From assembly GCF_044704955.1 (NCBI RefSeq), contig NC_092002.1, forward strand, positions 3,224,001-3,288,000: 64,000 nucleotides of DNA, written 5' to 3'. The notes beneath the pieces are model-generated. The model was not told the DNA's origin, searched no databases, and saw nothing but the letters and a program-made list of their open reading frames with translations. The first letter of the stretch is position 1. Each line of letters opens with the position of its first letter. Source of the stretch: Pristiophorus japonicus. Lineage: Eukaryota. This document shows, piece by piece, positions 1 to 64,000 of the stretch. A program made the position numbers and the translations under genes.

Positions 1-252
1 TCCCTCCCTGGGGCACTGAGGTACTGGGGACCCCGGGCCTTCTCCCCCCGCCCCCCGGATCCTGCACCGCCCCGGCCCCGTCCCGCCCTCCCCTCCCCGG
101 GCCCCGNNNNNNNNNNNNNNNNNNNNNNNNNNNNNNNNNNNNNNNNNNNNNNNNNNNNNNNNNNNNNNNNNNNNNNNNNNNNNNNNNNNNNNNNNNNNNN
201 NNNNNNNNNNNNNNNNNNNNNNNNNNNNNNNNNNNNNNNNNNNNNNNNNNNN

Positions 253-2070
253 CCCCGGGCCCCAGTCCCCCCCCCCCCCCGGGCCCCAGTCCCTCCCCCC
301 CCCGGGCCCCAGTCCCTCCCCCCCCCGGCCCCAGTCCCCCCCCCCCCCGGGCCCCCAGTCCCCCCCCCCCCCTGGGCCCCAGTCCCCCCCCCCCTGGGCC
401 CCAGTCCCCCCCCCCCCCTGGGCCCCAGTCCCCCCCCCCCCCCGGGCCCCAGTCCCCCCCCCCCTGGGCCCCAGTCCCCCCCCCCCCTGGGCCCCAGTCC
501 CCCCCCCCCCTGGGCCCCAGTCCCCCCCCCCGGGCCCCAGTCCCCCCCCCCCCTGGGCCCCAGTCCCGCCCTTTCCCCCCCCCCGGCCCCAGTCCCGCCC
601 TTCCCCCCCCCCCCCCCCGGCCCAGTCCCGCCCTTTCCCCCCCCCCCCAGTCCCGCCCTTTCCCCCCCCCCCAGTCCCGCCCTTTCCCCCCCCCCCCCCC
701 CCAGTCCCGCCCTTCCCCCCCCCGGCCCCAGTCCCGCCCTTCCCCCCCCGGCCCCAGTCCCGCCCTTCCCCCCCCCCCCCCGGCCCCAGTCCCGCCCTTC
801 CCCCCCCCCCCCGGCCCCAGTCCCGCCCTTCCCCCCCCCCCGGCCCTTTCCCCCCCCCCCGGCCCTTTCCCCCCCCCCAGTCCCGCCCTTCCCCCCCCCG
901 GCCCCAGTCCCGCCCTTTTCCCCCCCCCGGCCCCAGTCCCGCCCTTTCTCCCCCCCCCCCCCCCCCCCGGCCCCAGTCCCCCTCTCCCCCCCCCCCCCCC
1001 GGGCCCCCTCTCCCACCCCCCCCCCCCGGGCACCCTCTCCCACCCCCCCCCCGGGCCCCAGTCCCTCCCCCCCCCCCCCCCCCCCCCCGGGCCCCCAGTC
1101 CCCTCCCCCCCCCTGGGCCCCAGTCCCCCCCCCACCCCCCCCTGGGCCCCAGTCCCCCCCCCCACCCCCCCCTGGGCCCCAGTCCCCCCCCACCCCCCCC
1201 TGGGCCCCAGTCCCCCCCCCCCCCCGGGCCCCAGTCCCCCCCCCCCCCCCCGGGCCCCAGTCCCGCCCTTTCCCCCCCCCCCCCCCGGCCCCAGTCCCGC
1301 CCTCCCCCCCCCCCCCCCCCCGGCCCCAGTCCCGCCCTTTCCCCCCCCCCCCGGCCCAGTCCCGCCTTTCCCCCCCCCCCCCCGGCCCCAGTCCCGCCCT
1401 TTCCCCCCCCCCCCGGCCCCAGTCCCACCCTTCCCCCCCCCCCCCCCCCGGCCCCAGTCCCGCCCTTCCCCCCCCCCCCCCGGCCCCAGTCCCGCCCTTT
1501 CCCCCCCCCCCCCCCCCCCGGCCCCAGTCCCGCCCTTTCCCCCCCCCCCCCCCCCCCGGCCCCAGTCCCGCCCTTTCCCCCCCGGCCCCAGTCCCGCCCT
1601 TCCCCCCCCCCCCCGGCCCCAGTCCCGCCCTTCCCCCCCCGGCCCCAGTCCCGCCCTTCCCCCCCCCCGGCCCCAGTCCCGCCCTTCCCCCCCCCGGCCC
1701 CAGTCCCGCCCTTCCCCCCCCCCCCCCGCCCTTTCCCCCCCCACTCCGCCCTTCCCCCCCCCCCAGTCCCCGCCCTTTCCCCCCCCCGGCCCCAGTCCCG
1801 CCCTTTCTCCCCCCCCCCCCCCCGGCCCCAGTCCCCCTCTCCCCCCCCCCCCTGGGCCCCAGTCCCCCCCTCCCCCCCCCCCCCCCCCCCCGGGCCCCAG
1901 TCCCCCCTCCCCCCCCCCCCCCTGGGCCCCAGTCCCGCCCTTCCCCCCCCCCCCCCCGGCCCCAGTCCCGCCCTTTCCCCCCCCCCCCGGGCCCCAGTCC
2001 CGCCCTTTCCCCCCCCCCCCCCTGGGCCCCAGTCCCGCCCTTTCCCCCCCCCCCCCCCCCGGGCCCTCCC
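253..2070. repeat. Poly-C/GC-rich minisatellite (unit approx. GGCCCCAGTCCCGCCCTT followed by C-runs); G-quadruplex-prone on the minus strand
   Basis: Tandem GGCCCCAGTCCC(GCCC) units separated by variable C-runs, directly after an N gap. Homopolymer lengths are probably unreliable. Confidence 0.9.
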
Positions 2071-2120
2071 TCTGCCCCATCAACTCCGTTAATCATCTCA
2101 ACATCTCCATTACATCCCCC

Positions 2121-3362
2121 TCAATCATCATCATCATCAGCAGCCCCTCGGGGTCGAGGCAGACTTGCCCCCGCTCCAACAGTGAGTCCTCAGGTGGCCG
2201 AACAGCCCAATACGAGAGCCACAGTCCCTGTCACAGGTGGGACAGACAGTGGTTGAGGGAAGGGGAGGGTGGGACTGGTTTGCCGCACGCTCCTTCCGCT
2301 GCCTGCGCTTGGTTTCTGCATGCTCTCGGCGACGAGACTCGAGGTGCTCAGCGCCCTCCCGGATGCACTTCCTCCACTTAGGGCAGTCTCTGGCCAGGGA
2401 CTCCCAGGTGCCGGTGGGGATGTTGCACTTTATCAGGGAGGCTTTGAGGGTGGTCCCTGTAACGTTTCCTCTGCCCACCTGGGGCTCGCTTGCCGTGAAG
2501 GAGTTCCGAGTCGAGCGCTTGCTTTGGGCAGTCTCGTGTCTGGGGGGCCATGCATAGAAACATAGAAAATAGGTGCAGGAGCAGGCCATTCGGCCCTTCG
2601 AGCCTGCACCGCCATTCAATGAGTTCATGGCTGAACATGCAACTTCAGTACCCCATTCCTGCTTTCTCGCCATACCCCTTGATCCCCCTAGTAGTAAGGA
2701 CTTCATCTAACTCCTTTTTGAATATATTTAGTGAATTGGCCTCAACAACTTTCTGTGGTAGAGAATTCCACAGGTTCACCACTCTCTGGGTGAAGAAGTT
2801 TCTCCTTATCTCGGTCCTAAATGGCTTCCCCCTTATCCTTAGACTGTGTCCCCTGGTTCTGGACTTCCCCAACATTGGGAACATTCTTCCTGCATCTAAC
2901 CTGTCTAACCCCGTCAGAATTTTAAACGTTTCTATGAGGTCCCCTCTCATTCTTCTGAACTCCAGTGAATACAAGCCCAGTTGATCCAGTCTTTCTTGAT
3001 AGGCCAGTCCCGCCATCCCGGGAATCAGTCTGGTGAACCTTCGCTGCACTCCCTCAATAGCAAGAATGTCCTTCCTCAGGTTAGGAGACCAAAACTGTAC
3101 ACAATACTCCAGGTGTGGCCTCACCAAGGCCCTGTACGACTGTAGCAACACCTCCCTGCCCCTGTACTCAAATCCCCTCGCTATGAAGGCCAACATGCCA
3201 TTTGCCAACATGCGGACAATGTGGCCCTGCCCAGCGGAGCTGATCGAGTGTGGTCAGTGCTTCGATGTTGGTCTGGTCGAGGACGCTAACATTGGTGCGT
3301 CTGTCCTCCCAGGGGATTTGCAGGATCTTGCGGAGACATCGTTGGTGGTATTTCTCCAGGGA
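2121..3362 (-). mobile_element. RTE-clade LINE 3' fragment, split by a nested CR1 insertion
   Basis: (CAT)n tail at 2123-2138. The minus-strand translation ends in CPTCDRDCGSRIGLFGHLRTH, an RTE-type C-terminus. The element resumes at about 3206 (LEKYHQRCLRKILQIPWEDRRTN). Confidence 0.8.
2552..3205 (-). mobile_element. CR1-like LINE 3' fragment nested in the RTE element
   Basis: ORF 2645-3211 (LVRPHLEYCVQFWSP...RTRGHSL...NLWNSLP). TTTCTATG-repeat tail, seen as CATAGAAA x2 on the plus strand. CATGC lies on both sides and may be a short TSD. Confidence 0.9.
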
Positions 3363-4125
3363 ACACAAGACTACTCTCCGCAACCTGTCTCCTGGTTTAA
3401 CAACCCTCATCCCCTGCCCCCTGATATTGTTCCGAATTCCGGCTCGCTTACGGGGCAAATACGCTCAGGAAGTTGTCAATGATTATTACCCGGGGTGCTC
3501 CACATGGGTCCGGTTAGATGTGTAATGAGGATGTTCCTGGCCAGGACCTCCCCCACCCCCGAGGTTCTCGGCCCCACGGGGACACTCTCTGCTAGCTGAC
3601 CGCACCCTTGAAGGGAGGCAGCCATTAGACTCCGTGCCCCCCGGGGCTAGGGGAGTTCATCCGCCCGGGTCCCTGCCCCACTTTAGCTCTCCGGCAACAC
3701 CTGCCCAAAACTGGATGAGGGGCGAATATCAGGCAGGGGTTCTCCCTGTATCTCCTGTCTCCCCGTCCCATGTCTCCCCCCATCCCGTGTTCAGAAGGGG
3801 GGGTCTGATCAGAAAATGGTTTGTTTTTTTACACACCCAGTGATGGTATTTTCTCTATTTTTGCAGGAATTGAGTTTTTTGCCGTGGCGTTTCTGGGAGA
3901 TTCCCGGATCGAACCCAAATCAAGGAGCGGGGGGGAGGACTGCAAATGCAACAGGGTGAGGGACGCGATGGCTGCTCAGACCGTTCTCCGTGTTCCCGGG
4001 TACCGGCCTCCGGTGAGGGATTCGATTAGCCCTCACCCCCTCGCCAGGCACTCGTGCTAAACCCACCACCGATCGGCGCTTCGAGTCGGAGGAGACGTGG
4101 ATTGCCGCTCGCGGCCTGGAGAACA

Positions 4126-5412
4126 ATGTCACAGGCGGGCGAGGAGAAGCGAGCCGTCAGGCCCAAGGTCCGGCGGGGAGAGCCCGAAGACCGGCGAGAA
4201 TCCCGCAGCAAGAAGAAGAACAGGAATTCCCACAGGTCCGAACTGTGCGGCGGCGCTTCGGGAACCGGGCAGGGGAAGGTCAGGAACGCCTCGGGCGGGA
4301 AAGCGGGAAAGCAGGACACGGATGTGTCTCAGGAGACGGATTCCCACGACTTTGGGGAGGACAAGCTGCCGAGCCGGACCCTGAGGCAACGTATCCAGGA
4401 CGCCGTGGGCCAGTGTTTTCCCATCAAATCCCACGGCCTGCACTCCGCCATCTTATCCTCCTCCAAGCGTAAGATCCACCTGAGCGAACTGATGCTCGAT
4501 AAGTGCCCCTTCCCCGCTGGCACCGACCTGGCCCAGAAGTGGTACCTGATCAAGCAGCACACAGCCCCCGTCTCGCAGAGCCCGCCCTTCCTGGACGGGG
4601 CCTCCGCGGGAGGGACGCCGGTCGAGGACGAGGACGACCGCCTGCGGGAGAGGAGGCGCATCAGCATCGAGCAGGGGGTCGAGCCCCCGCCCCACGCGCA
4701 GATTCACACCTTTGAGGTGACGGCCCAGATCAACCCCCTGTACAAGCTGGGGCCCAAGCTGGCGCCGGGGATGAACGAGCTGGCTGGTGACGATCGGGCC
4801 ACCCTGTCGCTGCAGGAGGCCGAGGAATCAGCGGCCCCGCCCTCTCCCCAGCCCCCCCCCGAGCAGGTGGAGTCCACCGACGGCTATCGCGCCCACACCC
4901 AGATTGACTACATCCACTGCCTGGTGCCCGACCTGCTGGAACTCACCACCTTCCCTTGCTACTGGGGGGTGATGGACCGCTACCAGGCCGAGGCCCTGCT
5001 GGAGGGCAGGCCGGAGGGGGCCTTCCTGCTGCGGGACTCGGCCCAGGAGGACTACCTCTTCTCGGTCAGCTTCCGCCGTTACAGCCGCTCCCTGCACGCC
5101 CGCATCGAGCAGTGGAACCACAACTTCAGCTTCGATGTCCACGACCCCAGCGTCTTCCACGCTCCCACCGTCACCGGCCTACTCGAACACTACAAGGACC
5201 CCAACTCCTGCATGTTCTTCGAACCCCTGCTCTCCAGCCCCATCAACAGGACCTTCCCCTTCAGCCTGCAGCACATCTGCCGGGCAGCCATCTCCAGCTG
5301 CTCCACGTATGACGGCATCGACCTCCTCCCCATCCCCAGCACCCTGAAGGAATACCTGAAGGAATATCATTACAAGCAGAAGGTCAGAGTGCGGAGGCTG
5401 GACACCAGGTGA
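4126..5412 (+). CDS. Suppressor of cytokine signaling, SOCS4/5 subfamily (SOCS9/SOCS5-like), 428 aa, single coding exon
   Basis: First in-frame ATG is at 4126 (acaATGt), downstream of a splice acceptor ttttgcag|3867. Contains the N-terminal conserved region ([44 protein letters not shown]), an SH2 domain ([27 protein letters not shown]) and a SOCS box (FSLQHICR...[12 protein letters not shown]). Confidence 0.93.
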
Positions 5413-5612
5413 TAGCGCTGACCGACAGAAAACTGCTGAAAACTGACCTCTTCGAACCACCCGAGACCGAAGATCAACTTTAAGTAACGACTTTCTTAAC
5501 CGTAACTATTTATTTGAAGAATCCTGGACTGCAATATCCGCAATCTTAACCCAACAATGGGTCTTTTTTGTGCGAATTCTGTGGTCACCAAAGTATTGCA
5601 CCATAAAGCACT

Positions 5613-6236
5613 GGTTAGATACAGAGTAAAGCTCCCTCTACACTGTCCCATCAAACACTCCCAGGGCAGGTACAGCACGGGTTAGATACAGAGTAAAGCC
5701 CCCCCTCTACACTGTCCCATCAAACACTCCCAGGGCAGGTACAGCACGGGGTTAGATACAGAGTAAAGCTCCCTCTACACTGTCCCATCAAACACTCCCA
5801 GGGCAGGTACAGCACGGGGTTAGATACAGAGTAAAGCTCCCTCTACACTGTCCCATCAAACACTCCCAGGGCAGGTACAGCACGGGGTTAGATACAGAGT
5901 AAAGCTCCCTCTACACTGTCCCATCAAACACTCCCAGGGCAGGTACAGCACGGGTTAGATACAGAGTAAAGCCCCCCCTCTACACTGTCCCATCAAACAC
6001 TCCCAGGGCAGGTACAGCACGGGTTAGATACAGAATAAAGCCCCCGCTACACTGTCCCATCAAACACTCCCAGGGCAGGTACAGCACGGGGTTAGATACA
6101 GAGTAAAGCTCCCTCTACACTGTCCCATCAAACACTCCCAGGGCAGGTACAGGGGGTTCGATACAGAGTAAAGCTCCCTCTACACTGTCCCATCAAACAC
6201 TCCCAGGGCAGGTACAGGGGGTTCGATACAGAGTAC
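5613..6236. repeat. 67-68 bp tandem repeat, about 9 copies, in the putative SOCS 3' UTR
   Basis: Unit GGGTTAGATACAGAGTAAAGCTCCCTCTACACTGTCCCATCAAACACTCCCAGGGCAGGTACAGCAC. Confidence 0.95.
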
Positions 6237-8319
6237 CCTCCTCCCAAACCTCACAACAGTAGGTTTCCCCCCCATCCCCACTGCACCAACGGGATATCTT
6301 ATCCATTTCCTCCACCCTTGATGCAAATGAATGCCCAATTGGGACTCATTTCACATGGGACCCCCATTCCCACCTCATCAACCCTGACTGCACTGAAAGC
6401 CAGGTCTCAGTGTCTACCCGACTGCATAGCCCGCCCCACGTATTATCTTTATTGACTAGATTCCCACCCCCCCCACACCCGTCTCACCTCAGTTTGATCT
6501 GTAACCCAAACTTTGTAACTTTGAGAAGTATGGGTGCTCGATAAGACTGAAGATACAAATGTCAATGCGGACCACTGTCGAGAGCTGCTTTAGAACAGGT
6601 TTATTTGCTAAAATTATGCGGTGCGAATATGGACCATGTTATTTGCGGGTAGTTGACTGGACACCGTAACCACAGACTCCACCGCCATCGATTGACCGAG
6701 TCACCTACGGCACAAGGTGCACGGTCCCGTCGGCCTGTGCTGCTATTGAGTGGAACAGAATCTTAATCTTCGCCCATGAGAGTCGCGGTGCATGTCATTA
6801 AATGCTGACGGGTGCTTAATCTCATCGAGTAACTCTCCAGTGGTCCAGCGGGTAAACCGCCGTGTGTTTCGGTCCTGAGACATTTGTGCCCGGTCCCAGT
6901 CTATCCCAAGTTTGATGATCTCGGTCGGGATCAGAGATTGTGGGGGTGGGGTCACTGCACCAGTCCTCAGCACCCCTTAGGCTAAGGGGAGACAACATTC
7001 CCGATCCCGATTAGTATCCAGCGACCCCCCTCCACTCCACGCTGCAAGGTGGGCGAGCATGGGATTGGCCTTGACCATGGTGCCCCCCCCCATGTTCAAA
7101 TAGCCCGTGGTCACCCGCTGTCTCGGCTGCGACACGGGTCACTTGCGATGTGGTTGCACAAACCCTACTTGGGACACCACCCGGGGAGACTTGATACTAA
7201 GGTCACTGGATAACGGCTGGTTGAAGTGGTTCGATGAGGTTTCAATCCCTGAGCTGCCCGTTACTCTGTATTATGTATAGTTACGTTTTTCACCTGTGTC
7301 ATTCTTTGATAAAAAAGAGCCTTTGAACAAACGCTGAGAGCGCGAGTGGCAAAAGAAAGAGTTTAAATGATGCAAAGTGCTTTTGTGGCCTCTGACGGTT
7401 GCCACTTCGATGAATCAAAGCCAGAACTGAGCTCAACCAGCGTCCCTCTGTTCGTCGAGCTTATTGGGCAGGGTTGTTGCACGTGGCCCGATACACTTTG
7501 ATGGTCCAGTGAGCTTTGGTCAAATATCGTAATGGAGGCAGACGTTTACTGAGCAAGAGGGAGACCCCTTCTATTATATGCACATACACCAGGGCCTGGG
7601 ATTTCCGCAGGGATTCTTTCCAACCCCACGGAAACTTTGGTGCAAGATCGGCTGTTTACCGTGGGGTCTCCGCTGTAATCACGGCCAGGGATCCGCGCGC
7701 GTAAGTTCTACCCCCAGAGTGTTTCGCGCCTCAAGTGTGTGTCCAACACACTCCTGCGTCACAACTTGTCACAGACGTAAAAACTGGAGAAACCCCAGTC
7801 ACCCTGAAATTTACAAGCAGTTGCAATTGCCCTCTCACTGACCTCGGTGCATTATGAGTAGCTACAGGGACTTAAGATTGTCCATTTGGGGCTTAATTTT
7901 GTTTGATCATCGCTCCTGTGAAGCATCTTGTGATTTCCTTACGTTAAAGGCGCTATATAAATGCAAGTTGTTGTAAAGGGACAGGCCAGATTATCAGCTA
8001 AACATCATAACCTGAGACTATCTGTGAGCAATGCCACGGGAGATCTATCAGCAACCAATGCAAGTTTTGAGCCGCGTCACTCGCTAAGCAGTATAGGTAA
8101 GAGCGGTCGCCCTTGGCAGGAATCCTGGTGATATGGCAAGAGAAGCAAATAAGGGAAATAAAAGCAAGTTGAGAGACAACAAGATGAACAGATACTTCAC
8201 ATCGGGGGCTGTGACAGTGTCACTCGGAGCCACAGTGACGGGAAAAGTCGGTCGTCTCTTGTGTGTTTCAGCGACTGGGAATCCTGGTTCTGCTGGTTGC
8301 CTCCCCACCGAGACCGAGT

Positions 8320-8575
8320 AATTGGGGGGAGGTTTAGAGGGGATTTGAGGGGAAATATTTTCACCCAGAGGGTGGTGGGGGTCTGGAACTCACGGCCTGA
8401 AAGGGTGGTAGAGGCAGAAACCCTCACCACATTTAAAAAGTACTTGGATGTGCACCTGAAGTGCTGTAACCTACAGGGCTACGGACCCAGAGCTGGATAG
8501 CTCTTGGTCGGCCGGGGGGGGGGACACGATGGGCCGAATGGCCTCCTTCCGTGCTGTAACTTTCTCTGATTCTGA
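8320..8575 (+). mobile_element. CR1-like LINE 3' end fragment
   Basis: GGRFRGDLRGNIFTQRVVGVWNS...GYGPRAG followed by a CR1-type 3' UTR. Confidence 0.8.
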
Positions 8576-9141
8576 GACTGGCTGTGGCCCCCACCGCGGC
8601 CCTGACTGCGATCAGCTGGCTTTTAAAAAAAAAACTTGAGGCCAGTTTGTTGCAAGAACTTGTGAACTGGGCTGTTTGTCATTGCAGAGCACTGCCTCTT
8701 GAGAGTAGAAAGGGGAGGCCCCTCAGACAGATGAATCAGCTCAAAACGTTTATTTCTGTCTGTTTAAAGAGAATGTTCAAATAATTGTAATTAGCAACGA
8801 AAGAACTGGCTCTCCCAGGGAGTGGCTCGGTGGGAAACACCCAGGCTGGAGCCATCCCAGCAATCGAGGCCTCAGCCCCACCCCGTCTCGGATGACAGAG
8901 CTGATCTCAGGCATTACCAAGGTGGAGATGCTTCACTTGCCCTGGGCTAGGGAGGGGCGAACCATTCATTTAACTTTCCTGTCCCCCATTTGCTGGAACG
9001 TGGGGAAGTGGAGTACGGAGGGGCTTGGGGAGCGACTGTGATGTTCTCCTCAGTCTCCGAGCGATCACGGTCCAGGCTGTAGCTGGCCACGTGTGTGGGT
9101 ATTGGTGGGTTTCCAGACTCCCCGTGAAAGGCCAGAGCCTT

Positions 9142-9845
9142 CAACAACCTTTATTTATATAGCGCATTTAACCGAGTGAAACATCCTAAGGCGCTTTGCA
9201 GGAGTATTATGAGATTAAAAAAATGTGACAGCGAGCCACGAAAGTAAAAATTAGGGTAGGTGACAAACAGATTGGTCAAAGAGGTCGGTTTTAAGGAGCA
9301 TCTTGAAGGAGGAGAGAGAGAGAGGTTTAGGGAGGGAGTTCCAGAGCTTGGGGCCCAGGCAACAGAAGGCACGGCCACCGATGGTGGAGCGATTATAATC
9401 AGGGATGCTCAGGAGGGCAGAATTAGAGGAGCGCAGAGATCTCGGGGCGGGGGGGGATGTGGGGCTGGAGATTACAGAGATAGGGAGGGGCGATGGCCAC
9501 GGAGGATGAGAATTTTGAAATTGAGACATTGCTTAACCAGGAGCCAATGTAGGTCAGCGAGCACAGGGGGTGATGGGTGAGCGGGACTCGGTGCGAGTTA
9601 GGACACGGGGCAGTGAGCACAGGGGGTGATGGGTGAGTAGGACACGGGGCAGTGAGCACAGGGGGTGATGGGTGAGCGGGACTCGGTGCGAGTTAGGACA
9701 CGGGGCAGCGAGCACAGGGGGTGATGGGTGAGCGGGACTCGGTGCGAGTTAGGACACGGGGCAGCGAGCACAGGGGGTGATGGGTGAGCGGGACTCGGTG
9801 CGAGTTAGGACACGGGGCAGCCAAGTTTTGGATCACCTCTAGGGT
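9142..9845 (-). mobile_element. L2-like LINE 3' fragment with an internal 56-bp tandem amplification (about 9558-9820)
   Basis: GGCGCTATATAAAT-type 3' tail. Minus-strand translation RSLRSSNSALL...GGRAF...PKLWNSLP...FKMLLKTDLF is an L2 ORF2 C-terminus. Confidence 0.8.
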
Positions 9846-10224
9846 AGAAAGGAGGGGAGAGCTGGAATAAAAGCAACTTGGAACAGCTAGGAGCTTTCCT
9901 GTTTCTGTGGGGAAGGGGAGTTATTTTGTGACGATGGTGATGTGATTCCTCTCACAACCTGTGTCCAGGGATCGGCCGGGGAGCACGGGTCTCTCGTATA
10001 TCAGCGGTTGGAATATGTGGGACTGGGAAGGTCGAGCAGTCTCTCTTCTGATTAAAATGGCTCTCTCTAAATTCTTTGTATATTTCAGCCTATTTTTGAT
10101 GTTGCTGGGGGAAGGAGCGCTGGCCATGGCACTGGGGGAACTCCGCACTCTTTAATCGTGGAATCCCTGCAGTCCCCCTGAACAGGCAGATTGGGCTTCG
10201 GTTTGAGATTTCATTGAGAGACTG

Positions 10225-13200
10225 GTACCCCCGTGTTATACAGTGACAGACCTGTACCCACCAGTACTGTACCCCAGTGTTATACAGTGAGACCTGTACC
10301 CACCAGTACTGTACCCCAGTGTTATACAGTGACAGACCTGTACCCACCAGTACTGCACCCCAGTGTTGTACAGTGACAGACCTGTACCCACCAGTACTGT
10401 ACCCCAGTGTTATACAGTGACAGACCTGTACCCACCAGTATTGTACCCCAGTGTTATACAGTGAGACCTGTACCCACCAGTACTGCACCCCAGTGTTGTA
10501 CAGTGACAGACCTGTACCCACCAGTATTGTACCCCAGTGTTATACAGTGACAGACCTGCACCCACCGGTACTGTATCCCAGTGTTATACAGTGACAGACC
10601 TGTACCCACCAGTACTGTACCCTAGTGTTATACAGTGACAGACCTGTACCCACCAGTACTGTACCCCAGTGTTATACAGTAACAGACCTGTACCCACCAG
10701 TACTGTACCCTAGTGTTATACAGTGACAGACCTGTACCCACCAGTACTGTACCCTAGTGTTATACAGTGACAGACCTGTACCCACCAGTACTGTACCCCA
10801 GTGTTATACAGTGACAGACCTGTACCCACCAGTACTGTACCCTAGTGTTATACAGTGACAGACCTGTACCCACCAGTATTGTACCCCAGTGTTATACAGT
10901 GAGACCTGTACCCACCAGTACTGTACCCCAGTGTTATACAGTGACAGACCTGTACCCACCAGTATTGTACCCCAGTGTTATACAGTGAGACCTGTACCCA
11001 CCAGTACTGTACCCCAGTGTTATACAGTGACAGACCTGTACCCACCAGTACTGTACCCCAGTGTTATACAGTGACAGACCTGTACCCACCAGTACTGTAC
11101 CCCAGTGTTATACAGTGACAGACCTGTACCCACCAGTACTGTACCCCAGTGTTATACAGTGACAGACCTGTACCCACCAGTACTGTACCCCAGTGTTATA
11201 CAGTGACAGACCTGTACCCACCAGTATTGTACCCCAGTGTTATACAGTGACAGACCTGCACCCACCGGTACTGTATCCCAGTGTTATACAGTGACAGACC
11301 TGTACCCACCAGTACTGTACCCTAGTGTTATACAGTGACAGACCTGTACCCACCAGTACTGTACCCCAGTGTTATACAGTAACAGACCTGTACCCACCAG
11401 TACTGTACCCTAGTGTTATACAGTGACAGACCTGTACCCACCAGTACTGTACCCTAGTGTTATACAGTGACAGACCTGTACCCACCAGTACTGTACCCCA
11501 GTGTTATACAGTGACAGACCTGTACCCACCAGTACTGTACCCTAGTGTTATACAGTGACAGACCTGTACCCACCAGTACTGTACCCTAGTGTTATACAGT
11601 GACAGACCTGTACCCACCAGTACTGTACCCCAGTGTTATACAGTGACAGACCTGTACCCACCAGTATTGTACCCCAGTGTTATACAGTGACAGACCTGTA
11701 CCCACCAGTACTGTACCCTAGTGTTATACAGTGACAGACCTGTACCCACCAGTACTGTACCCCAGTGTTATAGTGACAGACCTGTACCCACCAGTACTGT
11801 ACCCCAGTGTTATACAGTGACAGACCTGTACCCACCAGTACTGTACCCCAGTGTTATACAGTGACGGACCTGTACCCACCAGTACTGTACCCCAGTGTTA
11901 TACAGTGACAGACCTGTACCCACCAGTACTGTACCCCAGTGTTATACAGTGACAGACCTGTACCCACCAGTACTGTACCCCAGTGTTATACAGTGACAGA
12001 CCTGTACCCACCAGTACTGTACCCCAGTGTTATAGTGACAGACCTGTACCCACCGGTACTGTACCCCAGTGTTATACAGTGACAGACCTGTACCCACCAG
12101 TACTGTACCCCAGTGTTATAGTGACAGACCTGTACCCACCAGTACTGTACCCCAGTGTTATACAGTGACAGACCTGTACCCACCAGTACTGTACCCCAGT
12201 GTTATACAGTGACAGACCTGTACCCACCAGTACTGTACCCCAGTGTTATACAGTGACAGACCTGTACCCACCAGTACTGTACCCCAGTGTTATACAGTGA
12301 CAGACCTGTACCCACCAGTACTGTACCCCAGTGTTATACAGTGACAGACCTGTACCCACCAGTACTGTACCCCAGTGTTATAGTGACAGACCTGTACCCA
12401 CCGGTACTGTACCCCAGTGTTATACAGTGACAGACCTGTACCCACCAGTACTGTACCTCAGTATTATAGTGACAGACCTGTACTCACCAGTACTGTACCC
12501 CAGAGTTATACAGTGACAGACCTGTATCCACCAGTACAGTACCCCAGTGTTATACAGTGACAGACCTGTACCCACCAGTACTGTACCCCAGTGTTATACA
12601 GTGATAGACCTGTACCCATCAGTACTGTACCCCAGTGTTATAGTGACAGACCTGTACCCACCAGTACTGTACCTCAGTGTTATACAGTGACAGACCTGTA
12701 CCCACCGGTACTGTACCTCAGTGTTATACAGTGACAGACCTGTACCCACCGGTACTGTACCCCAGTGTTATACAGTGACAGACCTGTACCCACCAGTACA
12801 GTACCCCAGTGTTATACAGTGACAGACCTGTACCCACCAGTACTGTACCTGTGTTATACAGTGACAAACCTGTACCCACCAGTACTGTACCCCAGTGTTA
12901 TACAGTGACAGACCTGTACCCACCAGTACTGTACCCCAGTGTTATACAGTGATAGACCTGTACCCATCAGTACTGTACCCCAGTGTTATGCAGTGACAAA
13001 CCTGTACCCACCAGTACTGTACTCCAGTGTTATACAGTGACAGACCTGTATCCACCAGTACTGTACCCCAGTGTTATACAGTGACAGACCTGTACCCACC
13101 AGTACTGTACCCCAGTTATACAGTGACCGACCTGTATCCACCAGTACTGTACACCAGTGTTACACAGTGACAGACCTATACCCACCAGTACTGTACCGCA

Positions 13201-15523
13201 GTGTTATAGTGACAGACCCGTACCCCAGTGTTATACAGTGACAGACCTGTACCCGCCAGTATTGTACCCCAGTGTTATACAGTGACAGACCTGTACCCAC
13301 CAGTACTGTACCCCAGTGTTATACAGTGACAGACCTGTACCCACCAGTATTGTACACCAGTGTTATACAGGGACAGACCTGTACCCACCAGTACTCTACC
13401 CCAGTGTTATTCAGTGACAGACCTGCACCAACCAGTACTGTACCCCAGTGTTATACAGTGACAGACCTGTACCCACCAGTACTGTACCCCAGTGTTATAC
13501 AGTGACAGACCTGTACCCACCAGTATTGTACCCCAGTGTTATACAGGGACAGACCTGTACCCACCAGTACTGTACCCCAGTGTTATTCAGTGACAGACCT
13601 GCACCAACCAGTACTGTACCCCAGTGTTATACAGTGACAGACCTGTACCCACCAGTACTGTACCCCAGTGTTATACAGTGACAGACCTGTACCCACCAGT
13701 ACTGTACCCCAGTGTTATACAGTGATAGACCTGTACCCATCAGTACTGTACCCCAGTGTTATACAGTGACAGACCTGTACCCACCAGTACTGTACCCCAG
13801 TGTTATACAGTGACAGACCTGTACACACCAGTACTGTACCCCAGTGTTATAGTGACAGACCTGTACCCACCAGTACTGTACCTCAGTGTTATACAGTGAC
13901 AGACCTGTACCCACCGGTACTGTACCTCAGTGTTATACAGTGACAGACCTGTACCCACCGGTACTGTACCCCATTGTTATACAGTGACAGACCTGTACCC
14001 ACCAGTACAGTACCCCAGTGTTATACAGTGACAGACCTGTACCCACCAGTACTGTACCTGTGTTATACAGTGACAAACCTGTACCCACCAGTACTGTACC
14101 CCAGTGTTATACAGTGACAGACCTGTACCCACCAGTACTGTACCCCAGTGTTATACAGTGATAGACCTGTACCCATCAGTACTGTACCCCAGTGTTATAC
14201 AGTGACAAACCTGTACCCCAGTGTTATACAGTGACAGACCTGTATCCACCAGTACTGTACCCCAGTGTTATACAGTGACAGACCTGTACCCACCAGTACT
14301 GTACCCCAGTTATACAGTGACCGACCTGTATCCACCAGTACTGTACACCAGTGTTACACAGTGACGGACCTATACCCACCAGTACTGTACCGCAGTGTTA
14401 TAGTGACAGACCCGTACCCCAGTGTTATACAGTGACAGACCTGTACCCGCCAGTATTGTACCCCAGTGTTATACAGTGACAGACCTGTACCCACCAGTAC
14501 TGTACCCCAGTGTTATACAGTGACAGACCTGTACCCACCAGTATTGTACACCAGTGTTATACAGGGACAGACCTGTACCCACCAGTACTGTACCCCAGTG
14601 TTATTCAGTGACAGACCTGCACCAACCAGTACTGTACCCCAGTGTTATACAGTGACAGACCTGTACCCACCAGTACTGTACCCCAGTGTTATACAGTGAC
14701 AGACCTGTACCCACCAGTATTGTACCCCAGTGTTATACAGTGACAGACCTGTACCCACCAGTACTGTATCCCAGTGTTATACAGTGACAGACCTGTACCC
14801 ACCAGTACTGTACCCCAGTGTTATACAGTGACAGACCTGTACCCACCAGTACTGTACCCCAGTGTTATTCAGTGACAGACCTGTACCCACCAGTACTGTA
14901 CCCCAGTGTTATTCAGTGACAGACCTGTACCCACCAGTACTGTACCCCAGTTGTAATAGTGGCAGACCTGTACCCACCAGTATTGTACCCCAGTGTTATA
15001 CAGGGACAGACCTGTACCCACCAGTACTGTACCCCAGTTGTAATAGTGGCAGACCTGTACCCCAGTATTATACCGTGACAAACCTGTACCCACCAGTACT
15101 GTACCCCAGTGTTATACCGTGACAGACCTGTACCCACCAGTACTGTACCCCAGTTGTAATAGTGGCAGACCTGTACCCCAGTGATATAGTGACAGACCTG
15201 TACTCACCAGTACTGTACCCCAGTGTTATAGTGACAGATCTGTACCCACCAGTACTGTACCCCAGTGTTATACAGTGACAGACCTGTACCCACCAGTACT
15301 GTACCCAGTGTTATACAGTGAGAGACCTGTACCCACCAGTACTGTACCCCAGTGTTATACAGTGACAGACCTGTACCCACCAGTACTGTACCCCAGTGTT
15401 ATACAGTGAGAGACCTGTACCCACCAGTACTGTACCCCAGTGTTATACAGTGACAGACCTGTACCCACCAGTACTGTACCCAGTGTTATACAGTAACAGA
15501 CCTGTACCCAGTGTTATACAGTG
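10225..15523. repeat. 44-bp minisatellite, about 5.3 kb (roughly 120 units)
   Basis: Unit CAGTGTTATACAGTGACAGACCTGTACCCACCAGTACTGTACCC, with 42-bp variants. Confidence 0.98.
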
Positions 15524-16061
15524 AAAGCCTACTATTGGAAGGACAGAATGTATAATTGTACTGCTGGGTGTCTTCACACTCTCACTGTTACACCGAGTGT
15601 ACCATTTTGCCCCCGTTGTTTCTCTGGAAGTCTTTAACAGGTTTGTGTCCCTTAGCTGACAGACCTCCCCGCTCCCCTCAGCGTGGTGAATCTCCGCGGT
15701 GCGGAGGAGGGAGTGTAAAACGGACCGTTGCGTTTTCCCGGGATTTCCCTGCCTCTTGCTCCGAGCTGACGGCGGGATTCTGCGCCCCCGGGCCTGGCAG
15801 CGGATATGCCGCTGTGGAGGCCGTCACCTCGAACGCGATCCTCAGCGAGGGGCGACAGGGCAGCGATCGGGGAGCAGGGACCTTGGCCTGTAGCCGCCGC
15901 CCCCTCTCGACCAGTGGTGCTGAGACTAACTGCGCCGGGGGGGGGGGGGGTGGTCTGTCTGGGTGAGTGCGGAGCAGGAAAGCGTTGCAGAAAATCAGCC
16001 CAGCCGAGTGTGGGGGTGCCACGCCGTTTAATAGTCCCAGGTTTTAATAACGCGACGGTTT

Positions 16062-16504
16062 TTACTTTTTCTTCTGCACGTGTGCACAGTCGTACTTCCC
16101 GCGCACGACCTTGAGCTTGACCCCTGGCAGGTCCTGGGTCCTCCCGCCCTCCACCAGCACGATGTTGTGTTCCTGTAGGTTGTGGCCCTCGCCCGGGATG
16201 AAGCAGATGGCCTCCCGACCGTCACTCAGTCTCACCCGGGCACACTTGCGGTTGGCCGAGTTGGGCTTCTTCGGTTTGCGCACCATGGTCTTCAGCACCA
16301 CCCCCTTGAGCTGCGGCCGGCCGCAGGTGGGGCCCAGCTTGGTCGGCTGGCGCTTGGCCTTGCCCTGCTTGTGCATCTGGTGCAGGGTGGCCATGGCTCG
16401 GCTGCTCTGCCGGCAGGCAGGAAGAGGAGGAGGAACCGCTGCTCCTGGCAGGAAAGCTCGCGGGAGGAGGGAAGCTGCCGCGGTCCCGGTCAGTCTCGCT
16501 GCTC
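16062..16504 (-). CDS. MRPS12: Mitochondrial ribosomal protein S12 (uS12m), last coding exon
   Basis: MATLHQMH...[33 protein letters not shown]...[38 protein letters not shown]. Acceptor tttccctctag| is phase 1. ATTAAA signals at 16043-16048 and 16027-16032 on the minus strand. Confidence 0.97.
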
Positions 16505-16578
16505 CTAGAGGGAAACACAGAAATGGTAATGGCCACTTTAAGACAAGCAATATTCCTCTTGCGGAATATTAAGAAACC

Positions 16579-17314
16579 AAAGACTTGCATTTATATAGCG
16601 CCTTTCGTGACCACAAGACATCACAAAGCACTTTACAGCCAATGAAATACATTTTGGAGTGTGGTCACTGTTGTAATGTGGGAAACGCGGCAGCCAATTT
16701 GCGCACAGCAAGCTCCCACACACAGCAATGTGATAATGACCAGATAATCTGTTTTAGTGATGTTGATTGAGGGATAAATATTGGCCCCAGGACACCGGGG
16801 AGGACACCGGGGAGAACTCCCCTGCTCTTCTTCAAAATAGCGCCATGGGATCTTTTACGTCTGCCTCAGAGCGCAGGCGGGGCCTCGGTTTAACGTCTCA
16901 CCCGAAAGACGGCATCTCCGGCAGTGCAGCGCTCCCTCAGTACTGCCCTTCCAACAGTGCGGCACTCCCTCAGTACTACCCCTCCAACAGTGCGGCGCTC
17001 CCTCAGTACTGCCCCTCCGGCAGTGCGGCACTCCCTCAGTACTGCCCCTCCGACAGTGTGCCGCTCCCTCAGTACTGCCCCTCCAACAGTGCGGCACTCC
17101 CTCAGTACTGCCCCTCCGGCAGTGCGGCACTCCCTCAGTACTGCCCCTCCGACAGTGCGGCGCTCCCTCAGTACTGCCCCTCCGGCAGTGCGGCACTCCC
17201 TCAGTACTGCACTGGAATGTCTGCCTTGATTTTTTTGTGCTCAAGGCCCTGGAGTGGAACTTGAACCACACGCTTCTGACTCAGAGGCGAGAGTGCTGCC
17301 CACTGAGCCACAGC
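16579..17314 (-). mobile_element. tRNA-derived Deu-domain SINE (SacSINE1-like) with about 9 copies of an internal 33-bp unit
   Basis: tRNA-like head at about 17240-17314, Deu core (GAGACGTTAAACCGAGGCCCC...AAAAGATCCCATGGC), and L2-type tail GGCGCTATATAAATGCAAGTCTT. Confidence 0.85.
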
Positions 17315-17397
17315 ATAGCAACAGGCTGTTTGGCCCAGCAGGTCTACGCCGATGTTTATAGAATCAGAGAACGGTTACAGCACGGGAGGAGGCCATT

Positions 17398-18200
17398 TTT
17401 TTTCATCCACCTTGGAAAAAAAAACAGTAAAAGGGAATATTATTTGAATGGGGAGAAATTACAACATGCTGCGGTGCAGAGGGACCTGGGGGTCCTTGTG
17501 CATGAATCCCAAAAAGTTAGTTTGCAGGTGCAGCAGGTAATCAGGAAGGCGAATAGAATGTTGGCCTTCATTGCGAGAGGGATGGAGTACAAAAGCAGGG
17601 AGGTCCTGCTGCAACTGTATAGGGTATTGGTGAGGCCACACCTGGAGTACTGCGTGCAGTTTTGGTCACCTTAAAGAACGATATACTGGCTTTGGAGGGG
17701 GTACAGAGACGATTCACTAGGCTGATTACGGAGATGAGGGGATTACCTTATGGTGATAGATTGAGTAGACTGGGTCTTTACTCGTTGGAGTTCAGAAGGA
17801 TGAGAGGTGATCTTATAGAAACATTTAAAATCATGAAAGGGATAGACAAGATAGAGGCAGAGAGGTTGTTTCCACTGGTGGGGGAGACTAGAACTAGGGG
17901 GCACAGCCTCAAAATACGGAGAAGCCAATTTAAAACCGAGTTGAGAAGGAATTTCTTCTCCCAGAGGGTTGTGAATCTGGAATTCTCTGCCCAAGGAAGC
18001 AGTTGAGGCTAGCTCATTGAATGTTTTCAAGTCACAGATAGATAGATTTTTAACCAATAAGGGAATTAAGGGTTATGGGGAGAGGGCGGGTAAGTGGAGC
18101 TGAGTCCACGGCCAGATCAGCCATGATCTTATTGAATGGCGGAGCAGGCTCGAGGGGCTAGATAGCCTACTCCTGTTCCTAATTATTATGTTCTTATATG
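17398..18200 (+). mobile_element. CR1-like LINE 3' fragment
   Basis: YYLNGEKL..QRDLGVLV..KANRMLAFI..VRPHLEYCVQFWSP, frameshifted, followed by a CR1 3' UTR. Confidence 0.9.
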
Positions 18201-18728
18201 TTCATTCAGCCCGTCGAGCCCGTGCCGGCTCTCTGCAGGAGCACCTCAGCCAGTCCCACTCCCCCGCCCTTTCCCCGTAGTCCGGCAAATATTTTTCCTT
18301 CGGGTATTTATCCAACTCCCTTTTGAAAGCCACGATTGAGTCTGCCTCCACCAGCCTCTCAGGCAGCGCATTCCAGATCCTAACCACTCGCTGCGTAAAC
18401 ACGTTTTCCCTCATGTCGCCTTTGGTTCTTCTGCCAATCGCCTTAAATCTGTGTTCCCTGGTTCCCGACCCTTCCACCAATGGGAACAGTTTCTCTCTCG
18501 ATCTACTCTGTCCGGGCCCCTCATGATTTTGAACACCTCGATCAAATCTCCTCTCAACCTTCTCTGCTCCAAGGAGAACAACCCCAGCTTCTCCAGTCTC
18601 TCCCCGTCACTGAAGTCCCTCATCTCTGGAACCATTCTCGAAAATCTGTTCTGCTCCCTCCACATCCTTCCTAAAGTGCCCAGAATTCGACACAATACTC
18701 CAGTTGTGGCTGAACCAGTGTTTTATAA
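18200..18728 (-). mobile_element. CR1-like LINE 3' fragment (second subfamily)
   Basis: ERLEKLGLFSLEQRRLRGDLIEVFKIM...FTQRVVRIWNALP on the minus strand. Confidence 0.85.
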
Positions 18729-19117
18729 TCCGCCTTCTCTTTCCCATACTTGTTCTCGCCCGAGTCTGAGCTCGTACATAGAAAGGGAAAACAAACAAGT
18801 TGTGATTTTGTTCTAATTGTTGGTCACGTTGATACATGCAATTCATGCTTACAGGAGAGATAATCATCTATTTACATTCTCGACCTCTCTTAATCAGGAG
18901 TGAATCTCCACACAGCCTCCATCACTAAAGCTTCTCAGGTTCCTTCTTGTCCCAGACACTCCTTTAATCCTCACCAGGTGGAACTCTCAATAACTGTTGG
19001 AGGGGGACTGTCTTGGCGAGAGAGAGAGAGCGAGAACTTTGCATATACGAATTCAGACTAGGGCGAGATGAAGTATGGGGAGGAGGAGGCTGATGTGCAG
19101 CATTATAAAACACTGGT

Positions 19118-19452
19118 AGATGCAAGGAGGATGTTTCCCCCGGGCTGGGGAGTCTAGAACCAGGGGTCACAGTCTCAGGATAAGGGGTCGGCCATTTAGG
19201 ACTGAGATGAGGAGAAACTTCTTCACTCAGAGGGAGGTGAATCTTTGGAATTCTCTGCCCCAGAGGGCTGTGGAGGCTCAGTCGTTGAGTATATTCAAGG
19301 CTGAGATCGATGGATTTTTGGATATTAAGGGAATTGAGGGATATGGGGATCGGGCGGGAAAGTGGAGTTGAGGTCGAAGATCAGCCGTGATCTCATTGAA
19401 TGGCGGAGCAGGTTCGAGGGGCCGAATGGCCAACTCCTGCTCCTAATTCCTA
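19118..19452 (+). mobile_element. CR1-like LINE 3' end
   Basis: SRTRGHSLRIRGRPFRTEMRRNFFTQREVNLWNSLP followed by 3' UTR. Confidence 0.85.
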
Positions 19453-20551
19453 ATTCTGCCCCAGAGCAGAGGGTCGTCCATGTGCTGGAATAAATGAGAG
19501 GATTGGACTCGGGAGGGGCAGAGCTGCTTTGAGGTCGTCTGGCCCGATCTAGCACTGGACAGTCGGGCTCAATTCGGCCCATCATCCCTTTTGTCTCCCT
19601 AATCTCTCCTGTCCCACCCTATCACACACCTTCCCTTTTGTTCTTCACCCTCCCCTCCCCCTTTCACTGCCCCCTCCCCCGCACTTCCTCAACAATCTGT
19701 TACATCTCCAACTTTTCCAGTTCTGACGAAGAGTCATTGACCCGAAACATTAACTCTGTTTCTCTCTCCACAGACGCTGCCTGACCCGCTGAGATTTCCA
19801 GCAATCTGTTTTTATTTCAGGCTGGGCCAGGGGCCTGAGGAGAGGGTCAGGTTGAGGGGCATTTTGTTCCCCGGGAGGGTGGAGAGAGTGGGTAGAGGCA
19901 GGGAGCGGGTATATGAAGTAGACCAACCTGTACTGAACGCTTAACTTCTTAAAACAACCCATCCATCATAAACTTTCATGGGATTACACGGGATATACGG
20001 CACAGAAACAGACCATTGGGCCCAACCAGTCCATGCCGGCGTTTGTGCTCCACTCGAGCCTCCTCCCGTCTTTCCTCATCGAACTCTATCAGCATAACCC
20101 TCTATTCCCTTCTCCCTCATGTGTTTATCCAGCCTCCCCTTAAATGCATCGATACTATTCGCCTCAACCCCTCCCTGTGGCAGCGAGTTCCACATTCTCA
20201 CCGCTCTCTGGGTAAAGAAGTTTCTCCTGAATTCCCCATTGGATTTCTGGATGACGATCTTATATTAATGGCCTCTAGTTACGCTCTTCCCCACAAGTGG
20301 AAACACTCTCTGTGAGAGAAAAATGATTTCTCTGCCGCCGCCCCCCCCAGTATTATTTTGTCCTCTACTCCTGAAGACCCTAGCACCAGCGCTGTATTCA
20401 ACAAGCTATTTGACCATGACATCCCAGTTCGATCCTGTCCTTGCCCGATACCCAAGCGCTGGATAGTGGTCAGGAGACGGGGCAGAAGCACTGTCCACAA
20501 CCCAAGGCCAATTAAACAAGAAGAAAACCTGACTCGAATAAAACTCCTCAC

Positions 20552-20600
20552 CCAAAGTCAAGGACGACATCCAGGTCCTGATCACACCGGCGGAGAACAT
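20552..20600 (-). CDS. MRPS12: MRPS12 first coding exon (MFSAGVIRTWMSSLTL-G, start of the mitochondrial presequence); whole exon 20552-20645
   Basis: Acceptor cctttccttgtgcag|20645, ATG at 20600, 49 coding nt, then donor G|gtgagg in phase 1, matching the downstream phase-1 acceptor. The spliced product is 163 aa. Confidence 0.85.
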
Positions 20601-20964
20601 CTTGTCAGGTGAGCCCACACCAAGGCAGCAACACGGCTCTCAGTCCTGCACAAGGAAAGGAAACGATTGGGATGAGGGACTCCAGTGACGTGCTGGGATT
20701 GTTCTCCGTAGAGCGGAGGGGAGATTTAATACAGGTGTTCAAAATTATGAAGGGTTGTGATAGCGTCGATGGGGAGAAACTGGTTCCACTGGCAGGGGGT
20801 TGGTAACCAGAGGAAACAGATTTTAAATTATTGGCAGAAGAGCCAGAGGGGAGATAAGGAGAATTTTTTTTTAAACGCAGCAAGTTGTGATCCGTAATGC
20901 GCTGCCTGAAAAGGCGGAGAGAGCAGATTTAATAACTTGTCCTACTCTGACAATTAACTTTGAA

Positions 20965-21372
20965 TTAATTTTTGGGATGTGGGCATCGCTGGCAAGGCCG
21001 GCATTTATTGCCCATCCCTAATTGCCCCTTGAGAAGGTGGTGGTGAGCCCCCTTCTTGAACCGCTGCAGTCCGTGTGGTGAAGGTGCTCCCACAGTGCTG
21101 TTAGGGAGGGAGTTCCAGGATTGTGACCCAGCGACGATGGAGGAACGGCCGATATATTTCCAAGTCGGGATGGTGTGTGACTGGGAGGGGAACGTGGAGG
21201 GGGTGGTGTTCCCATGCGCCTGCTGCCCTTGTCCTTCTAGGGGGTAGAGGTCGCGGGTTTGGGAGGTGCTGCCGAAGAAGCCTTGGCGAGTTGCTGCAGT
21301 GCATCTTGTAGACGGTACACACTGCAGCCAGGGGGCGCCGGTGGTGGAGGGAGTGAGTGTTGAAGGTGGTGA
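20965..21372 (-). mobile_element. 3' end of another non-LTR (CR1-group/L2-Crack-like) LINE family
   Basis: SLHHRR..AAVCTVYKMHCSNSPRLLRQHLP...WNSLP...FKK.AHHHLL. A related copy lies at about 61690-62225 (+). Confidence 0.75.
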
Positions 21373-21709
21373 CAATTTTAACTCGTATTCCGGCCTGACC
21401 CCATGTTTGGGAAACCTTTGATCTTATATGGAAGTGAGGAAGTCGGGGAACCACCTCGGCACAATCTAAGGTACGAGATGGCGGGGTTTGTTCTGGGAAA
21501 TATTCCTCCTCCTCTCCCGCAGACGGTGTGGGTACAGCTTGCAGGGTCGCCGGCCAGTGCCCCTGGGCTCTGAGCAGTGTCCACGCAGGACATCGAGGGT
21601 GGGCTTGATATTTGACCATGGGGAGCATCGTGGCCCGGCCGGATTCTCTCCAGCACGGGTGGCCGGGAAATAATTGGCCCACGGACTCCAACCAACAATT
21701 CCCCTCCCC

Positions 21710-22322
21710 CCCCCCCCCCAGGGTACTGAGGCCAACAAGCTTCCCCCCCCCCGAAACCCAGGGTACTGAGGCCAACAAGCCCCCCTCCCCCCCAACCCAG
21801 GGTACTGAGTCCAACAAGCCCCCTCCCCCCCACAACCCAGGGTACTGAGTCCAACAAGCCCCCTCCCCCCCACAACCCAGGGTACTGAAGCCAACAAGCC
21901 CCCTCCCCCCCCCCCAACCCAACCCAGGGTACTGAGTCCAACAAGCCCCCCTCCCCCCCCCCAACCCAGGGTACTGAGGCCAACAAGTCCCACCCCCCAA
22001 CCCAGGGTACTGAGTCCAACAAGCCCCATCCCCCCCCCAACCCAGGGTACTGAGGCCAACAAGCCCCCCCCCCGAAACCCAGGGTACTGAGGCCAACAAG
22101 CCCCCCCCCCCAACCCAGGGTACTGAGGCCAACAATCTCCCCCCCCAACCCAGGGTACTGAGTCCAACAAGTCCCCTCCCCCCCCGAAACCCAGGGTACT
22201 GAGGGCAACAAGTCCCCTCCCCCCACAACCCAGGGTACTGAGGGCAACAAGTCCCCTCCCCCCACAACCCAGGGTACTGAGGGCAACAAGTCCCCTCCCC
22301 CCACAACCCAGGGTACTGAGGC
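21710..22322. repeat. About 40-bp minisatellite (AACCCAGGGTACTGAGGCCAACAAG followed by C-runs) in MRPS12 intron 1
   Basis: About 15 variable-length tandem units. Confidence 0.92.
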
Positions 22323-22329
22323 GCCAACA

Positions 22330-22610
22330 GGCCGGTATTGCGCCCGGTGCCGCTATCACTACAGGCGCGCGGGGGGGGGGGCGGGGGGCGACTCCAGGCT
22401 GAGGCCCAGTCCGGGGACCTTTATTCGGGGTAAACTCACCCGCGGGGCCGCCACTAAACTCAGGCTCCAGGCGGAGCTAGGCCGCGCTGCACTGGCGGGC
22501 GGGGGGGGGGGGGGGGCGGGGCCTCAAACATCCGGGCACTGAGCCCGGGGCCCCGCCCACCTGGGAATAGCCCCGCCCCCGGCCCAGGGGGCCCCGCCCA
22601 CAGCTGCTCT
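22330..22610 (-). promoter_or_regulatory. MRPS12: CpG-rich putative MRPS12 promoter and non-coding first exon (donor after 22440)
   Basis: Minus-strand consensus donor cgg|GTGAGT at 22439-22434. Several GC boxes (GGGGCGGGG / CCCCGCCC) at 22512-22600. Confidence 0.65.
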
Positions 22611-22667
22611 GGGTTATTGATATTTGACCATTTCTCCTGAACTTGAGGGCCCCTGAAAAAAAAAACC

Positions 22668-23373
22668 CATCATCATCAGAGGCAGCCCCTCGGGGTCGAG
22701 GCAGACTTGCCCCCGCTCCAACAGTGAGTCCTCAGGTGGCCGAACAGCCCAATCCGGGGGCCACAGTCCCTGTCACAGGTGGGACAGACAGTGGTTGAGG
22801 GAAGGGGAGGGTGGGACTGGTTTGCCGCACGCTCCTTCCGCTCTCGGCGACGAGACTCGAGGTGCTCAGCGCCCTCCCGGATGCACTTCCTCCACTTAGG
22901 GCGGACTGGTCTTTGGCCAGGGACTCCCAGGTGTGGGTGGGGGATGTCGCACTTTATCAGGGAGGCTTTGAGGGTGGTCCCTTGTCACGTTTCCTCTGCC
23001 CCACCCTTTGGCTCGCTTGCCGTGAAGGAGTTCCGAGTCGAGCGCTTGCTTTGGGGAGTCTCGTGTCTGGGGGGGGGGGACAATGGTCAGCGGAGCTGGT
23101 CGAGTGTGGTCAGTGCTTCGAGGCTGCGGGATGTTGGCCTGGATGAGGACGCTAATGTTTGGCCGCCTGAGGAAGAGAGTGCGCGAAGGCCAGGCCCTCA
23201 AAACTGCCACCAAGCTCATGGTCGACAGGGCTGTAGTGATACCCGCCCTCCTGTGTGGCTCAGAGACGTGGACCAGGTACAGCAGACACCTCAAATCGCT
23301 GGAGAAATACCACCAACGATGTCTCCGCAAGATCCTACAAATCCCCTGGGAGGACAGACGCACCAACGTTAGC
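22668..23373 (-). mobile_element. RTE-clade LINE 3' fragment with an inverted 5' portion
   Basis: Near-identical to 2121-2550 on the minus strand up to about 23155. Then 23156-23373 reads on the plus strand (FGRLRKRV...SETWT..LEKYHQRCLRKILQIPWEDRRTN). Confidence 0.82.
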
Positions 23374-23377
23374 ATTT

Positions 23378-24635
23378 AAAGAAAGACTTGCATTTCTATA
23401 GCGCCTTTCACCACCACCACCACACGCCTCAATGCGCTTTACAGCCAATGAAGTGCAGTCATTGTTGTAATGTGGGAAACACGGCAGCCACTTTGCGCAC
23501 AGCAAGCTCCCACACACAGAAATGTGATAATGATCCAGATAATCTGTTTTAGTGATGTTGATTGAGGGATAAATATTGGCCCCAGGACACCGGGGAGAAC
23601 TCCCCTGCTCTTCTTCAAAATAGTGCCATGGAATCTTTTACATCCACCTGAGAGAGCAGACAGGGCCTCGGTTTAACGTCTCATATCAAAGATGGTACCT
23701 CCGACAGTGCGGCGCTCCCTCAGTACTGCCCCTCCGACAGTGCGGCACTCCCTCAGCACTGCCCCTCCGACAGTGCGGCACTCCCTCAGTACTGCCCCTC
23801 CGACAGTGCGGCACTCCCTCAGTACTGCCCCTCCGACAGTGCGGCACTCCCTCAGTACTGCCCCTCCGACAGTGCGGCACTCCCTCAGTACTGCCCCTCC
23901 GACAGTGCGGCGCTCCCTCAGTACTGCCCCTCCGACAGTGCAGCGCTCCCTCAGTACTGCACCTCCGGCAGTGCGGCTCTCCCTCAGTACTGCCCCTCCA
24001 ACAGTGCAGCGCTCCCTCAGTACTGCCCCTCCGACAGTGCGACACTCCCTCAGTACTGCCCCTCCGACAGTGCGGCACTCCCTCAGTACTGCCCCTCCGA
24101 CAGTGCGGCGCTCCCTCAGTACTGCCCCTCCGGCAGTGCGGCACTCCCTCAGTACTGCCCCTCCGACAGTGCGGCGCTCCCTCAGTACTGCACCTCCGGC
24201 AGTGCGGCGCTCCCTCAGTACTGCCCCTCCGACAGTGCGGCGCTCCCTCAGTACTGCCCCTCCAACAGTGCGGCGCTCCCTCAGTACTGCCCCTCCGACA
24301 GTGCGGCTCTCCCTCAGTACTGCCCCTCCGACAGTGCGGCGCTCCCTCAGCACTGCCCCTCCGACAGTGCGGGGCTCCCTCAGTACTGCCCCTCCGACAG
24401 TGCGGCGCTCCCTCAGTACTGCCCCTCCGACAGTGCGGCGCTCCCTCAGCACTGCCCCTCCGACAGTGCGGGGCTCCCTCAGTACTGCCCCTCCGACAGT
24501 GCGGCGCTCCCTCAGTACTGCCCCTCCGACAGTGCGGCACTCCGTCAGTACTGCCCCTCCGACAGTGCGGCACTCCCTCAGTACTGCCCCTCCGACAGTG
24601 CGGCGCTCCCTCAGTACTGCACTGGAGTGTCAGCC
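23378..24635 (-). mobile_element. Deu-domain SINE with about 28 copies of the 33-bp unit (about 23700-24620); tRNA head missing
   Basis: Same tail and Deu core as 16579-17314. Unit CCGACAGTGCGGCGCTCCCTCAGTACTGCCCCT. Confidence 0.88.
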
Positions 24636-24794
24636 CCCGGAGCCACACCTCAGATTGTGACCAGAGGAACTCTCTCTCAGTTATAAATGTTATTTCCAGG
24701 CCCAGGCTCAGAGTTTGCTCCCTTCCTCCAGCCAAATCCCAGACTCCCATCAAAACAGAAACAGGTTGTAACTCAGCCACCCTCTGAGTCTAGG

Positions 24795-24890
24795 GCTCAC
24801 TTCCGGGTTCTCCTCAATGCCGCTTCCGGGGCACCAATAACACTTCCGGTTCGTTTCCCTGGCAACCGGAAATGGAATGCAATGTGAGGA
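24795..24890 (+). promoter_or_regulatory. ETS/GABP-type motif cluster plus CCAAT; putative promoter and first exon of the ZBED-like gene
   Basis: ACTTCCGG at 24799 and 24842, GCTTCCGG at 24822, ACCGGAAA at 24865, CCAAT at 24834. Possible donor aat|GTGAGG at 24884. Confidence 0.6.
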
Positions 24891-24909
24891 TGGAGAGAAT
24901 GTCAGAGTG

Positions 24910-26020
24910 AGGGATGGGAGGTGTGTGGGAGGGGGATGAAGGGAGTGTAGGAGGGATGGAGGGAGTGAGAGAGGTATGGAGGGAGTGGGATGGATGGAGG
25001 GAGTGGGATGGATGGAGAGAGTGTGGGAGGGATGGAGGGAGTGTGAGACGGGGATGGGAGGAGTGTGGGAGGGATGGAGAGAGTGTGGGAGGGATGGAGG
25101 GAAGTGTGGGAGGGATGGAGGGAAGTGTGGGAGGGATGGAGAGAGTGGGATGGATGGAAGGAGGGAGTGGAAGGGATGGAGAGAGTGTGGGAGGGATGGA
25201 GGGAAGTGTGGGAGGGATGGAGAGAGTGTGGGAGGGATGGAGAGAGTGCGGGAGGGATGGAGGGAAGTGTGGGAGGGATGGAGAGAGTGTGGGAGGGATG
25301 GAGAGAGTGGGAGGGATGGAAGGAGGGAGTGGAAGGGATGGAGAGAGTGTGGAAGGGATGGAGAGAGTGTGGGATGGATGGAGGGAGTGTGAGACGGGGA
25401 TGGGAGGAGTGTGGGAGGGATGGAGAGAGTGTGGGAGGGATGGAGGGAGTGATGGAGGGATGGATGGAGTGGGAGGGATGGAGAGAGTGTGGGAGGGATG
25501 GAGAGAGTTGGAGGGATGGAGGGAGTGTGGGAGGGATGGAGGGAGTGTGGGAGGGATGGAGGGAGTGTGGGAGGGATGGAGGGAGTGTGGGAAGGATGGA
25601 GAGAGTGTGGGAGGGATGGAGAGAGTGTGGGAGGGATGGAGGGAGTGTGAGACGGAGGGATGGAGGGAGTGTGAGACGGAGGGATGGAGGGAGTGTGAGA
25701 CGGGGTGGGAGGGAGTGTTGGACGGGGATGGGAGGAGTGTGGGAGGGATGGAGGGAGTGTGGGAGGGATGGAGGGAGTGTGAGACGGGGTGGGAGGGAGT
25801 GTGAGACGGGGATGGGAGGAGTGTGGGAGGGATGGAGGGAGTGTGGGAGGGATGGAGGGAGTGTGAGTCGGGGATGGGAGGAGTGTGGGAGGGAGTGTGG
25901 GAGGGATGGAGGGAGTGTGAGTCGGGGATGGGAGGAGTGTGGGAGGGATGGAGGGAGTGTGAGACGGGGGTGGGAGGGATGGAGGGAGTGTGAGAGGTTC
26001 GGAGGGAGTGTGGGAGGGAC
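24910..26020. repeat. Purine-rich (GGAGGGATGGAGGGAGTGT)n low-complexity repeat
   Basis: About 1.1 kb of GA-rich degenerate tandem units. Confidence 0.92.
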
Positions 26021-26097
26021 GGATTGGGGAACGTGGGCTGGATGTGATTAATGAGATTGTTTGATTGCAGCGATGCACCTCAGCCTGAGCGGTGCTG

Positions 26098-26391
26098 ATG
26101 TGGAGCCACAGGAGTAACGGGACGGCCTGGGTTGCTGAGATGTGGAAGTATGTGACGAAGAGAGATGATAAAACGATTGTGTGCAGCATCTGTGGCCAGG
26201 AGCTGGCACTTTCCGGCAGTGCCACCAGCCTCCGGCTGCACCTGGAGCGCAGTCATCACATCCACTTCCGCGAGGACTCTGAGCGCAGTAAGCTGCAGGG
26301 AGCGGAGAGTGTCACGGAGCGCATTCCTGGCTGTCCCAGCGCCAAGGACAGGACTCCGAAGATCACAGAGCTCATTGGGATAGACAGCCCT
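26098..26391 (+). CDS. ZBED-like gene, first coding exon encoding BED zinc finger 1
   Basis: Acceptor tttgattgcag|26071, ATG at 26098. [39 protein letters not shown] fits the BED pattern W-x-Y...CxxC...HL-x3-H. Donor cct|GTGAGT is phase 0. Confidence 0.8.
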
Positions 26392-26444
26392 GTGAGTCAT
26401 CGTACCAAACTTAAACATAACTTCAGAATTGTGAGGCGGTGATG

Positions 26445-27448
26445 GCTGGGGTACAGTCTCACACACACTGACCCTCACTGGGGTACAGTCCCACACACAC
26501 TGACCCTCATTGGGGTACAGTCCCACACACACTGACCCTCACTGGGGTACAGTCCCACACACACTGACCCTCACTGGGGTACGGGTCCCACACACACTGA
26601 CTCTCACTGGGGTACAGTCCCACACACACTGACTCTCACTGGGGTACAGTCCCACACACACTGACTCTCACTGGGGTACGGGTCCCACACACACTGACTA
26701 TCACTGGGGTACGGGTCCCACACACACTGACTCTCACTGGGGTACGGGTCCCACACACACTGACTCTCACTGGGGTACGGGTCCCACACACACTGACTCT
26801 CACTGGGGTACAGTCCCACACACACTGACTCTCACTGGGGTACGGGTCCCATACACACTGACTCTCACTGGGGTATGGGTCCCACACACACTGACTCTCA
26901 CTGGGGTACGGGTCCCATACACACTGACTCTCACTGGGGTATGGGTCCCACACACACTGACTCTCACTGGGGAACGGGTCCCATACACACTGACTCTCAC
27001 TGGGGTATGGGTCCCACACACACTGACTCTCACTGGGGTACGGGTCCCATACACACTGACTCTCACTGGGGTATGGGTCCCACACACACTGACTCTCACT
27101 GGGGTACGGGTCCCACACACTGACTCTCACTGGGGTATGGGTCCCACACACACTGACTCTCACTGGGGAACGGGTCCCACACACACTGACTATCACTGGG
27201 GTACGGGTCCCACACACACTGACTCTCACTGGGGTACGGGTCCCACACACACTGACTCTCACTGGGGTACGGGTCCCACACACACTGACTCTCACTGGGG
27301 TACAGTCCCACACACACTGACTCTCACTGGGGTACAGTCCCACACACACTGACTCTCACTGGGGTACGGGTCCCATACACACTGACTCTCACTGGGGTAT
27401 GGGTCCCACACACACTGACTCTCACTGGGGTACGGGTCCCACACACTG
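26445..27448. repeat. 32/33-bp minisatellite, about 30 units, abutting a tRNA-derived SINE head (about 27450-27525, minus strand)
   Basis: Unit CTCACTGGGGTAC(GG/A)GTCCCACACACACTGACT. Confidence 0.95.
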
Positions 27449-27769
27449 CGGTGCTCAAGTCCCTGGAGTGAGGACGAACCCACGACCTGCTGACTCCAGG
27501 GTAAGGGAGCTGCCCCATGTGCCACGGCCAACACATAAATAATCCCCACATTCGAATAATCCATTCACAGTTGGCGAGTGCTGTGCCAAAGGGAACGTGG
27601 AGAGGAGCAGTAAGCCGGATAGTGACATGAGGGAGAAAGGAATAGAAGGAGATGGTGATGGGCTGAATGGCCTATCGCGATGTAATTCTATCAGCAGGAG
27701 TCCCTGCATTCTGGGGATGGGGAGGGGGGAGGCAAGGGGTGAATTTTGCCGGTGAAGTGCCCCCTCCCT

Positions 27770-27993
27770 CAATCTCTCCCCCCTCCCTCTCTCCCTCACT
27801 CCCCCTTGCTCTCACCCCTCCTCCCTCCCTCTCACCCCCCTCCCTCCCTCTCACCCCCCTCCCTCTCACTCCCCCTACCTCCCTCCCTCTCAACCCCCTC
27901 CCTCCCTCTCACCCCCCCTCACTCCCTCTCACCCCCCTCCCTCCCTCCCTCTCACTCCCCCTCCCTCTCACTCCCCCTCCCTCTCACTCCCCC
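27770..27993. repeat. Pyrimidine-rich (CCCT/CTCA) low-complexity repeat running into the assembly gap
   Basis: Seen directly in the sequence. Confidence 0.85.
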
Positions 27994-28601
27994 NNNNNNN
28001 NNNNNNNNNNNNNNNNNNNNNNNNNNNNNNNNNNNNNNNNNNNNNNNNNNNNNNNNNNNNNNNNNNNNNNNNNNNNNNNNNNNNNNNNNNNNNNNNNNNN
28101 NNNNNNNNNNNNNNNNNNNNNNNNNNNNNNNNNNNNNNNNNNNNNNNNNNNNNNNNNNNNNNNNNNNNNNNNNNNNNNNNNNNNNNNNNNNNNNNNNNNN
28201 NNNNNNNNNNNNNNNNNNNNNNNNNNNNNNNNNNNNNNNNNNNNNNNNNNNNNNNNNNNNNNNNNNNNNNNNNNNNNNNNNNNNNNNNNNNNNNNNNNNN
28301 NNNNNNNNNNNNNNNNNNNNNNNNNNNNNNNNNNNNNNNNNNNNNNNNNNNNNNNNNNNNNNNNNNNNNNNNNNNNNNNNNNNNNNNNNNNNNNNNNNNN
28401 NNNNNNNNNNNNNNNNNNNNNNNNNNNNNNNNNNNNNNNNNNNNNNNNNNNNNNNNNNNNNNNNNNNNNNNNNNNNNNNNNNNNNNNNNNNNNNNNNNNN
28501 NNNNNNNNNNNNNNNNNNNNNNNNNNNNNCGCCACTCCTTTCTCCCCCTCACCAGATGGGCTTTGAGCCAATGATTAACGCTGTCCCTTCATTCCCTCGA
28601 G

Positions 28602-28737
28602 GTAACGATCACGACGCATAGCAGCAAGAGGATCTCGGAAATGCTGCGCGAGTGTGCGGCCCGACTGGAGGAGGACGAGGACCCGGAGATCCACTCCTTT
28701 GCGGGGGGCAGAGAGTCCCACGCAGCACTGGCTGAAG
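28602..28737 (+). CDS. Candidate internal exon of the ZBED-like gene (VTITTHSSKRISEMLRECAARLEEDEDPEIHSFAGGRESHAALAE)
   Basis: Open and coding-like. Donor gaag|GTATAG is phase 1, matching the final exon. The acceptor would be an unusual GAG after a pyrimidine tract. An alternative exon 28556-28601 also fits the phases, and the upstream gap could hide other exons. Confidence 0.5.
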
Positions 28738-29221
28738 GTATAGTCACTGCACGGTTACAGTAAATCTCGGCCGTGTTTGCTGGACGCACTCTTGGTCTTT
28801 TTCGTTTTGTTGCTTTAAACGTCAGAGTGTTGCTGAATCCACGGGGACACTGGGAGTGTGTGTAGTCAGTTCTACAGGATTACTGTTGTGATCGGGAACA
28901 CGCTGCCTGAAAGGGCGGTGGGAGCAGATTCAGCAGTAACTTTCAAAAGGAAATTGGATAAATACTTGATGGGGAAACATTTGCGGGACTGTGGAGAAAG
29001 AGCGGGAGGAGTGGGACTGATGGATGGCTCTGTCACAGAGCCGGCACGGGCTCGATGGGCCCAATGGCCTACTTTGCTGAACAGACCGGGACTCGTTCCT
29101 CTAGGAAAGAGAAGGCCGAGGGGATGGCCTGATCACGGTCTTCAAGGTTATGAAGGGGTTGCGATAGCGTAGACGTGGAGAAGATGTGTCCGCTTGTGAG
29201 GGAGACAAGAACTCAGGGTCA

Positions 29222-29590
29222 TCAACAACAACATTGTATTTATATAGCGCCTTTAACATAGTGAAACATCCCAGGGCGCTTCACAGGTGTGTTGTGTGAT
29301 AAAAAGATTTGACACCGAGCCACATAAGGAGAAATTAGGTGACCAAAAGCTTGGTCAAAGAGGTAGGTTTTAAGGAGGGAGAGAGGCGGAGAGGTTTAGG
29401 GAGGGAGTTCCAGAGCTTGGGGCCCAGGCAACAGAAGGCACGGCCACCGATGGTGGAGCGATTATAATCAGGGATGGTCAGGGGGGCAGAATTAGAGGAG
29501 CGCAGAGATCTCGGGGGGGTTGTGGGGCTGGAAGGGATTACAGAGATAGGGAGGGGCGAGGGCCAGGGAGGGGTTTGAAAATCAGGATCA
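29222..29590 (-). mobile_element. L2-like LINE 3' fragment
   Basis: Same family as 9142-9845, with (CAA)n + TATTTATATAGCGCC tail on the plus strand. Confidence 0.8.
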
Positions 29591-29807
29591 ATATCAGACA
29601 GTCACTAATAAATCCAACAGGGAATTCAGGAGAAACTCCTTTACCCAGAGAGCGGTGAGAATGTGGAACTCGCTGCCACAGGGAGGGGTTGAGGCGAATA
29701 GTATCGATGTATTTAAGGGGAGGCTGGATAAACACATGAGGGAGAAAGGAATCGAGGGATATGGTGATGGGGTGAGATGGAGAGGGGTGGGAGGGGGCTG
29801 GTGTGGA

Positions 29808-30050
29808 GCATAAACCCCGGCACGGACCGTGGGGCATAAACCCCGGCACGGAGCGGTGGGACATAAACCCCGGCACGGAGCGGTGGGACATAAACCCCGG
29901 CACGGAGCGGTGGGGCATAAACCCCGGCACGGAGCGGTGGGACATAAACCCCGGCACGGAGCGGTGGGACATAAACCCCGGCACGGAGCGGTGGGACATA
30001 AACCCCGGCACGGAGCGGTGGGACATAAACCCCGGCACGGAGCGGTGGGA
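29808..30050. repeat. 27-bp tandem repeat (about 9 units) arising within a CR1-like 3' UTR (CR1 fragment about 29610-30065)
   Basis: Unit GGAGCGGTGGGACATAAACCCCGGCAC. Compare the unamplified GTGGAGCATAAACGCCGGCATGGAC at about 44152. Confidence 0.9.
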
Positions 30051-30131
30051 CCGATCGGTCTGTGTCTGTGCCGTAACACTCGATGTTCTGATTCTGTGAG
30101 CTGGACCTGATGGTTTGTGTGTTTTCCACAG

Positions 30132-32101
30132 ACGAGCTCTCCATGGTCCTGAGGTATCACGGGGGCAACGGGGGGTCCCGGAGGCGGAAGGGGACCGAGC
30201 CCAACTACAGGCGCAGCTCGCCCGTCAGCGGCCGGGACAAGTCACGGGCCTGGAACTTCTTCAAGAAGCTGAACGAGCGATGCGTGGAGTGCAGCCTGTG
30301 CCGGACACAGCTCTGCTACCATAGCAGTGCCACCAGCCTGCGCGAGCACCTGAGGCGCAAGCACAACCTGAGCGAGCTGGACCTGTGCCAGTGCCTGGAG
30401 GAAGGGTCCTCGTCCTCCGAGTCCGCGGGCCAGGACCCCAACGCCAACAAGAACAAGGCGCCGAGCATCTCGGACCTGGCGTTGCACGAGCCCAAGCCCT
30501 GCGCGGAGAACCGGGAGGAAGTGATCAGCGACCTGATCCTGGGCCTGGTGTTCCGCGACCTGCAGCCCCTGTCTCTCGTCGGCCATGAGGGCTTCAAGCG
30601 GCTGCTGGGCTTCCTGGAGCCCGCGTACCCGATGCCGTCGAGCGCTCACCTCGCCACCGGCCTCAGGCACAAGTACGGCCTGGCCAAGCTGCAGCTGGAA
30701 CGCGGCCTGCGCTCGGCAGTGTCCCTGACCCTCTCCACCGACACCTGGACCTCGCCGGACAAGCAGGGCTACCTGACCGTGGTGGCGCACTTCATCGACT
30801 GCGGCTGGAGGCCGGCTCGCTGCGTCCTCCGGACCAGCCCGCAGCCCACCCCGGCCCCCGAGCTGACCGGCGAGCTGCTGCGCTCGGCCCTGAGCCACTT
30901 CGGCCTGCCCAGCACGGCAGTCAGCTGCGTGGTCCACGACAGCGCGGGCGGGTTGCTGGGCTGTGCCCGCTCGCTGCAGGACCGTTTCGGATGGTGCAGC
31001 CTGTGCTGCGCGTCCCGCACCCTGCAGCTGTGTGTCAAGCTGGGGCTGCAGGTGGAGCCGGTGCCCCAGGCCCTGGCCGCTGCCCGCCGGCTGGTCAGCT
31101 ACTTCCAGCACAGCGCCCGGGCAGCTGCCCAGCTCAGTGGCCAGCTGGCCGCGAGGGACAGGCAGCGGCCCGGCCTCCTGGTCATGGACACGGCCAGTCG
31201 CTGGAGCAGTACCTTCGACATGTGCGAGCAGCTGCTGGAGGCGCGGAGGGCCCTGGGCGCGGTGCTGGAGGATGACCCCGCTGCCAACCCCACCATCCAG
31301 AACCTGTCCGACCAGCAGTGGAAGTTGCTGCAGGACTTGCTGCCCATCCTCAGGACCCTGAAGGTGGCCTCGTCCTTCCTGGGCGAGGAGCAGAACGCCT
31401 CCGTCTCCTCGCTGATGCCCTGCCTCCACGGGGTGATGACGGCCCTCATGCACCACCACGGCGACCCCGGCTGCATCGTCAAGATGGTGAGCACCAAGAT
31501 CCGGGCCGAGATCGGCAAACGCTGGCACCTGCCCGAGGAGCAGGAGCTGCTGGAAAACCCTGCCATCGTTGCCTCCTTCCTCGACCCGCGCTTCAAGGAC
31601 CTGCGCTTCCTCAACCCCGAGGCGCGGGACGAGGTGCACAACAAGGTGAAGAACATGCTGTCGGGCAGCGCCTGCAGGCCCCGCTCGCCCAGCCCCTCCT
31701 CCTCCTCGTCCTCCGACGGTGAGCGCGGCAGCAAGCGGCAGGGGGGCCGGGACCCCGGCCAGTGCCAGTACGACCTGCTGTTCGGCGAGGACCCCTCCGA
31801 GAGTCTGCCCGAGATCCACCAGCAGCTGGAGGGCTACCTGTCCGAGCCCCTGCGCAGACGGCACACCGACCCCTTCAACTGGTGGCGTGGCAACGAGCAC
31901 CGCTTCCCGGCAGTGGCCGCGCTGGCTCGCCGCTACCTGGCCATCCCTGCCACCTCGGTGTCTGCCACCGCGCCGTTCTTCAGCCCCGGCGCCCTCCCCA
32001 ACCACACCAGGCCTCCTCTGCCACCGGACCTCGTCGACCAGGTCGTCTTCCTGCACAAAAACTTCGATTACGTGGAGTCGCTGAAGAGGTTCAGGCAGTG
32101 A
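30132..32101 (+). CDS. ZBED-like domesticated hAT (Ac-family) transposase, terminal exon: BED finger 2, RNase H-like core and hATC dimerisation domain
   Basis: Acceptor gttttccacag| is phase 1. Motifs: SRAWNFF...CSLC...SLREHLRRKH (BED), DLQPLSLV..EGF..LL..LEP.Y, LSTDTWTS, YLTVVAHFID, VHDSA, CASRTLQL, SRWSSTFDM, ASFLDPRFK, DPFNWWR....FP.VA.LARRYLAIPATSV. The 656-codon frame is uninterrupted with very high GC3. Confidence 0.93.
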
Positions 32102-32987
32102 GGGCCCCTGCCCTGGGACGTATTCATTTCGTCGTCTCTCTCTCCTCGTCTTGTTTATAAATTGGGGGCTTGTTTCGACCTCCCTCCCCAGGAGCTGACT
32201 CGCGATGACCTTTCAGTTCCCCACAGGCTCCGGCCGCTCTCCCGTAACCCGGCCGTACTTCACCGGCCAGAGTGCCGGCCGATCGGCCAAGGCAGGCATC
32301 ACAGCTGAGCCCCAGCTTGTCCTGCGATTGGAAGCTGGAAACCTGGCTCCTCTCTCCCCTAGATAAACCAGAATGGAACCCCCCTCCCCACATCGCCCCC
32401 CTCCAGCCTGCGATCAGACAGCCCAGCACAGACCAGGGCTCACCCCCGGATAAAACCTTCCAATGTCTCTTCAGTGGATTTTAACAAGTGGCTTCTCCAA
32501 AGCCCTCGATAAGTTCACTGAAAGAACCTGCATTTCTATAGCGCCTGTCGTGTCCCCGGGACGTCCCAAAGCATGAAGTACTTTCTGAAGTGTCGTGACT
32601 TGTTGTTATGTACAGTGTCATTGTAATGCGGCCAATGTGTGAACAGCAAGATCCCACAAGCAGCAGTGAGATGAACGGCTCGGGTCCAGTGTCGAATGGT
32701 GATCGGGATTTGCCGTACGCAACGCGCCCTGGTCCCGAGGGCCTTTGTCGGGACAGCCCACCGCGAGCCATGCCCGGCAAGGCAGCTTCTGTTTCCGTTG
32801 GGTTACAAAAGGCAAGACTTTGGGGGAAGTTGTCTCTTTGCCCAGATCTGTAGCTGGAACCCGGCAGGGCAGCTGAGGCCATTTAAGGAACAGCTGGATA
32901 GAATCGGATGGGCTGAATGGACTCCCTCGTCCACACTGACCCCTGAGTGTTCCCGGGAGCCGCAAAATCATCAAAGCTTCAAATAAA

Positions 32988-33216
32988 AGACAGACTTGCA
33001 TTTATATAGCGCCTTTCACGAGGCACCGGATGTCTCAAAGCCAATGAAGTACTTTTGGAGTGTAGTCACTGTTGTAATGTGGGAAACGCGGCAGCCAATT
33101 TGCGCACAGCAAGCTCCCACACACAGCAATGTGATAATGACCAGATAATCTGTTTTAGTGATGTTGATTGAGGGATAAATATTGGCCCCAGGACACCGGG
33201 GAGAACTCACCTGCTC
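32988..33216 (-). mobile_element. 5'-truncated Deu-domain SINE
   Basis: Tail and Deu 3' half match the other copies. Confidence 0.85.
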
Positions 33217-34202
33217 GTCGTGTATGAAAGAACTGCTGAATAAGTGGACCGCTACCCAGTCCCACAGACACTACTGACTGTCCGCTCGCTCGCCACACAT
33301 TGTGTTTCAGGGACGGAGAAGGAAATTCTCATACAAACTAATAAACAAAATAAAGCTGAGCCACGTGCCCGGTGGAGCTGTGGCTGTTTGCTCTTTATAC
33401 GGTGACTCGATGACACAGTATCTCCATCGCTTGCTTGCCTCGTGATTCAAAGCCTGTCAAGTGGATTTTGTGATGTTTGGTGGAGAATTGTTCCAAAGCT
33501 GTGCTGGAGTGGCGATGAGAGTCTGGTGGGCAAAGTGTAGATTAATCCTGCTCCCTGCAAAACAGGCGGAGATCAACAACGACCCTTGTGTTTTGTGCCA
33601 TGTTCCCCGTGGCTGATGTACCTGCTTCGTGCTGCCGAGGAAGGTGTGCCCAGGGCTCTCAGACTGTACAGTCACCAGGCACTGCCCCCCTGTGACACTG
33701 GCTTCTGAACAATCATCGCCGCCCCTGGTTGGGAGTCTAGGACGAGGGGACATAGCCTAAAAATCAGGAGTGAAGTTAGGAAACATTTCTGCTCCACAGA
33801 GAGGTAGAAGTTTAGAACTCTCTTCCGCAAACAGCAATTGATGCTAGATCGATTGTTAATTTTAAATCAGAGATTGATAGCTTTCTGTTCACCAAAAGTA
33901 TCAAAGGGATATGGGGCAAAGGCGGGTATATGGAGTTAGGTTGCAGATCAATCATGGTCTTATTGAATGGCAGACAGGCTCGAGGGGCTGTCTGGCCTCC
34001 CACTGTTCCTGTGTTCCCCCCTCGCTCCAAGGCAGGGAGGGGCTGTAGCCTCGGCTCAGAAAGGTCGGTGTCTCCTGAACACTGTGACCCTACGCACTGT
34101 CACAGGAAGGCATGGCAACCCTCCACTTTATCCCGGTAAAGAACGTGTGTCAGCGATTAGCTTATTGAGGTCCGTGTTCTCCGTCCCACTGGCCCAGCCA
34201 CA

Positions 34203-34472
34203 AACCAGGGGAGGGGCCAAGGACTGACCAGGGGAGGGGCCAGGGTCTGGCCAGGGTCTGACCAGGGGAGGGGCCAGGGTCTGACCAGGGAGGGGCCAGG
34301 GTCTGACCAGGGGAGGGGCCAGGGACTGACCAGGGGAGGGGCCAGGGACTGACCAGGGGAAGGGCCAGGGTCTGACCAGGGGAAGGGCCAGGGTCTGACC
34401 AGAGGAGGGGCCAGGGTCTGACCAGAGGAGGGGCCAGGGTCTGACCAGAGGAGGGGCCAGGGTCTGACCAGG
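34203..34472. repeat. 23-bp tandem repeat (CCAGGGTCTGACCAGGGGAGGGG), about 11 units
   Basis: Seen directly in the sequence. Confidence 0.92.
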
Positions 34473-34475
34473 GAT

Positions 34476-34781
34476 GAAAAAAAAGAAAGACTATAGCGCC
34501 TTTCACGACCACTGGACGTCCCAAAACGCTTTACAGCCAATGAAGTACTTTTTGTAGTCACTGTTGTATTGTGGGAAACGCAGCAGCCAATTTGCACACA
34601 GCAAGCTCCCACAATCAGCAATGTGATAATGACCAGATAATCTGTTTTAGTGATGTTTATTGTGGGATAAATATTGGCCCCAGGACACCGGGGAGAACTC
34701 CCCTGCTCTTCTTCGAAATAGTGCCATGGGATCTTTTACATCCACCTGAGAGAGCAGACAGCGCCTCAGTTTAACGTCTCA
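34476..34781 (-). mobile_element. Deu-domain SINE fragment ending at the adjacent CR1 tail
   Basis: Deu core present up to TTTAACGTCTCA, then the CR1 tail begins. Confidence 0.82.
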
Positions 34782-34782
34782 C

Positions 34783-36760
34783 GTAGAAATATAGAAAATA
34801 GGTGCAGGAGTAGGCCATTCGGCCCTTCGAGCATGCACCGCCATTCAATGAGTTCATGGCTGAACATGCAACTTCAGTACCCCATTCCTGCTTTCTCGCC
34901 ATACCCCTTGATCCCCCGAGTAGTAAGGACTACATCTAACTCCTTTTTGAATATATTTAGCGAATTGGCCTCAACAACTTTCTGTGGTAGAGAATTCCAC
35001 AGGTTCACCACTCTCTGGGTGAAGAAGTTTCTCCTTATCTCGGTCCTAAATGGCTTACCCCTTATCCTTAGACTATGACCCCTGGTTCTGGACTTCCCCA
35101 ACATTGGGAACATTCTTCCTGCATCTAACCTGTCCAAACCTGTCAGAATTTTAAACGTTTCTATGAGGTCCCCTCTCATTCTTCTGAACTCCAGTGAATA
35201 CAAGCCCAGTTGATCCAGTCTTTCTTGATATGTCAGTCCCGCCATCCCGGGAGTCAGTCTGGTGAACCTTCGCTGCACTCCCTCAATAGCAAGAATGTCC
35301 TTCCTCAAGTTAGGAGACCAAAACTGTACACAATACTTCAGGTGTGGCCTCACCAAGGTCCTGTACAACTGTAGTAACACCTCCCTGCCCCTGTACTCAA
35401 ATCCCCTCGCTATGAAGGCCAACATGCCATTTGCTTTCTTAACCGCCTGCTGTACCTGCATGCCAACCTTCAATGACTGATGTACCATGACATCCAGGTC
35501 TCGTTGCACCTCCCCTTTTCCTAATCTGTCACCATTCAGATAATAGTCTGTCTCTCTGTTTTTGCCACCAAAGTGGATAATCTCACATTTATCCACATTA
35601 TACTTCATCTGCCATGCATTTGCCCACTCACCTAACCTATCCAAGTCACTCTGCAGCCTCATAGCATCCTCCTCGCAGCTCACACTGCCACCCAACTTAG
35701 TGTCATCCGCAAATTTGGAGATACTACATTTAACCCCCTCGTCTAAATCATTAATGTACAATGTAAACAGCTAGGCCCCAGCACAGAACCTTGCGATACC
35801 CCACTAGTCACTGCCTGCCATTCTGAAAAGTACCCATTTACTCCTACTCTTTGCTTCCTGTCTGACAACCAGTTCTCAATCCATGTCAGCACACTACCCC
35901 CAATCCCATGTGCTTTAACTTTGCACGTTAATCTCTTGTGTGGGACTTTGTCGAAAGCCTTCTGAAAGTCCAAATACACCACATCAACTGGTTCTCCCTT
36001 GTCCACTCTACTGGAAACATCCTCAAAAAAATTCCAGAAGATTTGTCAAGCATGATTTCCCTTTCACAAATCCATGCTGACTTGGACCTATCATGTCACC
36101 TCTTTCCAAATGCGCTGCTATGACATCCTTAATAATTGATTCCATCATTTTATCCACTACCGATGTCAGGCTGACCGGTCTATAATTCCCTGATTTCTCT
36201 CTCCCTCCTTTTTTAAAAAGTGGGGTTACATTGGCTACCCTCCACTCCATAGGAACTGATCCAGAGTCAATGGAATGTTGGAAAATGACTGTTAATGCAT
36301 CCGCTATTTCCAAGGCCACCTCCTTAAGTACTCTGGGATGCAGACCATCAGGCCCTGGGGATTTATCGGCCTTCAATCCCATCAATTTCCCCAACACAAT
36401 TTCCCGACTAATAAGGATTTCCCTCAGTTCCTCCTTACTAGACCCTCTCACCCCTTTTATATCCGGAAAGTTGTTTGTATCCTCCTTAGTGAATACCGAA
36501 CCAAAGTACTTGTTCAATTGGTCTGCCATTTCTTTGTTCCCCGTTATGACTTCCCCTGATTCTGACTGCAGGGGACCTACGTTTGTCTTTACTAACCTTT
36601 TTCTCTTTACATACCTATAGAAACTTTTGTAATCCGCCTTAATGTTCCCTGCAAGCTTCCTCTCGTACTCTATTTCCCCTGCCCTAATCAAACCCTTTGT
36701 CCTCCTCTGCTGAGTTCTAAATTTCTCCCAGTCCCTGGGTTCGTTGCTATTTCTGGCCAC
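34783..36760 (-). mobile_element. CR1-like LINE, about 2 kb 5'-truncated copy with a frameshifted reverse transcriptase
   Basis: KSPGPDG, WRVANVTPLFKKG, NYRPVSLTS, QHGF, YLDFQKAFDKVPH, QGSVLGP and KFADDTKL across three ORFs. Same subfamily as 2552-3205. Confidence 0.95.
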
Positions 36761-37917
36761 CTGAACGAACGAACGATACAGCACAGAAGGAGGCCATTCA
36801 GCCCATCGTGCTGGCACTTTCTCTTTGCTCGGCCATGAGAGCTACCTGGGAAGGGGTCACCCCCTCGCCCCCCCCCCCCCCCACCGCTGGACACTGGCTG
36901 CAGGTCACGGTCTTCTCAACAATTGCTGCGATTGAGAGAGAGACGGCAGAGACTGACGGGTGGAGCCCTTTCCACACCCAGACTGCGCCCGCCTCATCTC
37001 AGCGCCTCACGGCAGAGACCCGGCACAGCACCAGTCCCGACCGACCATTAATCCCAAGTGGATCCATCGCTCATTCGTCCAGCAGGATATAGGGATGGAC
37101 CTCTGAGGGCGGGAAATGTGTAAGTGAAGGCGAGGTTAATGGGTGACTCGACTGAGGTATATAAAGTAACGGTGGCAGGATAGGGAGGGGCGAGCCCACC
37201 ATTTCACAGGGCACTAATTGGTTACAAGTGGATCCAGCGGAAACATCTTCACACAAAGGCAGGGGAGAATGTGAAATTGTCCCAAAACTCCATCGACACC
37301 GAATCTATTGGGGTATTTAAAGGGAGAATGAGTCTTGTTTGGGAGAAAAAGGTTATTCAGGGATCAAGAGAAAAGGTGGGAAATTGGGATTGAGAAATAA
37401 AGAGCTTCCAAGATTAAGGAAATGGTGGAACGGCTGAAAGGGCGACTCCTGGTCCCCATAAGATCTGGCTTTGCCCAAAAGCAGCGTGTTCTCCCAGCCC
37501 CACCAATGGGAGGGCACAGAGGGTGGTACACCGGCCTGCAGGTAATGCTGAAGCCACTAAGCATTGGCAGCTGGTTTAACCGAACGTACTGTATCGAGTG
37601 CTACCTTTTTGTAAGAATAACCAGCGTGAATGGGCAGTGGGTGGGTGTTCCAATCGTTCAAGAGGCAGTCACCTGCTCCCCAACCACTTCCTCACTTGGT
37701 GCAGACACGGAGCTGGGATTGACCCGGGAACCCATGGGATGGCCTGTTTAACTCTGGGCGGTGTATTAATCCACTGAGCCATTAGACTGCTCCACACTGC
37801 AGCTGCTCGGGCAGCCTTGACTGTTCAATAAAAGGAAATCACAAAACCGGACTGCACGGAATAGTCTCTCTACTTCCATTACTGATTAAATCGGCGGTTC
37901 ACACAGGTGATTCTTAA

Positions 37918-39442
37918 AAGAACAAATTGTATTTCTATAGCGCCTTTCATGACCACCGAACGTCCCAAAGCACTTTACAGCCAATGAAGTACTTTTTGGA
38001 GTGTGGTCACTGTTGTAATGCGCGAAACGCAGCAGCCAATTTGCGCACAGCAAGCTCCCACACATAGCAATGTGATAATGACCCAGATCATCTATTGGTT
38101 GACAGATAAATATTGGGCAGGACACCTGCTCTTCTTCGAAATAGTGCCATGGGATCTTTTACGTCCACCTGAGAGAACAGATGGGGCCTCGGTTTAACGT
38201 CTCATCCGAAAGACAGCACCTCCGACAGTGCAGCGCTCCCTCAGTACTGCCCCTCCGACAGTGCAGCGCTCCCTCAGTACTGCCCCTCCGACAGTGCGGC
38301 GCTCCCTCAGTACTGCCCCTCCGACAGTGCGGCGTTCCCTCAGTATTGCCCCTCCGACAGTGCGGCGTTCCCTCAGTACTGCCCCTCCGACAGTGCGGCG
38401 TTCCCTCAATACTGCCCCTCCGACAGTGCGGCGCTCCCTCAGCACTGCCCCTCCGACAGTGCGGCGTTCCCTCAGTACTGCCCCTCCGACAGTGCGGCGT
38501 TCCCTCAGTACTGCCCCTCCGAAAGTGCGGCGCTCCCTCAGTACTGCCCCTCCGACAGTGCGGCGTTCCCTCAATACTGCCCCTCCGACAGTGCGGCGCT
38601 CCCTCAGCACTGCCCCTCCGACAGTGCGGTGTTCCCTCAGTACTGCCCCTCCGACAATGTAGCACTCCCTCAGTACTGCCCCTCCGACAGTGCGGCGCTC
38701 CCTCAGTACTGCCCCTCCGACAGTGCGGCGCTCCCTCAGCACTGCCCCTCCGACAGTGCAGCACTCCCTCAGTACTGCCCCTCCGACAGTGTGGCGCTCC
38801 CTCAGCACTGCCCCTCCGACAGTGCAGCACTCCCTCAGTACTGCCCCTCCGACAGTGCAGCGCTCCCTCAGCACTGCCCCTCCGACAGTGCGGCACTCCC
38901 TCAGTACTGCCCCTCCGACAGTGCGGCACTCCCTCAGTACTGCCCCTCCGACAGTGCGGCGCTCCCTCAGCACTGCCCCTCCGACAGTGCAGCACTCCCT
39001 CAGTACTGCCCCTCCGACAGTGCGGCACTCCCTCAGTACTGCCCCTCCGACAGTGCGGCACTCCCTCAGTACTGCCCCTCCGACAGTGCAGCACTCCCTC
39101 AGTACTGCCCCTCCGACAGTGCGGCGCTCCCTCAGCACTGCCCCTCCGACAGTGCGGCACTCCCTCAGTACTGCCCCTCCGACAGTGCAGCGCTCCCTCA
39201 GCACTGCCCCTCCGACAGTGCGGCACTCCCTCAGTACTGCCCCTCCGACAGTGCGGCACTCCCTCAGTACTGCCCCTCCGACAGTGCAGCACTCCCTCAG
39301 TACTGCCCCTCCGACAGTGCGGCACTGCCTCAGCACTGCACAAGAGTGTCAGACTAGAATTTGTGTTCAAATCTCTGGAGTGGGACTTAAACCCACGACC
39401 TTCTGACCCTGAGGTGAGAGTGCGACCCACTGAGCCACAGCT
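37918..39442 (-). mobile_element. Full-length Deu-domain SINE with about 34 copies of the 33-bp unit (about 38220-39340)
   Basis: tRNA-like head (GTGGCTCAGTGGG...GGGTTTAAGTCCC) at about 39365-39442, Deu core and L2-type tail. Confidence 0.9.
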
Positions 39443-40129
39443 GTTGAATAAAGGTGAACAGGAATGCAGCCTCCGCTGTGTGTTTGTGTAAAAATGTGTT
39501 TGATGAAGATCTCGTGACAACTACCAGCTCACGTACCCGAGTGCTTGACTCAGTCTGCAGGCATTAAATAGGGTAAGTCATTTGTTCAACGAGATATCTC
39601 AACCTCACCCCAGCTCGTGGGGTCTGCTGCCAGTGTCACAGACTTGCATTAAAGCCCCAGGGACAGAAACCCTCCGATCCTAACCAGATCTCCGTGTAAA
39701 GCCCGTGAGATTAAAGAGACAGCGGATACAAAATTGGCGAAGGGACAGAAAGAGAGTAGTGTGAACGGTTTTTCAGACTGGAGGGAAGTATAGTGCTGTT
39801 TCCCACCTTCTCCAGGGCAATTAGGGAAGGGCTACAAATGCTGGCCTTGCCAGCGACACCCACGTCTCAGAACAAAATAAGGACCACTGCTGCTTCTGAT
39901 ATATATTAATGACCTGGATTGGGTGTACAGGGCATCATTTCAAAGTTTGCAGTTGATAAGAAACTCAGAAATGTAGTAAATAGTGAGGACTTTAGGAGCA
40001 TTTCGGCAGACCAGTGAAATGGCTAGACATATGGCAGATGAAATTTAATGCAGAGAAGTGAATTATTTTGGAAGGAATAATGTGGAGAGGCAATATAAAT
40101 TAAATGGTTCAGTGAGACTGTCAGATCTT

Positions 40130-40850
40130 AACAACAACCACCTGTATTTATATAGCGCCTTTAAAGTAGTGAAACGTCCCAAGGTGCTTCACAGGAGTAT
40201 TATGACACCGAGCTGCATAAGTAGGAATTAGCGTGGTGACCAAAAGCTAGGTCAAAGGGGGAGGTTTTAAGGAGCGTCTTGAAGGAGGAAAGAGGTAGAG
40301 AGGCGGAGAGGTTTAGGGAGGGAGTTCCAGAGCTTGGGGCCCAGGCAGCTGAAGACACAGCCACCAATGGTGGAGCGATTATAATCAGGGATGCTCAAGA
40401 GGGCAGAATTAGAGGAGTGCAGATATCTCGGGGGGCGGGGGGGGGGGGGGGGGGTGGTTGTGGGGCTGGAGGAGATTACAGAGATAGGGAGGGGCAAGGG
40501 CCATGGAGGGATTCGTAAACGGATGAGAATTTTAAAATCGAGGCGTTGCTTAACTGGGAGCCAATGTAGGTCAGCGAGCACAGGGGGTGATGGGTGAGCG
40601 GGACTCGGTGCGAGTTAGGACACGGGCAGTGAGCACAGGGGGTGATGGGTGAGCGGGACTCGGTGCGAGTTGGGACACGGGGCAGCTGAGTTTTGGATCA
40701 CCTCTAGTTTACGTAGGGTAGAATGTGGGAGGCCAGCCAGGAGTGCGTTGGAACAGTCGAGTCTGGAGGTAACAGAGGCACGGATGAGGGCTTCAGCAGC
40801 GGATGAGCTGAGGCAGGGGTGGAGACGGGCGATGTTACGGAGGTGGAAAT
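40130..40850 (-). mobile_element. L2-like LINE 3' fragment
   Basis: YFHLRNIARL...VTSRLDCSNALLAGLP...IQNSAA; LADLHWLPVKQRLDFKIL. Confidence 0.88.
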
Positions 40851-41074
40851 AAACAGAGAATGTCACTGGCTCAGGCTGGGCATCAATCCATCCCCACAGA
40901 CTGATTCCCTTCAGCTGGCCAGGAGTTGGTGGTGCAGTAGGATGGCGAATCAGGAGTTAACCCTCCTCCGCCTCCTCTCCTGGGTCTCAGCTTCCCTGGA
41001 GCAGAACAAAAGGGTGACTCCACCCAATATACCCAAGTCATTCCAAGTTTGTTGTAGTATCTTACATAGCAGGA

Positions 41075-42500
41075 GGAGACCATTCGGCTCATTGTGCCTG
41101 TGCCAGCTCTCTGAAGGAGTTATCCGGTTGGTCCCACTCCCTCTGCTCTTTCTCCATAGCCCTGCACATTTTTCAGGATCAGACCAACTCGCTGCATAAA
41201 AATAAATTCTCATCTCCCCTCGGGTTCTTAAATCTGTGTCCTCTGGTTACTGACCCTCCTGCCACTGGGAACTGTTTCTCCTTATTTACTCTATCGAAAC
41301 TGAACACCTCTATGAAATCTTCCCTTAACCTTCTCTGCTGTAAGGTGAACAACCTCAGTTTCTTCAGTCTCTCCACATAACTGGAGTCCCTCATCCCCGG
41401 GACCATTCTGGTCAATGTCCTCTGCACCCTCTCCAAGGCCTTGACATCCTTCCTAAAGTGCGCTGCCCAGAATTGGACACAATACTCCCGCTGGGGCCTA
41501 ACCTGTGATTTATAAAGGTTTAGTCCAGGATCCCGTGTGCCTTCTAAACTTGCCCGGCCACCTTCAAAGATTGGTATCTGTGAAATCCTCGGTCTCTCCG
41601 TTTCTGCACACCTTTAAAAATGTACCATCTTGTTTATTTTGCCTGTCCACATTATTCCTTCCAAAATACATCACTTCTCTTCATAAAATTTCACCAGTGA
41701 AAACGTCTCATGTGGCTCGGTGTTCGGCCGGGACTAACAATCCGGAGACGCGAGTTCCACCCCCCCCCACTGGGCAGCCAGGGGGGAATTTAAATTTAGG
41801 TAACTGAATAAATCTGGAATAAAAAGCCAGTGTCGGTGAAACCAGCGGATTGAGGCAAAACCCACCCCTCGGGGAGAGAAATCTGCCGCCCTGACCCGGC
41901 CCGGCCGGTGTGTGACTCCAGACCCTCAGCGATGTGGCTGACCATTCGCTGCCTCCTGGAGTGGCCCAGAGAGGGGCAGCCCAATCCCCGGGCCCCAGGG
42001 CAGCCCAATCCCCGGGGCAGGGCAGGCCACGGGCCCATTTCACTGGTCTGCCTATATCCTCCTAAAGCCCTCACTATGTACCTTTCCGTGTTTCGTGTCA
42101 GCTGCAACTTTGAAAATATGCCCTGTATACCCAATCCAGGCCATTAATATATCTCAAAAAGAGTAACTGTCCTAATACTGACCCTTGGGAAAGACCACTG
42201 TGTACTGCCTCCTGTCTGAAACAACTGTACACCAATACTCTCTGCTTTCTGTCCCTCAGCCAAGTTTTGTATCCGTGCTACCACCGATTCTTTAACCCCA
42301 CGGGCTTTAACTTTGCTAACACGTCTATTATGTGGTACTTTGTCAAACACCTTTTGAAAGTCCATGTACATCAACTGACCTACTCTGTCTGTTACTTCAT
42401 CAAAGAACTCAACCAAGTTAACCAAACACAATCTGCCTTTAACAAATCCCTGTCTACTTTCATTTGTTAGCCGATGATTTTCCAGATCGCAATTAATTTA
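41075..42500 (-). mobile_element. Decayed CR1-like LINE pieces (41075-41690 and 42140-42500), interrupted by the inverted-duplication arm
   Basis: ERVQRTLTRMVPGM...; CLVNLVEFFDEVT...MDFQKVFDKVPH. Confidence 0.75.
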
Positions 42501-42619
42501 GTCCCAGATTATTGTCTAAATTTCCTCAAAACTTGCAACGGCTTGTAATAAATGTTGCTAAAGTTTCTGTGAAATATTAAAGTTTGTTTAATATAAAGTT
42601 AAAACTTTTTTTGAACTTT

Positions 42620-42713
42620 TGGCCTGACGTCAGCGCGTTTCCGGGTAAAAGGTCGCAGCTTCCGGCTTCCATTTTTTATTTCTCGGTGAGGCGAAAAAAC
42701 GGCGGAAAAAAAA
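42620..42713 (+). promoter_or_regulatory. ERH: ERH core promoter / 5' UTR
   Basis: Full CRE TGACGTCA at 42625-42632, ETS-like TTCCGG x2, and a YY1-like CCATTTT. A CpG island follows in intron 1. Confidence 0.7.
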
Positions 42714-42716
42714 ATG
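42714..42716 (+). CDS. ERH: ERH exon 1 (start codon only)
   Basis: aaaATG|gtgaga. Phase 0 supplies the Met missing from exon 2, as in the known vertebrate ERH structure. Confidence 0.8.
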
Positions 42717-44758
42717 GTGAGAAAAAAATAAATAAATAAATAGAGAGAAAGTGATAGAGATAGAGAGAGAGAGAGAGAGAGGGAGAGGGGGAGATAGATA
42801 GAGAGAGGGAAGGATAGTGAGTGAGTGAGGGGGGCCCGGGCCTAGGCCCACATCCCCGGCCTCGCGCTGAATGTCCGCCGACCGCGCTCTGCCCGGGGCC
42901 TCGCTGCCTCCTGAAACCGACCGGGAGAGAGAGGGCCCGGGCCCGGGGCACCCCGCCCCCCGCCCCCCGGCAGCGTGAGCCGGCGAGTGGTGTTTGTTCG
43001 ATCCGTTCACCTCACCGGCAATCGAGGGCCGGCCTTCCCGTCCCGTCCCGGGCCCATCCTGGGGCCTGCTCTGGGGCCCGGGGATTGGGGCCTCGGGCCC
43101 GTGGCCTGGATTGGGGCCCGGGGATTGGGCTGCCCTGGGGCCCGGGGATTGGGCTGCCCTGGGGCCCGGGGATTGTGCTGCCCTGGGGCCCGGGGATTGT
43201 GCTGCCCTGGGGCCCGGGGATTGTGCTGCCCTGGGGCCCGGGGATTGTGCTGCCCTGCCCCGGGGATTGGGCTGCCCTGGGGCCCGGGGATTGGGCTGCC
43301 CCTCTCTGGGCCACTCCAGGGGGCAGCGAATGGTCAGCCACATCGCTGAGGGCCTGGAGTCACACTCCGGCCGGGCCGGGTCAGGGCGGCAGATTTCTCT
43401 CCCCGAGGGGGGGGGGGTTTGCTGGTTTCACCGACACCGGCTTTTTATTCCAGATTTATTCAGTTAGCTAAATTTAAGTTCCCCCCCTGGCTGCCCCGGG
43501 GGGGGGGGGGGGGGGGAACTCGCGACCCCGGATTGTTAGTCCCGGCCGAACACCGAGCCACGTGAGACGTTGGGACAGGTGACCCAAAGCTTGGTCAAGG
43601 AGGTCAGTTTTAAGGGGCGGAGAGGTTGAGGGAGGGAGTTCCAGAGCTGAAGGCACGGCCACCGATGGTGGAGCGATGGGAATCGGGGAATGCTCGGGAG
43701 GGCAGAGATCGGAAGGACAGGGTGTGGTTGTAGGGCTGGAGGAGATTAGAGCTCGGGGAGGGGTGAGGCCATAATGCTCCCGTGAAATGCCTTTGGACAT
43801 TTTACTATGTTAACAGAGCTGTATAAATACAAACTTACTGTATCTTGGGGCTTTAAAATGTTGGCAGGGATTCTCCTGGTAACCGGTGCAGAACCTTCCC
43901 TCCAACACAAGAAACTGCGATACGACAGAGAGGCCATCAATATAAGACAATCGCCAAGAAACCCAATGAGGCATTCAGGAGAAACTTCTTTATCCAGAGA
44001 GCGGTGAGAATGTGGAACTCACTGCCACAGGGAGGGGTTGAGGCGAATAATATCGATGCATTTAAGGGGAGGCTGGATAAACACATGAGGGAGAAGGGAA
44101 TAGAGGGTTATGCTGATAGATTTAGATGAGGAAAGACGGGAGGAGGCTCGAGTGGAGCATAAACGCCGGCATGGACTGGTTGGGCCCAATGGCCTGTTCC
44201 TGTGCTGTATATCCCGTGTAATCTTAAGAATTGAAGTCAAACCAAAGGAATTGGATAAATACCTGAAGCGTTCCGGGGAAAGAGCGGGGGAGTGGGATGA
44301 GCAGAGAGCCGGCATGGGTTGAATGGCGGCCTCCTGTGCTGTAACCATTCTATGATTTGTTGGCTGATGCTCCTGTGACGTGCCATGCGATGTTTTACTA
44401 CGTTAAAGCTGCTGTGTAAAAGCAAATTGTTGTACTTTGGGGGTTTAATATGTTGACGGGGCTTTGCAGGGTGAAGGTGCAGATCCTTCCCTCCAACAGG
44501 GGAAAACCCAGAACTGAGAGACGGCATCTTAAAAATTAAACGCACCGTTATTAAAAACAAACCCAGGGAAATGTTTTGGCTGTGTGGGAAGAACACTCGG
44601 GAGCAGCCACGTGAGACGGAATGGGGAAAGGGCAGGGAATTGGGATTGCTGCTGCTGATACTGGCCGTGCTGGCTCAATGGGCCAAGTGGCCTCCTGCTG
44701 TCCCCGCAGCTTTTCATTAATACTCCTGTCTCCTTTATCTTTCCTGTTTTTATTTCAG

Positions 44759-44846
44759 TCGCACACTATTCTGCTGGTGCAGCCCACAAAGCGACCAGAG
44801 GGAAGGACCTATGCTGACTATGAATCTGTCAATGAATGTATGGAAG
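44759..44846 (+). CDS. ERH: Enhancer of rudimentary homolog, exon 2
   Basis: tatttcag|[30 protein letters not shown]|gtacgg (88 nt). Confidence 0.97.
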
Positions 44847-45289
44847 GTACGGCCCTGCAATCAGACTTTATACACTCGACGCCTTTACCATTTTAAAATG
44901 TATCTGTGGGTCTATTATATCTTCTGGTCCCATTTGTCTCGTTAGAATCAGGAAATTTTGTTTTGGGTCAGGTAGTGTCTTGGTTTAACCAGCATGGACC
45001 CTTCCATCTTTCACCAAAGTCTGACAGCATGCTTTGCATTTGCTAATTTATTTCCTCCTTATTTCTGCTCTCGCTGTGGCGGGGGTTCCACAGGTCGGTT
45101 GTCCATTTGTAATGTGTGAGTTGGCACATTTGTCAAGAGGCTGTCCTGATATGGAGACCTCTTGCTCCCAATATCCATGTCCAGTCAGTCACTCTATAGT
45201 GAGCAGTGGCAGGGTGCCTGGCTGCCTTCTCTCCCAGCAGTTGCTGAGACCACTTGTACCTCCTCGACTGAATTATTGATCTCCTTACC

Positions 45290-45752
45290 TAAGGAATATA
45301 CTTGCCATAGAGGGAGTGCAACAAAGGTTCACCAGACTGATTCCTGGGGTGGGGGGGAGATTGAGTAGACTAGGCCTATATCTCTAGAATTTAGAAAAAT
45401 GATAGGTGATCTCATTGAAGCATACAAAATTCTTACAGGGTCGATGCAGGATGTTTCCCCCGGTCTGAGTAGCCTAGAACCAGGGGTCACAGTCTCAGGA
45501 TAAGGGGTCGGCCATTTAGGACTGAAATGAGGGGAAATTTCTTCACTCAGAGGGTGGTGAATCTCTGGCATTCTCTACCCTAGAGGGCAGTCGAGGCTCA
45601 GTCGTTGAGCATTCATTTGGGATATTAAGGGAATTCAGGGATATGGGGATAGTGCTGGAAAATGGAATTGAGGTCGATGATCAGCCATGATATTGAATGG
45701 CAGAGTAGGCTCGAGGGGCCGAATGGCCGACTCCTGCTCCAAATTCTTATGT
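45290..45752 (+). mobile_element. CR1-like LINE 3' fragment in ERH intron 2 (followed by an L2 tail to about 45950)
   Basis: Decayed AIEGVQQRFTRLIPG...RTRGHSL...NFFTQRVVNLW. Confidence 0.8.
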
Positions 45753-46282
45753 TTGTGACCAGTGCAGATTGTGATCAGACCTGAGCTACTGCTTTGATGC
45801 TCCATAAAACCTACCCGTTTGACCAAGCTTTTGGTCACCTGCCCTAATATCTCCTTGTGTGGCTCGGTGTCAAATTTTGTTTGATAACGCTCCTATGAAG
45901 CGCCTTGGGATATTTTACTATGTTAAAGGCGCTATATAAATACAGGAAGTTGTAGGTTTATCCAGTTTTGCACGGTTTGCTTTTGTGTAGCAATCACCTC
46001 CTGCTCTAAGTTTATTTTGTTCTTGTGGCCTCTCTTCTGCCACCCCAACTGAATCAACTACCTTTAGAGAAAACTAGCAAATAAGTTGTGGCAGACTTGC
46101 ACTAGCTCTGATATGCAATATGATGGCGAGGGTGAATTCAGGGCCTCTAGTAAACTCTCCTTTAAGAACCATGCCATTCTGCAGCACCTGGTGTCGCTGC
46201 ACTACAGGGTCATTCCACTTGCAGACTCCAAACTAAAGTTATATATTGTGCTCACCCAGAGTTTGCATTTGTGCCTCCCCAG

Positions 46283-46403
46283 GTGTCTGCAAAATGTTTG
46301 AAGAGCATCTGAAGAGGATGAACCCAAACAGTCCATCCATCACGTACGACATTAGCCAACTCTTTGACTTTATCGATGACCTTGCTGACCTCAGCTGCCT
46401 TGT
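46283..46403 (+). CDS. ERH: ERH exon 3
   Basis: ctccccag|[41 protein letters not shown]|gtaagt (121 nt). Confidence 0.97.
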
Positions 46404-46646
46404 GTAAGTACTGTTACTTCCTCTGCACATGGGAACAGGAATAGGCCGTTCAGCCGCTCGGGCCTGTTGGGCTTTCACCGACAATGCAGTGTGGCTACTC
46501 ATGGGACTTGATTGTAAATCACTCAAGTTTGTATTCAGCCACAGTTGGGAGCTGCTGACTCGGGGAGGGCTGGGAAAGATGGAAAATCTTGTTTTAGTGG
46601 CATTGAATGATGAAGCTTTTAAACCCCCTTTTTTTTTGTTCTCCAG

Positions 46647-46749
46647 TTATCGGGCAGATACGCAGACTTACCAACCTTACAACAAGGACTGGCTGAAGGA
46701 GAAGATCTATATCCTCCTGCGTCGGCAAGCCCAGCAAGCGGGGAAATAA
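46647..46749 (+). CDS. ERH: ERH exon 4 (to stop); spliced CDS 315 nt, 104 aa
   Basis: ttctccag|[33 protein letters not shown]. Confidence 0.97.
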
Positions 46750-49700
46750 CTGCTCCCCCGGTTCAGCAGATCAATGCTCTACGAGCCTGGTTGCACCGAC
46801 CTCTTTTTTTTTAAAGCTCAGATGGTCTTGGGAGCGCCCGAGTGTACTACTTCTAGATCTGTCAGTAATTTTGTAGAAATAAGTTTGGATTTCTTGTTCT
46901 CCCCTCCCCCCATTAGAAAGCTTGTTCCTTTTTATAAAATCATGCATTGGTGTTTTAAAACAGAAATCATATTGAATAGAATGAAGGGCCTACCTTGCCC
47001 TTATGGCCATCTTAGATGCAGATATTGATGTCTGAAATATGCCTGGCTGCTTTCTGTCTTTCATGGATGGACCCTGACACAACATATCTGTGCTGGGCTT
47101 GTCAGTGTTCAGACCTGAGATTTTCTTGGTTTTACAAACACCCTTTCTGTAATCTGTCCTGTTGATAGAGTAAGGACTGAACAGACCATCTTGGAAGAAA
47201 AGCTCTTTGGGTTAAACATTTTTCTAAAAAAAAATTAAACTTCTTTACTGGCATGTTGTGTTTGTGCAGAGCAGTTTCTGCAGGATTTACGTTCTGGTCA
47301 CCCAGTAGGTTTTTTTTGTTGCTTATTTTGGTTCCTGTTATGGTTTTTGCAGATTAAAGGTTTGTTTTTAATATTAATCTGCTTTTTAATTTCATCAGCT
47401 TCATTAATACATTGCTGTCAGAATGGGAAGTTGCATTGCGTGGGGCTGGAGGGGGTCTTTGGGCCAATAAGAATTGATCAACTATAGAGATCGGAATGAT
47501 TTTTTTAATTGTTGGCAATGCATAAGGCCACTCAGCACCTGAATGCGAACATTACTGTTGTGGTTTCACGCATGAGATGCTGACTGACTGCTGAGTATGT
47601 CTGGCGTTTTCTGTTTTCAGACCTAGTTAATTGTGTGTTTTGCTGAAGTTGTGTAACTGGCTGGAATTCCCCCTTTCCCCACACGCGCGTTTGCACAAAG
47701 CTGAAATAATACTCCCCCAACAGTCAACGTCACATTTATTGAAACAATCCTGCATACTTTCAAAAAAAGCTTAACTCTACAGGGCCTTGTGCTTACAGCA
47801 TTGGTGGGTTTTCACCTAATTGTTCAAAAGATTTTTTTTCCACACAAACAAAACCCCAACTCGATGAAATTGCAACACTTCAGTGCTGCTGAATAACACT
47901 GCTTTGAGGAGGAATTGAGGTAATTGTATCAGAGAGGGCATCTCCGCTCCCTTGTATTACCAGCTTCTCCAACAGAAATGTAGAAACACACACGAGTGTG
48001 CAGTACTTGTACAAATTCTTTCTTATATACAAATGAAAACTGCACTTATCAGCAAAAAAAATGTTAAAAACTACATCCATTCTCACTGCAATTTTCTAGT
48101 AACCTATGAGCCACCTTTTGGATTTGTAGCTTAAGCAAAATATACAGCAATATACAAACACAAAATTAAGGGATACAACTGATGGGTAAAGCAAACCTGT
48201 TCCATTTTAGATCTTCCAGACTAGCTGAGTCTGAGTTTGGGTTTATTTAAAATAAATCTTTATTAGTTTGAGTGAATTTGTGAAGAAAACTGATTAGACC
48301 ACACTCCTCACCTCGCCTGTCAAACAAGAATGGTTATGTTTTTGATACTTTCCTGTGCCCAACTCAATGATTTCATTGTGCCGTTTAAAGAGCCCCCACA
48401 TTTTATTATAGACCATGTCTATAATCGAGTAAGCTCTGGTGCTGAATGCATTCCCAATCTCATGGATCAAAGCAAGACCTGGACTTTAGTCCGGTGTAGA
48501 CAATCCACACTGGCTGGCTGGAGGGTCTTAATTTACTGATAATGCTGCAACTGCACAACGTGTCCTGGCAACATGTGTAACGTTACCAGGTCCCAGAGGT
48601 ATACACCCCAACATTTATCCCGTCTCTCTACATGTGTAATTGCAGCGCGTACTGGTTTTATTTCAGCTTTTCAGTGTTTGCTTGGCTTCTTAAAGGTCCA
48701 ATTTAAATGCATTTTGGGGCAGATTGAGTCTTGTTCCTAGTGGATGGAAATTTTTAGCACAAAGCAATCTAAATGTGACATGAATTCTGCAGTCTCTCAG
48801 CCTGCATGGATGGGGGTGAGGAAACAGTAAGACATAATACTCGGTCGGAGATGCTCTTGTGAAGTTAAAATACTTGGGGGTTACTTTCAATCTAAAGTAC
48901 TTGCCCCCGCCCATAAATACACTTAAAAATAAATTCTCCTTCATGACCCCTTTCTGATAGATTTCTTACAGCGTAATGAAATTATAAACCAATTTATAAT
49001 CTTTGGGGTTTTTAATTTACTTACGCACCATACAGTAGCGATCTTCCCCAAATAACAAATTAATAATAAGGCAGGTTGGGCTTTGGCTGCATGTTGAGTC
49101 ATTCCCACTCCTAGATGCAGACCCAATTCTCGGGCACAAAGTTTGATGCCCTTTCAGGTCCAGCCATCTTAAAACACTTTAAAATAGTCTGCACGTCTAA
49201 ATCCTACCCAGAGACTTGGCATAAAGGCATCTCGGTGATTGTCTGCAGTTAAAAAGCCCCTGCTGCCCCTGCCTGAAGTGGCTGCGATATTGACCAGCCT
49301 CCCATTGACCCAGCTCCGCTTCCTGTATAAAACCCTTCAAACTTCCTGCAAAAATCTTCATCTTAAAACGCTATATAAAATGGTTTGCACGTCTGACTGC
49401 AGCAATTATCTTTTACATCACCACGAGCAAACTAAAAATATCACCAAAGTGTTAAAAATGCAAAGCTAGCCAATAAAATCAAGCAGTTTTCCGGGCAGGG
49501 CTACAATTGGAATGCTACAATTATCCTCAGCACCTGGAGAGGTAAGTATTGTCCATAATTGCTGCTCACTATCTAGTCACTCCTGCGTGCGTGGACAGCT
49601 GACTGTGTTGGAGCAGCAGTGTGGGTACAGCTTCCATCCCCAACGTGGCCGAGCAGGCAACCACCAAATGAAGCCCAGGCCCTGTTCTCACTGGGAGGTT

Positions 49701-50149
49701 TGCTCCTGAAACACTCGCGCACCTCCTCGCAACACTGGGCGCGAGCCTGGAACAGATTGTTTCCCAGCCCGTCCGCTTGGTTGCAGTTGGTGCGTGTGGC
49801 CCGGTAGAGACCGGGGAAGAGGAACAGGAAACGTACCCGCAGATTTGAAGGAGGGGAAAACAAAAGCTGCCCTGGGAAGCACTGGGCCAGAGTGGAAGAT
49901 CTTGGCTGTGCCCTCTGGCAAGGAGTTCACTCGAGGAGAGAAGGAAAGGTTTGAAGTTGAGTCACCTCAGGTTCCTCTCATAAATCAGCTGGTTACACGG
50001 GACACTGGCAGAAGCCTACCAACAGCTCACCTGCTTACCTTCTAGTGCAGATCTCAGCGCATTCAGGATGAAAATAACACAAAACCTTTTTATAACACAT
50101 AGTTACAGATAAGCTCGGGCAGTGCATAGGGTACTAGTCCCACACTCCT

Positions 50150-50450
50150 GATTGTTGGGCACCCGGTGCGGGCAGGTTGGAGGGCCTCCTCATGGGACTG
50201 CTCCTCGGCCTGGCCACGGTGGCCATTAACAGGTCCAGGCAGCGGGCGGTCGAGGGGTTTGTTCGGCCCGACTGCCCCTCTCTTCCGTGGCTATGTTCGC
50301 TGGAGGTGGAGGTGGAGCACGCTTGGGGCTTTCTGCGACCTGTGAGGACTGGATTGATTCATCACCTGCCCCATATAGAATTTTGATTTAATTTGTTAAA
50401 TTTCCTTTAAGTTTGTTTAAGTTACAGTTTTAATGGTTGTGCCCCTTTAA
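50150..50450 (+). mobile_element. Probable Tx1/L1-like LINE 3' relic
   Basis: LLMGLLLGLATVAINRSRQRAVEG resembles the C-terminus of fish Tx1-type ORF2, followed by a T-rich tail. Confidence 0.45.
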
Positions 50451-51256
50451 AAGGGAGCACCTACTTTGTATTTTATTGGTGAACTACCGAAATTAAACAA
50501 AAGGTTGCACATGGTAATAATTGGCTGTTTGTAAACTTCCAAAATTTAACCATTATCCTATATATTCTGTTTTAGAAGGGACTTTCATTTACCGTCTATT
50601 TTTCTCCCTGTTTTGGTTTGCTCCAGGTCCCTATTGCTTTGCTGACTTTGATCACTTATTTTAGTTTAAAATCCAGGGCCTTCCCCAGCTTCAACCTGTT
50701 CATGTGCTGGTTCATTGGGCGGCAATAGAACATGCTCCAATGATGAGTAAAATACAGTAGTTTTGTCCCAGGAATGTTATTTACCACGGTCATTATGGGG
50801 AGTGTTTTGCTGCCAACGTAGCCCCTCCGTGTCGGCAGTACAGGTATACGCTGGCAGGGTTAACATGGCATTACTGAACCTGTCTTTTTCTCTATCCCAC
50901 CAGTAAATCCTGTGCCTTACCCCAAGCACCTAGATCAGGACTGGTATTCATCTTGAAAACGGTATTCAATGTAAGATTTAAAATTAAATTGTCAGCATTT
51001 TTTTCTGCAGACTCCAGATTATTTTTTTGTGCATCATGCCTTTTAGACTGTACAAGATAACGTCATGGACGGCAATGCACCCCAGACAAACAAATCAAAA
51101 TACCTAGAACCAGAGATATTTACAGCTGAGAGGAGGTTATTTGGCCCAGAATGTCTGTGCCAACTCTTTGTACAACCCGAAACTCAGACTACTGCCCTGC
51201 TCTCTCCCCATAGCCTTGCATCTACCTCTGCTGATCATGCGATGCTGGGAAGCTCT

Positions 51257-51440
51257 TTATGGTGTGGTAATGTTCTGAAGATTGTTTGGGTTGAAGACCA
51301 GGACAGTCTCCCCTGGTTCCTCCTTTATTTCAACTTTTAAACGTATCCTGGATCGCTTCATCTCTGCCTGTCTTTCTTGCTCTTCCTGTTGCCTGTGGCA
51401 TTTCATGTGAGCATTTCGACTTTTCACCTTGTCAAACACT
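51257..51440 (-). CDS. ZNF541/TRERF1-family gene, last coding exon (completes the C-terminal C2H2 finger)
   Basis: tgtatttcag| is phase 2; encodes [24 protein letters not shown]...*. It joins the upstream exon to give [23 protein letters not shown]. Confidence 0.9.
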
Positions 51441-51724
51441 CTGAAATACACGTGTGCATAATAAGGATTAATATCTGTGATATGACGGGTTATTCTTCGT
51501 TTATAAGCCAGTTATTGTGGTTACTTGCCATCCAAAGTAACCAAAAAGCAACTCTGCCGATAACAGAAGTGGGCAGACCTCAGCGCGTTCAGGCAACTGC
51601 GACCCTGTAGATACAAGCACAGCTGTAGGAAGGCAGCTCAGGTCTGACACCACAAGGTTTCTTGTCACTGCAAGTTGCTGTTCTCGCAGCAATCCTCAAG
51701 TGGTCCTTTACAAAGAGAGGGGTT

Positions 51725-52370
51725 ATACAGGTCCAGCACGTGATCAGGAAGGCCCATGGAATCTCGGCCTTTATTGCAAAGGGGATGGAGTATAAAAGCA
51801 GGGAGGTCTTGCTACAGTTATACAGGGTATTGGTGAGGCCACACCTGGAGTACTGCGTGCAGTTTTGGTTTCCATATTTACGAAAGGATATACTTGCTTT
51901 GGAGGCAGTTCAGAGAAGGTTCACTCGGTTGATTCCGGGGATGAGGGGGTTGACTTATGAAGAAAGGTTGAGGAGGTTGGGCCTCTACTCATTGGAATTC
52001 AGAAGAATGAGAGGTGATTTTATTGAAACGTATAAGATTATGAGGGGGCTTGAAAAAGTGGATGCAGAGAGACTAGAACTAGGGGGCATGATCTTAGAAT
52101 AAGGGGCCGCTCATTTAAAACAGATAAGAAATTTCTTCTGAGGGTTGTAAATCTGTGGAATTCGCAGCCTCAGAGAGCTGTGGAAGCTGGGACATTGAAT
52201 AAATTTAAGACAGAAATAGACAGTTTCTTAAACAATAAGGGAATAAAAGGTTATGGGGAGTGGGCGGGGAAGTGGACCTGAATCCATGATCGGATCAGCC
52301 ATGATCTTATTGAATGGCGGAGCAGGCTCAAGGGGCTGTATGGCCTACTCGTATTTCTTATGTTCTTATA
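51725..52370 (+). mobile_element. CR1-like LINE 3' fragment
   Basis: LYRVLVRPHLEYCVQFW...EFRRMRGDFIETYKIM followed by 3' UTR. Confidence 0.9.
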
Positions 52371-52461
52371 CCCATACCCTGGTCTGCCCAGTTACTTTCC
52401 CATCATGGCGCTGCTCTTCATCATGTGCCTGGCAGGCAGTGGGTGAGCAAACCCAGTGGCA

Positions 52462-52840
52462 GCAACAACATCAACAACAACTTATATTTATATAGTGCCT
52501 TTAACATAGTGAACCGTCCCAAGGTGCTTCAGAGGAATATTCTGAGACAAAATATTTAACACTGAGCTGCATAAGGAAAAATTAGGGCAGATGACCAAAA
52601 GCTTGGTCAAAGGGGGAGGTTTTAAGGAGCGTCTTGAAGGAGGAAAGAGGTAGAGAGGCGGTGAGGTTTAAGGAGGGAGTTCTGGAGCTTGGGGCCCAGG
52701 CAACAGATGGTTGAGCGATTATAATCAGGGATGCTCAGGAGGGCAGAATTAGGAGTGCAGACATCTCGGGGGGGGGGGGGGCTGGAGGAGATTACAGAGA
52801 TAGGGAAGGGCGAGGCCACGGAGGGATTTGAAAAACAGGA
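52462..52840 (-). mobile_element. L2-like LINE 3' fragment
   Basis: Same family as 9142-9845 and 40130-40850. Confidence 0.8.
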
Positions 52841-54228
52841 TTCTGCTGCCATTGGAACAAGTTGAGTCCAACTGTTCACATTTCTAAATGCAGCCAATGG
52901 CAGAAGAATGTAAAAGCACTTGAGTCCTATCAAATCATATAATGAGGTGCTATAGCAAGGAACAGTTCTAATTTAATACATTAGCAGAAATACACTCAAC
53001 ACCTATTTCAAATGGTGTAATTTGCCAACATTTTACCACTAAAAAGTAGCTAAGCAGACAATGCAACTGCCTAACATTTAGTTTGCAAAATATTCTTGTT
53101 ATATAAGCATGCAATTGCATAATTTGTGTCAAAAAAGCCACTGCGTTGTAACCGCCCTATTCTCCATCATGCTCACCATGGCCACTGTATTTACCCTCTC
53201 TTCATAAACTCCAAACGCGTGTTAAGATATCTGAAATCAAGTAAATCTTGGCTGATGTGGCACCAATTGGGAAAGTTATAATTGGATGTAACTTTGGGGG
53301 GAAATGTCCAACGCAGTCTGAATGGTACAGGCCATCCTGAATGTATATAGCACCTCATCCTGAATCTCAGAAAAGTCTCAAAGTGCTTCACAAAGAATAA
53401 ATGACGGAACTATAGCGACTTGTTATGAAGGCAAATGCAGCAGCCACTTTGTGCACAGCAAGATGCCACAAACAGTAACACGATGAGCAACCAGTTAATT
53501 AGTTTTATCTTGCGATTGGTGGAGGGAAGGTCACTGAGGAATAGTGCCACAGGATCTTTCACCTCCCAACTGAACTGGCAGGTGGAGGCCCCGCTTAACC
53601 TTCCACATTAAATAGTATTTACGGCACAGAAACAGGTCCCAACTGGTCTGTGCCGATGGTTAAGCTCCACACGAGCCCCCTCGCCCATACTTCCTCTCGC
53701 CCTAGTCTGAGCTAGTACGCAGCAGGAGGCAGTAAAGGGAAAACAAACAGCTGTGGAAACAAATTCCACCATTTAATCATGTAAACTCATCCTAATTAGT
53801 CAAAGTGTTTTGAAGTTTGTTCTAATTGTTCGGTCATGTTGAGAAGTGCAATTCATGCTGTCAGGAGAGATAGTGGCCTAGACATTCCACACGGTGAGTT
53901 GCAGTGCTTTTATCTCAATGGAATATGAGTTTGTGCACACGAGAATTTTCTGGATCAGCTTAACAAGTGTAAAAGGGGATTAATTTGCAGCAGTGCATGG
54001 GAATTAGAGTGCAGCCTTTAAGAAGCCAGAGCGGGTTGAAAATCGCAACAGCTGGGACCTGGCCATTCTTCACTCCCCAAACATTAACGACTGTACGACT
54101 AACCCTTCACGATGCACTCTGCTTAAAGGGGATACTCGCTCGGCATTTTATAGTGTGGCTACGCATCTCCCCTAACAGCAATTACTAGCTTGCACAACCC
54201 AGATCCCACCGCTTACAGTGTGACCTAC

Positions 54229-54413
54229 TTTGTACATTCTTTACACGGGAAATTCCCCAGGGTGAATTTCTTCTGACTCTTGTCCTGGGCTCCCGTCTGA
54301 CAGTGAAGTGATGGAGAAGGGTTGGTCTTAGCCCGTGCGATTTTCTTCTTTGGCTTTTCCCGGTTCGCACTGGTCTGGGAAGCAACGCTCACATTCTGTG
54401 AGGCTAAGAACAA
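54229..54413 (-). CDS. ZNF541/TRERF1-family gene, penultimate coding exon
   Basis: ttcctccctcag| is phase 0; ends ...GNFPCKECT-AA|gtaggt in phase 2. An in-frame alternative acceptor exists at 54395. Confidence 0.82.
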
Positions 54414-54529
54414 CTGAGGGAGGAAATAAGTCGAAAGTATTTATCCACAAGTTTTTTTGATAAAACATTATGACCAATGATTACATTTGATAACACTGTT
54501 ACTAGAACTACTTTCTTACATAACAAGGA

Positions 54530-56755
54530 GGTCTTCCTGTGCTGAATGGTATATACTTTAATGCAAGGAGTATAGTGAATAAGGCAGATGAGCTAAGAGC
54601 ACAGGTAGACACTTGGGAGTATGACATTGTAGCCATTATAGAAACATAGCTGAAAGAGGAGCAGGTTTGGCAGATCAATATTCCTGGCTACAGGTTTTTA
54701 GACAAGATAGCGAGGGAGGTAAAAAGGGGGGGGGGGGAGTTGCGGTACTGATTAAATAAGGGATGATATGTTCGAGGGATCATCAAATAAGGCCATATGG
54801 GTCGAATTGAAAAATAAAAAAGGGGCGATCACACTGCTGGCCGTGTATTATAGACCCCCAAACAGTGGGAGGAAGATAGAGGAGCAAATATGTCGGCAAA
54901 TTGCTGTGAAGTCCAAAAACCATAGGGTAGTAATAGGGGATTTTAACTATCCAAATATTGATCGGAACAAATTTAGTGTGAAGGGTATAGAGGGTGCGGA
55001 ATTCTTGAACTACATTCAAGAAAACTTTTTTAGTCATTATGTAGCAAGCCCAACACGAGAGGGAGCGGTCTTGGATTTAGTTTTGGGGACCATGAGGATA
55101 ATCTTTGTGTACAGGCGGAACATGTTGGGAGGATTCTTAACGAATACTTTGCATCTGTTTTCACAAAGGAAAGGGACAATGCAGATACTGCTATCGAGGA
55201 GGAGTGTGATATTCTGGATGAAATAAATATAGTGAGAGGAAGTATTAAGGGGTCTAGCAGCTTTGAAAGTAGATAAGTCCCCAGGTCCGGATGAAGTGTA
55301 TCCCAGGTTGAGGAGCGAAGTAAAAGAGGAAATAGCAGAGGCCTTGACCATCATTTTCCAGTCCTCTTTGGATCTGGGCATGGTGCCAGAGGATTGGAGG
55401 ACTGCTAATGTAGTACCCTTGTTTAAGAAAGGAGAAAGGGATAGGCCAAGTAATTACAGGCCTGTCAGCCTAACCTCAGTGGTGGGAAAATTATTGGAAA
55501 AAATCCTGAAAGACAGGATAAATCTGCATTTGGAAAGGCAAGGATTAATTAGGGACAGTCGGCACGGATTTGTTAAGGGAAGATCGTGTTTGACTAACCT
55601 GATTGAATTTTTTGAGGAGGTAACCAAGAGGGTCGATGAGGGTAGTGCGTATGATGTTGTATATATGGACTTTAGCAAGGCTTTTGATAAGGTCCCACAT
55701 GGTAGACTGGTCATGAAGGTTAAAGCCCATGGGATCCAGGGCAAAGTGGCAAGTTGGATCCAAAATTGGCTTGGAGGTAGGAAGCAAAGCGTAATGATTG
55801 ATGGATGTTTTTGTGACTGTAAGGATGTTTCCAGTGGGGTTCCACAGGGCTCAGTACTGGGTCCCTTGCTTTTTATGATATATATCAACGATTTAGATTT
55901 GAATATAGGGAGTATGATTAAGAACTTTGCAGATGACACTAACATTAGCTGTGTGGTTGATAATGAAGAGGAAAGTCATGGGCTGCAGGAGGATATCAAT
56001 CTACTGGTCAGGTGGGCAGAGCAGTGGCAAATGGAATTTAATTCAAAGAAGTGTGAGGTACTGCACTTTGGGTGGGTTAATAAGGAAAGGGTATACACAT
56101 TAAGCGGTCGGTCACTTAATAGTATAGATGAACAAAGGGACTTTGGAGTGCTTGTCCACAGATCCCTGAAAGTAGCAGGCCAGGTGGATAAGGTGGTTAA
56201 GAAGGCATACGGAATGCTTGCCTTTAATGGCCGAGGCATAGAATAGAAGAGCAGGGAGGTTATGCTTAAATTGTATAATACTTTGGTTAGGCCACAGCTG
56301 GAGTACTGCGTGCAGTTCTGGTCTTCGTATTATAGGAAGGACGTGAATGCACTAGAGAGGGTGCAGAGGAGATTTACTAGGATGCTGCCTGGAATGGAGA
56401 ATCTTAGTTATGAGGACAGATTGGATAGGCTGGGTTTGTTCTCATTGGAACAGAGGAGGTTGAGAGGAGACCTCATTGAGGTGTACAAAATATTGAGGGG
56501 CCTGGACATAGTGGATAGTAAAGGTCTATTTCCATTGGTGGAGGGGTCAATAACGAGGGGGCATAGTTTTAAGGTGGGTGGTGGAAGGTTTAGAGGGGAT
56601 TTGAGGGGGGCTTCTTTACGCAGAGGGTTGTGGGGATCTCATTGCCTGAAAGAGTGGTGGATGCAGAAACCCTCACCACTTTTAAGAGATGGGCACTTAA
56701 AGTGCAGTAATCTGCAGGGTTACGGACCTAGAGCTGGTAATTGGGAGTAGACTGG
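54530..56755 (+). mobile_element. CR1-like LINE ORF2 (APE endonuclease + reverse transcriptase), internally deleted and disrupted
   Basis: NARSIVNK, YYRPPN, GDFNYP and LDLV (endonuclease); KSPGPD, YMDFSKAFDKVPH, PQGSVLGP and FADDT (RT). Stops and frameshifts are present. Confidence 0.95.
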
Positions 56756-56758
56756 ATG

Positions 56759-57850
56759 ACATAGAAACATAGAAATTAGGTGCAGGAGCAGACCATTCGG
56801 CCCTTAGAGCCTGCACCACTATTCAATAAGATCATGGCTGATTATTCAACCTCAGTATCCCTTTCCTGCTTTCTCTCCATACCACATGATCCCTTTGGCT
56901 GTAAGGGCCATATCTAACTCCCTTTTGAATATATCTAACAAACTGGCCTCAACAACTTTCTGCGGTAGAGAATTCCACAGGTTAACCATTCTCTGAGTGA
57001 AGAAGTTTCTCCTCATCTCGGTCCAAATGGCTTACCCCTTATCCTTAGATTGTGACCCCTGGTTCTGGAACTTCCCAGCAATGGGAACATTCTTCCTGCC
57101 TCTAACCTGTCCAATCCCATCAGAATTTTATGTTTCTATGAGATCCCCTCTCATTCTTCTAAACTCCATTGTTTACAAGCCCAGTTGATTCAGTCTCTCC
57201 TCATATGTCAGTCCTGCCATCCCGGGAATCAATCTGGTGAACCTTTGCTGTACTCCCTCAATAGCAAGAACATCCTTCCTCAGATTAGGAGGCTAAAACT
57301 GAACACAATATTCCAGGTGTGGCCTCACCAAGGCTCTCTATAACTGCAGTAAGACTTCCCTGCTCCTATACTCAAATCCTCTAGCTATGAAGGCCAACAT
57401 GCCATTTGCCTTCTTCACCGCCTGCTGTAACTGCATGCCAAACTTCAATGACTGATGTACTATGACAGCCAGGTCTCGTTGCAACTCCCCTTTTCCTAAT
57501 CTGTCACCATTCAGATAATATTCTGTCTTCCTGTTTTTGCTACCAAAGTGGATAACCTCACATTTATCCACATTATACAGTCACCCTGCAGCCTTTTAGC
57601 ATCCTCCTCACAGCTCACACAGCCACCCAGCTTAGCGTCATCTGCAAACTTGGAGATATTACATTCAATTCCTTCATCTAAATCATTGATGTATATTGTA
57701 AATAGCTAGGGTCCCAGCACTGAATTCTGCAGCACCCCACTGGTCACTGCCTGCCATTCTGAAAAGGACCCGTTTATTCCAACTCTCTGCTTCCTGTTTG
57801 CCAACCAGTTCTCTATCTACCTCAATACATTACCCCCAATACCATGACCT
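56759..57850 (-). mobile_element. CR1-like LINE 3' fragment, tail-to-tail with the preceding CR1
   Basis: CATAGAAA x2 tail; DKCEVIHFG..KKANGMLAFIARG. An older relative of the 34783-36760 subfamily. Confidence 0.9.
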
Positions 57851-58878
57851 TTTGTTGGATGCGCAGATATAATGGTAAGTACTGCAGGGAATAGAATACA
57901 GCCAAGGTGATCTCCTGGACTAGTGCCGATCACCTGGATGGGTCGGAGAGGAATTTTCCCAGATTTTTTTCTCCCTAAATTGGCTTGGGTTTTATTTGGT
58001 TTTTGCCTCTCCCAGGAGGTCATATGGTTCCGGTTGGGGTGGAGTGTAGAATGTTTCAGTATAAGGGGTGTCGCAGTTGTGTGAGGCAGACTGGTTGGGC
58101 TGGGTGCTCTTTGCCTTTCCGTCATTGTTCATAGGTTTGTATGTAATTTTTAGGACTGCTGACCAAGGGCCGGCGTGGACACGATGGGCCGAAATGGCCT
58201 TCTGCGCTGTAAACTTCTATGTTTCTATGAACATCGGACAGTACAGGACGCTGCAGTCGATCGAGTCAGTTCCAGAAACAATCACCTTTCAATCGCTTTC
58301 TCCCTCAATTATATCTCCAATTCTCTCATAATATTCTCACATTATTTGCCTCCACTGCCACTCTGGGTAACAGTCCCATTCACCACGCTCTGCATAAAGT
58401 GGATCAATCAAAACCATTTGTGCACCTTCCCTCTTCTAACAGACACTTGAACAGACTACAAGCACCCCGGGGTTAGCATTTCACTCCAGGGTCAGCAGCT
58501 GTGACAACATCCCTCCCTCTGTGTTTAGCAGCCCGTGGCTTTTACTCAATGGCTCCCTACAGAGGCATTGCTCTAATTTGATACTTGCATCTCATTGCTT
58601 CCCCGTGCTGTGCGACCCGTATTGCCATGGCCATTTTATAAAACCTCTAACTAATAAAAGAGCCAATCTGCAAATAGCAATAAACAGTAATTGCTCGAAA
58701 TGCGCAGCAGATCCATTCGCCTTTGCAGAGAAAAGATGGGGTAGCGTTTTGAGTACGACAATGTGCCTGCAATACCAAAACGCTGACAGACCTGCTGTGC
58801 ATTTCCAGCTGTTTCTTTATATAAAAGCAGTTTATATTCCCCTTCACTGGCCTGAATGTAAATAGCAGCATTTCTAAC

Positions 58879-59031
58879 CAGCTTTTTTATTTCTTTTCCA
58901 TCTCCGGGACTGTCTGCCTCACGTTTTATCTCCTCTTCCTCAAGCAAGTGTGTTCTTTTCCACTCAAATTTTAGCTGCTTCTTCCAAGTGTAGTAATATT
59001 CCACACACTGTGCCACAGTCTTGTGTTTTAT
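58879..59031 (-). CDS. ZNF541/TRERF1-family gene exon, C-terminal half of the SANT domain
   Basis: gttttacag|IKHKTVAQCVEYYYTWKKQLKFEWKR...KKL|gttaga, phase 0 to phase 0. Confidence 0.9.
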
Positions 59032-61102
59032 CTGTAAAACAGCAGGTCCCATGAATGCAATAGTCCTTTTCTCTTGTCAGGGCCGAGTTTGCGAGTGTGT
59101 GCTGCGAGTGGGGAGGTCTCGCCTGGGCAGCACACACAGGGCCCCTAGGGTTTCCCAATATGGCAGAGTGTGAGGTTCCCAATGGTCAGGGTCATTTGTA
59201 AAATCGGACCTGTAATCTATACCAAGGCCACCTCATAATATTCCATTTTTAAATCATTCATTTATTTAACTTTTAAAAAATTGTTTTGGAGTTGATCAGG
59301 TTGAGGGATGTTATTGCAGTCAGTGCAGCCACCCACTGGTGTTTAAGCTGGACAGTCTCAGCTCTGGCGGCTTCTCACTGCTCAAGTTTTAATAAAGGTA
59401 TTCTGTAATAGTATTTCAATGCCTACTGGCTAGTCTGTCCCAATCTCATCAAAAACTCCCAATCTTAAAACATTAGATATAGAATTAAGCTTCCCCTACA
59501 ACACCCTCCACCCCACCACTTTAAAACAGCAGCTTCTAATAGTTGTGTAGACATCAGCCCTCGCGATGGCCTCTTTGAGGAGAACACCGGTGTGTGCAGT
59601 GAGCTCACAGTTGCAGGAACTAGAGTGCGACAGCCCCTAACTCATTTCATTAACGCTCCTTCCAGCTAGCAGGAAGATGGCTGGATTGGAAGGATGTGAT
59701 AAAATAAACCGAAGGGCCTTCTTCAGCCAAGCCTATTTGTGCAGACACTTCCATTCCGTCAGTCTGGGCTGGATTTAAACCCGAGTTCCACAAATGTAAA
59801 GTCATTCTTTAGCCAGTCCTCTAAAGATTGTCTGCAGCCTCACTGAAATCCCACCAGCTGCAGTCATTTTCTCTTTTGTCACTAGGTGGTAGCAGCAAAC
59901 TGACTTATTACTGTGGAGCACTGCAAGGAATTCTAATAGTGACGATCCATCCTAAGTGCGTCATCAGAGCGGCATTGCCGGTGATTCCCCCCCCCCCCCC
60001 CCATGGTGAAATTCCACCAAAAAAATCTTGACCCCGCTGAGCGGTGCCAAAAGCTGCTTTTTCTGCCGGTGCAGTGAGGTTATAGACCTTGTACAATGGT
60101 GGTGCGGCTCCCATTAAAGGGGAGGACACACTGCCGCTATGTTTTTTTTTTGTCGACCGACTGCTACGTCGGGCTGACAGTTATGCCCCCGGGTTTGGCC
60201 GGGCCGCCAACAGGTAGCCTGGCACCCCCTCTTGGGTGCCAGGCTGCTGGCCCAGCCGAAACCCTCCCTGGTGGCCCAGTGGACAGAACTTTAAAAATCG
60301 CGCGGGCTCTCCGCTTTAAATGAAGGAGCCGAGGTGACATGGTGCCATGATGACGTCACCAGTGCTACGCTGATGACTGACAGCGGCAGACACTCTGCTC
60401 GCCCCCAACATCTGTTCCTCTAGACTCCGAACTTCCGTTTACCACCCTACTTCCACCTTCTGGCCCGCCGGGAAAAAAAGCCAAAGAGCGGAATTTCGCT
60501 CAAGAGACCATCGCATCAACCGCGCCGGTAAAATTAACAGTAACAGGGTAGGTGCGTCCCGTTTCCAGCGGTGGGCAATTTTGGCTCCGCTGTCTTAACT
60601 GCACCATCTTCCATTAAACTCTTGCAAACTCCATAGTGCTGTTGTAAATAGATCACACACTGCTAATAAAGTGCCAGTTTTGTAGTGCTGGCTGAAAAAT
60701 GTTTCAGGACCAGGGACTGAGTGATGCAGTCAATCAGAACAGGGCTCTTTCTCTTCTGCGACCTGAGTTTCCATCCTGTCCAGATCGATAGGGGGAAACT
60801 TTCCTCCCTGTTTACGAACTGTAAAGATTCTAAGTGAAATTACTTTGGACAGGACGCCAATATTCCGTACAAATTGAGATTAAGATGGCAGCGTAGCTCA
60901 GGAAACTAGAAGGCCGACAGCGTGGGGAATGACAATTAGGGGGGGGGGTTCTGTAACAGGCAGGTGATCCACCCCACCAGTTTACTGCCCAAGCAGTGAA
61001 GGGGAAATTACCCCCAAAAATGTTCATGTTATACATAGAATCAATTCTGGCCGAAGTTAACTGCCTTTTATACACTGGCGTTGCTATTTGATTATCTCTT
61101 AC

Positions 61103-61191
61103 CATCTTTTGCATGAGAAAGAAATCCTTGTTGTGAAGACAAATTGCTTTATTGAACATCTTTTTCTCTGCAGCAGTCCACTTCTCAGTAC
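61103..61191 (-). CDS. ZNF541/TRERF1-family gene exon, N-terminal half of the SANT domain (gene continues beyond the window)
   Basis: gaatttag|GTEKWTAAEKKMFNKAICLHNKDFFLMQKM|gtaaga (89 nt, phase 1 to phase 0). Confidence 0.9.
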
Positions 61192-61491
61192 CTAAATTCA
61201 AAAGATACGCACTGAAGAATTCACAGCATAGAGACAGACTGAAAAACCGCAAACGTTACAAGTCTGAAAAGGGAACAGAAAGAGATGGAACTACACAGCA
61301 GGCCAGTCAGCATGTGAGAGGGAAAGTCATTAAATCTCAGTGAGACTCTTCGTCACTGTGTTCTGAAGAAGTGTTCCACTTGAGGCCCGTTCAGTTGCTG
61401 ACTGACTTTCTGTTATTTGCATCATTTTCTGTTTTCACTGCAGATTTCTTACTTTCAGTTTTCATTTTCAGCTGTTTATTTATGGAGGGTT

Positions 61492-61598
61492 ACAGTGGCA
61501 GGTGGGGAGTTTGACTGGGGCGGTACAACTGTCACACTGTAATGCAGGTGTCCTAAGGTGAGCTCAGGGAGGACAGAAACCTCCCGTGGAGCAGAAGG
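61492..61598 (+). pseudogene. 28S rRNA fragment (domain V, includes the P-loop helix), degenerate
   Basis: CAGGTGGGGAGTTTGACTGGGGCGGTACA...GCAGGTGTCCTAAGG.GAGCTCAGGGAGGACAGAAACCTCCCGTGGAGCAGAAGG matches recalled vertebrate 28S, with CpG-type decay. Confidence 0.9.
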
Positions 61599-61689
61599 AT
61601 ATATAATCTTTTTAATAGGCCTGGCCATTACTAGTGACATCTAACACTTAACTATATCACCTGCAGCACGAATGTACCACAAAGAACAG

Positions 61690-62225
61690 ACAGAAGCACC
61701 ACCTACAAGCCACAAGTCAGGAGTGTGATGGAATACTCTCCACTTGCCTGGATGAGTGCAGCTCCAACAACACTCAAGTAACTCGACACCATCCAGGACA
61801 AAGCAGCCCGCTTAATTGGCACTCCATCCACCACCTTCAACACTCACTCCCTCCACCACCGGCGCCCCCTGGCTGCAGTGTGCACCATCTACAAGATGCA
61901 CTGCAGCAACTCACCAAGGCTTCTTCGGCAGCATCTCCCAAACCCACGATCTCTATCACCTAGAAGGACAAGGGCAGCAGGTCCATGGGAACACCACCAC
62001 CTCCACGTTCCCCTCCAAGTCACACAGCATCCTGACTTGGAAATATATCGGCCGTTCCTTCATCGTCACTGGGTCAAAATCCTGGAACTCCCTCCCTAAC
62101 AGCATTGTGGGAGCACCTTCACCACACGGACTGCAGCGGTTCAAGAAGGTGGCTCACCACCACCTTCTCAAGAGGCAATAAATGCCGGCCTTGCCAGCGA
62201 TGGTCACATCCCAGGAACGAATAAA
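61690..62225 (+). mobile_element. 3' fragment of the non-LTR family also present at 20965-21372
   Basis: YK.QVRSVMEYSPLAWMSAAPTT...DTIQDKAARLI...; ends in AATAAAAAAAA. Confidence 0.78.
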
Positions 62226-62345
62226 AAAAAGCAAGCAGCCCAACTGAACCTGTCAGACAAAGGATGTGTCTGGTCTCCTGGTTCATTGATTTGGTACTGC
62301 CTGCCATAAATCTCGAATTGCCAGAAGTTGCCATGGTGGCAAAGC

Positions 62346-62489
62346 ACAATGGAGCTCTGGCACAGGGTGCCAGGGAGTGTGAGAGCAATGGAGCTCCGGC
62401 ACAGGGTGCCAGGGAGTGTGAGAGCAATGGAGCTCCGGCACAGGGTGCCAGGGAGCGGGCGAGCAATGGAGCTCCAGCACAGGGTGCCA
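62346..62489. repeat. 39-bp tandem repeat, about 3.5 units
   Basis: Unit CAATGGAGCTCCGGCACAGGGTGCCAGGGAGTGTGAGAG. Confidence 0.85.
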
Positions 62490-63785
62490 TTAGTAATGGT
62501 TGGGGAGCAAATTGTGTGTCCACCGCTTTGACTGCGATCGCACAGTGAGCCTTTAAATGAGTAGAGAAGAAACTGCTTAGAAAAAAGGAGGGAAATAATT
62601 AATCATTCTTACAGTCAATCGTTCATACTAGAGATCAAATCAGCCAGTTTCCAATATCTGAAATTCTTCCCATTCAATTAATAACAACCGAGAAGGGGAT
62701 GAAATGTCCAGGTTTGGACCATGTGGAGTGAGAAAAAAACATTCGGCCAATCAAGAGGACATGGACTGTCTTCCTACTCTCAAGCAGTTTGTAAGATCTG
62801 CTAATAGCTTTATACATTCATCCCCTCTCAACAGGTACGGACCCAGTTCTCTATTAAAGGTATCACTGACAAAGAATCTTTGAAGCCAAAGTTTGAGGGT
62901 TTTCCCGTACCCGCTAGCACTCTAGCTGGCTACAAACTAAACTTGGTCAATAAGATCACGTGGATTTAGATATTAGCCAAGGCTGTGACCCTTTGGTCGT
63001 GAGCACAATGCTGTACCATTAGAGACACTGAACCACCTGAATGTTCAATCGATCTTCCGCGAAGTGGCTTTGCTCTTACCGGTGTAGTGGTAATCTCCCA
63101 GAGGGTGACAAGGATCTCGCCTCGCACCTTTCATTAGTAACATATCCAGTGCAGCCTACAAAAAAAAAGATTAAAAGGAGGTGGAAAAAACAGGAACCTG
63201 GAAACTGTGCTGTGCAGCGTTGACACATTTTGATCAAATTCCTCTGGTGCTATTTTAAGAAGGTTAATGCATCTTAAAATATCGGATGAAGAAATTTGAT
63301 ATAACCACCTTAAGCATTTTTATGGTAACAGTGCAATTTCCACGCTGTAATTACTAAATGCAACCGAATTCTGCTAAATGCACACATTTTGCTGTGCAAC
63401 ACTTGAAGCAGGGGGTTGTAGTTACAGGGATGGGAGCTGTGACTTGCTATTTTAAGCATATTGAGGTAGGAATTAAGTCTCGGCCCAGACTTGGTACTGT
63501 GCAAGTAGTATATGCCCCCAACCAAGAGGCCTGAGGCTAGGAGGGGTAACGGGATGGGAATGGGGGGGCGGGGGGGAGTCGTAACTATTGTGGAGTCAGG
63601 GGAACATTCCAGGGAGACAGAAGCACCCCTTGCCCCTAGCGTTGCTAAGACACAAGTAACAGAATACGGCAGTATGATATTTGTGTCTAATTATAATACA
63701 CCCACCTATATTTATTATCTTTATCTCTTAGTGGACCTCTACCTTCACTGCCCTCTTACTTTCTATAAGCACATTAGTAGCATGT

Positions 63786-64000
63786 GTCAGCCATGGCTCA
63801 GTGGGCAGCTCTCTCGCCTGAGTCAGAAGGTTGTGGGTTCAGGTACCACTCCAGAGACTTGAGCACATAAATCTAGGCTGACACTCTCAGTGCAGTGCTG
63901 AGGGAGTGCTACACTGTCTTTCGGATGAAACGTTAATCCGAGGCCTCGCCTGCTCTCTCAGGTGGACATAAAATATCCCATGGCACTATTTTGAAGAAGA
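63786..64000 (+). mobile_element. Deu-domain SINE 5' half with no tandem amplification (runs off the window)
   Basis: tRNA A/B boxes (TGGCTCAGTGGG, GGGTTCAGGTACC), one partial 33-bp unit, then the Deu core GTCTTTCGGATGAAACGTTAA. Confidence 0.85.

Follow-up and report, generated by a model that had tools for sequence, protein, structure and literature searches.

Does the intact hAT transposase frame found in the genome of the sawshark Pristiophorus japonicus belong to a mobile element or to a host gene derived from one? It lies in a window of 64,000 nt, the whole stretch of DNA that was analysed (contig NC_092002.1, 3,224,001 to 3,288,000), in which all the parts of the gene described below are on the forward strand and positions are numbered from the first letter. 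An earlier note, made from the letters alone, had seen in it a possibly novel spliced gene and a candidate old domestication that kept DNA binding and dimerisation while losing catalysis. The explanation that we consider quite probable is that the gene, referred to here as zbed4l2, is a hAT-derived host gene of jawed vertebrates that likely encodes a dimeric BED-finger transcription or chromatin factor, built on a transposase scaffold that does not cut.

Gene structure and splicing

The gene has three exons. Exon A (26071..26391), bounded by an acceptor AG ending at 26070 and a donor GT at 26392, contains a 27-nt leader and the first BED finger (Pfam zf-BED, E 1e-7) and ends in phase 0. Translation starts at the ATG at 26098 and the resulting MWSHR start is common to other sharks and a sawfish; another ATG, out of frame, is present in the leader at 26073. 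Exon B (28602..28737) is a 136-nt linker running from phase 0 to phase 1, which corresponds, in alignments, to the N-terminal segment in tetrapod orthologues. The intron that precedes it contains 536 N (27994-28529). The coding part of exon C (30132..32101), behind an acceptor ending at 30131, consists of 655 codons and a stop, and encodes the second BED finger, an intertwined dimer domain, an RNase H-like core carrying a helical insertion and the hATC domain (zf-BED and Dimer_Tnp_hAT in Pfam). Joining 26098-26391, 28602-28737 and 30132-32101 gives a product of 98+45+1+655 = 799 aa, identical in length and junction sequence to UniRef P0001, a sawshark 'ZBED1-like' protein. The 656-codon exon with its clean acceptor, the upstream finger in an exon of its own with compatible phases, and the product of some 770-800 aa that had been foreseen are thus all borne out. 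The same is true of the host-like GC3, at 0.93 for exon C and 0.72 for exon A, compared with 0.87 and 0.84 in the SOCS and MRPS12 frames and 0.46 and 0.54 in two LINE frames. A likely 3' UTR (32102..33354), into which a contig described below reaches to at least 32560 and whose end is inferred, has AATAAA near 32982 and at 33340-33354. In the window it is neighboured by a SOCS gene, by MRPS12 and by an ELM2-SANT-like gene. A promoter shared head to head by zbed4l2 and MRPS12 was considered, but the CpG profile is indistinct and the 5' end of zbed4l2 was not located. Inverted repeats close to the gene are simple repeats.

Splicing was examined in contigs from two public runs, X1 and X2, which belong to one study, are not recorded as RNA and may underlie the database gene model. 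With this proviso, intron-free contigs were found in both. In X2 the end of exon B runs straight into exon C, a joint that was viewed directly, while the joint between exons A and B was deduced from a letter count in X1. The 3342-nt X1 contig contains exon A sequence and its two aligned parts are separated by 274 letters, i.e. 140 (the remainder of exon A) plus 136 (exon B) minus 2, and the acceptor in use is therefore the one before 28602. The earlier note had hesitated between 28556 and 28602 for the path from 26391 to 30132; exons starting at 28556 (46 or 182 nt) would have given 184 or 320 letters. X1 differs from exon C at seven positions, three silent and four replacing, which are too few to show purifying selection, silent changes being not clearly enriched.

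Copy number, orthologues and name

In line with the earlier search by eye, no TIR of at least 11 bp with an 8-bp TSD (one mismatch allowed in each) was found in three flank comparisons. The genome-wide count gave one DNA match in 5.9 Gb (a lower bound), the next-closest proteins being only 22-27% identical. Of the marks of an active hAT element, the locus lacks the complete DDE triad and the C/DxxH His, and neither TIRs with TSD nor dispersed copies were found. It has what characterizes a domesticated gene of ZBED type, namely a BED finger, a hAT-derived core and a hATC domain, one copy in the genome, orthologues whose tree largely matches that of their hosts, and spliced contigs, albeit from runs without an RNA record.

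Orthologues 37-69% identical to the sawshark protein are present in sharks, rays, chimaera, ray-finned fishes, coelacanth, amphibians, reptiles and birds; no named mammal is among the matches, in accord with the suspicion that there might be no mammalian ZBED orthologue. In a tree with 63 other hAT-type proteins, the family is one clade (100) on a long stem, and its members score above 540 bits over their full length, the best other single-transposase match reaching about 400. Its tree, including a quick tree, largely follows the species tree, although the sawshark groups with rays in the quick tree, probably owing to letter make-up. The reading as an old domestication stands, the gene being single copy, spliced and represented across jawed vertebrates.

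Novelty does not. The gene clusters with records named zbed4l2 ('Zinc finger BED-type containing 4-like 2') or si:dkeyp-117b8.4 (P0050, P0102, P0273 and P0380), and family searches found skate, reedfish and cyprinid records so named, so that, judged by sequence, the sawshark gene is an orthologue of one that already has a database name. The ESM Atlas returned generic ZBED/hAT clusters only. Literature searches, mostly outside subscription journals, found no functional study under either name, and zbed4l2 is a real gene, apparently unstudied and ordinary in kind. In cyprinids it has a long isoform with two BED fingers and a short one with one. The zebrafish 'ZBED4-like' proteins of 976 aa (two BED) and 887 aa (one BED), used for comparison only by Zeng 2023 (PMC9859435), are, from their length and layout, presumably zbed4l2.

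The description as a double-BED gene is true of the sawshark but not of the family, since two fingers were found in only 28/147 entries, all from cartilaginous fish and some teleosts. Upstream fingers of cartilaginous fish, cypriniforms, salmonids and Denticeps score 25-89 against one another, which is no different from what unrelated BEDs give (median 64, 95th percentile 99), and the shark finger is no nearer to those of teleosts than one unrelated BED is to the next. Separate gains of these fingers may account for such scores, but a tree test on 43 columns rejected none of the groupings (p-AU 0.27-0.72).

Relationship to other ZBED genes

The gene resembles ZBED1/hDREF/TRAMP in having a BED finger, an RNase H-like core with an insertion and a hATC domain, with the transposase part in a single exon. 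However, shark ZBED1 (L004, recognized by its match to PDB 2ct5, E 2e-32) is a separate gene on another contig, with about 23% identity to zbed4l2, and it retains the Glu and the CxxH motif that the sawshark zbed4l2 has lost. A single clade of the two was rejected (p-AU 0.0002; 22 rows, quick tree, LG+G4), which rules out that zbed4l2 is an orthologue or duplicate of ZBED1.

The ZBED4/ZBED6/ZBEDX-C7ORF29 clade is likewise multi-BED, hAT-derived and vertebrate (Hayward 2013, PMC3606216), ZBED6 and frog ZBEDX having two fingers each. Its members neighbour ALG12, ZC3H11A and LRRC61 (Hayward 2013, PMC3606216), none of which is among the neighbours of sawshark zbed4l2 within the window; ALG12-family matches are on contigs C6, C8, C11 and C13 and none is on C28. 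In addition, birds, lizards and frogs have a four-BED ZBED4 alongside a one-BED zbed4l2. In neighbours and finger counts zbed4l2 differs from ZBED4/6/X, to which it may nonetheless be related by descent. ZBED4 itself was not found among five BED matches in the sawshark genome (150/275 candidates scored), and no clade matching zbed4l2 is among the S4 tree labels in the accessible part of Hayward 2013 (PMC3606216).

Active site

The motifs lie where the earlier note had placed them. In Hermes numbering (PMC6027215), the equivalents of D180 (Asp347, 30740..30742) and D248 (Asp413, 30938..30940) are retained, as are the Arg and Trp equivalent to R318 and W319. However, the CxxH motif reads CASR (31007..31018), with the His, whose role in hAT elements we take from the accessible part of PMC7780238, replaced by Arg439, and the place of the catalytic E572 is occupied by Thr756 (31967..31969) within SVSATAPFFS, which starts at 31955. 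In these two replacements, as in its lack of TIRs and TSD, its single copy and its two added upstream exons, zbed4l2 departs from Hermes and Ac-family hATs, whose fold it is predicted to share.

A probably dead site is a fair description of the shark copy, but not of the family. In coelacanth P0329 and caecilian P0325, D, D, CxxH, RW and E-R-x-F are all present, and 2/108 family rows (named rows picked from search matches) have the complete set of D, D, E, H, R and W, as against 16/18 outgroup hATs. An acidic triad is present in 73/97 bony rows and 0/11 cartilaginous rows, most non-avian reptiles and teleosts having an E-D-D arrangement, while the CxxH His is kept in none of 31 teleosts and 2/22 birds. 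From these alignments, the loss of catalytic residues is lineage-specific. An Asp in third place occurs only together with a Glu in first place (42 rows versus 0/5), but a compensatory swap is represented by just three independent pairs and is not significant (sign test p 1). Over 585 columns and 105 rows (P0027, P0048 and P0050, with shifted or very divergent ends, were dropped), the columns D1, D2, H, R and E changed 10, 7, 13, 12 and 27 times, the median being 12, and the Glu column exceeds 88% of columns. Since changes in the catalytic columns are as frequent as in the median column, catalysis in this family is probably not selected.

Conserved regions and predicted fold

The best-kept regions are a block at residues 689-720 (column conservation 0.90) and the main BED finger (0.86). 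The block (residues ~690-720; 31769..31861), just before hATC, is family-specific, with 64% identity to bony-vertebrate orthologues and 19% to 18 outgroup hATs, and is a candidate partner-binding surface. In Foldseek, the top fold match is Hermes (E 4e-15), and modelling predicts a Hermes-like fold in which the Glu helix is disordered in the shark. AlphaFold places no helix at shark residues 755-769 (pLDDT < 50), and for residues 751-770 the scores are 49 and 36 in shark, as against 90 and 80 in coelacanth, where a helix is modelled, both species having been modelled with the same 30 helper rows.

The claim that dimerisation was kept is supported by the Pfam domain and by a dimer domain predicted to be intact. 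Self-pairing is predicted through residues 274-306: a homodimer model of residues 262-345 scored 0.65, as against 0.01 for the best of three controls, with runs sharing at least 93% of contacts and pLDDT of at least 74. Among eukaryotic proteins, the threshold applied is reached by 17/29 solved homodimers (7/16 in animals) and 0/30 single chains. However, it is rarely reached when there is no older solved relative (1/7 solved homodimers), and the result may thus reflect memory of Hermes.

Possible functions

ZBED1 requires self-association through hATC for DNA binding, according to the accessible part of PMC7471704, and self-association is expected of zbed4l2 as well. By likeness to ZBED1/DREF, dimerisation of zbed4l2 would position its BED fingers at a DNA site, and the ~690-720 block would recruit partner proteins. 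The extra finger of cartilaginous fish might lengthen or alter that site, and the transposase core would serve as a scaffold without cutting. The automatic database name would make the protein a counterpart of human ZBED1 as a SUMO E3 ligase; ZBED1 does SUMOylate Mi2-alpha (PMC7471704, accessible part) and has the same domain order. Although many records have this name, it was transferred by similarity to a protein with the low identity and separate origin described above, and we regard this activity as very unlikely.

That a working or rewired nuclease site was kept in some bony vertebrates and later lost in cartilaginous fish, acting on DNA ends or rearrangements as reported for PGBD5, is unlikely. 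It would account for the full catalytic sets of P0329 and P0325, the distribution of the acidic triad, the pairing of third-place Asp with first-place Glu and the Glu helix of the coelacanth model. It is difficult to reconcile with catalytic columns as variable as the median, the few independent E-D-D pairs and the loss of the His from teleosts and most birds, and slow drift is a plausible reason for retention since coelacanth and caecilians have short branches. Repression of active hAT transposons by a dominant-negative zbed4l2, which would poison oligomers or block ends, had also been put forward and is quite unlikely. The fingers and dimer domain are kept and hAT relics abound (at least 97 hATC matches), yet no target emerged: only 5/97 matches lie in frames > 500 aa, all five look domesticated, and 0/26 relic hAT loci match the protein at E 1e-3. 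Moreover, the DNA-binding finger is strongly conserved rather than fast-changing. As the survey scored 150/752 candidates, active elements may have been missed. The chance that zbed4l2 is a recent, decaying insertion spliced by accident is negligible; four of the seven X1 differences are replacing, but the single copy, the lack of TIR/TSD and intact orthologues following the species tree contradict it.

Implications

The shark copy by itself is unsurprising. Together with its orthologues it adds an apparently unstudied hAT-derived gene, found across jawed vertebrates, to the two domestications of ZBED genes reported in Hayward 2013 (PMC3606216). Perhaps zbed4l2 goes back to the root of jawed vertebrates as a third Ac-family domestication, so far unreported, that mammals have since lost; for the third domestication alone, we lean towards this being so. 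Mammals seem to be without the gene, and automatic annotation mislabels it as ZBED1 or ZBED4. It is improbable that the active site was still intact when zbed4l2 was domesticated and that the coelacanth and caecilian copies have kept the ability to cut DNA. If true, the site would have been put out of action in a different way in each of sharks, rays, teleosts and birds, and the extra BED exon would have been gained separately by cartilaginous fish and by several lines of teleosts. Within the family, the active site ranges from complete, in coelacanth and a caecilian, to lost, in the shark, a natural series on which one could test why DDE residues are retained in ZBEDs. Zebrafish carries zbed4l2 and could be used for knockouts.

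Gene structure and genomic context

The sawshark zbed4l2 gene is a real, old, domesticated hAT gene. As an earlier note had described, it consists of three forward-strand exons: exon A (26071-26391; ATG at 26098), encoding a BED finger, the internal exon B (28602-28737) and exon C (30132-32101), encoding a second BED finger and the entire transposase body. Joined in phase, they yield 799 aa, with the length and junction residues of a UniRef 'ZBED1-like' record from Japanese sawshark. The B-C joint was seen directly in one contig of the public sequencing run X2, while the A-B joint rests on a count: in a 3342-nt contig of run X1, 274 letters separate an exon A position from exon C, a spacing that only the acceptor at 28602 can explain (both runs come from one study and neither is recorded as RNA). 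GC3 is 0.93 in exon C, host-like as previously claimed, versus 0.46-0.54 in two LINE frames, and scanning the flanks found no TIR with TSD, in agreement with inspection by eye. An out-of-frame upstream ATG (26073-26117) opens a 14-codon frame overlapping the main start, and could dampen translation.

Exon C DNA has a single match in the 5.9-Gb genome, which answers the copy-number check proposed earlier, and the proteins nearest to the gene product are 22-27% identical. Among at least 97 hATC matches in the genome (150 of 752 candidates scored), five have frames over 500 aa: this gene and loci L004, L002, L003 and L035. L004 is the sawshark ZBED1 orthologue (PDB 2ct5, E 2e-32). L002 (589-2955, +) and L003 (874-2919, +) are single-frame, BED-bearing, hAT-derived ZBED-like genes with altered catalytic residues, both placed with hATs that are closer to ZBED1 than to zbed4l2 in the tree of the AU test; L002 is placed differently in a tree with 63 other hAT-type proteins. 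L035 (1771-3324, -) holds a 518-aa hAT-like frame without any catalytic residue, which we take to be ZNF618-like, resembling the ZNF618 C-terminal exon. None of 26 relic hAT loci matched the zbed4l2 protein. No four-finger ZBED4 was detected, the BED matches (at least five; 150 of 275 candidates scored) all lying within four genes.

The neighbours are a single-exon, SOCS4/5-type SOCS gene (4030-5412, +), an MRPS12 exon (16062-16445, -) and, as a weak match (Pfam E 0.04), a SANT-domain gene (about 58600-61300, -, and locus L038), presumably a TRERF1/ZNF541-type ELM2-SANT gene. Downstream of the window, L038 also carries broken Gypsy-like LTR retrotransposon pol pieces (about 5280-7540, +). The neighbours of ZBED1, 4, 6 and X tabulated in the accessible part of Hayward 2013 (PMC3606216) are absent beside the sawshark gene.

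Family and second BED finger

Orthologues are found in sharks, rays, chimaera, bichir, sturgeon, gar, eels, arowana, otophysans and salmonids and, on the lobe-finned side, in coelacanth, caecilians, salamanders, frogs, lepidosaurs, turtles, alligator and birds. The old domestication proposed earlier is supported, but not its novelty, since several orthologue records are already named zbed4l2 or si:dkeyp-117b8.4. The kind is well known. No published study of zbed4l2 was found in the literature searched (subscription papers and supplements could mention it), nor is it mentioned in the accessible part of PMC11872487. A quick gene tree largely matches the species tree, and among 63 other hAT-type proteins (a set without ZBED4/6/X sequences) the family forms one clade on a long stem. 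A common clade with ZBED1 was rejected (p-AU 0.0002). A word-based, non-exhaustive search with a tortoise query returned no named mammal among the best 120 of 179 matches, of which 11 bear no species name (one with a bird cluster and four more that look bird-like). A mammalian orthologue would be expected to rank high, and zbed4l2 was apparently lost in mammals. This apparent loss, the graded decay of the active site and the variable extra finger make the family more interesting than the sawshark copy.

Two BED fingers occur in 28 of 147 family entries (8 cartilaginous, 15 cypriniform, 3 salmonid/esociform, 2 Denticeps) whereas all rows from tetrapods, coelacanth, gar and bichir lack the second one; in the chimaera the upstream finger looks worn, as judged by eye, and a segment resembling exon B is still present in tetrapods. 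Between lineages, upstream fingers resemble each other no more than unrelated BEDs do, and there are hints in these sequences of separate gains, although a tree on 43 columns did not reject a single origin. In P0356, P0357, P0363 and P0370 (salmonid/esociform proteins and one sucker isoform), they are of a long-loop, ZBED1-like subtype unlike zbed4l2's own finger, and exon capture from other hAT elements is possible. A zebrafish protein with two- and one-finger isoforms, which Zeng 2023 (PMC9859435) includes purely for comparison, is probably zbed4l2.

Catalytic site

Key residues of the reference hAT transposase Hermes are D180, D248, R318, W319 and E572 (PMC6027215, in part), and the His of the C/DxxH motif is also key in hATs (PMC7780238, in part). 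The sawshark protein keeps D347, D413 and R500-W501, with R439 in place of the His and T756 in place of the Glu, as the earlier note had read for the CxxH His, the Glu and the first two Asp. Its AlphaFold model has the Hermes fold, with no helix and low confidence at residues 755-769; the coelacanth orthologue, modelled with identical helper rows, has the Glu-region helix. The apparent catalytic death noted earlier fits the sawshark protein but not the whole family: DDE is kept in 5 of 108 rows, and DDE with His, Arg and Trp in two, coelacanth and the caecilian Geotrypetes, compared with the full set in 16 of 18 outgroup hATs. Acids occupy all three triad places in 73 of 97 bony-vertebrate rows versus none of 11 cartilaginous rows, three of which align poorly there. 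Because lineages lack different residues, living sequences suggest that catalytic residues were lost separately after domestication. The catalytic columns changed 10, 7, 13, 12 and 27 times, against 12 for the median column, with only 3 independent pairs for the Glu/Asp swap; since they vary like the median column and swap pairs are few, cutting is probably not the property maintained by selection.

Proposed role

Among bony vertebrates, conservation is highest in the main BED finger (0.86) and in a block at about 689-720 (0.90), which is family-specific (19% identity to outgroup hATs). Residues 262-345 are predicted to form a homodimer (score 0.65 versus 0.01 for the best control; contact agreement at least 93% and pLDDT at least 74 across runs). 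Of 29 solved homodimers from eukaryotes, 17 reached the mark used, as did only 1 of 7 without an older solved relative and none of 30 single chains, so the prediction may be a memory of Hermes. DNA binding by ZBED1 requires self-association via hATC, according to the accessible part of PMC7471704. Sawshark zbed4l2 is best read as a regulator that binds DNA as a dimer and is built on a scaffold that does not cut.

A pig-nosed turtle hAT transposase (P0311/P0136) has the full catalytic set, and its long isoform bears an extra start segment, which we assume to be KRAB-like; this is likely a KRAB-transposase fusion.
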